A stretch of 62,694 nt of DNA, the filler included, from Globobulimina sp. (lineage: Eukaryota): the NCBI GenBank assembly GCA_003354225.1. It is 14 parts of 14 records of this genome, joined end to end, with 100 filler letters (N's around TTAATTAATTAA, not from the genome) between each part and the next. Parts side by side here need not be neighbours in the genome. Positions count along the whole stretch, not along the records: positions 26,925 to 31,310 come from PIVH01001294.1; 13 more parts are not named here. One strand, given 5' to 3'. The position numbers were made by a program, and so were the translations under genes. The notes below the pieces were generated by a model. The model saw nothing but the letters and a program-made list of their open reading frames with translations. It was not told where the DNA came from and searched no databases. Below, piece by piece: positions 1 to 62,694 of this stretch; position 1 is the first letter of the stretch, and the number at the start of each line of letters is the position of its first letter.

Positions 1-42
1 GGCCTTTCTAGCCCCGGTGAGAAAGGCTTTGTAGAGCTTAGT

Positions 43-477
43 TTGGAAATGTTTGGTGCGCCATTTCAAGGCTCGTCTACTGTGGGCGGTGCAGATTCAT
101 CGATCTCTATCGGTGATGCTGGCTTTATACTCCATGAGGGAGTGAAACTGATTAAAGGCATGGAGAATTTATTTAAAGCTATTAAGCCGTCAGCTGAGTT
201 TGGCACGCCGGTCCTGAGTGCCGATGTCGAAATCAGTCTCGGTGAGTTAATCAGTGCCATTGCTGAGCTGCTCGACATCATTGCCCAAGTAATGCAAAAG
301 ATGGCTTCTTCCGCCGCATCAGCGGAGATGAAAGCTACTCTGAAACGCATTGAACAGTCTATTGAGCGAATGGAAGAGAAGGGGGATAGAATTGAAACTT
401 CCATCACGGAACTTGATGAGAAAGTTGAACGCTTTCGAGAATTGATGATCCAAAAAATGTATTTAATATGGCTTTAG
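43..477 (+). CDS. Hypothetical coiled-coil protein fragment, unrelated to and abutting the truncated PolB
   Basis: Higher GC than the PolB region; heptad-like stretch LKRIEQSIERMEEKGDRIETSITELDEKVERFREL. Confidence 0.35.
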   Translation: MEMFGAPFQGSSTVGGADSSISIGDAGFILHEGVKLIKGMENLFKAIKPSAEFGTPVLSADVEISLGELISAIAELLDIIAQVMQKMASSAASAEMKATLKRIEQSIERMEEKGDRIETSITELDEKVERFRELMIQKMYLIWL

Positions 478-3400
478 CAGCGTTTACCTGAACCGGATTT
501 CCTTTATCCCTTCCTTCAACTCTGAATTTGATGCATCTTTTCAACATTGGCAGCCAGGGCCTTCCTTGTCCTCTGAACTGAATTATGCAGTCAATATCTG
601 TACACAACAAACCCATATCCAGGACATAAAATTTAAGCAAGTCAGTTGTTATCACCGTATCATCCACTGCTAGTTCATTGCATAGGGTTCTTTGTCCTTT
701 CTTATTTTTAAACATGTCATATTTCTCTGCATAAGCTTTTTCGTTTTCACATAAATCCGTTCGAGTAAGATCTCTGTGTAACCAGAATGGAGGATACAAA
801 GCGCATGTATGAATTTTTTCTGGTGGTGTCTTCAAACTGCATTTAACGGCCCCATGTAATTTATTTTCCAATATCAACTCCAGACATCGCTGCCAAGAAA
901 ATGACTTTGAGACCGACTGGGGCGCCAAATATGACATAGAATGTTTTACAAAAGCTGCCAGAAACGGGCTTTTTTTTATTTTATTTTACCATTCGTGTTC
1001 CCACATAACAATATGTTTGGCCACTCGAGGATGCTTACTAAGTTCTTCATCTCTGGCTAATGTCTCTTCATAAACTTCTTTGTTGGGTCGACCATTGATG
1101 GGATTCAATCCGTGTTCGAACTCCTCTTGTGTCATAATGTCGGGGCTTGAATGGACCACCGATCCATGAAACTCAAATGACACCCCTACTTGTTCCCCTT
1201 TCTTGGTTCGTCCAATCACAATCCAGCCATCTAGGCGAGCCGTTCGGCTATCAGATATCCGAATTCTTTTCTCTGACCTAAGACTCAATATGGTCTGCAT
1301 GGGTTTTTTGTGCACCATTATAGATTCATATCTGAGCCAGCAAAGTGGCATCAATCCTCGTTCTTGTACTGTTTCGATACGGAATTGATTGGACTTTAGT
1401 CTGATTGAGTAGGAACCCAAAACAGGGCACTCAAATTCTGATGTTGATCCATATAATGTATTAAAGTCGAGCAGCATTATGTTGTCCACTGTTTCTGGAT
1501 CTGAAAATATGTGGGGTTGTATTTTCGTGTACCCACATACAGCCAATCGTTTTAGTATTGTCGAGGCTCCTCCACAGATATTGGAGTTTATCATGTTGAA
1601 AGCATTAGACCCCAATTTAACCACATAGTTCAAAGGCTCCTCCGGATATTCAGCCAAATACTTCAAAGCCCAAGAATAACTCAAACTTGGTAGGGTGTTG
1701 AACTCCAGCATGTCCACATTTGCCAATTCCTTAAATGACTCTTTCATCTTTTCAGTGGCCACCAAAACACCCAAACAATCAACAGAGCAATAAAGAGGTA
1801 GATAGTGCCACAGTTTTGTCATGTTTTTTCCTCGGCAAAATTCCTGAAGCTTCTCAAAAGCTACAATTCCCATTTCTGGTTCGGTTGTTCTTTTCAAAAT
1901 TTTAAGAGACTGTTCCTTTTCTATCCCTTGTTCCAGCAGCCCCATGTATCTTTCATATGGTGTGTTCAAAGTGTTTGTTTGCTTAAGATCAGACCAGAAA
2001 TCTTCATAAGTAACTTCGGACAATGGTTTTTGAAGATCTTTTGGGGTACGAACCAACTCATATGGAAAAGCAAGTTTTGAATAACGATCTTCTATACCGT
2101 ATCCATACAAAAAGTCGGGAAGTGAAAGTCTGCCATTTACATAACGAAGCACATCCAGAAAACGTATATTTTGACTGGAAAGAACTATCCATTGGTTTCC
2201 TTTTTTCAATGGTCTGGGGACTTTACCTTCGAGTTTTGCCAAATACCAGCATAAACCAAAACTGCAAAGACAAGTCAAATCAAAAGTGGCATTATAGAAC
2301 AATACTGCCAAGCGTCTCGCATGGTTATGCATGTCCTCTCGCACTTTCTTTAACTGAAAAACGTATCCTGGTTTTCCATCTTCCTCTGCTTTCTGAATAA
2401 CGGTGTCCACTTCATCGAAAACTGTCTGATTGTGTTCAATGGTTAGTTCGTATGCTCGTTTTGACATTTCCAGTACATACTTCAAAAAGTCCTCTATAAA
2501 AGCTGATGTTCCATCCAACCCAACAAAACAAATACTGGTATCATACGGACCATCATTGACATTTGATACAATAGATATAGCCATAGGAGTGTGTTCGTCT
2601 AGCAGCAACAATGTCTTTCCTTCGAATGCAGCTTCTCCTGTCTGATCTTCGTCCATGTAGATTTTCTCTCCCAGCAATGTTTCAATGTCAGCAACAGCAA
2701 AATATAGAGAAAGATCAAAAGTTTCTCCACAATCTATCCCAAGTTTGTCAAGCCTGTCTTGTATCGTCCATTTGGGTTCGCATTTGCCACCTCTGTAGTG
2801 AGTCTTTCTTTGGGGGGTCATTAATTCGTTTTCTAAAATCTCCTGAAGTTCCTCATTAGGGTTTTCTTCTAGCATAGCCAACACGGTACACTTTTTGCGA
2901 TGTAAATGATTATCCAATAGAGACTTCGAATTATAGGTGTTATTGCAGTAACGGCAGGAAAACAGATTCCTCAAAATATTGAGTTTAGTTATAATGTTGT
3001 ATTTCTTAGTAGATTTGATCATTAAATTCAAAACTGGTTTCTTATTTTCTATGGGTTCAACCTCTGTCAGCAGGACCATGTCTTCGGTAAATATGTGGAT
3101 CACCATTCCAAAATGTCGTGCAATTTTTGTCACCTGAGACAGTTTTAATGGTAAATTAGAATCCCCATCATCAAGTTGTACTTCTCTAAGTACAATAAAG
3201 TACAACTTTCTCGCTTTGTTGACTACAACAGACTTCCTGTGCCATCCTAATTTCTTGTGGTTATGTAGACATAAAAAGAATGTAGCAAGACAACACATAA
3301 ATGTAAATCGTGGACTGAATTCTTCAAAATTGGAACCAAGAAGTCCTTTCTTTTCTTTCTCTCCTAAAAAATGTCTGAATTATTTATGTTTGATCACCTA

Positions 3401-4161
3401 ACTCCTTACCTTTTTTTGTTCCAGTTTGCCTTTCTACTTCGATTTCCTCCTCCTCCACCTCTTCCATCATTTCTTCGGGGTACTATAAAGAAAAAATTCC
3501 TTTTCAATTTGGTTTATTAAATAAATGTGTCAATACATACTTCTACATAATGATCTGGGACGGATCGAAATGGATCTATATCGGTTCTTTTGAAATCTGC
3601 GAGACTTGGACCCTTAATCTGAGCTACATTCTTAATACGTGGGATTAAGAGGAAATCAGATGGACCAACATTATCATCTGGTTCGGGGTCGATGTTTCGC
3701 TCGGTTTTTTGAGGTCTACGAGTAGGTCCCTCCTCCTCCTCCTCCTCGTCTTCTTCTGCTTCAGCTTCCAGTTGTAAAAATGGATTCCAATAACCATATG
3801 TTTCTGCTTCATCATAGTTTTCTTCTTCTTCTTCTTCTTCTTCTTCTATGTTCTCCCTTTCCACATTTGATACACCTGGCTGTTCTTCCTCTTCTTCATC
3901 ATTTGAGTCAGAAATTTTCTCTTCTAATGACATATTGCATTCTTCCATATCAGTAACCCCATTGCTTGAATTGTCCTGTTCCTCGTGTTTTTCCTGAACA
4001 TGGCGTTTAAGATCATTAGCTCTTAAGTAGGTCTTGGGACAATAAGGACAAGACAGTTTCTTTCTCTTTTTTAAGTCTTTAGGATCCAAATGTTTTAAAT
4101 CAATATGGCGATTAAGTTGACCGCCTTTTATATCTTTGGAGCAAAATGGACAAACAACCAT
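404..4161 (-). pseudogene. C2H2 zinc-finger / protein-primed family B DNA polymerase (Polinton/adintovirus-like); spliced, with an internal stop and truncated 3' end
   Basis: ExoI AVADIETL, ExoII FYNATFD, ExoIII YCSVD, KLAFPYE, motif A LLDFNTLYG, inserted nuclease-like segment (RLDGW...FEFHG...WEHEW) and motif B KAILNTFFG. GT-AG introns 3483-3540 and 3364-3409 join ORF 3517-4161 in frame to ORF 986-3298. One in-frame TAA (986-988) separates that from ORF 404-937. Motif C (DTDS) is not found. Confidence 0.85.
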
Positions 4162-4349
4162 ATTGCTGAGGAGATAGTCCCGCTATAATAATAATATGTA
4201 CATAACCTGACTTTGTGTGTTGTGTATTGACGGAACCAGTTTGGCTGTGCTGTCTGCCTACACGTTGTAATTTTTCAATCTAACATAACTTCTTTATTCC
4301 ACTAAATATTTATATTTTATGTTGAATACTGACCTCTTAACCGATGACA

Positions 4350-4388
4350 ACATCAACAACAACAACAACAAAGCATCATCATCATAAT
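4350..4388. repeat. (AAC)n/(ATC)n microsatellite at contig end
   Basis: caacaacaacaacaacaaagcatcatcatcat. Confidence 0.7.
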
Positions 4389-4488
4389 NNNNNNNNNNNN
4401 NNNNNNNNNNNNNNNNNNNNNNNNNNNNNNNNTTAATTAATTAANNNNNNNNNNNNNNNNNNNNNNNNNNNNNNNNNNNNNNNNNNNN
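4389..4488. other. Artificial contig spacer (first of 13; others start at 8877, 13364, 17851, 22338, 26825, 31311, 35796, 40280, 44764, 49248, 53731, 58213; each 100 bp)
   Basis: Identical N44-TTAATTAATTAA-N44 blocks giving stops in all six frames; flanking contigs decrease in length from 4388 to 4382 bp. Confidence 0.99.
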
Positions 4489-4573
4489 TTAACAACAAAA
4501 TTACTTAAGATTAAGATTAAGAGAAAATTACTCAATAGTTAATTATATTAATTTGTAAGTTATATTGCTTGTA

Positions 4574-5329
4574 TTAAATTGAGAGTGCATTTCTTTGGGT
4601 ATTTAAATTTGTTTGTATTAAATGCACCATTTGTTCTCTCATTGCAAATTGTTCTGTTTTTACATGATCCTCATCCCATTTATCCAATGATTTGAATCTG
4701 AATAAACTGGATTCTGCTTCCTCTTCTTTATAAGTACTAGTAGTCAAATGTTGCAATTGTTGTTGCATTTCATTTTCAATATTTCGCAATTCATTGTTAC
4801 CCCACAATACCATTGTGGTTGGTGTTAAATTTGATTTTTTTGATTCATTTTGCTGCTTTCCAGCGGGTGATAACTCTGAAATATCGGATTCATATTCGAA
4901 TTCATCATCGCCAATATCATCTAATTCTAATTCAGCTGTTTCAGCATCGGCATCGGTATCGGCATCCATATATTGTCGAGTTACTATTCTTCGTATTTCA
5001 GCCGCATTGTCAATTTCAATTAAACTTAATCGGTCAACACGTTGCATGTCTATATTTTTTTCATCTTCAATCAAATCCTCAATTATTAATAAGTTGTTTG
5101 ATTTCAAATTATCTGATTTTAAATGATATGATTTCAGACTGCATTGTCCCTTTTGAGGTGTAGATGATGCCGGTTGTGGTGTGATATTAATAGAGGACGA
5201 CGAGTGAATTGCTGTCGTCAACGATTTTTTGTTAATTGATTTTATTTTTTTTATATAACGTTTGTGTTTACGTTGATGCAATTGAGTTGTTTTGCTGTGA
5301 TCAGCACCGCAACAATTAGAGTTACCCAT
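4574..5329 (-). CDS. Hypothetical protein with predicted N-terminal myristoylation/palmitoylation
   Basis: 251-aa ORF beginning MGNSNCCG, followed by a basic patch and an acidic middle region. Confidence 0.65.
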   Translation of the reverse strand: MGNSNCCGADHSKTTQLHQRKHKRYIKKIKSINKKSLTTAIHSSSSINITPQPASSTPQKGQCSLKSYHLKSDNLKSNNLLIIEDLIEDEKNIDMQRVDRLSLIEIDNAAEIRRIVTRQYMDADTDADAETAELELDDIGDDEFEYESDISELSPAGKQQNESKKSNLTPTTMVLWGNNELRNIENEMQQQLQHLTTSTYKEEEAESSLFRFKSLDKWDEDHVKTEQFAMREQMVHLIQTNLNTQRNALSI

Positions 5330-5465
5330 TCACTATTAAAACTAAAAGTTTTTTGTATTAATTAATTAGCGAATTATTTATGTGCTGTGCAAGGAGAGAA
5401 TAAAACATATAAAATAAACACCACGCCAACGTTGGAATTTGTTAAACTGACTGTTGACTACGAGA

Positions 5466-5964
5466 TTATACACTGAAGCTCATTTCGCAACCGCACTTTG
5501 CAGCAACGTTGGGATTATCAAAAACAAATCCCGCTCTTAAATCGTCCTCTTTATAGTCAATGGTAGTACCAATCATATAAAACAGTGCATGATTTTCCAC
5601 AACGACCTTAACACCGTGCTGTTCAACCTCAAGGTCGTCAGACTTTGCATCTTGAGGCTTTGCATAATTAATGGAGTATTCCAATCCATTGCAACCACCC
5701 TTGTTTATACCCAATCGAACTCCATCAATCATTTCATTTTGTGCTCCGATCAGGATTTGTTTGATTCTATCAGCCGCTGTACGTTATTTGTTCCAATTTG
5801 AATGCTAATTTATTTTATATGAATATCATATGAATTATGCCAATACCTGCAGCTGTTATTGTTACTGGATCCTGGGTGACTCGCTTCATTCTATTTGCTA
5901 AACGTGATCCTGAACGAGTCGATGCTGACAGGTATCTTTTTATTGAATGATATAACAATGTCAT
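5466..5964 (-). CDS. ISCA1: A-type iron-sulfur cluster assembly protein (mitochondrial IscA/ISCA1)
   Basis: GGCNGLEY, GTTIDY, FVFDNPN and CGCEMSF motifs. Intron 5777-5846 joins an Arg/Ser-rich presequence exon (MTLLYHSIKRYLSASTRSGSR...) in frame. Confidence 0.93.
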
Positions 5965-6122
5965 AATATGTTTAATAATTATGAGTCGATCATCTCGTCA
6001 CTAAAGTTTTTTTTCTCTTTTCAGTGGTGTTGTCATCTTTCATCTATGCAGAGTCACCAAGATAAATCATAATCGATAATTAATACTCCGTATACGTATT
6101 GTATTAATCAATATTAATTGAG

Positions 6123-7664
6123 ATGAAAAATCTAGCCATTAAAATAAAGCGTAAATTTTCGCAAGAACGATCAGGCGCATTGAACAAAAGTGATTCTAGT
6201 TCTAGTTCTGGTTCTAATTCTAATTCCGAGCTACGAGGCAGTCGAATGAGCGGTAATGTATCGAATACAGCAGAAAACAGTGCAAGCGGCATGAATAAGA
6301 GCGCATTATCTAATAAAGCATCAGTAGAAGGCAGCGCCAGTTTGAGCCGAAGCGGAAGCGCAAGCGAGGATATTCCGAATAAATGCTACAAAAAAGAAGA
6401 TTTACTGAAACAAGTGGCCTCTCTCAGAGAAGTGGCACCGGAAAAACGTAAAAATTTGTTTGTCAAAAAGCTTCGATTATGTTGTGTCATATTTGATTTT
6501 GGGAATGAATCGCCATCGGAAAATTTAGGAAAAGAAATGAAACGGCAGATATTATTAGAATTAGTGGATCATGTCACGACTAATAAAGGTTGGTTTTCAG
6601 AGAAAATATTACATGAAATATTACGGATGGTATCGGCGAACTTATTTCGTTCATTATCACCGTCACTAAAATATGATTATGATCCGGATGAAGATGAACC
6701 GACTTTAGATTCGACCTGGCCGCATTTACAAATTGTATATGAATTCTTATTACGATTTATCGTTTCGACTGAACCAGATCCAAAATTATTAAAAAGACAT
6801 TTAAATGGTCCATTTATCTTAAATATTTTACGTATTTTTCACTCTGAAGATCCGCGGGAAAGGGAATATTTAAAGACTATCTTACATCGCATATATGGTA
6901 AATTTATGAGTCTGCGCTCATTCATTCGTAAATCGATAAATAATGTATTTTATTGCATAATATATGAGAATGAGAGACATAACGGAATCGGTGAATTATT
7001 AGAGATCTTAGGAAGTGTAATAAATGGTTTTGCAATACCGCTGAAATTGGAACATAAGAAATTTTTACGAAATGTTTTATTGCCTTTACATAAAGTAAAT
7101 AGACTGCAGACATTTCATCAGCAATTATCGTACTGCATCACTCAATTTATTGATAAGGACAATCAATTGGCGGTCATTATAATTGGTGGTTTGATCAAAT
7201 TTTGGCCCATTCAAAATTCATCAAAAGAAGTGTTGCTATTAAACGAATTAGAAGAAATTCTCGAAGTTACGCCGATGCCTCAATTAAAAAGCTTTTTAGT
7301 GCCAATATTTAATCGATTGTCCACATGCATTCAAAATCAACATTTTCAAGTGGCAGAAAGAGCACTTTTCTTTTGGAATAATGATTTAATTGGCAGTCTA
7401 ACACAAGCTCATAAAAAAATTGTATTTTCTATTATTGTACCTTCGTTACATCAAATTAAAGAAACGCATTGGAATGCTACCGTCCATTCATTATCATTAA
7501 ATGTGACCAGAATGTTAATTGAAATCGATACTAATTTGTATACAAAAATTGTAAATCATTATACAAACAATAGACCCGAACAAACCCGATATAAGCAAAG
7601 AAAACAAAAATGGTCAAAGTTAAAACAAATTGCTAAGAAAAATACTAATAATACCAAACGATAA
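6123..7664 (+). CDS. Protein phosphatase 2A regulatory subunit B' (B56 family)
   Basis: DEDEPTLDSTWPHLQIVYEFLLRF, SEDPREREYLKTILHRIYGKF, HFQVAERALFFWNN. Confidence 0.97.
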   Translation: MKNLAIKIKRKFSQERSGALNKSDSSSSSGSNSNSELRGSRMSGNVSNTAENSASGMNKSALSNKASVEGSASLSRSGSASEDIPNKCYKKEDLLKQVASLREVAPEKRKNLFVKKLRLCCVIFDFGNESPSENLGKEMKRQILLELVDHVTTNKGWFSEKILHEILRMVSANLFRSLSPSLKYDYDPDEDEPTLDSTWPHLQIVYEFLLRFIVSTEPDPKLLKRHLNGPFILNILRIFHSEDPREREYLKTILHRIYGKFMSLRSFIRKSINNVFYCIIYENERHNGIGELLEILGSVINGFAIPLKLEHKKFLRNVLLPLHKVNRLQTFHQQLSYCITQFIDKDNQLAVIIIGGLIKFWPIQNSSKEVLLLNELEEILEVTPMPQLKSFLVPIFNRLSTCIQNQHFQVAERALFFWNNDLIGSLTQAHKKIVFSIIVPSLHQIKETHWNATVHSLSLNVTRMLIEIDTNLYTKIVNHYTNNRPEQTRYKQRKQKWSKLKQIAKKNTNNTKR

Positions 7665-8283
7665 TATGATGATTCATGAAACATTGTATGCTCTCTCACA
7701 CTTCTTATTTTTACGGTTATTTAATCTTAACTTAGTACTAAAGTTGCTTTTGAGTATTTAAAAAAATGTTATTAAGTCTGAGTTATTATACTCATATTCG
7801 TGGCCTTTTGAACCCTAATTTCAAAGAGCGTCCGGTTATTGATTTCTTAGTGTTTTGAAGAAGAAACCTATATAATGTTTGCCTAGGACCTAGCTACCAT
7901 GATATTGCAATTAAGGATGGCCTAGATCTCGATTTATATTGCCCAATATAAGCCCCTTATTATGATGTATCATAATATTAAAAACATATAAATGCTGCTT
8001 CGAGCTTCCTTATGCCATAAATATACCATTGATCAAAGTGAAAGCGGTGTCTATAGTTTATCATTTTACCATAAAAATCGTTGTAAAGCGCAAACGAATG
8101 TATTGAATATTAAAATTGAAAACATCATACGTACACACAAATGACACAATAGTATATATCATTATTTATATATCTGAAAGTAAAGACAACAACAAAAACA
8201 AACGTATATCGGACAACACATATATAAACAAACAAACACATAATTCAAACAAAAACAGAATGTACAGTACAAATTATTCGTAT

Positions 8284-8876
8284 TTAGCTAATAAGGGTTT
8301 TTTGTGCAACTCTAAGACAAACACGTTTGCATTTTTTATCACAGCTACCGCATAATATATCATATAAGGTATTCCCCGCTATAAATAGGCAAAAAACACA
8401 AACAGATGTGACTAAACCATCGAAAGCAGCCATATTCATTGGTATCAATAATGTTAATCTTGTTTGTGGTCCAAATATAAATCTGAAACCATAAAAACAA
8501 ACACTTACAACCAACACAGAAAACGATATTGTTAACATTAAAATCGCATTTCTTGTGGTTATTGCTAAAAAACAGTCTTTTTTATTAATATGTACCTTAA
8601 TACTCTTTTTTGTCTCTGTTCCTGACTCTGATATTTGTTTATTTTTCTCATGGTCATGATCTACCAATGATACTGATAAAGATACATTATTTTCTAATGC
8701 TGGTTGTATTATAGGAGACGGAGTAACGTGAGCTGGAGCTGGAGCTGGAGCTGCTTTGCTTGGATTGGGGGCACTCGATGCTTTGCTGGAGATAATGACC
8801 ATGCTGCTTCGCGATACATGCGAGACACTGGAATTTTGAACAGATAATGTTAATAAACGTTGACTGAACATAAATA
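8284..8876 (-). CDS. Membrane protein, C-terminal part (possibly 7TM-receptor-like); 5' end cut by contig edge
   Basis: Long hydrophilic loop, then two hydrophobic helices and a Cys-rich basic tail (YDILCGSCDKKCKRVC). Confidence 0.5.
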
Positions 8877-8976
8877 NNNNNNNNNNNNNNNNNNNNNNNN
8901 NNNNNNNNNNNNNNNNNNNNTTAATTAATTAANNNNNNNNNNNNNNNNNNNNNNNNNNNNNNNNNNNNNNNNNNNN

Positions 8977-9219
8977 TTCGGATAGATTTGAGATAATTTA
9001 AGCCAAGATAGGATTTTTTGGATATACCATGAATCTTTTTAGGCTGAATGTGCCCTATAATGTACTGTTGAATCCATTGGAATGTATAGATTCACAGACA
9101 TTCAATCAATTGAATATTCATCAATGTTTTGATTCTTTTGCTTCTTTTGAATGTGTTTGAATCGCCTTGATTATGATCGACCGTTTCCGAATGCCATGCT
9201 AAATCTTCTGATGACTGAG
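8977..9219 (+). repeat. Left terminal inverted repeat (outer end cut by contig edge)
   Basis: Reverse complement of 13121-13363 with a few mismatches. Confidence 0.97.
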
Positions 9220-9325
9220 TCTTAGATAAAGTTTTTGAACACAAACATCACCAAAACCAAAAACTAACCCACATTTCTTGTACATTCCAACCAACTAAAC
9301 ACAGCAAACAACAGCAGACTCCGTG

Positions 9326-12300
9326 ATGCAGACTCCTCCATTTTTTGCACCCGCTCCCAGTTTACCAGCGCCAGACAATTCGCGATATATACAAATCGGT
9401 TATAAATTAGGTTTCGAGGAAGGTAGAATATATGAACGGCAATATGGTATTAATGGTAATAAATGGAATCATAATCAACCAATTGGTTTTCCTCCAATAC
9501 AACCACCACATAATCAAATGCCACCGTTACCGATACCGCTACCCACTGCCATGCCCGCAATGCCACCAATACCAATACCAAATACATACGTTGCTCCTGC
9601 AGGGCCAGCAATAAATTCCTTCGTTGCAGCTGCAGTAACTCCAGTTGCTACACCACCCGTTGGTACAACAGTAACTCCGCCAGTTGCTGCAACAGTTACT
9701 TCGGCAGTATCACAGACTGCAAATGCCATCGCCGTGCCAATAGAGCCATCCATATGGACTGACTGTAGTGTCTCACGTATGGAGTTTCAAGTATGTTATT
9801 TTTGAAAACGTTTCTGATATAAATCTGTAGTTTGAATATGTATGTTGTAGAGAGTGTTGCTCATCATATTGATCAACAAAAAATGTAATCGGACGGCATT
9901 GTCTGCTTTTGTGGTATTAAGCGTATCCAAATTATTTGCAAAAATCTGGAGTGTATTGGCTGAACATTATGTTTTAGTGAGAGGCAAATCGACAAAGAGA
10001 GATTATTATATTGTAAATAAAATATTATATTCGGACTTTGAAGAAGGAACATTAAATAAATCGGATAAATTACGTTTAATGTATCCATGGCCATCGGATT
10101 TAATTGCAGTGTATGATCAAATTGCAGATGAAATAAATGATCGGATTTTGAGAAAGAAACGAGCGAAAATGACTGATATTGAATTACATAATTCATGGAA
10201 ACAAAAATCGGAAATTGTGCCATCTGTTGATGTGGATTTAACTATTACTATGGCATCGGATGTGGATAACGCGAAAAATAAAAATAAAAAAAGAACGGAT
10301 ATTGATTTGGATGTAAATGTAAGTAATGGACAGCCACCAATGAAACGATTAAAAACAGGAAATAATGGATGGGTGGCGGCAAATGAAGTGACTGATTTAT
10401 GTGATGTTGTTGGTGAAGAAGAAAAAGCTAAAGCAAGTCAAGCCACACCACAGTAAGTTTTTAACTAAAATTAAAAACATTTTTGTTGGTTGTTATTTTC
10501 TTTGTTGTGTATTTATTATTTCTCCGAAAATTACACTACTTAATACTTATTATGTACACAGAAAATGTGAGCGGTACACTGGTATTCTCCAACAAAGAGA
10601 TTATTCAGCATATGACTGGTTTAGAGAGCAATTATACAAATTTGTGTTTGAGAATAAACATAAGTATAAAGGGAGAGAATTATTACATGCGAGTAAAAGA
10701 TTTTTGAGCACTGCAAATTGTACATGGTCTGCCAAAGATGTAGAAAATAATTTCTATCGAGGAATTAAGGCAGCAGCCTTAAAAGATGACACATATCAAC
10801 CACCACTAAAAAAAAAACCCGACTTAGGCAAACACTGTGTAAGAAATAAAGCCCGCTATATTTCGGAGTTATTCTCACAAGAGACAGAGCAGTCAATATT
10901 CCAGATTCTCGAACAATTATCCAAAGACCAAAGTTTGCAGGAAAAATTGACAACATTTCCAATAAATGAACAAATTAAAACCATATCAGAATTGGTTTGA
11001 GTATTAAATATAATTCGTGATTCTAACGATGCTAATTCCCTGATACAAAAAGAAGTGTTACTTGCTGCAATGTGTATATTAGATGATGATGGGAATATAT
11101 TAAATAATAATATTATCCGCAAAATATGTCCGAGTTCTTTTTATAAAAATAATTATGATAAAATCCGAAAGCTTAAAATTAATTTTAATTCCAATCAAAC
11201 AAAAGATTTATTATTTAATAATTCGATAAAAACACGCTGGGATTATCCGCAAGAATTGCATGAGCAAACTGTTGATTTTTGGATGGAATCAACTCATGCA
11301 AATCCAAATACATCTAGGACTCGCCAAATAACAGTGAATGGAAAAACAATTACTCATCCACAACATGTTTGTTATTGTGAATATAATGCTGTGTTTGAGG
11401 ACTGGCAGTCTCACCCAGTAACACTTCGCATTTGTGCTAAATATAATAAATCCGTTCCCTGCAAGCAATGGTTTTTCGATCGCCGACCATTATTTGTATA
11501 TCCTGTAAATGATAAAGATTTTAGTCACTGTGCTGCACACCAAAATTGGGAAAATATTTGTAATTCGTTGGTAAAAATATTCCAATGTCCGAAAGTGCAT
11601 TTTTGTGGCACCAATAAATGCATAAATTATCCAAATTGTAAAGATGGTGAAAAATGCAGATGTGATACATGTTTAAATTGTCCATTTTTAACTGGTTTAT
11701 TTTCATTATCACCAACTAAATTTATCAAAAAAATATCATGTAAAAATAATAATGCTTTATATCCCAATTTGAAATGTTTTCGATCTGAGTGTAAAAATAA
11801 TGATTGCGGACATTTATATTTAAAACAATTTATTAATGGTCAGTTTTGTTCCAAATTAATAATCCCAGATACTGCCGACATCCAATATAATATTCATAAA
11901 AAATATTCGAATTCAAACAATGGCGATTCAGGCTTTGTTGATCAAACTGCTTCCTGGCTTGAGTTTAAATCAATTTTTTTGACTCAATACAGGAAATTTG
12001 CGAAGCATCATATCATTTATATCAACGGATTTAGGACCAGAAGGGATTGGGTTTGTAGGTTGTCACTTTGTATACCACCCAAATATCTATATTCACATTT
12101 TGATTTTATTAATAATATTAAACCAACATCACAACATAAAACAGCCAGTCAATGGAGCAATCGCGATGGAATTGCTTTGTGTTGCACAGTAAATAGATTT
12201 TTTTGTAATAATAATAATAATCCATATACCAAAGAAGCTCAGTTTTCATATCTTTGTTCCGATCCTGTGCATGATTGGTCAGCTGCATTATATTATGTTC

Positions 12301-12971
12301 ATCAACATATTAAAATGATGAAAAAATATTTTAAAGATACTTTAAAAACAGAATTAACGCATTTTTATGGATATTCTGATCGAGGCGAATTTAGTTGTTC
12401 TGGATTCATTGTTGGTTTGGCTAAGATTAAAAAACAAGAAAATTTAGAAGAGATATTTTGGGCATTTACCTGTCCTGAACATGGTAAGTCGAAATGTGAT
12501 GGGTGTGGCAGTGGAATAAAATGTTGTGTTAAATCAGGTGTTAAATCTGGAGATCTTACATATAATCCATCCGTTCAGCCGTATGAACAAAGTATTATTG
12601 AGTTATTGTATGAAAAATTGGTTAACGATGATAAAATTATATATAAACGATATTTTCGAATCCCTCCAAATGTGATTTATCATTGCAAACAAAAGGAATT
12701 TTGTAAACCAATACCAGATATTAATGATTATTTTGAGTATAATATAAAGTCACCGACTCAAATATGGCGTCGTCATTTGGATTGTAAATGTATCTGTTGT
12801 ATATCAAGCAATTTTGTAGGCTGCGAAAACGTTGCTATAACTGGGCGATGGGAGATTTGTAGATTGCCAAATAATTTCATTAAAATTAATGCACCAATAT
12901 GGATAAAATCTGTTGCGTTGAGAAACAATTTAATATCTTTTGGACCATTAAAAAAAAATGGAACATATTGA
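9326..12971 (+). pseudogene. Spliced DDD-type transposase of about 1150 aa with one in-frame TGA
   Basis: Introns 9791-9850 and 10453-10561 keep frame; TGA at 10998-11000 is in frame with ORF 11055-12971. Motifs HFDFINN, HDW, YSDRGEF, EHGKSKCDG, Cys-rich regions and NLS-like PPMKRLK. Confidence 0.8.
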
Positions 12972-13120
12972 TTATGCTGTTTGTTTTCCATTTGTTTCTG
13001 TTTATAATTTGTTTGCATGCAATTGTGATTGATTCATGTTTTGTTATCATTTGATTGCCATTGCTGCTTTTGTTTCGTGTTGCCATTAAACTAAATGTTA
13101 ATTTCAGTAACATCGAAAAC

Positions 13121-13363
13121 CTCAGTCATCAGAAGATTTAGCATGGCATTCGGAAACAGTCGATCGTAATCAAAGACATTCAAACACATTCAAAAGAAGC
13201 AAAAGAATCAAAACATTGATGAATATTCAATTGATTGAATGTCCGTGAATCTATACATTCCAATGGATTCAACAGTACATTATAGGGCACATTCAGCCTA
13301 AAAAGATTCATGGTATATCCAAAAAATCCTATCTTGGCTTAAATTATCTCAAATCTATCCGAA
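13121..13363 (-). repeat. Right terminal inverted repeat (outer end cut by contig edge)
   Basis: Reverse complement of 8977-9219. Confidence 0.97.
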
Positions 13364-14077
13364 NNNNNNNNNNNNNNNNNNNNNNNNNNNNNNNNNNNNN
13401 NNNNNNNTTAATTAATTAANNNNNNNNNNNNNNNNNNNNNNNNNNNNNNNNNNNNNNNNNNNNATTTCGGATTTTATTCTTATAATTATCAGTAACGTGA
13501 ATGCCGTTTTTATCGACTTTATATACTGTTCTTTTTTCATCTTTTCTTCTCCATTCTTTAAAATAAGATTGTTTCCAGCTTGTACCATCAATTCTGGACG
13601 TGTATCAACTGCCCTCAGGTTCTGGAACGAAGGGGATCGACGACATGATTTTGCCAAAAACAGTCTTTTTAAAACAACAGTATAGGGTGAGAGTCTTTGC
13701 AAAACATGGTGTCCCTGCTTATGTTTTGATACGAATATGTTTGTATTATAATTTTTTAATAATAATCATCCAAACAATTGGCTTCGACATGCTTTTGATG
13801 CAAGTGACACTGAAAAACTTTGTATCTCGTCATCCTTAAGGAATTGGACAAAATAAATTATATCTCGGGAATCACAATAAAAAGTTATGTAGGATCACCA
13901 AATATCATTAGTTTTGGAGAACATAATAATTACAATATAACATAGATTTATATACAGTACTATATATTATTATTTTTAGTTTATTTTTTATGACTATGAG
14001 TATGTTTATCATTTGCCTGTCGATCCGAATTTTAATAGTTAATTATATTTTTTTTATGAATTATACAGATTGTAAAT

Positions 14078-14653
14078 CTAAAGCATAAGCTCCAAACAAA
14101 TAACATATGACAGCCATATTCCTCCGCAAACATGCCACCAAATGTGATATTTTTTAAATACAGATTTTGATTTCGCATTTCTTGATCCATTCAATAAATA
14201 TAGTCCAAAAATTGAGAATATTAGCACCGATATAAAACCAAGAATATTAAATGACAGCACCAAAATCTTTATCATCACAATAACAAAGCACATTGTTGCT
14301 ATATATTATTCAGTATATTTCGGATAATGCTGTAAGAAATACAAACTTATTTTGGTTAAACCTGTTGACCGATCAATGGCGTGCCACATTGACACTTGAC
14401 CCTGGACTATGTAATCAGAAATAAAGCTGTTAGTTGCTACCACGATATAAAAAGTAAATTCGTACACAATGTATTTTCTTAGATCGAATGCAACGAACCA
14501 TATTGTTACCGATGGCAACATATAGGCAAAACATGACAACCCAACTGCCCAATCAGTGAAGCGTTCGTATCTAGTTGGCTTAGGGGATAAAGTCATATGG
14601 AAGGCAGTTATCAGAAAGTTGATACTTCCGTTAAAGAACTCTGCCATGTTCAC
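14078..14653 (-). CDS. Multi-pass membrane protein, CREST-superfamily-like
   Basis: Intron 14299-14361 joins the two ORFs in frame; motifs NSFISDY, WHAIDR and YHIWWH in hydrophobic helices. Confidence 0.6.
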
Positions 14654-14768
14654 TTTAATATTTATTAAAAACTAGCTAAAAACTTCCTGCCTACTAACTG
14701 CAGCGCAATCCTTGTTTGACCACTTCTGACGTAGACGTCACACAACATTTTAGGTCGATACAATTAAG

Positions 14769-17700
14769 ATGGAAGAATTCGATCAAGAATTCGATACTTT
14801 ACAATTAAATGTATTTTCGAATACTAATATGGCCGCAGCCTTTAAATGTGAAAAATGCACAGAAGTGAGAATCCCAACAAATCCTTATGGTTGTGACAAA
14901 GGACATATTTTTTGCAAGAAATGTCTGGATGAATCCGTTGAAAATAACGAAAAATGTCCAAATGGACACCATGAAATTTTGAATTCAAATGAAAATGTTC
15001 CGATCAAAAATATTATTAATGGTTTACAAATTATGTGTCCAATGAATGATAAATTTGAAGACAAAAAAGAAAATAATATATCTGATCAATTAGAATGTGA
15101 ATGGAAAGGTTCTGTGGCTGAGTTATTTGCGCATTTACCAGAATGTCCGGTATACATTGAATTGAACAAAGTATTTGAAAATGACATTGCATTGAACCAA
15201 TTAAAACAAATCAAAGAAGATAATATTTCAATGAAGCAAACAATGAATGAAATGGCTTTAAAAATGACGAAAATGGCTTTACAAATAACTAATTCAGCCA
15301 AAGAATTAAAAAAATTAAAACACAGTTTACAGAATGACAATAATGACGATAATGACGATACGATGGAAGACCAAGATGATAAAAAGGAAACAAATATTAT
15401 TGGTACCTGCAATAAATGCAATAAAAATGTAGAATATTCATACAATAATATACAAATAGTAAATAACAAATGGCAGCATGTAAATTGTAATTATAAACCA
15501 ATACTATTAGCGGTCACCGATAATGATATATGGTCAGATGTATTTATATCCGCTTCTGTTATTATTGACAAACAGGCTGTGATGGTGGATCCGCAAAGCA
15601 CTGCATTTTATCGAAGTGTATTTGGTTCAATAACTGTCGACACTGACACTGGTATTAAACAATGGAAAATAAGAATAAATAAATTAGCAAACAGTAATAT
15701 ATTTATTGGTGTAATTAATGCATTTAAATTATGCCAATCGCAAAGTAGCACTGCGTATCAGAATGGTATCAGTTTGCATGCAAATGGCACTATTTACAGG
15801 TTTGATAAAGGTACTTATCAATGCGGCTATCAGTTCAAACAAGGCGACATTGTGACTATTATATTGGACATAAATAATCGTTTATTGGTGTTTAAAATTA
15901 ACCGTTCTGTCATTACCGTATCAGTTAATGATTTAAATATTGATTTGAGAAAATATAAATGGAAATTATATGCATCATTGTATAATCCCGGTGATCAAAT
16001 TGTATTATTAAATAGCGACAAACAATATGAATCAGGCGACGTATCTGACGATGAAAAAACAGATAATGCGGCCCCGGATTATGAATGCAGTAAATGTACT
16101 TCGTTAATATCAAAACGTGATTTTAAAGTAAATAATATCCATTGGTCAGCTGAGCATCAATGGCAACATAGTGACTGTTCATTGAGTAAATATAAATTAC
16201 CAAATTTATTACATGCGAATAAACCGGACGAATTTAACGAATTTGGAAGCATTTAAAGCTGACATTGCATTATCAAATGGCGGCAGAACATTTATGTCCA
16301 CAAAATCGAGTGTTTATCAAACAGTGTACGGCGTAATGTCCATTACAACTGGACAAAAAGTATGGGGCATTAACATTGACAGTGCCGCTTCGAATATGTA
16401 TGTAGGTATCATTGAGTCGGATAAAATACCAGATATTGCTGCAAATAGTATACCAAGCGCTGGCGCATATTATTTAGCATGGAATGGTCAAGTTGGTGGT
16501 TCTGGCTTAAGTTCACAATCGGGAATAACTTACAAAACCGGAGATGTGATAAATGTTATATTAGATTTAAATCAATATACATTAGGATTTGGTAGAAATA
16601 ATGATAAATATGTATTGGTCAATGATGTGAATTTAAAAAACAAATCGTTTAATATTTTTTGTACCGTGTATGCAATTAATAACAGTATGAGTTTTTCTGG
16701 TGCTGTTGGGGATGGAATGAACAAACCTGAAATTACGCAACCGATTGATTTATGTGAACAATGCAATAATAACATATTTTCGACTGATTTTGATTTACAA
16801 AATGTTATCTGGAATGAAACAAATAATAAATGGAATCACATAAATTGCAATTTAGAGGTTAAAGTACCGGACTTAGAATTATTAGATACGGATATGTGGC
16901 ATCCATTTTTATCAAATCCAGAGATTCAAATATATGAAAAGTATACATCGATTGGCGGTTTTAGTAGTTATTGGAATGTATTTGGTGTAATATCTGTCAA
17001 TAAAGGTATTAAAAAATGGGATGTTAAAATTAATGTTCAACCAAGCCATGTTTTTATTGGTGTGATTGATTCGAATGCAATGAAAAATAAGAAAGTTGGA
17101 CTTCCATCAAATGACGGCTATTATTTGCAATTTAATGGTTATATCCAAGGGAAATCATTAAGTATTCCAATGAATTGTACATTGAAAGTGAATGATGTCG
17201 TAACAATAATTTTAGATAAAAATAAGAAAACATTATGTTTTGGTATAAATTATAGCAATTTTAAATATGCAAAAGGTGCCGTGTTAAATGGTTCATATAA
17301 TTTATTTTGTACCTCATATTATCAAAATACATCAGTAACGATATTAGGAGATGCGGAAGGTAAAGATGATGAAAAAGATGAAGGGCAATGTATCGGTAAA
17401 TGTGTGAAATGCAGCAGAAATTTATTTGATAGTGATTTGAAATTAAAAAATTTAAAATGGGATGATATGCAAAATAAATGGTGTCATACGGATTGCAATG
17501 CGAAAAAGAAAACTGTTCCGAAATTACGGATGGCAGATATTGATCAATGGAATCCAAAATTAACAAATTCATGTATTCAGATTACTGATGGTTATAATTT
17601 TATAGGTGGTGGTAGCACATATTGTAATGCATTTGGTGTTATTTCTGTGAATAATGGTGTTAAAGTATGGACTCTCAGAATTAAATACCAACCAAGTCAT

Positions 17701-17799
17701 TTACATGTTGGTATTATTGATACGCGAGCTATTTTAACTTTTATTATTTACATTTCTTTTAAATTATTTATTTTTGAGTATATTGATTTCTTAGTGTGA
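14769..17799 (+). CDS. RING/TRAF-type zinc finger + coiled coil + repeated (CxxC..HxxC, SPRY-like) protein; frameshift near 16253
   Basis: RING-like CEKC..CDKGHIFCKKC..CP and TRAF-like CEWKG...HLPEC, then four mutually similar units. Removing one T from ATTTAAA at about 16253 joins ORFs 14769-16256 and 16213-17799. Confidence 0.75.
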
Positions 17800-19272
17800 A
17801 CCTTGTGTTTTTATTAATTAATTTACAAACTCAAATTTACGTGTTCTCAANNNNNNNNNNNNNNNNNNNNNNNNNNNNNNNNNNNNNNNNNNNNTTAATT
17901 AATTAANNNNNNNNNNNNNNNNNNNNNNNNNNNNNNNNNNNNNNNNNNNNGATATCTATATGATGGATTGGAAACATTAAAAATTATTAGTACCTTTAAT
18001 ATTTGTGCACGATCTTAATTACTTTTGTTTCCTTCTTCATCATTTAATTAAATCTTCCATAAATTATAAAGTTTCTTGCAATTTATGATTTGAACATCTT
18101 GCCCAGTCCACCACCACCACAGATATCAATTACTACACGCTACTCTACTTAAACAACAGTGGAGCGATATCCGGAAATCGGTTACCCCTCTGTCATGACC
18201 CAGATTCAATTGGCCACGCGCCCAATTCTATTGCTCATTGTTACTGGCCGCGACCCACATCTGGCCTAGTGTGTATTAACGTTTGTTTTTTCCGTCCAAC
18301 CTGGCTACATGGTTCGATTTATGTGGATTTCTTTATAAAAGAGATGGTATCTTGAAGAAATAAACTCTCAAGAAGAATAAATTGACATCAACGAAATGTA
18401 AAAGACATCTGAGAAGGAGAAGAGATTTCCTGACAAAAATGACTGTTTTTAGAAGAAAATTGAAATATTTTTCCACCTTCGCCTTGCTTTTTCTACATGT
18501 ACTCTAACTCGATATTAGGTAAGTATTTGATTTGAAATCTTTATCTCTTGTTCAGTATAACCATTTTGTTACAAAAAATTAATTTTTCTGGTATAAATAA
18601 GAACGATATTTTTGTTCTAAACAGAAAAACTGTACTGTAAGCAAAATATCAGTTGCATTCAAATTTTCAAAACTCTATTTTTTTTGCTGCCGGTGATAGA
18701 AAACCGACCTTTTTGACAACTTTATTACTGTGGCAATCTAGAGTGCATGACCATAATTTGGTAAATAGCTTTCGATAATTTCTGGATAGATAACTTTATT
18801 CATTTATTATTATTTCATACCAAAAACCTACAGATGCAGTCACGAAATTATTGTGACCTACTTCTATCGAAATCGAAATAATTTTTTTATTTTAGTGTAT
18901 CATTTGGGAACAGTCGATGTATCTGTCCCGACCTGTCATGTATAGTTGGTGTCCAGAACTTTGATCTGGTCATGGACAATATTATACACATACCCGTGTG
19001 ACATGAAGAGATTGGTAAGTAGGAGTAGTACAATTATTAAAAGTACATACTTAGTTTATTTATATATTACTATTTCAGTGATGCCAGCTGTCATTGTCAA
19101 AGTGAATGATATAATGAGTGAATTAGAAAGGTGTGCTAGTAAAGATGAATCAAGAAATACTAAAATATTACAGGTTAGTTGCATTGCTTTCTGTTCAGTT
19201 CACCTAGTAAAGGTTCGTTCCTCCCTTAGTTGGGCACACTAGACAGGCCATACATGAACGTTTCCATTTATA

Positions 19273-19967
19273 CAGGGTCGGGCAAAAAAATGTCCCAACG
19301 CGATTTTTTAGTTTTTTGAAAATGCTGTATTTTTTTGGTTCTCAACCAAATTGAAAGATTTTTTGGGGTATTATAACGTATAATACAAGGAAGTTCCAGT
19401 ATAAGTTTGGTGCAAATTGTTCGACGTGATACTGAGCTTTGTGTGAAAATGTCCAAAAATGCGTGTTTTACCAAAATGGCTACAATTCCTGTATTAATTG
19501 ATATCGGGTGGTTATTTTCTAGGATTTTACACACATAGGTCAGGGCAACTTAACCTGCGATTTTTGAGTTTCTAGCTTCTCCGGTAAAAAAATGCTCGAA
19601 TTTCATTTTTTTTAATGTTTTTGTGACAAAAAATGACCAAAAAATAAATTTTTGCGGAATTAGCTCAAAATTTACTCACAAGGACAATTTTTCGTGCTGA
19701 TTACTGCTGTGAAGTCGAAAATGACCCAAAACGACGATACATTTGTTTTTTGTTAGGTTTAAAAATGATAATTTGATAATTTTTCATTTTCGATTTTTAA
19801 AGTTGACAGAAAGTTTTTAAAACATGATCCGTTATAATAGCTTATAATAATTATTTAGTATGTTATAATACCCCAAAAAATCTTTCAATTTGGTTGAGAA
19901 GCAAAAAATTACAGCATTTTCAAAAAAGTCAAAAAACGCGATGGGACATTTTTTTTGCCCGACCCTG
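19273..19967. mobile_element. Tc1/mariner-type non-autonomous element (MITE), 695 bp
   Basis: About 105-bp imperfect TIRs (19273-19377 and 19862-19967) starting CAGGGTCGGGCAAAAAAATGTCCC; TA on both flanks; no transposase ORF. Confidence 0.9.
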
Positions 19968-20120
19968 TATTTTAACATTTTGAAATCGTCGTGGGAGTAA
20001 TCCTTGTATTTCAATCTTTGATAATGGAATTTTAATAGTTTTTTGGGGAGCGATTAAGTGTTTTTCTGACGTCCGGTCCTGGCAGCTAAGTAGTTTTTAC
20101 TGGTTTTTAAAACTTCCAAT

Positions 20121-20195
20121 TTTTATCGAATATTAAGAGTCAAAAATATGTCCTGACTTTTATCGAATATTAAGAGTCGAAAATATGTCCAGACT
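20121..20195. repeat. Two-copy tandem duplication of about 37 bp
   Basis: ttttatcgaatattaagagtc(a/g)aaaatatgtcc(t/a)gact twice. Confidence 0.85.
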
Positions 20196-20715
20196 ATGTA
20201 TTGTTTGGGTACTAACAAATCGAATCGGGTTTTGGGTATGGGTAGATATTTATTTTTCTATCCAATCTGGTATTGGATAAGTATTAAAGAAATGTAGTAA
20301 TTTTCGATTGCTTTTAATTTTTTCGCCAAATTTAGTGGCATTTCACGCAAAAAAAACATTACCAAAAACGGGTTTTACCCAAAAATAGCAAATTTGGCCA
20401 CATTTTTCGCGAGAGCGAAATTTATATAGCCCTAGGTATTAGGGTTTTTTATGAGCATTTTTGGTCAAAAAACCATCGATTTTACATTTTTAGGTTATTA
20501 TTATTATTTTCTATGGGGATTTTAAAAGTTTTTGCATTTTTTTAACGAAAAATGGACGATAATTTCAAATTATCAAAAATTCGTCTTCTGAATTAATATT
20601 TTGTGACTGCAAAAATACCAGTATCTGTACCCAATTTGCATGCAAAAAGGCCAAAATCGGGTATGGGTATAACATTTTATTCCCAATCAGGTATTGGGTA
20701 TGGGTTAAAGATGAG

Positions 20716-21441
20716 CAGACAGGTTTCTTAAGGGACTGCAAGTTGAAATGGACAGGTTTCTTAAGGGACCGCAAGTAGAAACGGTCAAGGTTCATTAGGG
20801 ACTGCAAGTTGAAATGGCAGGGTTCGTTAGGGACTGCAAGTTGAAATGTTCATATTTCTTATGGGACTGCAAGTTGAAACAGACAGGTTTCTTAAGAGAC
20901 TGCAAGTTTAAATGCACAGGTTTCTTATGGGACTGCAAGCTGAAAAGGGCAGAGTTCATTAGGGGCTTCAAGTTGAAATGGGCACGCTTCTTATGGGACT
21001 GCAAGTTGAAACAGACAGGGTTCTTAAGGGACTGCAAGTTGAAATGGACAGATTTCTTAAGGGACTGCAAGTTGAAATGGACAGGTTTCTTAAGGGACTG
21101 CAAGTTGAAATGCACAGGTTTCTTTTAGTACTGCAAGTTGAAATGGACATGTTTCTTAAGGGACTGCAAGTTGAAACAGACAGGGTTATAAGGGACTGCA
21201 AGTTGAAACAGACAGGTTTCTTAAGGTACTGCAAGTTGAAATGGACAGATTTATTAAGGGACTGCAAGTTGAAACAGGCAGATATCTTAAGGGACTGCAA
21301 GTTGTAATGGGCAGAGTTCATTCGGGCCTGCAAGTTGAAATGAGCAGGTTTCTTATAGGACTGCAAACAGACAGGGTTCTTAAGGGACTGCAAGTTGAAA
21401 TGGACAGGGTCTTAAGGGACTGCAAGTTGAAACAGATAGGG
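20716..21441 (+). repeat. 33-bp minisatellite, about 22 units
   Basis: Consensus GGGACTGCAAGTTGAAATGGACAGGTTTCTTAA; period 33 (e.g. units at 21061 and 21094). Confidence 0.95.
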
Positions 21442-21458
21442 TACATCCATCTGTTCAA

Positions 21459-21672
21459 TTCAACTTGCAGTACCTTAAGAACCCTCTCTGTTTCTACTTG
21501 CCATCTCTTAAGAAAAGAAACATGTCCATTTCAACTTGTTGTTCCTAATAAACCATACCCGTTCCAGCTTGCAGACCCTAAGAAACACGTCTGTTTCAAC
21601 TTGCAGTCTCTAAGAAACCTGTCCATTTCAACTTGCAGTCCCTAACGAACCCTATTCGTTTCAACTTGCAGT
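21459..21672 (-). repeat. Same 33-bp minisatellite, inverted, about 6 units
   Basis: TTTCAACTTGCAGTCCC units. Confidence 0.92.
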
Positions 21673-21679
21673 TGTGAGT

Positions 21680-22073
21680 TAGAGATGGGCATCGGGTTGG
21701 GCCCTGAGCTGGGTCGGGCTGGGCTGTCCAAAGTGAAAATCTATTGGGGCCAGGTCGGGCGGGAAGTTTTATCATGTTTTTTTGCCAAAAAGTCACAAAA
21801 AGTGCATATATTTTTCTAAAAACATGCGAATTATCTCAAATAGCACTGCTAATAGCATAAACAATAGGAAGATTAGTGATTTTTCTCCTCTATGTGACCA
21901 AAAAATGTATTTACGCATTTTTATGTTTGGGCTTTTTAGCTTAACGGGTCGGGCCCTATTTTTGAAATTTCTGTGCTGTCCAAAGTGGATGTCGATCGGG
22001 CCCAGGCCGGGCTCAACATCTACAAACTTTGGACTGGCTGGGGCAACAAAAAGGTGTCCAAGGCCCATCTCCA
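21680..22073. mobile_element. Possible hAT-like non-autonomous insertion interrupting the minisatellite
   Basis: Ends TAGAGATGGGC and GCCCATCTCCA (11-bp TIR, 1 mismatch); subterminal CGGGC/GGGCC motifs; no clean 8-bp TSD. Confidence 0.45.
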
Positions 22074-22337
22074 CTTGCATTCCCTAACGAACCCTGTCCG
22101 CATCAGCTTGCAGTCACTTAAGAACCCTGTCTGTTTCAACTTGCAATCCTTTAAGAACCCAGCCCATTCCCACTTGAGGTCCCTTAAGAACCCTGTCTGT
22201 TTCAACTTGCAGTCTCTTAAGAAACTTGTCCATTCCAACTTGCAGTCCCTAACGAACCCTGTCTGTTTAAACTTGCAGTCCCTTAAGAACCATGTCCATT
22301 TCAACTTGTAGTCCCTTAAGAACCCAGTCTGTTTCTG
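22071..22337 (-). repeat. 33-bp minisatellite, inverted, about 8 units, running to contig end
   Basis: Repeated TTCAACTTGCAGTCCCTTAAGAACCC. Confidence 0.92.
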
Positions 22338-22437
22338 NNNNNNNNNNNNNNNNNNNNNNNNNNNNNNNNNNNNNNNNNNNNTTAATTAATTAANNNNNNN
22401 NNNNNNNNNNNNNNNNNNNNNNNNNNNNNNNNNNNNN

Positions 22438-23400
22438 TCATGACAAATGCTCGCAGCACATCCAATGCCTCCATATTCGCATTCAAATATTGGTTTAGAT
22501 TTAATGGTTAACTGTCTGTTGCAGATATAACATTTGTACCAATCTGATTCCTTCAAAAAATCCGATGGAGACAGCTCGATTCGTATTCTTCCGCAAGTAC
22601 AATAATACAAAGCATTTGCTGTTATTAATAACTTCAATTTATTGTATAATATATCTTGTTGCTGTTTGAATTTATAATAATATTCTTTGAATACAATGTT
22701 GTATTTAAAATGTACTGAGAATATATTTATTTATATAAACAAGTCAAAGAAACAAAATGTTAATTGTAGAAAATTAAATATTTACTTAACAGCGCATCAT
22801 CATAAAGCAAAACAGTGTGCAATAATTATATAACTTGGCAATTTGTGGTTGATCATCATTGTCAATTATTAATATTTGACGGTTTATACATTCGAATTGA
22901 TGTTTAATATCAAAAATGCTGAAGGCAAATGATTCAATTTCTTTTTGAAACTCATTTTTTTTGCTAAAATGTTCTTTTTTCTCATGATGATAGAAATTAT
23001 ATATGTCCTTATTCCAACGTAATAATTGCATCAATATTCCAACTGAATCTGGTCCGATCTTTGTTTTATTTTGTAAGATATGGCTCATTTTATGAACAAG
23101 TCGCTGATAAAGCAAATCGTAAAATTTTGGATTGCTGTTGTTATGTTTTTCCTGTTCATATATAATTTGAGCGCATTTGGCACAAAAACCATAGCCATTT
23201 GAATGATATTTTGAATCGCCCAGTTTACTGCATGCATATAACATATCTTGTTTACTGTCAAATGTTCCCTCGCAAAATATACAGACAACACGATCACAAT
23301 CATATTTTTGCACCAATTCAACGGCGGTGAAATATTGCAAATAATCACCACAGATACAAACTACTTTCAGTTTGGTTTCGCCATGATCCATTATATTCAT
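22438..23400 (-). CDS. Hypothetical protein with two Cys-rich zinc-finger-like modules; probably spliced, 3' partial
   Basis: CICG..CIFC..C..H..GYGFCAKC in ORF 22786-23400 and CTCG..CYIC..C..C..C in the downstream ORF. Confidence 0.55.
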
Positions 23401-23549
23401 TTTTTTATTTTAACTTGGAAAAAACTTTTGATTTCCAACGGCGTGACTTGGCTCTTTCCACAGAAACACTATGAGATTGTGAACCTAAGAAATGCACCAT
23501 TTCAACTTTAATGAGCATCCAAAAGAAGTGTAACTGACATAAAACAAAA

Positions 23550-24533
23550 TTAAAAATGAGAGCATCCGCTTTGATGTCTGTCATTGTCAACCAATTTGTT
23601 GCTGTCTCGCCGTTCTTTTCTTTCTTCCATTCTGCGCTTTATTCGTTGTTGAACCATGTATTGTCCGTAGTAGCCATCAGAGACAAACAACAACAACGAC
23701 GGCAACATATTGTATCCAAATTGTAAACTACAGATGGCATCCTTTGCCATAATACGCATATATAAACTTCCAACAATTAATCCAAACAATGCAGCAAATA
23801 AATGACATTTGTAATCACTGGCAATGAAATTGGCTCTATTCGTTTTATTGAATATCCATGGATTACTTCGCAAGACTGACATATGAAGGAAATAGATCAG
23901 CAAATAACAATTAATTGTCATTCTTTGCGGACATAAATATAAAACAAATAAAGTCAACAAAATTAAAACTGGATAAGCTTTGATTGGGTTATGCTTAAAA
24001 TGTGATTTTTCACTCAATAAATGAAACATAAAATTGGTAATCAAACACCACATCGAACCGTAGTTTGAAGCAACAGTTTGCAACTTTAGATTTTGAAATA
24101 AATATTCTTGTCCAAACAGAATCGATGTGAATGCAATTAATCCATACACATTGCCCGAGGCACCACGACTCCATATATAGTCTGCGAGAAATTTTCCATC
24201 TGGATATAACTGCGCATAATAATATCGATCAGCTAACCACGTCAATACACAGCCAATGATTCCAAATAAAAAATATGTCAATAATAAATATATGGCACCA
24301 AATTTTATTTCAATCAGCATTGCCAATGGCAATAATAATGTCACTTCTTTAAATAAATGTGATGTATTGCCATGGAAAAAGGAGGAGAGGATTAAAACGT
24401 GATATTTGTGTGTTTTAAGGCTTTGTCCAGAGAAATTTATGTAATCGGCAGGGATTCTATACTTTAAATCTACGAAATGGCATATGATTGTTGTTGCGAT
24501 CAGATATAAAGAGATTAAAGGAAGCGGTTCCAT
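23550..24533 (-). CDS. Rhomboid family intramembrane serine protease
   Basis: SSFFHGNTSHLF, GASG (catalytic Ser), CHLFAALFG (catalytic His) and multiple hydrophobic helices. Confidence 0.85.
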   Translation of the reverse strand: MEPLPLISLYLIATTIICHFVDLKYRIPADYINFSGQSLKTHKYHVLILSSFFHGNTSHLFKEVTLLLPLAMLIEIKFGAIYLLLTYFLFGIIGCVLTWLADRYYYAQLYPDGKFLADYIWSRGASGNVYGLIAFTSILFGQEYLFQNLKLQTVASNYGSMWCLITNFMFHLLSEKSHFKHNPIKAYPVLILLTLFVLYLCPQRMTINCYLLIYFLHMSVLRSNPWIFNKTNRANFIASDYKCHLFAALFGLIVGSLYMRIMAKDAICSLQFGYNMLPSLLLFVSDGYYGQYMVQQRIKRRMEERKERRDSNKLVDNDRHQSGCSHF

Positions 24534-24678
24534 GTTTGGTGATTTTGTAGTTGATGACTATTAGCTCACTTACTCCAAGAAAACTTCAAAGCGATATAAA
24601 TAAATAAAGAATTTTGTTTTCACTCAAAATTCTAAAACGAAAGTATTTCAATATATAACCCAAATTTACATACTCATT

Positions 24679-26169
24679 CTATAATAAATGAATAACATGT
24701 TTCTGATATCCAGTATGAATCATAAAGCCTCCATGGTTCGTATCATCCATAGTAATATGAATAATTTGTTTGCCATCATCCTCGCATAATTTATTTGCCT
24801 CACAAATGCCTTTTTCAATGGTCTTATATGGTATGACATGATCCAATGTCCCACTGATTACAATATGCGGTTTGTTGCATTTATCATTAATTAATTGGTG
24901 CGGATACAAACAATATTCCATCCAATGGAAATAGCGAGCGCCCATAGTAGCAATCATGATTTCTTTACCAATGAAAACTTGAAATAATAGCTTTTCAAAA
25001 TCTACCTCAACAATTCCTTGCAGTCTATTTGCTGCGGGGTCACTCATACAAAGTGTTGGAGCACCAATCAATATTAACCGAGGTATAATGCCCAATGAAT
25101 ATTCTTTTATCCGTTGATAGATCGCAGAACACATAAATGTACCAAAACTTTGTCCGACTAAATTCCATTGCAATCTTACTGTTTTATTTGAATTATTCCT
25201 TCCATCCACTGCTATTTTATTATGATTCAATATCATATTTTCTAAATCAAACACAATGTCTGTAATTTCATGCATTCGTAGTGGCAGTTTGTAATTTAAA
25301 TAACCACATTTTGAATATGGAATAAAATGGTTTATCATCATCTCACTCCATGGGATTTCAATTATAAATAAATTCTTGTCATATTGGTATTTTTCTATTA
25401 AACTGCTGATAAAAACTGTCCATTGCATGGGATTGGCAGCGCTGACACCGCCAAACAATAACATTGGCTGCATATTATCCATTGTTTTGAGTGTTTTGTT
25501 GAATCGAAACCAAACTTTTAGTCCTTTGATATATTTATATTTAAAATTAAAATGATATAAAAATATTGAGTTTGCAATTTGTTTTGAGATCGCAATGCCT
25601 AAATACATTGTGAATGGATGGTATATTATCGGTATTTTTTGTTTCTGTGTGGTACTGGCTACCATCTGTATATTTGCATTGTTTCCTTCTTCAAATTTGT
25701 ACTTTAATCTGCTTTCAATGTTTTTGAGGTGACTTGATATGAAGTTATCTCTCCATTCAATTTCTTTGCTGTCTAACTTGGATTTTATTGCTTTGTCATA
25801 CTGCAAGAAATATGCCCATGTTATAAAGTGTCGCATGTTTTCTTTTTTTATTTGGTGGAAGGAACAGTTGAATCTTTTTGCTAACCACTCACGGTATGAA
25901 CCATCGAAATATTCCAGATACATTTGTGAATATTTTGACATGGAAACAATTTTCTTTTTGTTAAATGGTGGTTGGACAATTGACACAGGAATGTTATTCA
26001 CATAATGTTCCAAATGTTTGTGTCGGAAATAAAAAATGGATTCACAAAATAATAGTATTGCTATGAATTTACGTAGTTTGGATACAGAAATATATGTTTT
26101 CAATTTCAATATTAATTTAAATAGCTTTTGAACCAGTTCACAAAACTTCCCAAATCCCATATTTCCCAA
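24679..26169 (-). CDS. Alpha/beta hydrolase fold protein (start uncertain)
   Basis: Nucleophile elbow GQSFG, acid SGTLDHVIP and His NHGG in the expected order. Confidence 0.75.
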   Translation of the reverse strand: MGNMGFGKFCELVQKLFKLILKLKTYISVSKLRKFIAILLFCESIFYFRHKHLEHYVNNIPVSIVQPPFNKKKIVSMSKYSQMYLEYFDGSYREWLAKRFNCSFHQIKKENMRHFITWAYFLQYDKAIKSKLDSKEIEWRDNFISSHLKNIESRLKYKFEEGNNANIQMVASTTQKQKIPIIYHPFTMYLGIAISKQIANSIFLYHFNFKYKYIKGLKVWFRFNKTLKTMDNMQPMLLFGGVSAANPMQWTVFISSLIEKYQYDKNLFIIEIPWSEMMINHFIPYSKCGYLNYKLPLRMHEITDIVFDLENMILNHNKIAVDGRNNSNKTVRLQWNLVGQSFGTFMCSAIYQRIKEYSLGIIPRLILIGAPTLCMSDPAANRLQGIVEVDFEKLLFQVFIGKEIMIATMGARYFHWMEYCLYPHQLINDKCNKPHIVISGTLDHVIPYKTIEKGICEANKLCEDDGKQIIHITMDDTNHGGFMIHTGYQKHVIHLL

Positions 26170-26924
26170 ATCCGATAGGATGTGATATTAGTCGGATTAA
26201 CAGAGTTTCGTTGACATGCTGAGGACTGATAAAAAAGAGTTAAGATGAAAATGTATATGATTGATCAGCAAGAAGCTTTCATGGGATACATTCACGAATA
26301 GAATTACAAATCCTATCAAAGTTATTCATAACAGCAAATGGATCCGGACACACAATAGGTCTTCGTTAAATTTTACAAATGATTATTCCTGTTTCCTCAA
26401 AGCCAGGATACATTTCAAAAATTTGTTCCGTTGATTTGTTCCGTTGATTAACTTACCAGACGGTTTAATATGTGATGTATAGATGTTATATGCCAATATT
26501 AACACAATCACAATATTAACACAATCACATGATCAAGCATCCATTTAAAATAACCTAAGATTTTTGAGCTCACTAGGAATGCCGTCATGATGGCACCCTG
26601 TGACAAAGCAAGACAAGTTTGAAAGATTGGATATCATAATACTAGGATTTGTATTGGTTATTATGAAGAAATTAAATGGAAAAAAGACATAAACAAAACA
26701 GGAAAAACACAAAAAATAAACGAAAAAGAAGCGGAAGAATTAAAAAACTAATATGGTCTCAATTTATTATATCTATATCTATTTGTATTATATAATTCCT
26801 ATATCTATATAATATCTTTAATTCNNNNNNNNNNNNNNNNNNNNNNNNNNNNNNNNNNNNNNNNNNNNTTAATTAATTAANNNNNNNNNNNNNNNNNNNN
26901 NNNNNNNNNNNNNNNNNNNNNNNN

Positions 26925-27608
26925 GGGGCAGCATGGGAGTTAATAAAATATTTTTTGCCATAGAAAAATATCATTATTTCAATTAATACGGTTGGTACAC
27001 CGCCCACATACTCATTTAGCTGTAGATTGCGTTCGCGTTCATGAATGTAACCAAATAATAATAACGATACGTCATCTCTTTTTTGTGTATGATTGTCATT
27101 GTTTGTGGTGTAAATAAAGCGTTGCCCACTGAATATGTAATTGCTCTGTGACACAAATCGCAGTGTAAAATACAATTCAGTCTGACAGAGAAATACCACA
27201 TAACTTTTGCAGGCTGTGATGGCGGGGATTTTGCATCAATGAACATATTTTTTATGATTCTGTAAATTTCATCATTTTGTTTTTGTTTGTTAATTATTGG
27301 TTTATTGAAGGGGAATAAGTGGTTATCGTCTTGGTCTAAATCGAAATCAATAAGTGAGCATTCTGATGGTCCAACTTCTAATTCTGATTCAATGTCTTCA
27401 TCATCAATACCTACATTCGACCGATTTTCGGAATGTTGTTAAGAACTAGTTTTTGTTTAAACAGAGAGAAAAACATACCATTTTCTGAACAATACAAGAC
27501 AAATTTTCCAATGTTATCATCATTAGTGTAGCTGTTAATTGATTTTAGGTTCTTAAATAGGTTGTAATATGTATGGAGGGATTTGTCTATTTGTTTAATG
27601 ATTGACAT
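26925..27608 (-). CDS. Hypothetical spliced protein, 3' partial
   Basis: Intron 27411-27478 keeps frame (YCSENG/IDDEDIESEL); later segment LLFGYIHE...VPTVLIEIMIFFY. Confidence 0.55.
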
Positions 27609-27850
27609 GGCTTTTCAATGATGAATGATTTACAGAGGGAATGTTTTTTTACTTAATATCCTACGATGTTTTGAATAAAACTTTACAAATATATTTATCC
27701 TGTAAAGTCAAATCCAATTCTTCACGAAGATGAAAAAGAGTATAGATCAGATGTGCAAGGATAAATACATCATAAAAACGAAAATATACAAAAGAGAAAA
27801 CGTTAACCACAACAAACGAAAGAAACCAATACAATGTTTATATATAATAT

Positions 27851-28594
27851 TCATTGGTTTATCCGTTTTTTGTTCCCCCTCAAATATGCTCCATACAATT
27901 GATATAACATATTTTCATCATTATCACCATATTCATAATAATCGTCATCATCATCATGCAATTCATAATCATTATAATCAACCTCTCCGATATGGGATGA
28001 ATATGAAAACCTCTTCCATTTAATTAAACTCTCTCCATCCTTTTTGGCAGCGTTCCGAAATGAAAACCTATCACCATTTGGCATCTCTGCATAATAATCC
28101 TCGGTTTGACCCCATTGTTTTAATAAAAATGCGGCATTATGTTCCCCGCGATTAGAATGAACCATTTCTGTGCCATATGGGTTTATATATTGCCATGCTT
28201 TGCTCATTAAACCACCCGAAGGATTCTTTAAAATTAATCTTTTTATCACTTCGATTTTCAGTCTTCTTCGATTTTCAAAAAAACTGCTTCTACCATTTTC
28301 TTTCATTGCCAATCGTTGCATTTCCCATTCTAATTTGCGTATTTTTTCCGCTTCTGTGCCTTTTATGAATTTAATATCTTCGCCTTGTTTCACGATCACT
28401 TCTAAAGATTTTTTAGATGAGTGCTCTCGCATTTTTTTCGAATCCCAATGCGAATTAACATAGTTAAATCTTATTTTTTTGGCATTTTTACCAGCATTGT
28501 TAATTTTTACGCTGTCCAAATATGTGATAGCGTCGGAGAGTGTTATAAACAAAAGAAACAGCCATGGCCACCAAGCTCTAGAAACCATGATCAA
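27851..28594 (-). CDS. Predicted secreted protein with acidic Tyr-rich C-terminal tail
   Basis: Signal-peptide-like WWPWLFLLFITLSDA, internal RRRL site and DYNDYELHDDDDDYYEYGD tail. Confidence 0.65.
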   Translation of the reverse strand: MIMVSRAWWPWLFLLFITLSDAITYLDSVKINNAGKNAKKIRFNYVNSHWDSKKMREHSSKKSLEVIVKQGEDIKFIKGTEAEKIRKLEWEMQRLAMKENGRSSFFENRRRLKIEVIKRLILKNPSGGLMSKAWQYINPYGTEMVHSNRGEHNAAFLLKQWGQTEDYYAEMPNGDRFSFRNAAKKDGESLIKWKRFSYSSHIGEVDYNDYELHDDDDDYYEYGDNDENMLYQLYGAYLRGNKKRINQ

Positions 28595-28794
28595 TTAACT
28601 AAAAAGTCGACAATAATTATATTATTTAATATTATTATAATGTAACGAAAGATGAAAGTGTTTTATATATACTGTATATTGTGCTGGTATATTTATCTAA
28701 CCTCTGTAAGAATAATTCATTAAAAACCTTTAGTTCAACAACCTTAGCTTACTTCTCTCTGTTTTCATCTAATCCTCTCTGTTTTCAAACAATT

Positions 28795-31124
28795 ATGACT
28801 GATGTTAACAATCTTGCAATAACCACACATTCTGCATGGTTATCAACTGCTGCATCACAGATATTCTTTATGGAATTAGGTATGTATTGTACGGAACTAA
28901 GGATCTACGGATCTATGCCTCTCGATAGCTATGCCTCTCGATATCGATATCGATATTTAGGATTTTTATGTTTAGAAGGCGGTTATGTTCAACCTGAATA
29001 CATACAGTCGTTAATAATAAAAAACATTGAAGATATATTTTTTGGTTTTACAACATATGCTGTATTTGGATATGCCATCGTAACCTACAATTATGAATAC
29101 ATTGCATTATATAACTTGCCATATTCTGAATGGGATTCAGTATTTGTTAACGCTGCATTTGCAGCAACAGCCGCGACTATTATGTCCGGTGCAATCTTAG
29201 AAAGAATGAAAAACATTGCATATTCTTTGTGGGTATTTGTCATAATATTAATAAACTATTCATTTATATCTCGCTGGATCTGGGAAAAAGATGGCTGGTT
29301 ATTCCAATTAGGTTTCATTGACTGTGCAGGCTGTTCCGCAGTGCATATGGTTGGCGGTATTGGCGGATTAATATTATGTTATTGTTTAGGTCCAAGATAT
29401 TCCTCTTTGCAGCATGTGAATGATCCGATGGACCAACATACGAAGACATTGAAAGAAAAGCATGCTCCGAGACAGTTATTGATAATGATCATGGGTTTGT
29501 CAAATCTGTTTTTTTTATGCACTTTAATTATTTAACTCTACTCCGTTCTGATTGTATTCTTTTCTTTTCAGGAACGTTAATTTTATGGTATGGCTGGGTC
29601 GCATTTAATACGTCATCACCAATCATAGCAGATGTTGGTATTGGTGGTAATGTTGGCGTAGCTGGCTTATTGACTGTAATATTGCCGTCGTGTTCAACTG
29701 TTTCAACCTACGCAGTAACATACTTACAATGGCCGAATTGGAGAATGTTAACAAACAAAGGCATAAAGCCAGGCACACCAATTATTGAAAGAAGCTCAGA
29801 AAATTTATCTATTGCTGTTTTAAGTGGTTTGGTGGTGGTCACTGCGTGTTGTTACACAATTAATTTGATATTAGCAATAATCATAGGTTTACTTATTCCC
29901 TTTCCAATATTTTGGGTATCATATTATTTACGTTCCAAATGGAAAATTGATGATCCCTTAGATGTAGTGGCAATACATTTGTTTGGTGGCATTATTGGTT
30001 TATTAGTTGAAGGTTTATGCAATTTGGATCACGGATTATTGACAACTGGGCGATTTAAACATTTCTGTGTACAATGTTTAGGCATCGCAGTGACTTTAAT
30101 ATTAAATGTTGTCTTGGATGTAATGTGGTGGTTAATGTTTAAACATATAATATTTAGAAACGCAGATATTAAAACAACGCCGTTATCGATTTGTTTGAGC
30201 ACTTCGAGACATAATGTTTTTATAATGGATTATGGTTTGGCTTTCAAAGAACTTATATTTGGCGATACTAATTTCTCCCGATCGTTATTGATCAAATTTC
30301 GTAGATATTTAATGAGTATTTATTGTGATGAACAATTAGATTTTTTACTGGCTGTGTATCAATACAGAAAATTATTTGAACAAAAAACGAGTTAAGTACA
30401 CATTATACATTGCTTATTCTATCCACATGTACGTGTTTAAAATTAAATAGCTTTGACTGGAATGCTTCCACAAAATGAACGTAAAACTCCGGTGATTATT
30501 CAAACACAAATGAAAAGAACAACGTCAGCGAATACAACGTCTATTACAAAATCAGACATATCAATTACAACCAATTCGGTGATTAACGATCTTTATAATA
30601 TTACTAATAAACAAATTAATAACTCGTTTACTTGTATTTGTAATTTGTATATTTTAAATGATTCCAGAAAACAAATTAATATTTCGTCAGCTGTAAAGAA
30701 ACAAATTATAACAAGATATGATGAAATAAATAAATTAAAAAAAGTAAAAAAAGAATATTCAGAATTAGTTGATATCGATAATGGTGTTGGTGTTGGCCAT
30801 AACGAAGGGAAAGAGAAAGATGAATTAATTGACACTATTATTGATAAAACAGTGTTTAATAAGGCTTTTATGGAAACGTTAAGATTAACTCAACATAATT
30901 TAAAAGTTTTTTTACAAAAGAATCATGGCGACCCATCATTGCAAGTTGAAAGGAAGACGCATGAAATAATATATGGCGTATGTACTGATACATATAATGT
31001 CGAGTGGTTTCATGAGCAAAACAATAATATTCAAATGTCAACAATAAAACCAGCAATTAAAAAAGCGCATGATATATGGACTTTTAAAAGCGTTGAAGAA
31101 GAGATTTGTGATATATTAAGTTAA
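28795..31124 (+). CDS. Ammonium transporter (Amt/Mep) fused to a C-terminal RGS domain; 4 exons, 703 aa
   Basis: Exons 28795-28879, 28961-29494, 29572-30390, 30451-31124, all GT-AG and in frame. Amt motifs FMELGF..LEGG, FAATAATIMSGAILER, DCAGCSAVH, WYGWVAFN, DDPLDVVAIH. RGS motifs FRRYLMSIYCDEQLDFLLAVYQYR, LYILNDSRKQINIS, VFNKAFME. Confidence 0.9.
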
Positions 31125-31212
31125 CACCTACCTTTTTTAATTTTTTTTTAATGTATATAATATATTTTCTACATATAATAACTTCATTTGTTCCTCTCGT
31201 TTTATATTATAT

Positions 31213-31310
31213 TATTACATTTTCAGTTTTTATAACAACAAGTTGTTTTTTTTTGTATATGAAATTTCAAATATAACTTTTTTGTTTGAGAAAAGTTATT
31301 TTTTTTGTCA
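31213..31310 (+). repeat. About 100-bp dispersed repeat shared with 39011-39120 (inverted)
   Basis: tattacattttcagtttttataacaacaagttg...gagaaaagttatttttttgtca matches the reverse complement of 39011-39120 with a few substitutions and one indel. Confidence 0.9.
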
Positions 31311-31430
31311 NNNNNNNNNNNNNNNNNNNNNNNNNNNNNNNNNNNNNNNNNNNNTTAATTAATTAANNNNNNNNNNNNNNNNNNNNNNNNNNNNNNNNNN
31401 NNNNNNNNNNGGTAAATCGTTACACATATC

Positions 31431-34400
31431 CTTTTTTTTTTTCGATAATTTTTTTTTTTGAAAGAAAGAGACCATTAAAAACTTATGGAATCTATGAAAT
31501 TAATTAAATAGGTTTGCATCAAACCACACAGTTACAATGTATACATATTCAAACAAGAACAAAATAACAAATGAAACATGCTGTCAATACACAAATAACT
31601 GGCAGACCCATTACGAAATATATGATACTGTATTTAAATATTGATACTTCACTAACTTTGCTTAAACCGATCTGTCTTCATTGTTATAGATCGAATAATG
31701 GTGTAACAGCGACACGGCGTTCGCTTTTTGCAATTTTGCTGAAATGAATTCGAAACAATATCCTGTTGATGTTGAGATATCATCATTGATTGAAGCTGCT
31801 CGTAGCTTCGCAAGTCTTTTGATAAATTTTACAGTTTGTTTATGCATTCCACCGTAATCTTCGAAGATGAGTGGTAGATAAATCAAACCATTAATCTTCT
31901 CACGGTTGTCGTGCAAATAATTCTCGTATTTGTTTATCTTGTGATTATAAAAGTTATTCGCCGCACTTAGTTTCTTTGTCGCAGCACTCTCAAAACGACT
32001 GTTGCAGACTACTGAGGTTACTCCGATGTCGACGGCTAGCGCTTCACCGTTGAGGCCCCAATTATTGATATAAATGTCGGCGGGTTTCATGTTGTTGTTG
32101 TCGAAAAGATGTCTTTTTTCAATGGAATGTTTGATATTGGCGGTGGTCAATAGGCGCGAGATACCATCGACAATCAAGTCGTGTTTATATATGATTCCTT
32201 GGCCATGTTTGCAAATTACACCATGGTCGCCATATTCATCAATTTGACTCTCACAACATATGCATTTTTCGTTGTTGATAATTAATTCATGTCTCAATTT
32301 ACGTTTGAGCAATATCCGGAATTTCGGATTGCTATAAATCATGCCGTAGCCATTCGACATCGGCGCATTAAGCCACGCGTTCGCGTTCCTATTGCATTGC
32401 GAGTAGAGCGCGGCTTTATGTTTACCGGACTTTGTAGATAACAGCCGGTTTAATTGTAGGGACTGTATTGCATTGATCATCCATTTCGTAGTATGGACAG
32501 CTGGGTCAAAGTCCGCTATGTAGTATCGCGCCGAAACTGAGGCGTTATACAAAGAAATCGCATATACAATTCGCTCATCAATGATTTTCATAAAATCCTC
32601 ATAAATCTCAGAATCCAGTAGTTTTTTACATATAGTTTTCGCGGCAAAGACCGATGGTAAATAGATCGCGCTAATTTTATCCGTTGCGGTGCGCATACCC
32701 AAACCAGCTTTTTTTGTCGATAGACTGCAATGTAAAAATTCATCATCCGATAATATAAAGCCTCCCATTATCGATAGCAATTCGCGTAAAACGGTGTCGT
32801 ATTTCCTTGCTACCATTAAACTGATATTAGGCGGCAACGAATTAAACCAATAGGCCATGCAAGAAATATTCACATAGTCCTTCATAACTTTGCATTGTAA
32901 GTGCACCAAGTCCAATCCTGCGATTTTATTGATGCTTTTCTTGATTTCATTTATTTTATAATCCATTTGTAATATAACATATTCCTCTGAACCTATCGGA
33001 ATGTTCAGGCATTCGGAGTTTCCATTTTGTTTGATTTTAAATTGTCTCAAATCATCAGATAATAAGTCCCAGATCGCGTCAATGCTGCCACTGCACGTTA
33101 ATACACTTTTGGATTCATTGAGAATGAAACCAAAGACGGGGCCTAATAATTTGACAACTGTGATGAAAATATTTGCGTCGGCAATTGTCATCAATTCAAA
33201 TGTGTCATCCACGTAACCGGCCTCGCCCAATTTTTTAAAGTCCGGTTTGATTTCCAGACATTTCTGCAGTACCAATTCATTGAAGTGTTTGGAGACAACG
33301 GCAGTTATGGTATTTGACGACGTGCTGCCTTGGCCCAGTCCTTCTTCGTTGGCTAACCACTCATTATTTGCCATATAGATATAATATGGTTTGTGGTACA
33401 GCTGAAATGCCTGCGGATACATTGTCGGCACAACGCGATGGATCAGGTCCAATGTGATTTTCCTACTGACGTTGTTGAAGAAATTACGCCAATCCTTTTG
33501 GAGGATGACGTATTCCGGGTTCTTCTTAATGAAATTAAGGGCGCCCTCGAACGCCATGACCATGCCCTGCGACCCGGATTTGTCCGCACTTATTTGCGTG
33601 GGTTCAATTGCGTTTTTTATCTGCGGGGCGGCTAAGTCCTGGCCAATCATCGTAGAGATTGTGATTAATGAGTTACTGATGATAATGGGACGAATGTCAT
33701 AAAATTTCCCATTCTTAATTTTATTCGCTGGGACCAATTTGCCCCCATTTATATACGGCGCCACCTCCTCGTTCATCCGGCCATTTATCATAAGTTTGAA
33801 AATCGCTTCGAATGCGTTTTCCAGCTCGGTGCCGGCTCTCTGTTTCCAGAGTTGTATAATATGATTATTTGAAATGCCGATGATTCCCGGCGCCGAGCAG
33901 TCATTTAATTTTTTAATGAATTTGTCAATGACTCCGGTTTCTATCTTCTTTGTTATGTGCTGATCCGTAATGGCCTTTTTCTCCACAATTTCAGCAGCTT
34001 CATTTTTTCGGGATCGCGCAGGTCTGCGATGCCATTGCTATTAATAATATTCAATGCATCCCTTGTATGGCCCCTTGCGACTAATTTCTTGATTTTGTCT
34101 ATCGTTTTGCTTGCAAAGATGCCATTTTTGTTGCTGAGGGTGCTCTTCTTTAAGATATACGATTCGTTGCTGTCTGGGATGTCATGGACCATCTAATGGT
34201 ACATTTCAATGATTTCATCCTTCGCAATGCGATCCATTCTCTTTTTCAACGTGTTGTAATTCCTCTTATTATTTCCGCGTCCGCCACGTTTAAATTTGGC
34301 CAATCCGACTCTCGCAAATAACGCTAATTTTATCCACGAAATAAGATCGTTGTTGACAATCACGCTTCGAATGAGGTATACAAACGTTTTGATCACAAGT

Positions 34401-35795
34401 TTGCTGAAACGGATTGGAATATTTTCCATCCATCGCAGTTTACTGAACCAGATGTTGTTGAATGTGGGCGTCGTCGTGTTCTGCGTCGCTGATTGAACCT
34501 CGACATGCATTTTTTGCTCATTTATTTGCGACATTGAGGGTTCGTTCAGATCTTCAATCGACGGCTTATTTAATTGCTTAAATGTTGCAAACGTAATATT
34601 TTTCGTGCATTCGGTGCAAAATGCATTTGGATCAGATTCGGCTAAGAGCGTCGTGCAATTGTCAGTGTCGCACAGTTTCTCCCGAAAAACACTAAAATAT
34701 TTCGTATTTACATGGTCGGCATCGCCCAGTTTGGATATAATATGCTTCGTTAATGTCGAGCGTCTCAACCAGTTCTTTTTGTGTGCTTCGCAATTCGCGA
34801 TGTCACATTTGTACGTATTACGGCAGCCATCTGTTTGTATACAATTTACGCAATGCCATCGGTTATAGAATAGCGCGGAATTTGCATCAATGTCAACCCC
34901 ATCGAATTTGACTTGCGTCTGACACTCGGCACAGACTATAAACTGTCTTGCCGTGTCACTTTGGGCTGTTTCTGATACGTTGGGCGCTTTTTGGGTCGCG
35001 TTTACATCCAAAACTATCGGTATTGGCTGCTGCTGATTTACATTTGCTTCCATTACACCTAAATTTGCCACCTTGCCACCATCGTTGTTCCCATTTGCCA
35101 TCCTTTGATCCCCCGCATCCGTTACATGCATGGTACGAACGACCATGTCATCATCGTCTTCACTTACAACGAGATCGGTCGTTTGTTGTTGTCGTACCTG
35201 ACTACACACAGTACGTCGTTTCCTCTGTGCCGGAATGTCACAGTCATCCCCCTCGGGATTGTTAAAGGTCACTCGATTTGCTTCCGGTTCAATGGCATTG
35301 TATTTGCGTTTCCGGCCCTGTTTCCGTCGTTGTTTGACACGGTGTGCTATGTTGTTGGTGCCATCGCAATCGCCGTTATTGGGCTCATCATTGAACCACA
35401 GGTCAGTTTGTGTCGGCGTTATAATATTCGCTGTGCAGTCATATTGTGTTCTTGCTTTATAGTATAGATCTCGGTGATAATTGTTTAGAAAATCTGGGGG
35501 CGTTTCCCAGTTAGATTCCAAGCTAAAAAGATGTTCATTGCGCGCCTCGTATTGCGCAAATGATTCGCCTTTGCATTCTATGAAGTCGTCTGTCTGAACG
35601 CCATTCGACTCTGTTTCTAATATGTTATGATTGCACGTGTTCACAATGTCAGCATTGTTGGCAGTGTGCACTTCCTCGCATGATTTGTTGTTGGTGTTTA
35701 AATGTTTGTTTTTGATCTGTGTCATTTGCTTATTTTTTATGAGGGGTTGTTTGGGTGTTTGATGCTTCATTGTTGTATAAAGTCTGGATAGATAT
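31431..35795 (-). mobile_element. CRE-like (RLE-endonuclease) non-LTR retrotransposon, decayed
   Basis: N-terminal zinc-finger motifs; RT (IRPIII, GLGQGS, YVDDT); CICC..HGVIC knuckle with KHD; RLE KPADI..AVDIGV..KINKY..PLIFEDYGG; A-tracts after the 3' UTR at 31431-31459. Confidence 0.9.
31662..35770 (-). pseudogene. Retrotransposon polyprotein (ZnF-RT-RLE) with one stop and one frameshift
   Basis: In-frame TAG at 34193-34195 between ORFs 34193-35770 and 33953-34192; frameshift near the A6 run at about 34003-34008 into ORF 31662-33986. Confidence 0.85.
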
Positions 35796-35895
35796 NNNNN
35801 NNNNNNNNNNNNNNNNNNNNNNNNNNNNNNNNNNNNNNNTTAATTAATTAANNNNNNNNNNNNNNNNNNNNNNNNNNNNNNNNNNNNNNNNNNNN

Positions 35896-36370
35896 ATGAT
35901 ATACCAATATTTATTTTACCATTTATTTTCTTTAAGCTGGTTGGCATTTGCTGTGCTGACCATGGAAATGCAATTCCTTCCTCATTCAAATATTCCTCAA
36001 ATACGAATTTGGCCAAACTATTTTTTCCAATTATGAGCAAACTCAGACCTCTGCGTAATTCCAATGGGAATAACTGCCCTCTTTCAAATGTTACATTTAA
36101 AGTCATACGTTTTCCACATATGTTCCATACAAATAATGTCGGATTTGATGTTTTTGCGAATAACACAGAATAATACGGTCCACCTTTATTTTCATTGTTT
36201 CTGTTCGAAAATAGAGTAAGTTCATAATTTGCAACATCTGGTGCCAAATCCAAATCGATTCCACAGCTCCTCAAATTCTTCAAATCACATTGCACTGTGA
36301 GTCTTTTTATTTTGTTATTGGGCGGCACAAAGAAAATGCAATTCGAAAGATCTACACTATCAAATGACAT
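35896..36370 (-). CDS. Hypothetical protein, 3' partial
   Basis: ATG-initiated ORF open to the contig edge; no recognised motif. Confidence 0.45.
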
Positions 36371-36758
36371 GGCTCAAAAGGAAATAATTGACAATTAGAT
36401 GTATAAAATTATTATAATTAGTTTAATATTCGGACTTATTCCCGATTATGAGTCACTTTTCCATAAATAATCCTTCGTTTCGTGGCCTTTTGTATATACC
36501 ATATGCCATATTGCCGAATTCAGAGTTAAATTGTTGACACTAAAAAACTTAGAATAGAAAATATTATTTTGCAACGTTCAAAAGTTATTTCAATTCTTCA
36601 AGATTAATACCTTTTGTTTGTACATTTAAATTACGTACAGGTTAGATGTTCACAAAAACAACCATTCTATGGTATGGATCATGAATTCACACAAAAAAAC
36701 TAATAATAAAAAAACAAATTAATTATAATACATATGTACGCGTATTATACTATGTACA

Positions 36759-37787
36759 TTAAACGAAAGATGTTACCGAACCTTCCTCGCCGTTAAAAAT
36801 CTCATCCTCATTCCCTTCGTCCTCATAACCAAAAGTGTCATCATTGCCAGACACTGCCTCGACTTCAGCACCGGATGTATTTTCATGCAAAAATTCACAT
36901 TCCCCCTTTTTAAACCATTTACAATCATCGCCAAATTTACACGGAGTTTTCTCTCGTATTTGCAACACCGTTCGCAGTGCGTCATAACCCAACTTTTTTT
37001 GAGTCGAACCGACTGTTCCTACATTCGCATCAATTTGAACCCTCCGCACTTGCCGTTTGATGCCCGGATACGCAGTGTTTATCTGAAAGGCATTCACTTT
37101 GGAAATCTTCGTAATTTTATATTTTTGTTCATTGGCCAACACACAATGCGATGCGTTGATTTTCAATCTTTCAATGATTCCACTTATTTCCTGATCATAC
37201 CTGACAAAGACACCGCTATTTCTTTGCCATTCCCAGGCATTGACTATGCAGTTCGCTGCGCGTAATTTGCTGTATTTCCTTTGCAACGCTGCCTTTTCCA
37301 TTTTTAATTTTGCCATTTCCTCATTATGCTTTTTCTCCATTTCTAACTGCCTCACTTTTAATTTTAATTGCATGATTTCAGCATTTTCGTCATGTTTTTT
37401 GTTCCTCGAATGATATTTGCCGTGCCCCATTTGCGCATTTTTAGCAAAACGGCCGCGGCCACGGCCTCTCCCACGTCCACGTCCTCTGCGACCATAGGCA
37501 TAGCCACTGTGGTTATACATTTTTGGCGGAGTGTATTGATAATAATCCTTAACTGCGGTGTTCCTGCAATAATTTTTTAAATCGTTTATTTTGAATTGAA
37601 TATATTCTAAATAATGTCTGGGGAAATTGGCAATATCTGTGCCAATGTCATGATAAATGACTTGTTTGTGGTGTTTAAAATATTTGTATTTCCCATTTAC
37701 TTCTATCGAATAATGCGTTGGTTTCACGATAATTACATCGGAGCCATCCAATAAATGTTGCTGTAACTCTTTAAATTGCGCATCCAT
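36759..37787 (-). CDS. RG-repeat + coiled coil + WWE-like + CCCH zinc-finger protein
   Basis: GRGRGRG tract; AWEWQRNSGVFVRYDQEISGIIE..YKI..QIN..RQVRR (WWE-like); CKFGDDCKWFKKGECEFLH. Confidence 0.7.
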   Translation of the reverse strand: MDAQFKELQQHLLDGSDVIIVKPTHYSIEVNGKYKYFKHHKQVIYHDIGTDIANFPRHYLEYIQFKINDLKNYCRNTAVKDYYQYTPPKMYNHSGYAYGRRGRGRGRGRGRGRFAKNAQMGHGKYHSRNKKHDENAEIMQLKLKVRQLEMEKKHNEEMAKLKMEKAALQRKYSKLRAANCIVNAWEWQRNSGVFVRYDQEISGIIERLKINASHCVLANEQKYKITKISKVNAFQINTAYPGIKRQVRRVQIDANVGTVGSTQKKLGYDALRTVLQIREKTPCKFGDDCKWFKKGECEFLHENTSGAEVEAVSGNDDTFGYEDEGNEDEIFNGEEGSVTSFV

Positions 37788-38055
37788 TAATTGTTTAAAT
37801 TCACTTTTGGTGCAATGTTAGAAACGGAATTAAATAATTTTCATCGCTATCATTATCGTTCGTTTTTAGCGGATATAATTTCAGTTTGTCAATATTCAAA
37901 AACGGAAACATATAATATATTTTTTTATAATTCCAAGCAAGTTTGGAATTTACGCATTTAAAATCATAAAAACAAGTATTATATGTTGCTGTTTTCGAAT
38001 ATCATGCGCCACACTGACGATTTTTGTGACTTTTGAATTGTGACGAATCCATTAT

Positions 38056-38770
38056 TTAATTGCCGCAGTACCTTAAACCGGGTCTGACTCTCTTATGAAA
38101 TGTAGTAATTATTCCATATCCAAACGACCGGTCATAGTCTGCTAAGACATCAGCTCCATTTGGGCCATAATTAAATTTCCGGATAGCATCGTAACTGCGG
38201 CCATTATCAATGTCATTGTCACCAAATAAAATTTTGGGATTTGCGTCAATATGAAGTGCTGCAATATACTCCATTTGCTCTTTTGTGGCACATTGTCTTT
38301 GGAAAAATAACAATCCTCTTTTATTATTCTGATGCAACCAAACAAAAAATTAAAGAATATATTAATCAAACAGATGGGTAAATATACTGCGGCTAAACTA
38401 GCATTTGATTGTTTTGCAATGCAAACCGTTTTTCATTATGATGATTATTTTGGAGCTGCGGTGGTATATACTTTGCATTGGTGATGTTTTGGTCGTTTTG
38501 TTTCACGTCATTGTCACATTCATTTTTTGATTTTTCTTTAGTTTTATTGGGTTCGAATTCCTCAGGTTTTTCAATATTTGCCTCTGGATTTGCAATTGGT
38601 GGGTTTTTTAAAACATTGCGGGAGGTTTTGTAGGTTACACCAATAAATCGCTGTTGTTTATCATTTCGTGCCCATTTATTCAAATTTGTTGCAGTTGCTG
38701 GTGCGTATCCGTATTGCTTCAAATATAAAAGATATGCTTGTTTTGTAATTTCTGTTGGATCTTGTGACAT
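38056..38770 (-). CDS. Hypothetical spliced protein
   Basis: Intron 38329-38398 (phase 0) joins ORFs 38393-38770 and 38056-38337. Confidence 0.5.
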
Positions 38771-39010
38771 GTTTAAGAGGCAGTGGTAATTTGCAAAAGG
38801 TTTTCACAAATAAGAATTTCCAGAAATTTCTTTGGAGGAAATATTTTTCGAGTTTATACACAGTTTCAGCAAATTGAGAATTTTCTATATTTTTAAGATA
38901 ATATCTTGTGTAAAACTATTGTATACTGCATATATACGTAAAATGCAAATCAATTCAGATTGCAAACACCAAATTATTACATTTTTGTATTCATCACTGC
39001 CTTTTATGGA

Positions 39011-39120
39011 TGACAAAAAAAATAACTTTTCTCAAACAAAAAAATTATATTTGAGATTTCATATACAAAAAAAAAAGTTATTCTGTACAACTTGTTGTTA
39101 TAAAAACTGAAAATGTAATA
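39011..39120 (-). repeat. Second copy of the dispersed repeat at 31213-31310
   Basis: Direct sequence comparison. Confidence 0.9.
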
Positions 39121-39156
39121 TATGGAGACGAATTGGAAAAGAATATTGGTCGAATA

Positions 39157-39651
39157 CTACATACACTTCGTTGCAATTTTTGTTAAGCTTGGTCGTGATA
39201 ATGCAGACGATGATGAATTTGCAGACGATGCTGAATTTACTTCTGAATAATCGAACGGATCAATCTGTAATGGCGGCAATTTTGTTTCTATGAGCGCAAA
39301 AACAATGGTTGAGCCACAGGAAACATTTATATTTTCATCTTTTGACTTTAAGAATTGTTGATCAATTTTATTGATTTCATTAATAATTAACTCATCATCA
39401 TCCAATGTATCTAATTTATTTAAACGTTTTACCAAATGATCTGATAAATATTGGGATGCACAGTTTCCATTAAATCCATCGAATACCGCAAATATTGAGT
39501 ATTCGGGGTGATTTGGGACGGATAAACAAATGGAATGTCTGTCTTCCATTGTTTTTCTGCATCCGCGAATTGCACATAGACCAATTGAATAACAATTATT
39601 TTCGTAGGTTTCTGTCTCGACCGGACCATAAAGCGAGAAACAGTTACCCAT
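39157..39651 (-). pseudogene. PP2C/PPM phosphatase, N-terminal half only
   Basis: MGNCFS start, RKTMEDRH, FAVFDGFNG and CGSTIV; the expected N.GDSR, LASDG and DN motifs are not found downstream. Confidence 0.75.
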
Positions 39652-39751
39652 AATTACTGCACTGTTGTAAGAATGAAAGAGAAGAGTTGAAGATTTATGG
39701 TTTTTTTCAGAGTGACACAATTTTCAAATACTTCAGTTGCACGGTCGAGCC

Positions 39752-40279
39752 ATGTCCATGTCCTTAAAAGAACAATTAGGAATATTACGGACCATAATAA
39801 ATCAAAAGCAGCAAAATCCCAAACAAGCAACAACAGCGTTTAAAAAATTTCAGTTACAATTAATCAAAACAGGACATAAATTAAATGCAACTGGTGACCT
39901 CAAAATAGCAAGTTTCGCTTTTTATATCCTTGTAATATCCTTGCACCCAACGCAATAATTAAAAAAAAGTGGAAGGATTAGAGATTGGCGCTCAAATTGC
40001 AATCAATATTCGTGATTTAGTGATGTTTGATCGTGTAATAATTCAATTAAAACAATATTATTTAGTGCCAGAAATAAGCAAATTATCGTTGCATCGGCAA
40101 CATTTAATGGGTTTATATTTAATGTATTTATTAACAGAGAACCGTTTGGGTGATTTTCATGTGGAAATTGAATTATTATCAATCCAGGATTTAGAGAATA
40201 AATATATTAAATTTCCAATGTTAATCGAACAATTTATGATGGAAGGCTCCTATGGAAAATTATCGAATCAAAGAGAAAT
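39752..40279 (+). CDS. RPN12: 26S proteasome regulatory subunit Rpn12/PSMD8, 3' partial
   Basis: LEIGA..FDR..QLKQYY, GLYLMYLLTENRLGDFHVEIE, IEQFMMEGSY; intron 39912-39969. Confidence 0.9.
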
Positions 40280-40379
40280 NNNNNNNNNNNNNNNNNNNNN
40301 NNNNNNNNNNNNNNNNNNNNNNNTTAATTAATTAANNNNNNNNNNNNNNNNNNNNNNNNNNNNNNNNNNNNNNNNNNNN

Positions 40380-41074
40380 CGGCTGCTGTGCTCGTTCATG
40401 CGCGTACTGGCCACACTGCGGTTGATGTGTCCATTGGTTAGATGTTCAAATACTTCCTCTGGCGACGCTACAAAGGGAGCGTGCACATTTTCTATATAGA
40501 CTCCCTTGGCTCCAGTTTGCTTTTCTCTGTGGTATGGTGTATATGCGATTTTGCGCTATGTTGAGGGTATGGAGGCGTACCGTATTTTGAGCTGGGCGCC
40601 ATTTGGTTGCAGCAAATCGCGTAGTTTTTCATTATATATTTCAACAAAGGAGACCCGTAATGTGTATTCAAATTCTGTAGAACTGTCGTCTAAGATTCGT
40701 TGGAATATCATTCGAACCATGCGGGGGATTAGACCCTCGCCGGTTGGGTCGGGCTCGCCAATGACGCCTTCCATAGAGTAGGTTTTGCCGCTACCGGTTT
40801 GTCCATAGGCGAATAAGGTACAATTGTAGCCAGCCATTATTTGGTCGATTAAGGGCAAGCCACTGTAATTAAATACTGTTTCTTGGTTGCTGCCAGATGG
40901 GAATATATAATCAAAAGTGAAGGTTTTGGATTTTTTAGATGATGAACCAACAGTGACTGTTTTACAATCGCTGCCTACTTTTGCTACAATTTTATGTCCT
41001 TTTGCTTTCAGTTCGATCTTATTTACGGGTCGAAATCGACAACAAACTCGAATGTTTTGAGCATTCTGAGTCAT
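40380..41074 (-). CDS. Kinesin motor protein (kinesin-1-like), 3' partial
   Basis: IRVCCRFRP, P-loop FAYGQTGSGKT, FVEIYNEKLRDLL; after intron 40527-40580, TRMNEHSSR (switch I). Confidence 0.95.
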
Positions 41075-41325
41075 TGTGGAGGTGCTGGTGTTTGGAAACG
41101 GGACGATGGTTAAAACACCAACTACTGTTTTTTCTATAGTGAAAACTGTCAGAGATATATTCGATTGTAAATATTAAAATAATTTAAAGAAGAAACAAAA
41201 TGGATGGAACAGTATGAAATGTTTATGCACATAAATTGTGAGTCACAGCGACCAAATACCTCTCATTTTTTTATGACACTCTTTTTTGTCATTATATCCA
41301 AGTATTTGGTGAATAGATTTTTGAT

Positions 41326-42327
41326 TTAAACTTTGATATCTGGAAACCATTTGTGTTGATAGATCGTATTTGGTAAATTACTCCAACAATTCTGATGGAA
41401 ATTGTATGTTTCAACCAATTGGCATTGATGCAACCGCGTACCACCAACAATAAACATATTTTGTGTGTTTATATCATTCATAATAACACCATGACAAAGA
41501 TGCGAATGATTCATTGAATCGATATCTGTCCAATCATTATTATTAAATGAATATATTTCCGCTGTTTTTGTGTCACCATAACTTGAATTTGTCCATCCAC
41601 CACAAACAAATATTTTATCATACTGCTCCATCATATATATGCCGTGATTACTACGTGTTGTATTCATTGCTGATATGACTGTGGGATCCCAATAAAAAGC
41701 TCGTGTCTTATCCTGATCCTCATCAATTTCATCGAGTCGCAATATTTGCACCTGATTATATGCCGTTGAACTGGTATATTCGTAGCCGCCTAGCGCAATT
41801 AACGAATATTTCTTCGATAATAACAATGCACAGCGATCGATAGAAATTGATGATATGGGTAGTTCGTAGATGTCATCCGTTTCAATTAAGTATGCCGTGC
41901 ATTTATTTTTATTATCAGCGCTTTTGTTCTCTCCCTCCAAACGAAACATTACATGCAATTTATTCTTTTCTGAATTTATGTTTATCCGCTTGTATTTTGG
42001 GAAGAGATTTTGCCGGATCTCTTCTGGGAATTGATTCAATTCATACATTTTTACTGTTGTACCCAATTCTTCTTGACACAATTTTGCTGAATCACTGCAA
42101 TCTATATTGCACATTACCTTATCATTATCAGTGTCAATATCAATAATGTTGAATGCAGTAAAATGTCCACGCTCTAGTTTGGCTAAAAATATTGCAATAT
42201 ACTCGTACTGTGATAAGTCGTACATGTAAAACAACAAAATCAAGTTGATTAAATCATTTGGTATGAATTCATACATCCCATGTAATCTCTTCATCTCATT
42301 TACATAGCCTTTCACTATGAAGTACAT
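41326..42327 (-). CDS. Kelch-repeat protein
   Basis: LIALGGY, IFVCGGW and MFIVGGT with downstream Y/W positions typical of Kelch blades. Confidence 0.8.
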   Translation of the reverse strand: MYFIVKGYVNEMKRLHGMYEFIPNDLINLILLFYMYDLSQYEYIAIFLAKLERGHFTAFNIIDIDTDNDKVMCNIDCSDSAKLCQEELGTTVKMYELNQFPEEIRQNLFPKYKRININSEKNKLHVMFRLEGENKSADNKNKCTAYLIETDDIYELPISSISIDRCALLLSKKYSLIALGGYEYTSSTAYNQVQILRLDEIDEDQDKTRAFYWDPTVISAMNTTRSNHGIYMMEQYDKIFVCGGWTNSSYGDTKTAEIYSFNNNDWTDIDSMNHSHLCHGVIMNDINTQNMFIVGGTRLHQCQLVETYNFHQNCWSNLPNTIYQHKWFPDIKV

Positions 42328-42421
42328 GGTTGTGTTACTCTGTCACTATTCAATAAAATTAAAAACTTTAAGGTCGTTGGATGCTGTCTAAGTTGTAAGA
42401 TAGATTGCATATAAAAGCGCG

Positions 42422-43103
42422 ATGTCATTAACAAACCAAGAAGAACCAACTGAACCATTACCATTGGTATCGTTATCAACAATATTAAAAAAATATGCAA
42501 CATTTCAAAAATATGATAGCGATCCCTACAAAAACACAAAGGCCACAAATAGGAAACCATCCTCCAAATCACCAAAACTACATTGTCGTAGAGCATCTGC
42601 ACCGTCTATAGCTACAATGCAACATTTACAAGGTATTTATATGCATTTAAGGTATTTAAAACTACACAAATCAAATCACATTAGATTCAGATACAGAAAT
42701 TGAGACTGATAAATATGAAGATTATATAATAGAACATTGTCCACAACTGATCCTTGATTGTGAGTGTAAATCATGTCATCCGCCATCCATTCTATCCCCA
42801 CCCACCAGCCCCTATAACATACCATTTTCATCGATGCAACACGCCACCTCGGCGCCTCAATTTGTATCTCCTTCACCCAGCAAAAGCAGCACGCCGCGGC
42901 CACCAACATTTACAGACCCTCGGTATTCTGTGGCCGCATCTTGTCAGCAAACAAAGAATTTATCATTGATCCGGACCATTGGCATCGGTGTAAAAAATAA
43001 TATGCCCCGTTTACTGAGCATATTAAATGATATAAACAATAGATTATTATTCCAACAATATCAAGACGACGAGGACGATGATAATAAGCTTGAGGATGAG
43101 GAC

Positions 43104-43140
<37 letters not shown>

Positions 43141-44648
43141 TAGATATAATTGAATTTGAATCAGTCCATGCAGCATTTACAAACTTTTCAAGATTAAATT
43201 CTTTATCACCAATAACCAGCTCAAAAAGTTGTTTCTCATTGGATTGTGTGCCATTATTATCCAACAAAAACATAGTTAGATTTAATAATTCGTGGAATAT
43301 CTTGAATAAGATGCCCATACATCAGGCATTGAGGACCTATCAAGAGAGAATTGCCAAACCATTGACATTTTCACCAAAATATCTGATCAAAGATAGCATG
43401 GTGCATTATATTGGACAGATATCATTGATCACCGCTGTGGTTCAGAAATTAGTGCAGAATCACAGTATGCCCTTGCAATTAGATTGCGTTATATTAAGCA
43501 AACAAGCGGTAGAAAATAAGGATTGCAATGATATCGATATCCAAACTGTTGAAAGCAAGGCTGACGATGGTAATGATAATGAGAAGGAAGAAAAAGATGA
43601 ATTAATTAAGCCCTGTTCAGCAAATAAATTGTCTCAACATAAATACCATCATTACGACGATGACATTGGCAATAATCTAATGGACCGATTTCAAGCTTTA
43701 CCAGAAAAACATGGCGACCATTATTCAAAGTTTGCCGTTGGCGTACCACCAAAAGGGAGGGCAAGAGACAAATTGGGTGCAATATTACAAAAACGTGTGA
43801 AATTATTAAAAAAAACGCAACATGGTCGTTATGTGGTTATTATTGATCGGGAGGGACAGCGCACGAATGCACTCTATAAAGAAACGTGGAAAAAACAAAA
43901 GGAGGAAAAGACTCAACCGTCTTTAAAACGAAAAACAACGACGAAAATATTGCTGTTAGATAAGAAACCGAAACGCACGAAACGTGAAGATAAGAAAAGT
44001 GAAGAAGACGAAAATAAGAAAAGTGAAGAAGATTTTTTTTATACTTTCCAGCCACCAAAGCCTTTCGGTGATATTATTGAAGGGATTGCAATGTCTGAAT
44101 CAATGCATATGAATACATTGGATTTTTTAATACCTGCCCTGAAATCGGAAGATTGTCCCATTGGCGCGCGACATTTGTGCGGTGGGAAAATGTTTTGCAT
44201 TTCATTCCATATGATGAGCAAAGACGAAGTAAAATGTTATTTGTATGTTGATCAGAAATGTATGAAAATTGAGTTGAAACGAAATAAACCGATTACTGAT
44301 TTGATGAAAATATTGCCACATTATTTTGAGGATAATATTGTTAAGACATTGCAAATAAATACATTGAATGATTCAGAGACAAAAGAATTTAAAAAATGTA
44401 TTGATAGCAATAAATTTAGTCATCAAGATATTGAAAATGATATTGGTTTGGAATATAAAAAATCAAAAATTGTTAAATTTTTGCGTACAATGCCGTATTC
44501 ATGGAAGGAAACAAGAATTCAAACATTATATGATTCATTACGTGCATTGTTTGGTAGCAATAATGTTGAAAACACGGCAAAATTTTCTACCATTGATACT
44601 GAATATAATGAGATGGTAAAAAAACTTGGAATTGAAAAAAAAATATAA
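42422..44648 (+). CDS. Hypothetical protein with poly-Asp tract (probably spliced; exon structure unresolved)
   Basis: 604-aa ORF 42834-44648 plus a likely upstream exon from 42422; (GACGAT)n at about 43100-43140. Confidence 0.55.
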
Positions 44649-44948
44649 ATCAACACTTCTGCACTAGTTATAATTAATTTGTGAATGTTTGCTTTTGTGA
44701 ATGTTACTTATTTTACTATTGTGTTTTTTTTGTTGTTTGTGATGATTTCAGAGAATGCTCTGANNNNNNNNNNNNNNNNNNNNNNNNNNNNNNNNNNNNN
44801 NNNNNNNTTAATTAATTAANNNNNNNNNNNNNNNNNNNNNNNNNNNNNNNNNNNNNNNNNNNNAACAATCAAAAAACAAAAGACATACTAAACATAAAAC
44901 ATAATACTAAAATAAACTAAACGTAATATAAAACCCCCCCGCTCATAA

Positions 44949-45257
44949 TTACTTGTCTAATAATCCTAAACCGCTTTTCTTTTTGTACTGTGATATAAAA
45001 TATTCTTCTTCTTCTAAATCAAAATCAAATTGATTATATACATCAAATCGTTCTGCTTGTTTTGCATTGAAATATATCTGACTCAATTTAATCATTTCCC
45101 CTTCCGAGTAATTCACATAAATATAAAAGGAATCCTTTAGAAACCATCGACCAACCCATGCTATTAACCCTTTATCCACACCACAGCGACTTAATTGTGA
45201 TGCAAATCCTTTTCGTAATGCGTGCGGTTTCCGTAAACGTTGAGATAATGTTTGTTG
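44949..45257 (-). pseudogene. Tyrosine recombinase, C-terminal fragment
   Basis: Reading upstream of ORF 44949-45179 gives PHALRKGFAS...VGRW....FYIYV (HxxR, W and catalytic Tyr positions). Confidence 0.85.
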
Positions 45258-46876
45258 TCACACCGTAAAATTAGGTGTGAATTCGGTTCAAAATACTGTT
45301 TAAATGATTGTAATGCAGCGACAATTGCTAATGCTTCAAAATGGGCAATTCTTTGTTCTTGTGAGTGAATTATACAATTATTATCACTCAGAAATTTATG
45401 ATAAAATTCTAAGTAAACTCCAGGGACTTTATCGAAACCCCAATGGCCATCAAAGAATGCACCAATTCCTGGATTCCAATTAGGATTTTCACCATTTGTG
45501 GCACCATCAGTGTATAAAATATATTCACGCTTTTGTGATCTACCAATTACATCATAAACACTTACACGATCACATTTATATGCGTATAAAATCCAGAAAC
45601 GCGCATCTTTAACGTCATGATCTAAGAAATATATCGGTGCTACATCCTCACCGTGAGATTGTTTATGAATAGTTAATTTCAATCGAAATCGACGTAGAAA
45701 AGCAGTACCAGGCCACATGAGTGCTGCCATCCAAGTTAGTGAACCTAATAATGATTCGAATACGTCGCTCATTATCATTTTATAGCAAATAATGATAATC
45801 AAAATTAATAATACTTTCTTTTTCTTTTTTGGACCTGGTCCAACTGTCATGTCTGCGGAGTCATAGATTAAACCGCAAATTTCCATGATCCAGGATATCG
45901 GACAACGTTTTTCAGGTTGTTCAATATAGCCACATTGGTGTAAATAATCAAAAAATAGATTCATAATAACTTTTTCACGAATTCTATTGGACATTGGATG
46001 GGATTTAATGAAACCAACATGGTCGTCAATATAGACTAAGTTGGAAATGTCTTCGTTTTTCAATAGAAATTGTTGTATCCAACATTTGAATGATTTGATA
46101 AGTACATTGCCAAAATCTTGAGTGTGTTTTGACGCTGATTTGGTGCCATAAATGTCGCGAGTGTCACAAAATGATTTGTTCATGAATTTATATCCCATGT
46201 ATTTCCAATCCAATTTGGACATTCCTAACTGTCGGAAAGCGTCACTTCCGTCTGTTTTGAACATCAAACACCAACGACCAGATCTAATGAGTTGTAAACA
46301 AAATGCTTTACATAATGGTACATGCATTTTGTAATTGATTGGCGGGATTAATTCATTGATATTATACGTCCAATACGAAGAGAAAGAGGCGTGACGGCAT
46401 ATACGTGCTTTGCCATATAACTGTGTCCATAAAGTTAAACGTCCACCGGTTTTCTTGTCAACAGCGACAATTTCAATATAATTCTCAATTTTTGTGTCGC
46501 CTAAAAGTACTTCAGAGAGACCAATCTTTCCCACTTCAATTTGTTCGGCGAAGTTCTTGCCGATTTCAATTTTATCTAAAATATCTAAATCGTGCATGGT
46601 TCTGATGGTTTGATTCATGGGAAGGCCATTTTGAACGAGGCCTAAGTTCCATCCATGACGTAAATGATTGATTGTGTGATAAATTAAAGTACGTAGTTCG
46701 TGGTTGGATGGATGTGTGATGTTATATAAATCGTTAAATCTGCTTAAAATGAAATCTTTGTGAGGAGATTGTGCGTATTTGGGTTTGATGTATTTAAATG
46801 AAGATAATGCATTCTCCACTCTGTGTTGTACTAAGTTCCAGATGAAATTATTCCAGATCGTCGGATTGGAATACAA
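45191..46876 (-). pseudogene. Reverse transcriptase / RNase H, with RNase H truncated
   Basis: KTDGSDAFRQL, YGTKSA, VYIDDH; RNase H YTDGAT, IAHFEALAI and RCDN; the last catalytic Asp region is missing. Confidence 0.88.
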
Positions 46877-47672
46877 TTCTATTAAATTACATGTACATTG
46901 AATGGATGATAAAATTTGATAAGATATAGGAGAATGTTATTGATGTTTGAAATTAAACTGAACCGACAAATAACTTTTGTTTTCCTTTTCACTGCAAAAA
47001 AGTGGATAAAAAGTCATACCCAAATTATTGTTTGTTTACCATGACAAATATAACGAATATTTGAGAGATAATGGAGCAATAATCATACCCCAAGTATTTG
47101 ATGACTCAGATCAATACCAAATCTGTGATGAAAGATATATAAACCATGGCAATGACGTGTGAATTACTAATGTAATCCGTTGAAATATATACTACATAAT
47201 GTACTCGGTGACATTTGTGTATCTTAAATTTTGTGTGTGTTTCCAGGATAATGAAACAACAAAGTATCCAAAGAAAACCTTGAGTGGGACACTTCGAAAG
47301 CAGAGTTCTATGGAGTGACTTTCGTGCGTGGTAAATATTTCAACTAACAAACGATGCTGAGACTTGTGTGGATAGCAGTAATCAGTGAGATTATGCTTTG
47401 GAGGAAGTTTAATATACAAATAGTTATATTGAGATAACAAAGACCAAATATGTATATTAAATAAGTCAGTAAGTAAACAGAAGATATTCTGCTGAGATAT
47501 TTTAATAGAAATAAGGTAATATATTATATATATATTAAAAATAGAATGTAAATCATAGAAATAAATGTGCATAGAAATACTTATCAACATATTGAGGGAA
47601 AAGGAGAACAATATGTAAGGTAAAGACATTATGAATTAATATGATATGTATTCTAAGTGGTTTATGCGCATA

Positions 47673-48974
47673 TTATCGGCCACCATAACCGTGCACGTTG
47701 CCTCTGTGCATTTCTTGGCAATTATCACTGATATGTTCATTGATGACATAACAGTGTCTACACATATGATGATAATCACATCGTCCATGATCTGCTGCAA
47801 AATAACAATTTCCTCTCTCCATATGTCTACAAACGGAAGAGCAGAGTTCCGGTCCTCCAAACATTCGGCCGTTCTCATTCCTGTAAATTGCTAATTTTTG
47901 TACATTTACTACACGACCTCTTAATGCGATGGGAAGCCGTGATTCGTCAATTTTTTGTTTCTTTTTCGGAGGTTCTGTGCGATGGTTATTGGGTTGATAC
48001 GGATTTGGTCGTTGTGGATATCGTTGAGGAGGTTGTCGATTCTGTTGTGGATATGTATTATGAGGATGAGGAGGGAAAGTTTGGTGAAATTGTTGTGGAA
48101 ATTGTTGGTGTTGTGGTGGATATGATTGTTGTTGAAAATTGTTGTGATTAATGTATGGATTTTGGTCAAATCCTTGGCTGTGATGAAAATCTCTTCCTCT
48201 GCCTCTGCCACGACCGCGTCCTCGCCCTCTACCTCTGCCTCGACCTCTACCTCTTCCTCGACCTCTTCCTCTGCCATAACCCCGATGAGAATGATTGTAA
48301 TCAGTTACTTGAGGTTGAGCATAATGTATCGGTTCGGGTTTGTTCTTTTGTGTCGGCTTCGTTGTTTTGATTTTGTTCAAAGCAATGTTGAAACCTCTTG
48401 TTTCAATTTTATTTTCATGTTCTTTGGCCATAATATCCATTTTCCACGAATTTAGAAATAATCTGTTATTTACGGCTTCTAATACTTGTTTGCCGTCGGT
48501 GTTAAATCTCGTTCTTCGTTGAATCAATAAATAATTCATTGCTTGTAAACCTTCTTCATTTTGTAAATAGTTTCGAAGATTGTTGTCAATGAATTTGCCC
48601 AATTCGCGCCATTGTAAGGCTTGAATATATAAATAAATGCTGATTTCAATGGATTGTGCCGTTGTACCTTCTTTTTTATGTACATCAGATAACGTATTTA
48701 ATGCATCCGCCGTCATTCTAACAAATTGAAAGGCCGCGGTTTTGGATTTAATGAAGGAAGTAATGCACGCATCAATATTGAAATGATTTTTGCTCCAATT
48801 TAATTCACCAATCATTGCTAAATAACGTAAAATATGGATGATGTCACCACCACCTTCGGTGCATAACTCATAAAAATGTAATCTGGCGCTCAATTTCTTG
48901 CTTTTTGATAATTCACCGTTCATTTCATGGTCAAGCGCTGCCATTTCTTTTTTATAATTCTCAAAATCATACAT
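47673..48974 (-). CDS. Gag-like ORF with RG repeats and C-terminal Cys/His zinc finger
   Basis: Long (GR)n tract, Q/P/N-rich region and CRHMERGNC..CDYHHMCRHC..HISDNC. Confidence 0.75.
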   Translation of the reverse strand: MYDFENYKKEMAALDHEMNGELSKSKKLSARLHFYELCTEGGGDIIHILRYLAMIGELNWSKNHFNIDACITSFIKSKTAAFQFVRMTADALNTLSDVHKKEGTTAQSIEISIYLYIQALQWRELGKFIDNNLRNYLQNEEGLQAMNYLLIQRRTRFNTDGKQVLEAVNNRLFLNSWKMDIMAKEHENKIETRGFNIALNKIKTTKPTQKNKPEPIHYAQPQVTDYNHSHRGYGRGRGRGRGRGRGRGRGRGRGRGRGRGRDFHHSQGFDQNPYINHNNFQQQSYPPQHQQFPQQFHQTFPPHPHNTYPQQNRQPPQRYPQRPNPYQPNNHRTEPPKKKQKIDESRLPIALRGRVVNVQKLAIYRNENGRMFGGPELCSSVCRHMERGNCYFAADHGRCDYHHMCRHCYVINEHISDNCQEMHRGNVHGYGGR

Positions 48975-49656
48975 ATCTGTGATGAATTATAGTTATTTGT
49001 GCAATGCGTATGAAATTATGTACAATTTATGGAGAAAGTAGTTGTATACTGGCAACAACATGAAAATGATAAACTTACTAAAACAAACTGTGCAGTGACA
49101 CTAAAAAAGAGATAAAACAGAACATAACAGACAGAGAAGAGTGACGTGTAACGCGGTTCAGAGAGTGGACAAACAACGAAAATCCGAAAAACGCAAAGGA
49201 AAACAGACAAACTGTGATATAAAAAACATACTGTTCATCATGTATTGNNNNNNNNNNNNNNNNNNNNNNNNNNNNNNNNNNNNNNNNNNNNTTAATTAAT
49301 TAANNNNNNNNNNNNNNNNNNNNNNNNNNNNNNNNNNNNNNNNNNNNGAGATTGTTCACCACCATTCAGGAAGTGCACAATCCCATGGCATTGCTCATGA
49401 ATTCTACCTCATTCACATTGAATGGAATCATTATTTTGCAATTTTTTATATATTGGAATGCTGAGAAAAACAAGCGAAAGGACTGAAAATATAGGCTCGC
49501 ATACGGAGCTTTGACGTAATTTAAAATTCATCGATCAGCAAACGAACGAAGTATTTGTTGAAGAACAACAAAGAATTGATATCTCTGTTTTATTATTAAT
49601 TATTTAATTTGACCAATCTACAAAAAAACTGTGACTTCTATCCTAGCTCAACCACC

Positions 49657-51399
49657 ATGTCTTTTTTAGCGAGACTTCGTAAGGCAGCACGAGCATGTTA
49701 TAGCCCATATGCTTTTAAATCAAGGTAAAACAATAAATTCATGCCATGTCAAATATCTGTCCACGCTTAGAATAAAAACAAAACAAAACAAAACAAACAC
49801 ACGACAGAGCCATTTCTAGCATTTCTAGCATCTGCAAAACACGAACACGAACACATATTCGTACCACAAAATTTCAAAAATACCAATCACATTTTAAAAC
49901 ATCCCCAACACAAACACTATTTTCTCGTTTTGCATCATTCTCAGCCAACCAAACAGCTACATATACGCAGCAAAACCGAGCAATTCAAATCGATGCAGAT
50001 ACCAAAGAAATCCCACCCAAATACCAGCCAGATCCTGAAATCGGAAAACGTTCCACTTTCTCAATCACCACCACAGATTATCCAGGCGCTCTTGCCCAAA
50101 TGTTGCGAATCTTAACGTTTGTGCGGTATCTAACACAAAAACAAAACAGTTTTCACTTACTTGCTTACTTAAAATGCTCAGCGAAAACGATGTAAACATG
50201 ACACGTATCGAGTCGCGCTACGGTCAAAAAGCAACACAAGTCAACTTCATAATCGATTGCGATGTGCCAGCCAATCATCGCAGAGTCGCTCAAGCTTTGC
50301 CTTTACTTAGACAAAACTCCATCGATGCTCGCTTAGTCCCCTCCATTAAAGTGCCATGGTTCCCTGTCACTGCTCAAGAAGTCGATTCTGTCGCTCTACT
50401 CGTCCTCGACGAGTCTGACTTAGAAGCGGACCATCCTGGCTTCCATGACCAAGAGTACAAAAAACGGCGAGCTAAAATCACTGAGTCGGCACAGAATTTT
50501 ACATACGGCGATGTTCCAATGACCGTCGATTACTCTCCTCAGGAAATTGAGTGTTGGAGTAAGATTTGGATGCAACTAAAACCGAAATTATATGAACATG
50601 GCTGCAGTCAATATATCGCTGCCTTTGATGGACTCGTCAAACATTGTGGTTATAAGAAAGATAAAATACCGCAATTATCGGATGTTTCTGCCTATTTATT
50701 GGATAAAACTGGCATCAAATTACGGCCAACCGCTGGCTTATTGTCGTCGAGACATTTCCTAAACGGATTGGCGTTCAATACGTTTTTTTGTACGCAATAT
50801 TTACGACATCATTCAGTGCCGTTTTATACCCCGGAACCGTTACGTTACTGTGTTCTAAGTCCGATGTCTGTGCTGTTTATATATAATAACGTTTTTATAG
50901 TGACGTAGTGCACGAATTGGTGGGCCATGCGCCGATGTTCGCGGATCCAGAATTTGCGAAATTTTCGCAAGAGATTGGCTTGGCGAGTATTGGTGCCACG
51001 GATGGACAGATTGAAGAATTGGCGCGCTGTTATTGGTTCAGTGTAGAATTCGGACTTTGCAAAGATGAGAGTGGCGATCGCAAGGTTTACGGTGCGGGCA
51101 TATTATCGAGTTATGGTGAGATCGATTATTGCATGTCTGAGGAGCCAGAGGTAAGGAAATGGAATCCATGGAATGCATCAAAACAAACGTTTCCGATCAC
51201 GAAATATCAGCCGGTGTATTATTTGGCCGACGGATTTGATGATGCCACGCGGAAAATGCGTGGCTTTGCCAACTCATTGGATAAGCCATTTACTTGTCGA
51301 TGGAATGATGTTAAGGAGAGATTGTCGGTGGATCGCAATGTGCAACGGATGGAAAGGAAAGAGGATGATTATGGGGAATATATTGGGGAGGCGGAGTGA
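49657..51399 (+). CDS. PAH: Phenylalanine hydroxylase-like pterin-dependent aromatic amino acid hydroxylase with ACT domain
   Basis: Introns 49725-49807, 50117-50181 and 50839-50900 are in frame. ACT PGAL..TRIESR; HPGFHD; TQYLRH; YTPEPDVVHELVGH; YWFSVEFGL; YGAGILSSYGE. Confidence 0.92.
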
Positions 51400-51625
51400 G
51401 GTGTTTTCATATATAATATGTGAATATTTTGATATTTTGCTTGTTTTATTTTTATTTTTTCGTAAAATCTACTATATACATAAAAAGTGTTTAATTTTAT
51501 TATTTTCAAATTAAACTTTTCAATCATCCAAAGCCAGATAACTTTCTAAAACAACCGTACATAAAAGTTTGTATCACTTAAAAACGATTAAAAAACTCAC
51601 AAAAAAACACAGGCGATCTAATTTG

Positions 51626-52255
51626 TCAGTTTCTCTCCGTGAATAAGTTTGCCATTTCGTCAGTTAATCCAATCATTTGTGGTGAATTGAAATCAATGCT
51701 AAAAGCATCTGCTGGGTATGGCACATTATTTGATATATCCTCTTTATCGTTTTTTTTGTTTTTATCGTGTTGAATTTCGTCTGTTTTTTGTTGCTGAATC
51801 ATAGCTCGCATTGCATCCATATCCATGACTTCTTGTTTATTATCAAATTTTTTATGCTTTGATTGTTTCTTAGTTTTATCGTCTGTTTTTTCTGTTGGTT
51901 GCTGTTTATAATCCGACTCATTTAATAATGTTACGTTATTAGTAACAACTTTATTTTGTCCTAAGTCATGCAATGATTTTTTATCTCCGATATGTGCCCA
52001 TGTTGCATTACTTTTGGGTGTAAATGTGGATACTCTTTTAGTTTTATGTAATATTTCCAATGATTTTTTTTCTTGAATTGTTGCCCATGTTGCATTACTA
52101 TTGGGTGTAAATGTGGAAACTCGTTTTTTTGTATCCAATATCCCTAAGTTTTTCTCTTGTGTTTTGGCCCATGTTGCATTGCTTTTTGCTTCAAATTTGG
52201 ATACTTTGCTTCGTCCCTCCAACGCTGCTAAACTAGGGTGAGATTCATGTGCCAT
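51626..52255 (-). CDS. Hypothetical protein with three tandem repeats of about 28 aa
   Basis: Three units of (K/R)VS.F...SNATWA....K.L. Confidence 0.7.
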   Translation of the reverse strand: MAHESHPSLAALEGRSKVSKFEAKSNATWAKTQEKNLGILDTKKRVSTFTPNSNATWATIQEKKSLEILHKTKRVSTFTPKSNATWAHIGDKKSLHDLGQNKVVTNNVTLLNESDYKQQPTEKTDDKTKKQSKHKKFDNKQEVMDMDAMRAMIQQQKTDEIQHDKNKKNDKEDISNNVPYPADAFSIDFNSPQMIGLTDEMANLFTERN

Positions 52256-52348
52256 GTTTTAATATTAATATACAAAGAAAACCTTGATCCTTTGCCAAGG
52301 AGAGTCAACAAATAAACACAAAAAAAATGTCAGATCAGTAATATCATA

Positions 52349-53730
52349 TCAATCACTTGTATCATTCTCAACTGGCCTGCATTTCATAATAATTCTCCAT
52401 TGAAACGTATCTAAATTATCCAACTCAGACAGTGGAAACAAACTTGTATGTCCCGTATTTTCTAAACCACCGTTACGTGCCATTTTAATATTAAAAAATT
52501 GTATATAAAATTCAATTTGCGGACAATATAATTCAACTGACACAATTACAGATATATATTCCTTTGGCATCGCACTTAATCTCCAATAAAATCCAACCTT
52601 AATTTCCTCATTTTCTTGTTTTTCCTCATTTTCCTCATAGTTGTAGCCAGCCACCATATTCCCACCAAATGTACACATTTTATCTTGATCTCCGTCAATA
52701 AAATAATCCCAATAATCATAACACATAATTCCATTTCTCTCCGTTTCTCCATTTTTTAATTTAGTCAACTCACTATTTTTAACATTCCATTCCCATTCCA
52801 CTGCATAGCATACTTTCATGTGTAACAATTTCAAATATTCTCCAAATTCATCATTTGCGCCATTCCCAAACACAATGAATTTATTTACCAAATCAATATT
52901 TTCATTATTTCTGCATTTAATTGTATCTTTTAAATATCTTAATTCATTTTTATTGATCCAAATTATATTATTTGTTGCTGTAAAATTAAGAAACAATTTC
53001 CAAATATAATCATCATGCAAATCCAATGTACTTTCATTTTTTAATAACTGTATGTGTTTATTCACCAATTTCAATGTCCTTTGACATAAAACACTTACTT
53101 TTCTAATGTGTGTCTCATTATTTTTACAATGCGTCGCTGAAAATCTTTCAATTTCGTTGCCATTCATTATATGCATATAAAAATTTAATATTTCAATTTG
53201 TTTGAAGTAATTTACATATTTCCCACTCTTTGCATCCGCCATCATAATAGACGTAATTTTTAAAGTAGCGCCAAAAAATAAATATTCACTTTCTGGATAA
53301 CGGCTAAATTTTGCCACATCAAAGAAAGGCTGCGGCTCTGATTCGCCGTTTCTTAGTTCTAATATAATACCGTCATATTGACAGAAACCAGTCGCAATAT
53401 TCAGGTCATACGTGGTCGATAATGGCGATTTAAAATCGTACTCAAATTTATTAAATAATAACTTGCAATTTATACCGTGATATACTTTTTTATTATATCT
53501 CAATTCATTTCCAAATATCCAAACTGCTTCAAATAACAATCGGAACCAATTCGCATATTTCCTATTTTTTGCTGCAACTTGCAACATATTCTCTGTATGC
53601 TGCATTTTCCTGCTTTGTTGCTTAAAATATTTCTGCAAATCGTTGGTATCTGTATATAATATAACAGCTAAAATATGCTCTATTGTCATTTTGGAGCCTG
53701 CTTTGATGCAGAATAATTTATTAAAATATG
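52349..53730 (-). CDS. ADP-ribosyltransferase-fold protein, 5' partial
   Basis: ILYTD, VYHGI, PLSTT..LNIATGF, GIILEL and ESEYLFFG, matching R-S-E clade spacing. Confidence 0.65.
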
Positions 53731-53830
53731 NNNNNNNNNNNNNNNNNNNNNNNNNNNNNNNNNNNNNNNNNNNNTTAATTAATTAANNNNNNNNNNNNNN
53801 NNNNNNNNNNNNNNNNNNNNNNNNNNNNNN

Positions 53831-56800
53831 GCAACAGAAGGGAGACTAGTTCTGAATGACTTGTCCAATGTAAAAGGTTGTAACAACACTTTAACATCGT
53901 CGTTCCGATATGGTTGAAAATTCATGTCAATACTAATCTTCGTCTTTGGTTGTGTCGCATCTGTTAATACACGACTGGGATTGAAGAATCGAGTCAATGG
54001 AGATTTCTTCATCATCTCTCCCCCTCAACCAACAGAAGTAGCCATAGGAGTCAATTGTTCTTGATCGCCAATAACCACCAATAATCTTGCAAATCGTGGA
54101 TTGAATTTGGATATCATCCCCAGCATATCGAGTTCTTTAACTTGTCCTGCTTCATCCACCATTATTGTAGTAAAAGTCATATGTTCACTGTCTCGCATCC
54201 AGCTACTTTGTGCCATTGTAACAGTTGTTATTATAACATTAGGTCGTAAGCCATCTGACTCAAAAATAACAAACCGAATACATTCTTTTAGCGCATCCTT
54301 CATATCCTTGTCAAAGCAGGCTACTTGTTTCTCCAGATCGTCAATATCTTCTGCATCTTCAGCTGGGTCAAAGTTAGGGTTCATTCGTCTCTGTTTAGCT
54401 TCATATAATCGTTTGATATTCTCCTTCCAATCCAGATCAGCTTGAACATAGGCAGTACGTAACACAGTCAATCGCGGTTTTTCACCGGGCATAAACAAAG
54501 CATAATTGAGCAAATCAACATCCCAAACTTCAGAAGTTACATCTGCTAAATTAGGATTAGTTTGGCCGATTCGCACCACTCGAAACATAACAGGGTCCCA
54601 AGCTGTTGGTTTGCCAGGATTCACTCGTTTACCAATGAATTTCGTCTGTGACCATTGACTCAGCTCCTTCATTTGTTTCGCCATTTGATCTGTTGCTAAA
54701 TTAGTTGACGCAGCCAATCCAATACGCTCCTGATCCCAACATACTGACGCCGCTTCCCCATTAGTTTCCTCCAGATCACCGGTAACAAAACGCTTTTTGG
54801 TATCAACTCCTTCGTAGTATTTCATACTAATGGTTCCTTCATGATCAGCTGATGAATTCAGAACCAGCAAATAGACAAGGTATCGCACTAGCCAAGTCTT
54901 GCCCGTACCAGGCGGTCCCTGGATTGCCAACATATCATAATCACTGTCTTTAGCTGACTGTGCTAGACAACCCAACCAATATTGCATGTCTGTTGGGACA
55001 ATATCTGCAGCCGTCAAATCACTAAAATTAGGGATCGCATCACTTGGCGATACTGACACAGTCCTGGCCAATCGACAAATTTCCTTGATTACACCAATAT
55101 ATTTCAAATAAATCCGTGTTCCAGGCAACATGACGTCCATTGGTGTTTTAGCTGTTTCTTGTCGATATCGTCGGTTCTGACTACGTTGTTTCCTTTCTTC
55201 CTCTGTGTAAATATGATGATGTTTCTGTATAATCTTCTCAGGTGCTGACGCCATCGATATCTGAGACTTCATAATTGCATCCGGTCGTTGACCTACTCGA
55301 ACAATCCCTTCAGCTCGTGAGATAAACATACCTTGCATATTCGTCCTTGTTACTGTGTTGTCGCCCAATAACTCATACCCAGTACCAACATACATATAAT
55401 CTTGTTCTTGACCTTCCGGTGGTTTCTCCACACAATAATCTGGATGGAACATATCTGTTACAGAATCGTGTAATAGACTTCCTGACTCACTGTAATCTTG
55501 AGTTGGAGCAAAAACAGGATAAACTCGTTTTACTCGCATAGACAATACAGGCCAGGGACTATGAAAATGTCGGCCCTGCGGCGGTTCGACGCTACGCGGC
55601 TGTTGAGGGGTAATAGCAATAGGTTCTAACAATTTAAGCTTAACCTGCGCAATTTGTATCACTAGCGCTTTAGCCTTAGGAGAATCACTCTGTTGCATAG
55701 CCTCTAAATTGGGAATAACAAATTTGACTATTAACAGTGGGTATGACTCAATTGTAACAACTCGAGTCTCAAATTCGCGTTTTGCCGTCATCAGTTGTTG
55801 TGCTAAATACTCATCGCGACCAAAACATACTAATGCATCGAAAAACATTATTAAACAGTGTTCATTAATAGTATACATTGGAAACTGTAATTTTAATACC
55901 TCTGGGATACCTTGTTGTATTCTGGTCAGCAGATTATCATCAAAACAGTGAGGCGTCAAATACATTTGAATGACTGCATGACTATCTGGCATAGTAACTA
56001 TCTCCATACATTTTGGTGGAATTGTAAATTCGTCCGGGCGTCCATGGGTAGACTCCACCTTCCGTTTCTGACCAGGAGTTAGCTTAACAATAACCATCGC
56101 ACCTCTACCAGATTCATCATCATTATTCATAGCCATTGATCGATTAAAATGCACCGGAAACACCATAACACTGTCAGCAATTTTATTTTCGCCTCCCAAT
56201 TGTATAATCCACCGTAATTTCTCTGCTGGACAATGAGCAGGATGCTCTGACATAAATCGTTGGTCCTGTGGATATAACTGTGACGTTTCCTTTACATGTG
56301 ACACTATCCCCACGTGGACTTGAGGACACGGTGACTTGACAATTTGTACTACTGAAATATAAGAAGACACACGATATAATGGTGATAACGTACTAGGATA
56401 GCCCAAATGGGTATATTTTCCAGCATCCAAATGTCCAAATGCATTTAACCGAACTTTCAAAGTTTGATGACATTGAAAAATTGATGTCGGCCGTTTATCC
56501 ATGTCCAACTCAGTGTCACATCCAGTACTCGTCACTAATTTAGCCGGGGGCGGTATCCAACCGTCAGCTGTTAAATAACAATGTGGCATCTGGACTGTCG
56601 CAGGGTCCGGATTATGAAAACGTGTAGCATTCAAAACTAAAATACAAAAATTAGACATTGGTGAAAGATACTTATTTTGACGTATCATACAGAGATGGTT
56701 ATGTACTTTCTCTGATATTTTACACAGTACATAATCGCGACAAACATTTATTACTACCACTGTTGTGTCTACTTGTTCACCCGAGATACAGTTACCAAAT

Positions 56801-57996
56801 TTCCGTGCGAATTCGCGATCCGAGTCACGCCATTTAGCCAGCCAATGTTCCAATGGGTTGTAGCCAATTTTTAGTCCCTTAATTGAGTTTCCAGCAGGGT
56901 CACGTTCGGTCGGTTCCTCTCCCAATGCATCCTGTCCTGAATATAGAGTAAAACTACGAGACATGACAAAATTAGGGTGCGCCGGGGGCAATATTCCATT
57001 TAAAAAGATAGCAGGTACATATTTTGCTAATAACTGCAATTCTTTATCGCAAATCAAGAATCTACAGATATCATCAATAAGTGTAATTGGTGCTATTCTT
57101 AAAAAGAAATGCCTCAATTGAGCAAACCATCGTGTTGTTGCAAAATTATCCGTATGAACTTGTGTCTTCCACTCATTAATTAAACCTGACTTTTGTTCTT
57201 CTGTCAATGTATATGTCAATTCTTGTTCCATAGGTTGTTCCGTCTCATTAACCCGTCTAATTAAATCCTCGTCCGATGGTACAATAATAGCGTCACCTTG
57301 ACATTCCCAACCAAAATTCGCTGCAACAACTGATCGAAGTTCTCTAGGCAATTCTAAAACAAGTGTATGTATAGCAACAAATTCGCGATTGATCAGTAAT
57401 TTATTAATAATCTCCTTAGCCCTTGTCAATGTAATATTTCCTCTAATCAACTCCGTTTGTCTCAGCAATCCATCCAATGTTCGATCAACCATAAATGGGT
57501 CCACTTTTCCACCAGCCAATGTAGCAGCTCTTTGCTGAAAATGTAAAAGTTTAGCACGCTCATGTAACTGTGCTGTCCCTTGTGCCGTCATTGGGTCTCT
57601 TCCGATTTCTGTTACTGCTTCAAGTCCTGTATCCATTGGTTCATGTAAAAACCGTGTACTGTGCAATGTAGGGTCAAAAACCATTTGTCTTGACAATACA
57701 ACAGGACCATGATCAGGGATTTGCGCTATTTGACCTGTTTGTAATAAACTTGCTTGACTTCCTCCTGTAACAGTCATAGCTGATACCGGTCCTCTTACTT
57801 GTTGGATATGTTGCAAAAACTGGGGACCTGTAAATCGTTGTGGCGCACTTGTTGTCAATGTACCTGTAGTTTCAGTCAAAGGCAACGTTACTGGAACTGG
57901 GGTCCGAGGAACAACCATTCTAGGTGCCTCCTTCCGTGGTGTTTCACTCATTCTCATTCGTTTAGCCATCTTATTTCCCGAAGTCGAATCAGACAT
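53831..57996 (-). CDS. Large intronless protein with C-terminal UPF1/DNA2-like SF1 helicase; in-frame TGA at 54025-54027, 3' partial
   Basis: IQGPPGTGKT, AASTNLATD, VDEAGQ, IGDQEQL; the frame continues after TGA into KSPLTRF..QPYR. Confidence 0.8.
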
Positions 57997-58312
57997 TTAA
58001 TAAAGGCAAAATTAATTTTTATTACATTGCTTTTTCAGAATTCCTTATTAGGTCCAGTCGGTCACCGATGGCGTTCCAAACTAGCCTTTTTCAGAAAACT
58101 TTAGGCAAAGTTTTGATCTAATTAATTAATTATTACTTTGATTAAATCCGATGTTGAGCAATCGAATCAAGATTCGCCAATACCTAAAAAGAAAACATAC
58201 GTTTATCACCTGNNNNNNNNNNNNNNNNNNNNNNNNNNNNNNNNNNNNNNNNNNNNTTAATTAATTAANNNNNNNNNNNNNNNNNNNNNNNNNNNNNNNN
58301 NNNNNNNNNNNN

Positions 58313-61300
58313 TATGGAGGAATTGAAGGAATACACTGAGAGACAGCTGTACGCAGTGAACGACTTCACAGTGGGACATGACACGTATGGCAGTGTGGGA
58401 TGGCGGGGCTCGTTGAGCGATATACGCTCATTGGATTTGGACCAAATCGTGTTTCTGCAAACTGGCCGCATTGAGGTGTATCCCGACGATATTGAGGACA
58501 AACCGGACCGGGAGCAGTTGTTGAATAAATTTGCCGTGATCGCGTTGAATGAGATTTGGCCGCCGAAATGTACTGAGAGTGACGATGTGGATTTGAGCGA
58601 TGAACAGTATGATGTGGTTAAGAAGAATTACGGCGCGAAATTAGCGCAGCATTGCAAGGCCAACGACTGTGAGTTCATTGCGTATGATACGAAGAAAGGA
58701 GTGTGGCGGTTTTCTGTGCGGCACTTTACCATTTATGGGCTTCCTGGCGGCAAACCAGCAAAAGTTGGAGGTAAACCTGCAGGGAAACAGGCGGTGAAAC
58801 AGGCGGATATTAAGGAAGCTGTAGTGCCGAATGTACAAGCTCTATTTACAAGTTTTGTTCTTAAAAACACTTAAAACCACACCAACGAAATTCTTTTTTT
58901 TTTAGTATAAGGACACAAAAACATGCACTGGAACCAATAATATATGCTCAATCGAATGATTTATTTTGTTTTTTGTTTCTTTTTCTATTTTGTTTCACGT
59001 TAAATGCAATGATGGCGTTTTGTTAATGAATGTATAACATTGACAATGATGGACTCATATTGTAAACAAATATTGCACTCCCTTTGTTATCTTTTTTTCA
59101 GATTTGTTTGTTTTTCAAATTCATGACGCAGAAAAATCCCATTTTTGCATATATTGGTATTGTGTATTGTTTCTTAGTGTTTTTTGTTTTTAATTTTATT
59201 GGGTTGTGGCCAAGTTTTTAATTATTTTTCAATTCATTTATTCTCTTTTATCTCTTGTAAAATTGTATACAGTGCCACTGAATGCAGCACAAACTCAACT
59301 ACCAGCAGCTCCAGCGGAGGATTTGCGCAGTGTCCAAAGTCACGCATCCAGGCAATATGAACATTATTCAATGTCGCAACCAGCACAGTATAATAATAAA
59401 GTTGGTTTGAACGAATTAAAAAACCGAGATATTGCCGACAGTTTCAGTGCTCTTATAAACAAACCATATGAAGCAAACCCTATGATTATTGACGATAATA
59501 ATAACGTTGCGCCACATGTCGAAGACGACGATGATGACGAACCAATTGGTGATGACTCTATATATGACGATGTGGATGATACACACGAAGAAATGCCGTA
59601 TGATACGCTTGTATTCAATGAAGATGTGGTTTATACAAAGGAAGAAAAAGAACCAGCCGTAATAGAGCGAGAAACTGATGAGTATTATCCTCGTTTAATG
59701 ATATTAAAAAATCCAGACCCTCTCAGCTGTGCCCATGCCATTAATAAACAATTTGAGCGCGCATTACAATGCGAATTAGATTTGGTGTTACAAACCAGCG
59801 CAAAAAATAAATATTGCCGACAAGAAGAGTCCAAACTGAATGAAGACGGTTTAGATGATGTGGAGATGGGTGGTTTTGGTTTAAATCGAAATGTATGTTT
59901 ATCTTTAAAAGAGTTCCAACGCTTGGAAGGCGATCGGAAAATGAATTGGAAATCTTTTGATTTAGGATTTCGAAATAAATGCATGTTTTCAGCATTAATA
60001 AAGAATGGCAAATTATACTCTGTGCTGAATAAACAATATTTGCAACAGGATAAAATTGCATTTTTCAATGAATTAAAAGAATCAAATAGCATACAAATTC
60101 ATTCTGTGGTTACTGGTTTGGAAAAGATATTTGGCTCCAAAATATATTTAGAATTAATTAATAAGTTATTAACAGTGCATAAAGCATATTATTTTGATAA
60201 ACAAACGAAATGGAATTATATGAGCGTAGGGGATAAATTGCAAGATTTAACCGATTCATATTGTCAACAAATCAAAAATATATTATCCTATTTACAAAAT
60301 AAAGACAATAACAAAACTGTGTTAGCTAAGAAAATATTGACTACATTCTATGATGCATTGCAACTAATATTAGCATTATATGCTCCACGATGTGGTTCTG
60401 GCAATCAATCAAATTTGAAAATCGCTGCAAAACAAATCATGACTCATTATATTGATATTGAGGAGGACGAGGATGAGGAAGATGATGATCATAAAATGAT
60501 TGAACAGCCAGAATGTACTAAAACTACGAATTCGAGTCTATTATATGGAGATAACCTATCTTATAATGAATTATTTGCGAGGAAAGTAAATCTGTCCAAA
60601 TGGTTAGAAAATGTAATTCGTGAAGATGTGGATGACGATTTACAAGCATTTGATCGACAAATTGAGAAAGTGAAAAACGGAATGTTTGATTTGAATGAAA
60701 ATGCGGATGAAAAACAGCAAAACGAAGAGGAACGCATGGATGGCAATGAAAAGATGACTGAGATTGAGAAAAAGGAAGAAATTGCCCGATGGAACGATGA
60801 GAAGATATTTATAATGTTGACAGCAAACAGAAAGTTACAAGCTGCAGATTTGGCATTAAGTGTTGGGGATTATAGGCTCGCTTCGATAATCAGTCAAAGC
60901 TCGCATTTTGCTGCGTCGTCTGCATCGTATCAGCCTTTTTTAGATTTGCGGAATCAAATTGATTACTGGAAAAAACAAAAGATTTGGCAAACTTTTAACG
61001 ATTCAAAGAAAAAGATTTACGCGTTGTTGGCTGGGAGATATGTGGAGATTGTGTCCAGTGCAGGCTTTAATTGGTACCGATGTTTTGGAGTTATTTTATG
61101 GTTTTATTTACCAATTCATTGGAATTTGAATGAATGTCTCTCGTATTATGTGCAGATGTGTAACATCAAAGAATATGCATTCACTGCACCGATATTAGAT
61201 ATTAAAAATGATTGCAAACAAATCAATATACAAATAAAACAAAAACAAAATGAAATGATGCGTAATAATCCATTGTCGCCTGCTATTTCTTCATCGTTAT

Positions 61301-62427
61301 TTACCAAAAATGAATTAAAGGATAAATTTCCAAATGATATTTGCTTTGATTTATTAAAAATGAAATGTACTGCAAAAGATGATTCATTTGATGTGTTTGG
61401 AAATATTTTTAATCCACGGAATATTGGACCGTTTAAATTGGAATATTTATTTAATTGGTTCATTTATGATTTGTTGTTAGAGACGAAACATATTGAAATT
61501 ACAAATGAGAAAGAAATTGAAATATGTTCAAATATTTATCATTCGTTTGTGGAACAATTGGAAAGAATGGGATATTGGCTGTGGGCTATTTATTTATCAT
61601 TATTTGCGCAAAAAAATAGACCAATGATTGCAAACAAATATAATTATAACGATATGGCGTATTTAATATTAAGACGAAGTATTAATAAATCAATTCCATG
61701 CGCCTTAAATTCAAAATTTATGAAAGAAACAAAACATTTAAATCACATCACATTCAATGATTTAACAACAAACATGGATGTGGATGAGAATAATAATAAT
61801 AATAACGATAAACAATTACATTATAAATATTGCGATACATCGGAGAAATTTTATAATGAATATTTAAAAAAGTTTTGGCTCGGTATTTTAGATGAAACTA
61901 TAATTTCTGGTTTGAAGTTTTTAGTTCATATTGACATTGATATGGAAGAATGGATTATTTATTGTTTAGCAGAATATGCAGAATCACGAAAGGATTGGAT
62001 CGTTGCATTTTTATCCTATTCACAATGTTTAAAATGGAATAAAGTGCATCAGATATTAATGAATCATTTATTTGTTGATTGGTTGTTTGAGGATAAAATT
62101 GACGGTGAATTACAAGATACATTACAGAAATTAGAGACAAATCAACATAAAATAAATAATTGGAATGAGAATGGTATGATATTGTTGCATTATATTAAAT
62201 TAATGAGAGATATACAAAATAATCCAAATCAAAATGTTGATATAAATTTAAATCGGGTTAATGGAGTTAAACAAGGAATCAATAAAATGTTGGATAATTT
62301 AAATAGTGTTCGGTGTGATAGCGAAGAGGAGGAAGAAGATGATGAAGATTTAAAAAAGAGAGTATGTTTAATGACAATGGAACAGCGATTAGATACTTGT
62401 GTTGTTCATTTGACACAAAATAAATAA
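58313..62427 (+). CDS. NUP98: Nucleoporin Nup98-Nup96 precursor, 5' partial
   Basis: Autoproteolytic domain (LDLDQIV, IEVYPDD, GVWRFSVRHFT.YGL); probable intron 58852-59272; Nup96 region (GDYRLASIISQ, IYALLAG, NWYRCFGVILWF, EQLERMGYWLWAIY). Confidence 0.92.
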
Positions 62428-62694
62428 TTATCACATTAGATTTCACCTACAAATTTTTTAGTGTTGGCTTATTTAAACATATGACATTTTGTTTCAATTT
62501 GTTTGTATTGACCGTTTATTTTACATTTAAATTAATATTCTCTTTCAAAAACATAAAATATTTGATTTGTCAGAAAACAGCGCCATACTGCCTGGCTTCT
62601 GTTTCTTTATTGAACACTGCTTGCGCCAATTCACGAGTCTGTTAATAATGGATCGATTTATGAGGGAGTGTGTACAGAAAATGTGAATGACAAA

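Follow-up and report, generated by a model that had tools for sequence, protein, structure and literature searches.

An ammonium transporter module joined to a divergent RGS-like domain in a spliced gene of Globobulimina sp.

There is as yet no agreement on how eukaryotes perceive ammonium, as opposed to taking it up; the cases under discussion are the Mep2 transceptor, plant AMT1 and insect Amt olfaction. Two bacterial Amt fusions show that the channel scaffold can be converted into a receptor, namely Ks-Amt5, an Amt joined to a histidine kinase (6EU6), and Sd-Amt1, an Amt followed by a HAMP domain and a diguanylate cyclase (8QJ3, 8QJ4, 8QPF). The published signature of the N1/N2 sites of ammonium receptors reads Q-x6-E-x15-N-x2-D-[FT]-x54-60-T-x2-[ST] (Pflueger 2018, 2024); N1/N2 residues are also found in plant AMT1 transporters (Pflueger et al. 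2024), and therefore cannot tell receptors and transporters apart. Mep2, a eukaryotic member of the Amt family for which passages of a review give a proposed signalling role beside transport, falls in an Amt cluster devoid of the N1/N2 ligands (Pflueger et al. 2024). According to sections of PMC3971589, most lineages have RGS fused to transmembrane domains, and many have it fused to 7TM. A fusion of Amt with RGS was not found in our literature searches; within the scope of those searches, the statement in an earlier first-pass annotation of this DNA that no such architecture had been described held.

That the window (the whole analysed stretch of 62,694 nucleotides, filler included, from Globobulimina sp.) carries a real, spliced and transcribed gene joining an Amt module to a C-terminal conserved helical domain is well supported. 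Reading starts at an ATG at 28795 on the + strand and passes three introns of 81, 77 and 60 bp, all GT..AG, to give a joined coding sequence of 2112 nt that encodes 703 amino acids followed by a TAA stop; this is the frame proposed in the first-pass annotation, and both the gene model and the spliced contigs X6 and X7 bear it out. The host DNA is AT-rich and eukaryotic. The parts of the gene and its membrane module are as follows.

28752..28794, + strand: 5' untranslated region, with the transcript start likely near 28752; 28752 is the first position of both X6 and X7, with adapter-like letters immediately before
28795..28879, + strand: exon 1, where Amt TM1 starts, aa 1-28 and the first base of codon 29; ATG, open frame, covered by the spliced contigs
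28880..28960, + strand: intron 1, 81 bp, GT..AG, in frame and open; skipped in X6 and X7, and the Pfam Amt match begins only downstream
28961..29494, + strand: exon 2, Amt TM1-TM5 with E34, K49, N50, D53, F95, T101, S104, W136, D149 and H157; PF00909 E 4e-31, alignments to Sd-Amt1 and AmtB
29495..29571, + strand: intron 2, 77 bp, GT..AG; skipped in X6, X7 and X8 (two studies)
29572..30390, + strand: exon 3, Amt TM6-TM11 (W215, F218, S222, T297, H342), linker and RGS-like block 1, all in a single open frame; PF00909 E 5.7e-20 (profile 197-376), its translation also matching RGS profile 14-40
30391..30450, + strand: intron 3, 60 bp, GT..AG, with three in-frame stops; skipped in X6 and X7
30451-31124, + strand: exon 4, from the gene model and the skip of the preceding intron in X6 and X7
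28795..30143, + strand (genomic span, introns included): Amt/Mep/Rh module, aa 1 to ~397; PF00909, PDB matches and AmtB alignment, the last hydrophobic segment ending at ~aa 397

Contig X6 (2347 nt), from a relative ~95% identical to the window, spans 28752-31217 and skips exactly the 81, 77 and 60 nt introns. The same three are skipped in X7 (1621 nt), from the sample shared with X6, and the 77-nt intron is skipped in X8 (155 nt), from another study; run X5 gave no further splicing evidence. X6 and X7 are cDNA-like; the "RNA?" label of all three contigs is the tool's guess, no RNA run being listed on record. Since X6 skips all three introns and covers the whole gene, the join is no artefact of assembly or prediction. 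Intron 1 is in frame and open, so that its removal is evident from transcripts only. The end of the Amt module (profile 197-376 of 399) and block 1 share one frame in exon 3, as the first-pass annotation had noted for the Amt end and the first RGS helices, and the fusion is therefore independent of splice prediction. In the comparison with the ~95%-identical relative, 40 differences are listed, all in the Amt part, of which 33 are synonymous and 7 are not, which speaks for selection on that part; the indels in the tail (+15, +27 and -6 nt) are in frame, and the remaining 18 gap letters, from an exon 4 total of 66, lie in one jumbled patch.

The membrane part matches PF00909 (399 positions) with 108.6 bits over profile positions 15-190 and 71.8 bits over 197-376, the exon pieces being scored separately; both values lie well above the cut-off of 23.2, and together they run over the whole domain. 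Alignment to E. coli AmtB confirmed the pore residues that had been picked out by eye (twin His, Phe gate, W148, D160, S219), the equivalents being F95/F218 for F107/F215, W136 for W148, D149 for D160, H157/H342 for H168/H318 and S222 for S219; with W212 (W215) and T273 (T297) likewise kept, all nine AmtB residues checked are conserved. The AmtB numbering uses an offset of 22, which agrees with the residues found. A complete 11-helix Amt-type pore module, with outer Trp/Ser site, Phe gate, twin His and conserved Asp, is present, and no hydrophobic segment occurs beyond aa 400. The best PDB sequence matches of the two Amt halves were Sd-Amt1 (8qj3, E 4.6e-14) and Ks-Amt5 (6eu6, E 8e-10), both ahead of AmtB, with phmmer scores of 56 and 42 bits that correspond to low identity. 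Homologue searches with exon 3 returned a single match among longer proteins, to Amt only (31% identity), and seven Amt matches among proteins of similar length (25-32% identity).

When aligned to Sd-Amt1, the window protein keeps the N1/N2 ligands E29 (E34), K44 (K49), N45 (N50), D48 (D53), T104 (T101) and S107 (S104), and differs at two of the eight positions, where Q22 is E27 and F49 is I54. The spacer of the signature measures 46 residues as against the published 54-60, and Glu replaces AmtB Y32.

A search of 1.84 billion representatives with exon 4 found one homologue of the tail, P0002, against which the regions downstream of the pore are delimited below.

30144..30224, + strand: linker, aa 398-424, in place of the canonical Amt C-terminal region; no alignment to that region of AmtB, absent from P0002
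30225..30386, + strand: RGS-like block 1, aa 425-478; Pfam RGS the sole match (E 0.0054, 17.5 bits, profile 14-40), PDB matches RGS2/RGS4 in 4/4, 36/54 identical to P0002
30451..30617, + strand (first 4 nt at 30387-30390): insertion 1, T/N/S/I-rich, aa 479-535; 8/43 aligned residues identical to P0002, 15-nt in-frame insertion in the relative
30618..30737, + strand: RGS-like block 2, aa 536-575, with KQINISS motif; Pfam RGS the sole match (E 0.036, 14.9 bits, profile 43-82), 17/40 identical to P0002
30738..30848, + strand: insertion 2, charged, aa 576-612; 12/35 aligned residues identical to P0002, in-frame indels of +27 and -6 nt in the relative
30849..30932, + strand: conserved block 3, aa 613-640, read as the last RGS helices in the first-pass annotation; 16/28 identical to P0002, predicted contact with block 1, no Pfam match alone
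30933..31124, + strand: C-terminal region, aa 641-703 and TAA; 7/50 identical to P0002, then 9/13 in the end motif
31083-31121, + strand: conserved acidic end motif, last 13 aa; 9/13 identical to P0002, which stops at the same place

The comparison shows a soluble conserved helical domain of ~215 aa after a ~27-aa linker, made up of three conserved blocks and two variable insertions. P0002 begins at the Met equivalent to M425, so the fusion of Amt and tail is evident in the window and its close relatives only. A search with P0002 among longer proteins found no homologue, and metagenome scans for its source contig yielded no confirmed locus. The family looks very narrow, with one distant homologue found and, in the sequencing runs, three organism labels that are close to one another.

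RGS is the only one of the 24,736 families in the Pfam library to match two non-overlapping pieces of the tail, and the two matches are colinear (profile 14-40, then 43-82); by simple arithmetic, the block 2 E-value of 0.036 comes to ~1.5e-6 when a single family is named in advance out of these 24,736. The top Pfam match of P0002 is also RGS (E 0.03), covering profile positions 15-82 across both blocks in one stretch. The curated cut-off of PF00615 (RGS), 23.9 bits, is reached by no contiguous sequence, the best window piece scoring 17.5 bits and P0002 15.1; because all RGS scores fall below it, we call the tail RGS-like and not a member of PF00615. All four matches of block 1 to PDB sequences are RGS2 or RGS4, and RGS2 heads the list for the tail profile, the Asn of its KEINID being aligned to that of KQINISS. 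This Asn, singled out in the first-pass annotation as the Asn thumb, is conserved in P0002 as well. In RGS domains, the Asn of the helix 5-6 loop contacts the switch regions of G-alpha. The RGS family search found no match in E. coli and 14 control genomes. The nearest ESM-Atlas clusters of P0002 are RGS (score 0.86), which we take as a lead only; its only PDB match, to a kinesin coil (E 0.2), was regarded as spurious. The helical tail domain is thus likely to be a divergent RGS domain, judging from profile matches, motifs and predicted packing. The earlier call of an RGS tail was borne out for its motifs, which are there together with two poorly conserved insertions, and is supported in part by the two colinear PF00615 matches; these (17.5 and 14.9 bits) are sub-threshold, and no confident fold was obtained.

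The explanation that best joins these observations, to which we give an even chance, is an Amt pore with a divergent RGS tail that acts as an ammonium transceptor or receptor toward G-alpha. Passages of a review place the Amt C-terminus in the cytoplasm; because Amt proteins are also trimeric, an Amt trimer would hold three RGS-like domains beneath the membrane, which is also the location of G-alpha subunits. Occupancy of the pore and the adjacent N1/N2-type sites by ammonium would shift helices near the C-terminus, as in Ks-Amt5 and Sd-Amt1, and this movement would alter how accessible or active the RGS-like domain is toward G-alpha-GTP in the manner of a plant 7TM-RGS receptor-GAP, the protein thereby serving as an ammonium transceptor or receptor. 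That ammonium gates the GAP activity of the tail is something we infer only. Of the 39 window ORFs of at least 150 aa, 30 were scanned, and none of these encodes a G-alpha. In its most far-reaching form, which we hold to be doubtful, the proposal would make the protein a eukaryotic ammonium receptor outside the GPCRs, in which the GAP action of the three RGS domains of a trimer on G-alpha would be switched by ammonium at the pore and N1/N2; it would match, on the eukaryotic side, the bacterial receptors in which Amt is joined to a kinase or a cyclase, and the receptor-GAP principle would have arisen a second time, independently of plant 7TM-RGS.

It is also conceivable, and in our estimate rather unlikely, that the protein is a working ammonium transporter in which the tail has replaced the canonical C-terminal regulatory region, either as a module for regulation, scaffolding or trafficking that lacks GAP activity, like the RGS-homology domains of GRKs, or as a site where binding of G-alpha-GTP controls transport. 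In its favour, every pore residue needed for transport is kept, the N1/N2-type residues are of a kind present in proven plant AMT1 transporters, and the canonical Amt C-terminal region cannot be aligned, linker and tail standing in its place. In the RGS2 alignment, D-E-Q takes the place of E-E-N in the acidic-Asn motif that precedes the block-1 helix, a partial change in a G-alpha-contact motif that counts against assuming GAP competence, and sections of PMC3971589 describe some RGS domains that no longer have GAP activity and serve as scaffolds; sorting is a conceivable role for the conserved acidic end motif. The transporter interpretation has to accommodate, however, that the Asn matching the catalytically important Asn of RGS2 is kept in both the window protein and P0002, and that, among solved structures, the Amt module is closest to receptors and not to transporters.

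It is less probable still that the tail is a helical domain particular to its lineage and of no kinship with RGS, which the motifs of block 1 would then resemble by chance or convergence. Most of the signal does come from one motif of ~30 residues and no RGS score reaches the curated cut-off, yet two independent pieces match the same single family in colinear order, and P0002 matches it over both blocks in one stretch. Identity between the window protein and P0002 peaks in blocks 1 and 2 and drops in the inserts, which fits conserved RGS-like segments better than an unrelated fold. Searches with the later parts of the tail were negative: block 3 and the C-terminal 94 aa had no Pfam match even at E 10, block 2 alone and the whole of exon 4 had none among PDB sequences, and the Atlas search with exon 4 alone gave bacterial hypothetical and Cap4-type clusters at low recognition and no RGS. 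AlphaFold2 left the fold unconfirmed, with mean pLDDT of 38.0 for P0002 (3-row alignment) and 58.5 for window blocks 2-3, both too weak to count either way, and Foldseek with the poor blocks 2-3 model gave nothing at E <= 0.001 and 47 rows at E 2-10, without RGS. Against an unrelated domain, the two halves of the tail are predicted to form one packed unit: in a two-piece ESMFold2 test, block 1 and blocks 2-3 packed with an ipSAE of 0.70, as against 0.02 for the best control, at a mark reached by 51/78 solved complexes and 2/108 mismatched pairs, with at least 85% of contacts shared among three runs and partner pLDDT of at least 74. This predicted packing may mirror a likeness to solved RGS folds and would then not be independent evidence.

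An artefactual fusion, whether a chimeric assembly, two genes wrongly predicted as one by read-through or a pseudogene in decay, is largely refuted and very improbable, for although N runs lie 190 nt past the stop and the run labels are guesses, a single unbroken exon holds both the Amt end and block 1, contigs of another organism label and study show the same joined, intron-less form over 28752-31217, most of the listed differences are synonymous and the tail indels preserve the frame.

If the receptor or transceptor reading is true, a natural Amt-RGS fusion would name its downstream pathway outright, namely G-alpha, would offer a directly testable system and would extend receptor-GAP logic beyond 7TM proteins. 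A tail that proved to be a GAP-dead scaffold would still represent a natural replacement of the Amt C-terminal regulatory region by a foreign domain.

Among described proteins, plant AMT1 and Drosophila Amt ("cluster 2", Pflueger et al. 2024) share with the window protein N1/N2-type residues, including Glu for the pore-lining Tyr. They have no fused domain, and the window Amt is only ~31% identical to its nearest database relatives. Mep2 likewise differs from the window protein in having no fused signalling domain, and its C-terminal region is canonical and phosphorylation-controlled. Ks-Amt5 and Sd-Amt1 resemble it in combining an Amt that has canonical pore motifs with a signalling domain fused at the cytoplasmic C-terminus, and most of their N1/N2 ligand positions are kept; the fused C-terminal module typical of sensor Amts is represented here by ~280 conserved soluble residues after TM11, in the same exon and transcript. 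Unlike these two, the window protein is eukaryotic and encoded by a spliced gene, its output domain is RGS-like instead of a kinase or cyclase, and at N1/N2 it has Q22 changed to E, F49 changed to I and a loop shorter than in the published signature. The 7TM-RGS receptor-GAPs of the AtRGS1 type share with it the plan of a polytopic membrane module followed by a C-terminal cytoplasmic RGS domain (RGS-like in the window), which places a GAP beside membrane-bound G-alpha; in contrast to them, its membrane part is an 11-helix Amt channel and not 7TM, and its RGS-like domain is far more divergent and carries two insertions. With an Amt as its membrane part, the window protein is not a member of the 7TM-RGS receptor-GAPs, and by analogy it may work like them.

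A single transcript and a single polypeptide carry both an ammonium transporter (Amt) module, whose pore looks competent, and, facing the cytoplasm, a soluble helical domain that is conserved. The joined coding sequence comprises 2112 nt from an ATG at 28795 and encodes 703 aa followed by a TAA stop.

Exons and introns of the fusion gene
28795-28879, + strand: exon 1, open frame from the ATG
28961-29494, + strand: exon 2, open frame
29572-30390, + strand: exon 3, one open frame holding the second Amt half and RGS-like block 1
30451-31124, + strand: exon 4, open frame to the TAA
Intron 1, + strand: 81 bp, GT..AG, in frame, without a stop
Intron 2, + strand: 77 bp, GT..AG
Intron 3, + strand: 60 bp, GT..AG, with in-frame stops

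Because the single open frame of exon 3 spans the second Amt half and block 1, the fusion is independent of splice calls, as the first-pass annotation had argued. Intron 1 is open and in frame, so that sequence alone cannot prove its removal. Contigs from four public sequencing runs were aligned to 28650-31250. A 2347-nt contig from run X6 of a close relative (organism label C) spans 28752-31217 and skips 81, 77 and 60 nt exactly at the predicted GT..AG borders; the same three introns are absent from a 1621-nt contig of run X7, from X6's sample, and the 77-nt intron is absent from a 155-nt contig of run X8, from another study (organism label A). The three introns and the 703-aa frame initially read by eye are thus confirmed, and cDNA-like contigs cross the junctions, the spliced X6 contig also confirming the 3' UTR up to 31217. 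The RNA status of runs X6-X8 is a guessed label ('RNA?'), and a processed DNA copy is the formal alternative for an intron-less contig, while the simplest reading of a contig lacking all three introns is cDNA; the intron-less contigs start at 28752 right after adapter-like letters in two runs.

In the contig alignment the relative differs from the window by ~4-6% per exon, with 19 differing letters of 537 in exon 2, 38 of 820 in exon 3 and 39 of 669 in exon 4. Among the differences listed (40 of 97, all 40 in the Amt part), 33 are synonymous and 7 nonsynonymous; third codon positions account for 33 of these 40. The exon 4 tail carries indels of +15, +27 and -6 nt that keep the frame; gap letters in this exon total 66, the remaining 18 lying in one jumbled patch. 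On our reading, a 33-nt difference straddling the stop codon leaves the protein end within one or two residues of its position in the window.

The Amt assignment is firm in both halves, PF00909 being matched at 108.6 bits (profile 15-190) and 71.8 bits (profile 197-376 of 399) against a cut-off of 23.2. Alignment of the script-joined protein to E. coli AmtB, translated from its locus (L001), upheld the pore residues picked out by eye (twin His, Phe gate and the W148, D160 and S219 equivalents): AmtB F107, W148, D160, H168, W212, F215, S219, T273 and H318 are all kept, as F95, W136, D149, H157, W215, F218, S222, T297 and H342, respectively. The AmtB Y32 position is occupied by E34. Compared with AmtB, two loops (near aa 177-198 and 258-285) are longer and one, following helix 2, is shorter. 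By sequence the module is very divergent: the best relatives of exon 3 in a collection of 5.8 billion proteins (7 matches 'near', 1 'longer') are 25-32% identical, the best being from the green alga Nephroselmis pyriformis. The conserved Amt motif surrounding the second Phe-gate residue is encoded by 36 nt at 29575-29610, a stretch also matched in all four runs by other, deeper contigs with flanks unlike the window; additional Amt paralogues are probable in the related organisms.

The best matches among PDB sequences are not AmtB but 8qj3/8qpf for exon 2 (E 4.6e-14) and 6eu6 for exon 3 (E 8e-10). According to the respective papers, these are Sd-Amt1, an Amt-HAMP-diguanylate cyclase (Pflueger et al. 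2024, PMC11152129), and Ks-Amt5, an Amt-histidine kinase (Pflueger et al. 2018, PMC5764959), which bears out what the first-pass annotation says of bacterial Amt sensors with such fusions; both are described there as ammonium receptors in which every pore motif is preserved and two additional sites, N1 and N2, bind ammonium. Mapping by the ungapped PDB-match alignment to Sd-Amt1 and the residue list in PMC11152129 shows F25, E29, the switching lysine K44, N45, D48, T104 and S107 kept as F30, E34, K49, N50, D53, T101 and S104, while Q22 is changed to E27 and F49 to I54, and the spacer is 46 residues long as against 54-60 in the published N1/N2 signature. Plant AMT1 transporters and Drosophila Amt also belong to the N1/N2-bearing cluster according to this source, so that these residues fit a receptor or a transceptor but are no proof of either.

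Beyond TM11 follow a linker of ~27 aa, for which the AmtB comparison gives no alignment to the canonical Amt C-terminal region, and a soluble region of ~280 aa. Hydropathy indicates no membrane segments beyond aa 400 and the Amt C-terminus is cytoplasmic according to a review, which should put the tail on the cytoplasmic side. Its sole homologue among 1.84 billion representatives (E 6.4e-9) is P0002, a 302-aa 'hypothetical protein' on a 1084-nt metagenome contig. In the pairwise alignment, three blocks and an end motif hold most of the identity: 36/54 in block 1, 17/40 in block 2, 16/28 in block 3 and 9/13 in the final 13 residues, compared with 8/43 in insertion 1, 12/35 in insertion 2 and 7/50 in the C-terminal stretch. 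P0002 runs unbroken across the intron 3 position and ends where the window protein ends. Because it begins exactly at the Met matching M425 (window 30225), the first residue of block 1, it neither confirms nor denies the fusion in its organism; its start is either a truncated gene call or a sign that the RGS-like module exists elsewhere as a separate protein or transcript. The end motif (31083-31121, aa 691-703) is acidic, ends in D-I-L-x and follows 50 barely conserved residues; it may serve in sorting or docking.

RGS is the single Pfam family matched by block 1 (55-aa query, E 0.0054, profile 14-40) and by block 2 (50-aa query, E 0.036, profile 43-82), E-values being for 24,736 families. 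The two matches are colinear, whole-exon queries agree, and with the family named by the first match the block 2 value becomes, by arithmetic, ~1.5e-6 for RGS alone. RGS is also the top Pfam family of P0002, in one stretch (profile 15-82, E 0.03). Among PDB sequences (E <= 10), all four matches of block 1 are RGS2 or RGS4 (E 0.11 to 1.3), and with a tail profile RGS2 comes out on top (E 0.15), matched in two colinear stretches of which the second aligns the Asn of KQINISS with that of RGS2 KEINID, so that the proposed Asn thumb is indeed retained. In the Atlas, P0002 has RGS clusters as neighbors (score 0.86), and the ten best matches that bear a family all share this one, which we treat as a lead only. 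On the other side, no contiguous sequence reaches the RGS cut-off of 23.9 bits, block 3 and the C-terminal 94 aa match no Pfam family, RGS is absent from the PDB sequence matches of block 2, exon 4 and whole P0002, and exon 4 alone retrieves unrelated bacterial clusters in the Atlas search. Structure prediction was likewise divided: confidence was low for two AlphaFold2 models (mean pLDDT 38.0 and 58.5) and Foldseek with the 58.5 model returned no RGS, whereas ESMFold2 packed block 1 against blocks 2-3 with a score of 0.70 (best control 0.02). Among solved complexes, 51 of 78 attain the mark that this packing passes, as do 2 of 108 mismatched pairs. Runs agreed in at least 85% of contacts with partner pLDDT of at least 74, and the predicted contacts link the final block 1 helix with blocks 2 and 3; this pass may stem from likeness to solved RGS structures, an origin that would in turn speak for RGS without being independent proof. 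The tail is probably homologous to RGS, and we name it RGS-like rather than a filed family member. It is a candidate GAP. Relative to RGS2 the Asn is kept but the E-E-N motif reads D-E-Q, residues whose roles we take from the RGS4-G-alpha literature.

By analogy with the Amt family, the fusion protein would assemble as a trimer. Ammonium would then move the helices adjoining the C-terminus, as between the Sd-Amt1 ON and OFF structures described in PMC11152129, and the movement would be passed on to the RGS-like domain and, through it, to G-alpha. In the chief competing account the protein is simply an ammonium transporter, with a tail that serves as scaffold, as sorting device or as a gate under G-alpha control; sequence cannot separate the two. 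No G-alpha was found among the 30 window ORFs scanned, out of 39 of at least 150 aa, or among the three ORFs of the fusion gene.

The window (35% G+C, 1144 N) otherwise holds ordinary eukaryotic genes, including PP2A-B56, Nup96, AAA_11 helicase, SPRY, rhomboid, WWE, Kelch, biopterin-dependent hydroxylase, PP2C, kinesin and Di19/BED zinc finger genes. Neither module has close relatives, which hints at a group that has been sampled poorly, and the first two features below are potential markers for placing the organism.

Other features of the window
50039-50908, + strand: biopterin-dependent aromatic amino-acid hydroxylase (E 3.9e-60)
6108-7664, + strand: PP2A B56 subunit, apparently intron-less (E 1.3e-155)
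27851-28594, - strand: divergent 247-aa frame upstream of the fusion gene, no Pfam family
31312-31410: short TTAATTAATTAA stretch between two N runs, 190 nt past the stop codon, explained by a gap in the assembly or by masking
31662-34037, - strand: 791-aa frame, no Pfam family (E <= 0.001), with a YVDD-like motif, typical of reverse transcriptases, seen by eye
34193-35839, - strand: 548-aa frame, no Pfam family (E <= 0.001)

The last two frames, just downstream of the fusion gene, may be a mobile element, and the frame at 27851-28594, ~200 nt from the gene start, may share a promoter region with it.

In agreement with the first-pass annotation, full-text literature searches, which covered running text rather than the supplements and figures of key surveys, returned no Amt-RGS fusion; in one study that names both an ammonium transporter and an RGS domain, the link is transcriptional only. 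The main text of a eukaryote-wide survey of GPCR-system architectures (PMC3971589) does not contain 'ammonium' or 'Amt'; TM-RGS fusions are the subject of its supplementary figure, and domain organizations of eukaryotic Amts that of Fig. 7B in Pflueger 2024 (PMC11152129) and of its supplements. As far as searched by full text, the Amt-RGS-like architecture is undescribed. Its interest is real, conditional on the RGS assignment and on biochemistry, and the known kinds to which it is akin are two: the sensor Amt with a fused transducer and the receptor-RGS protein.
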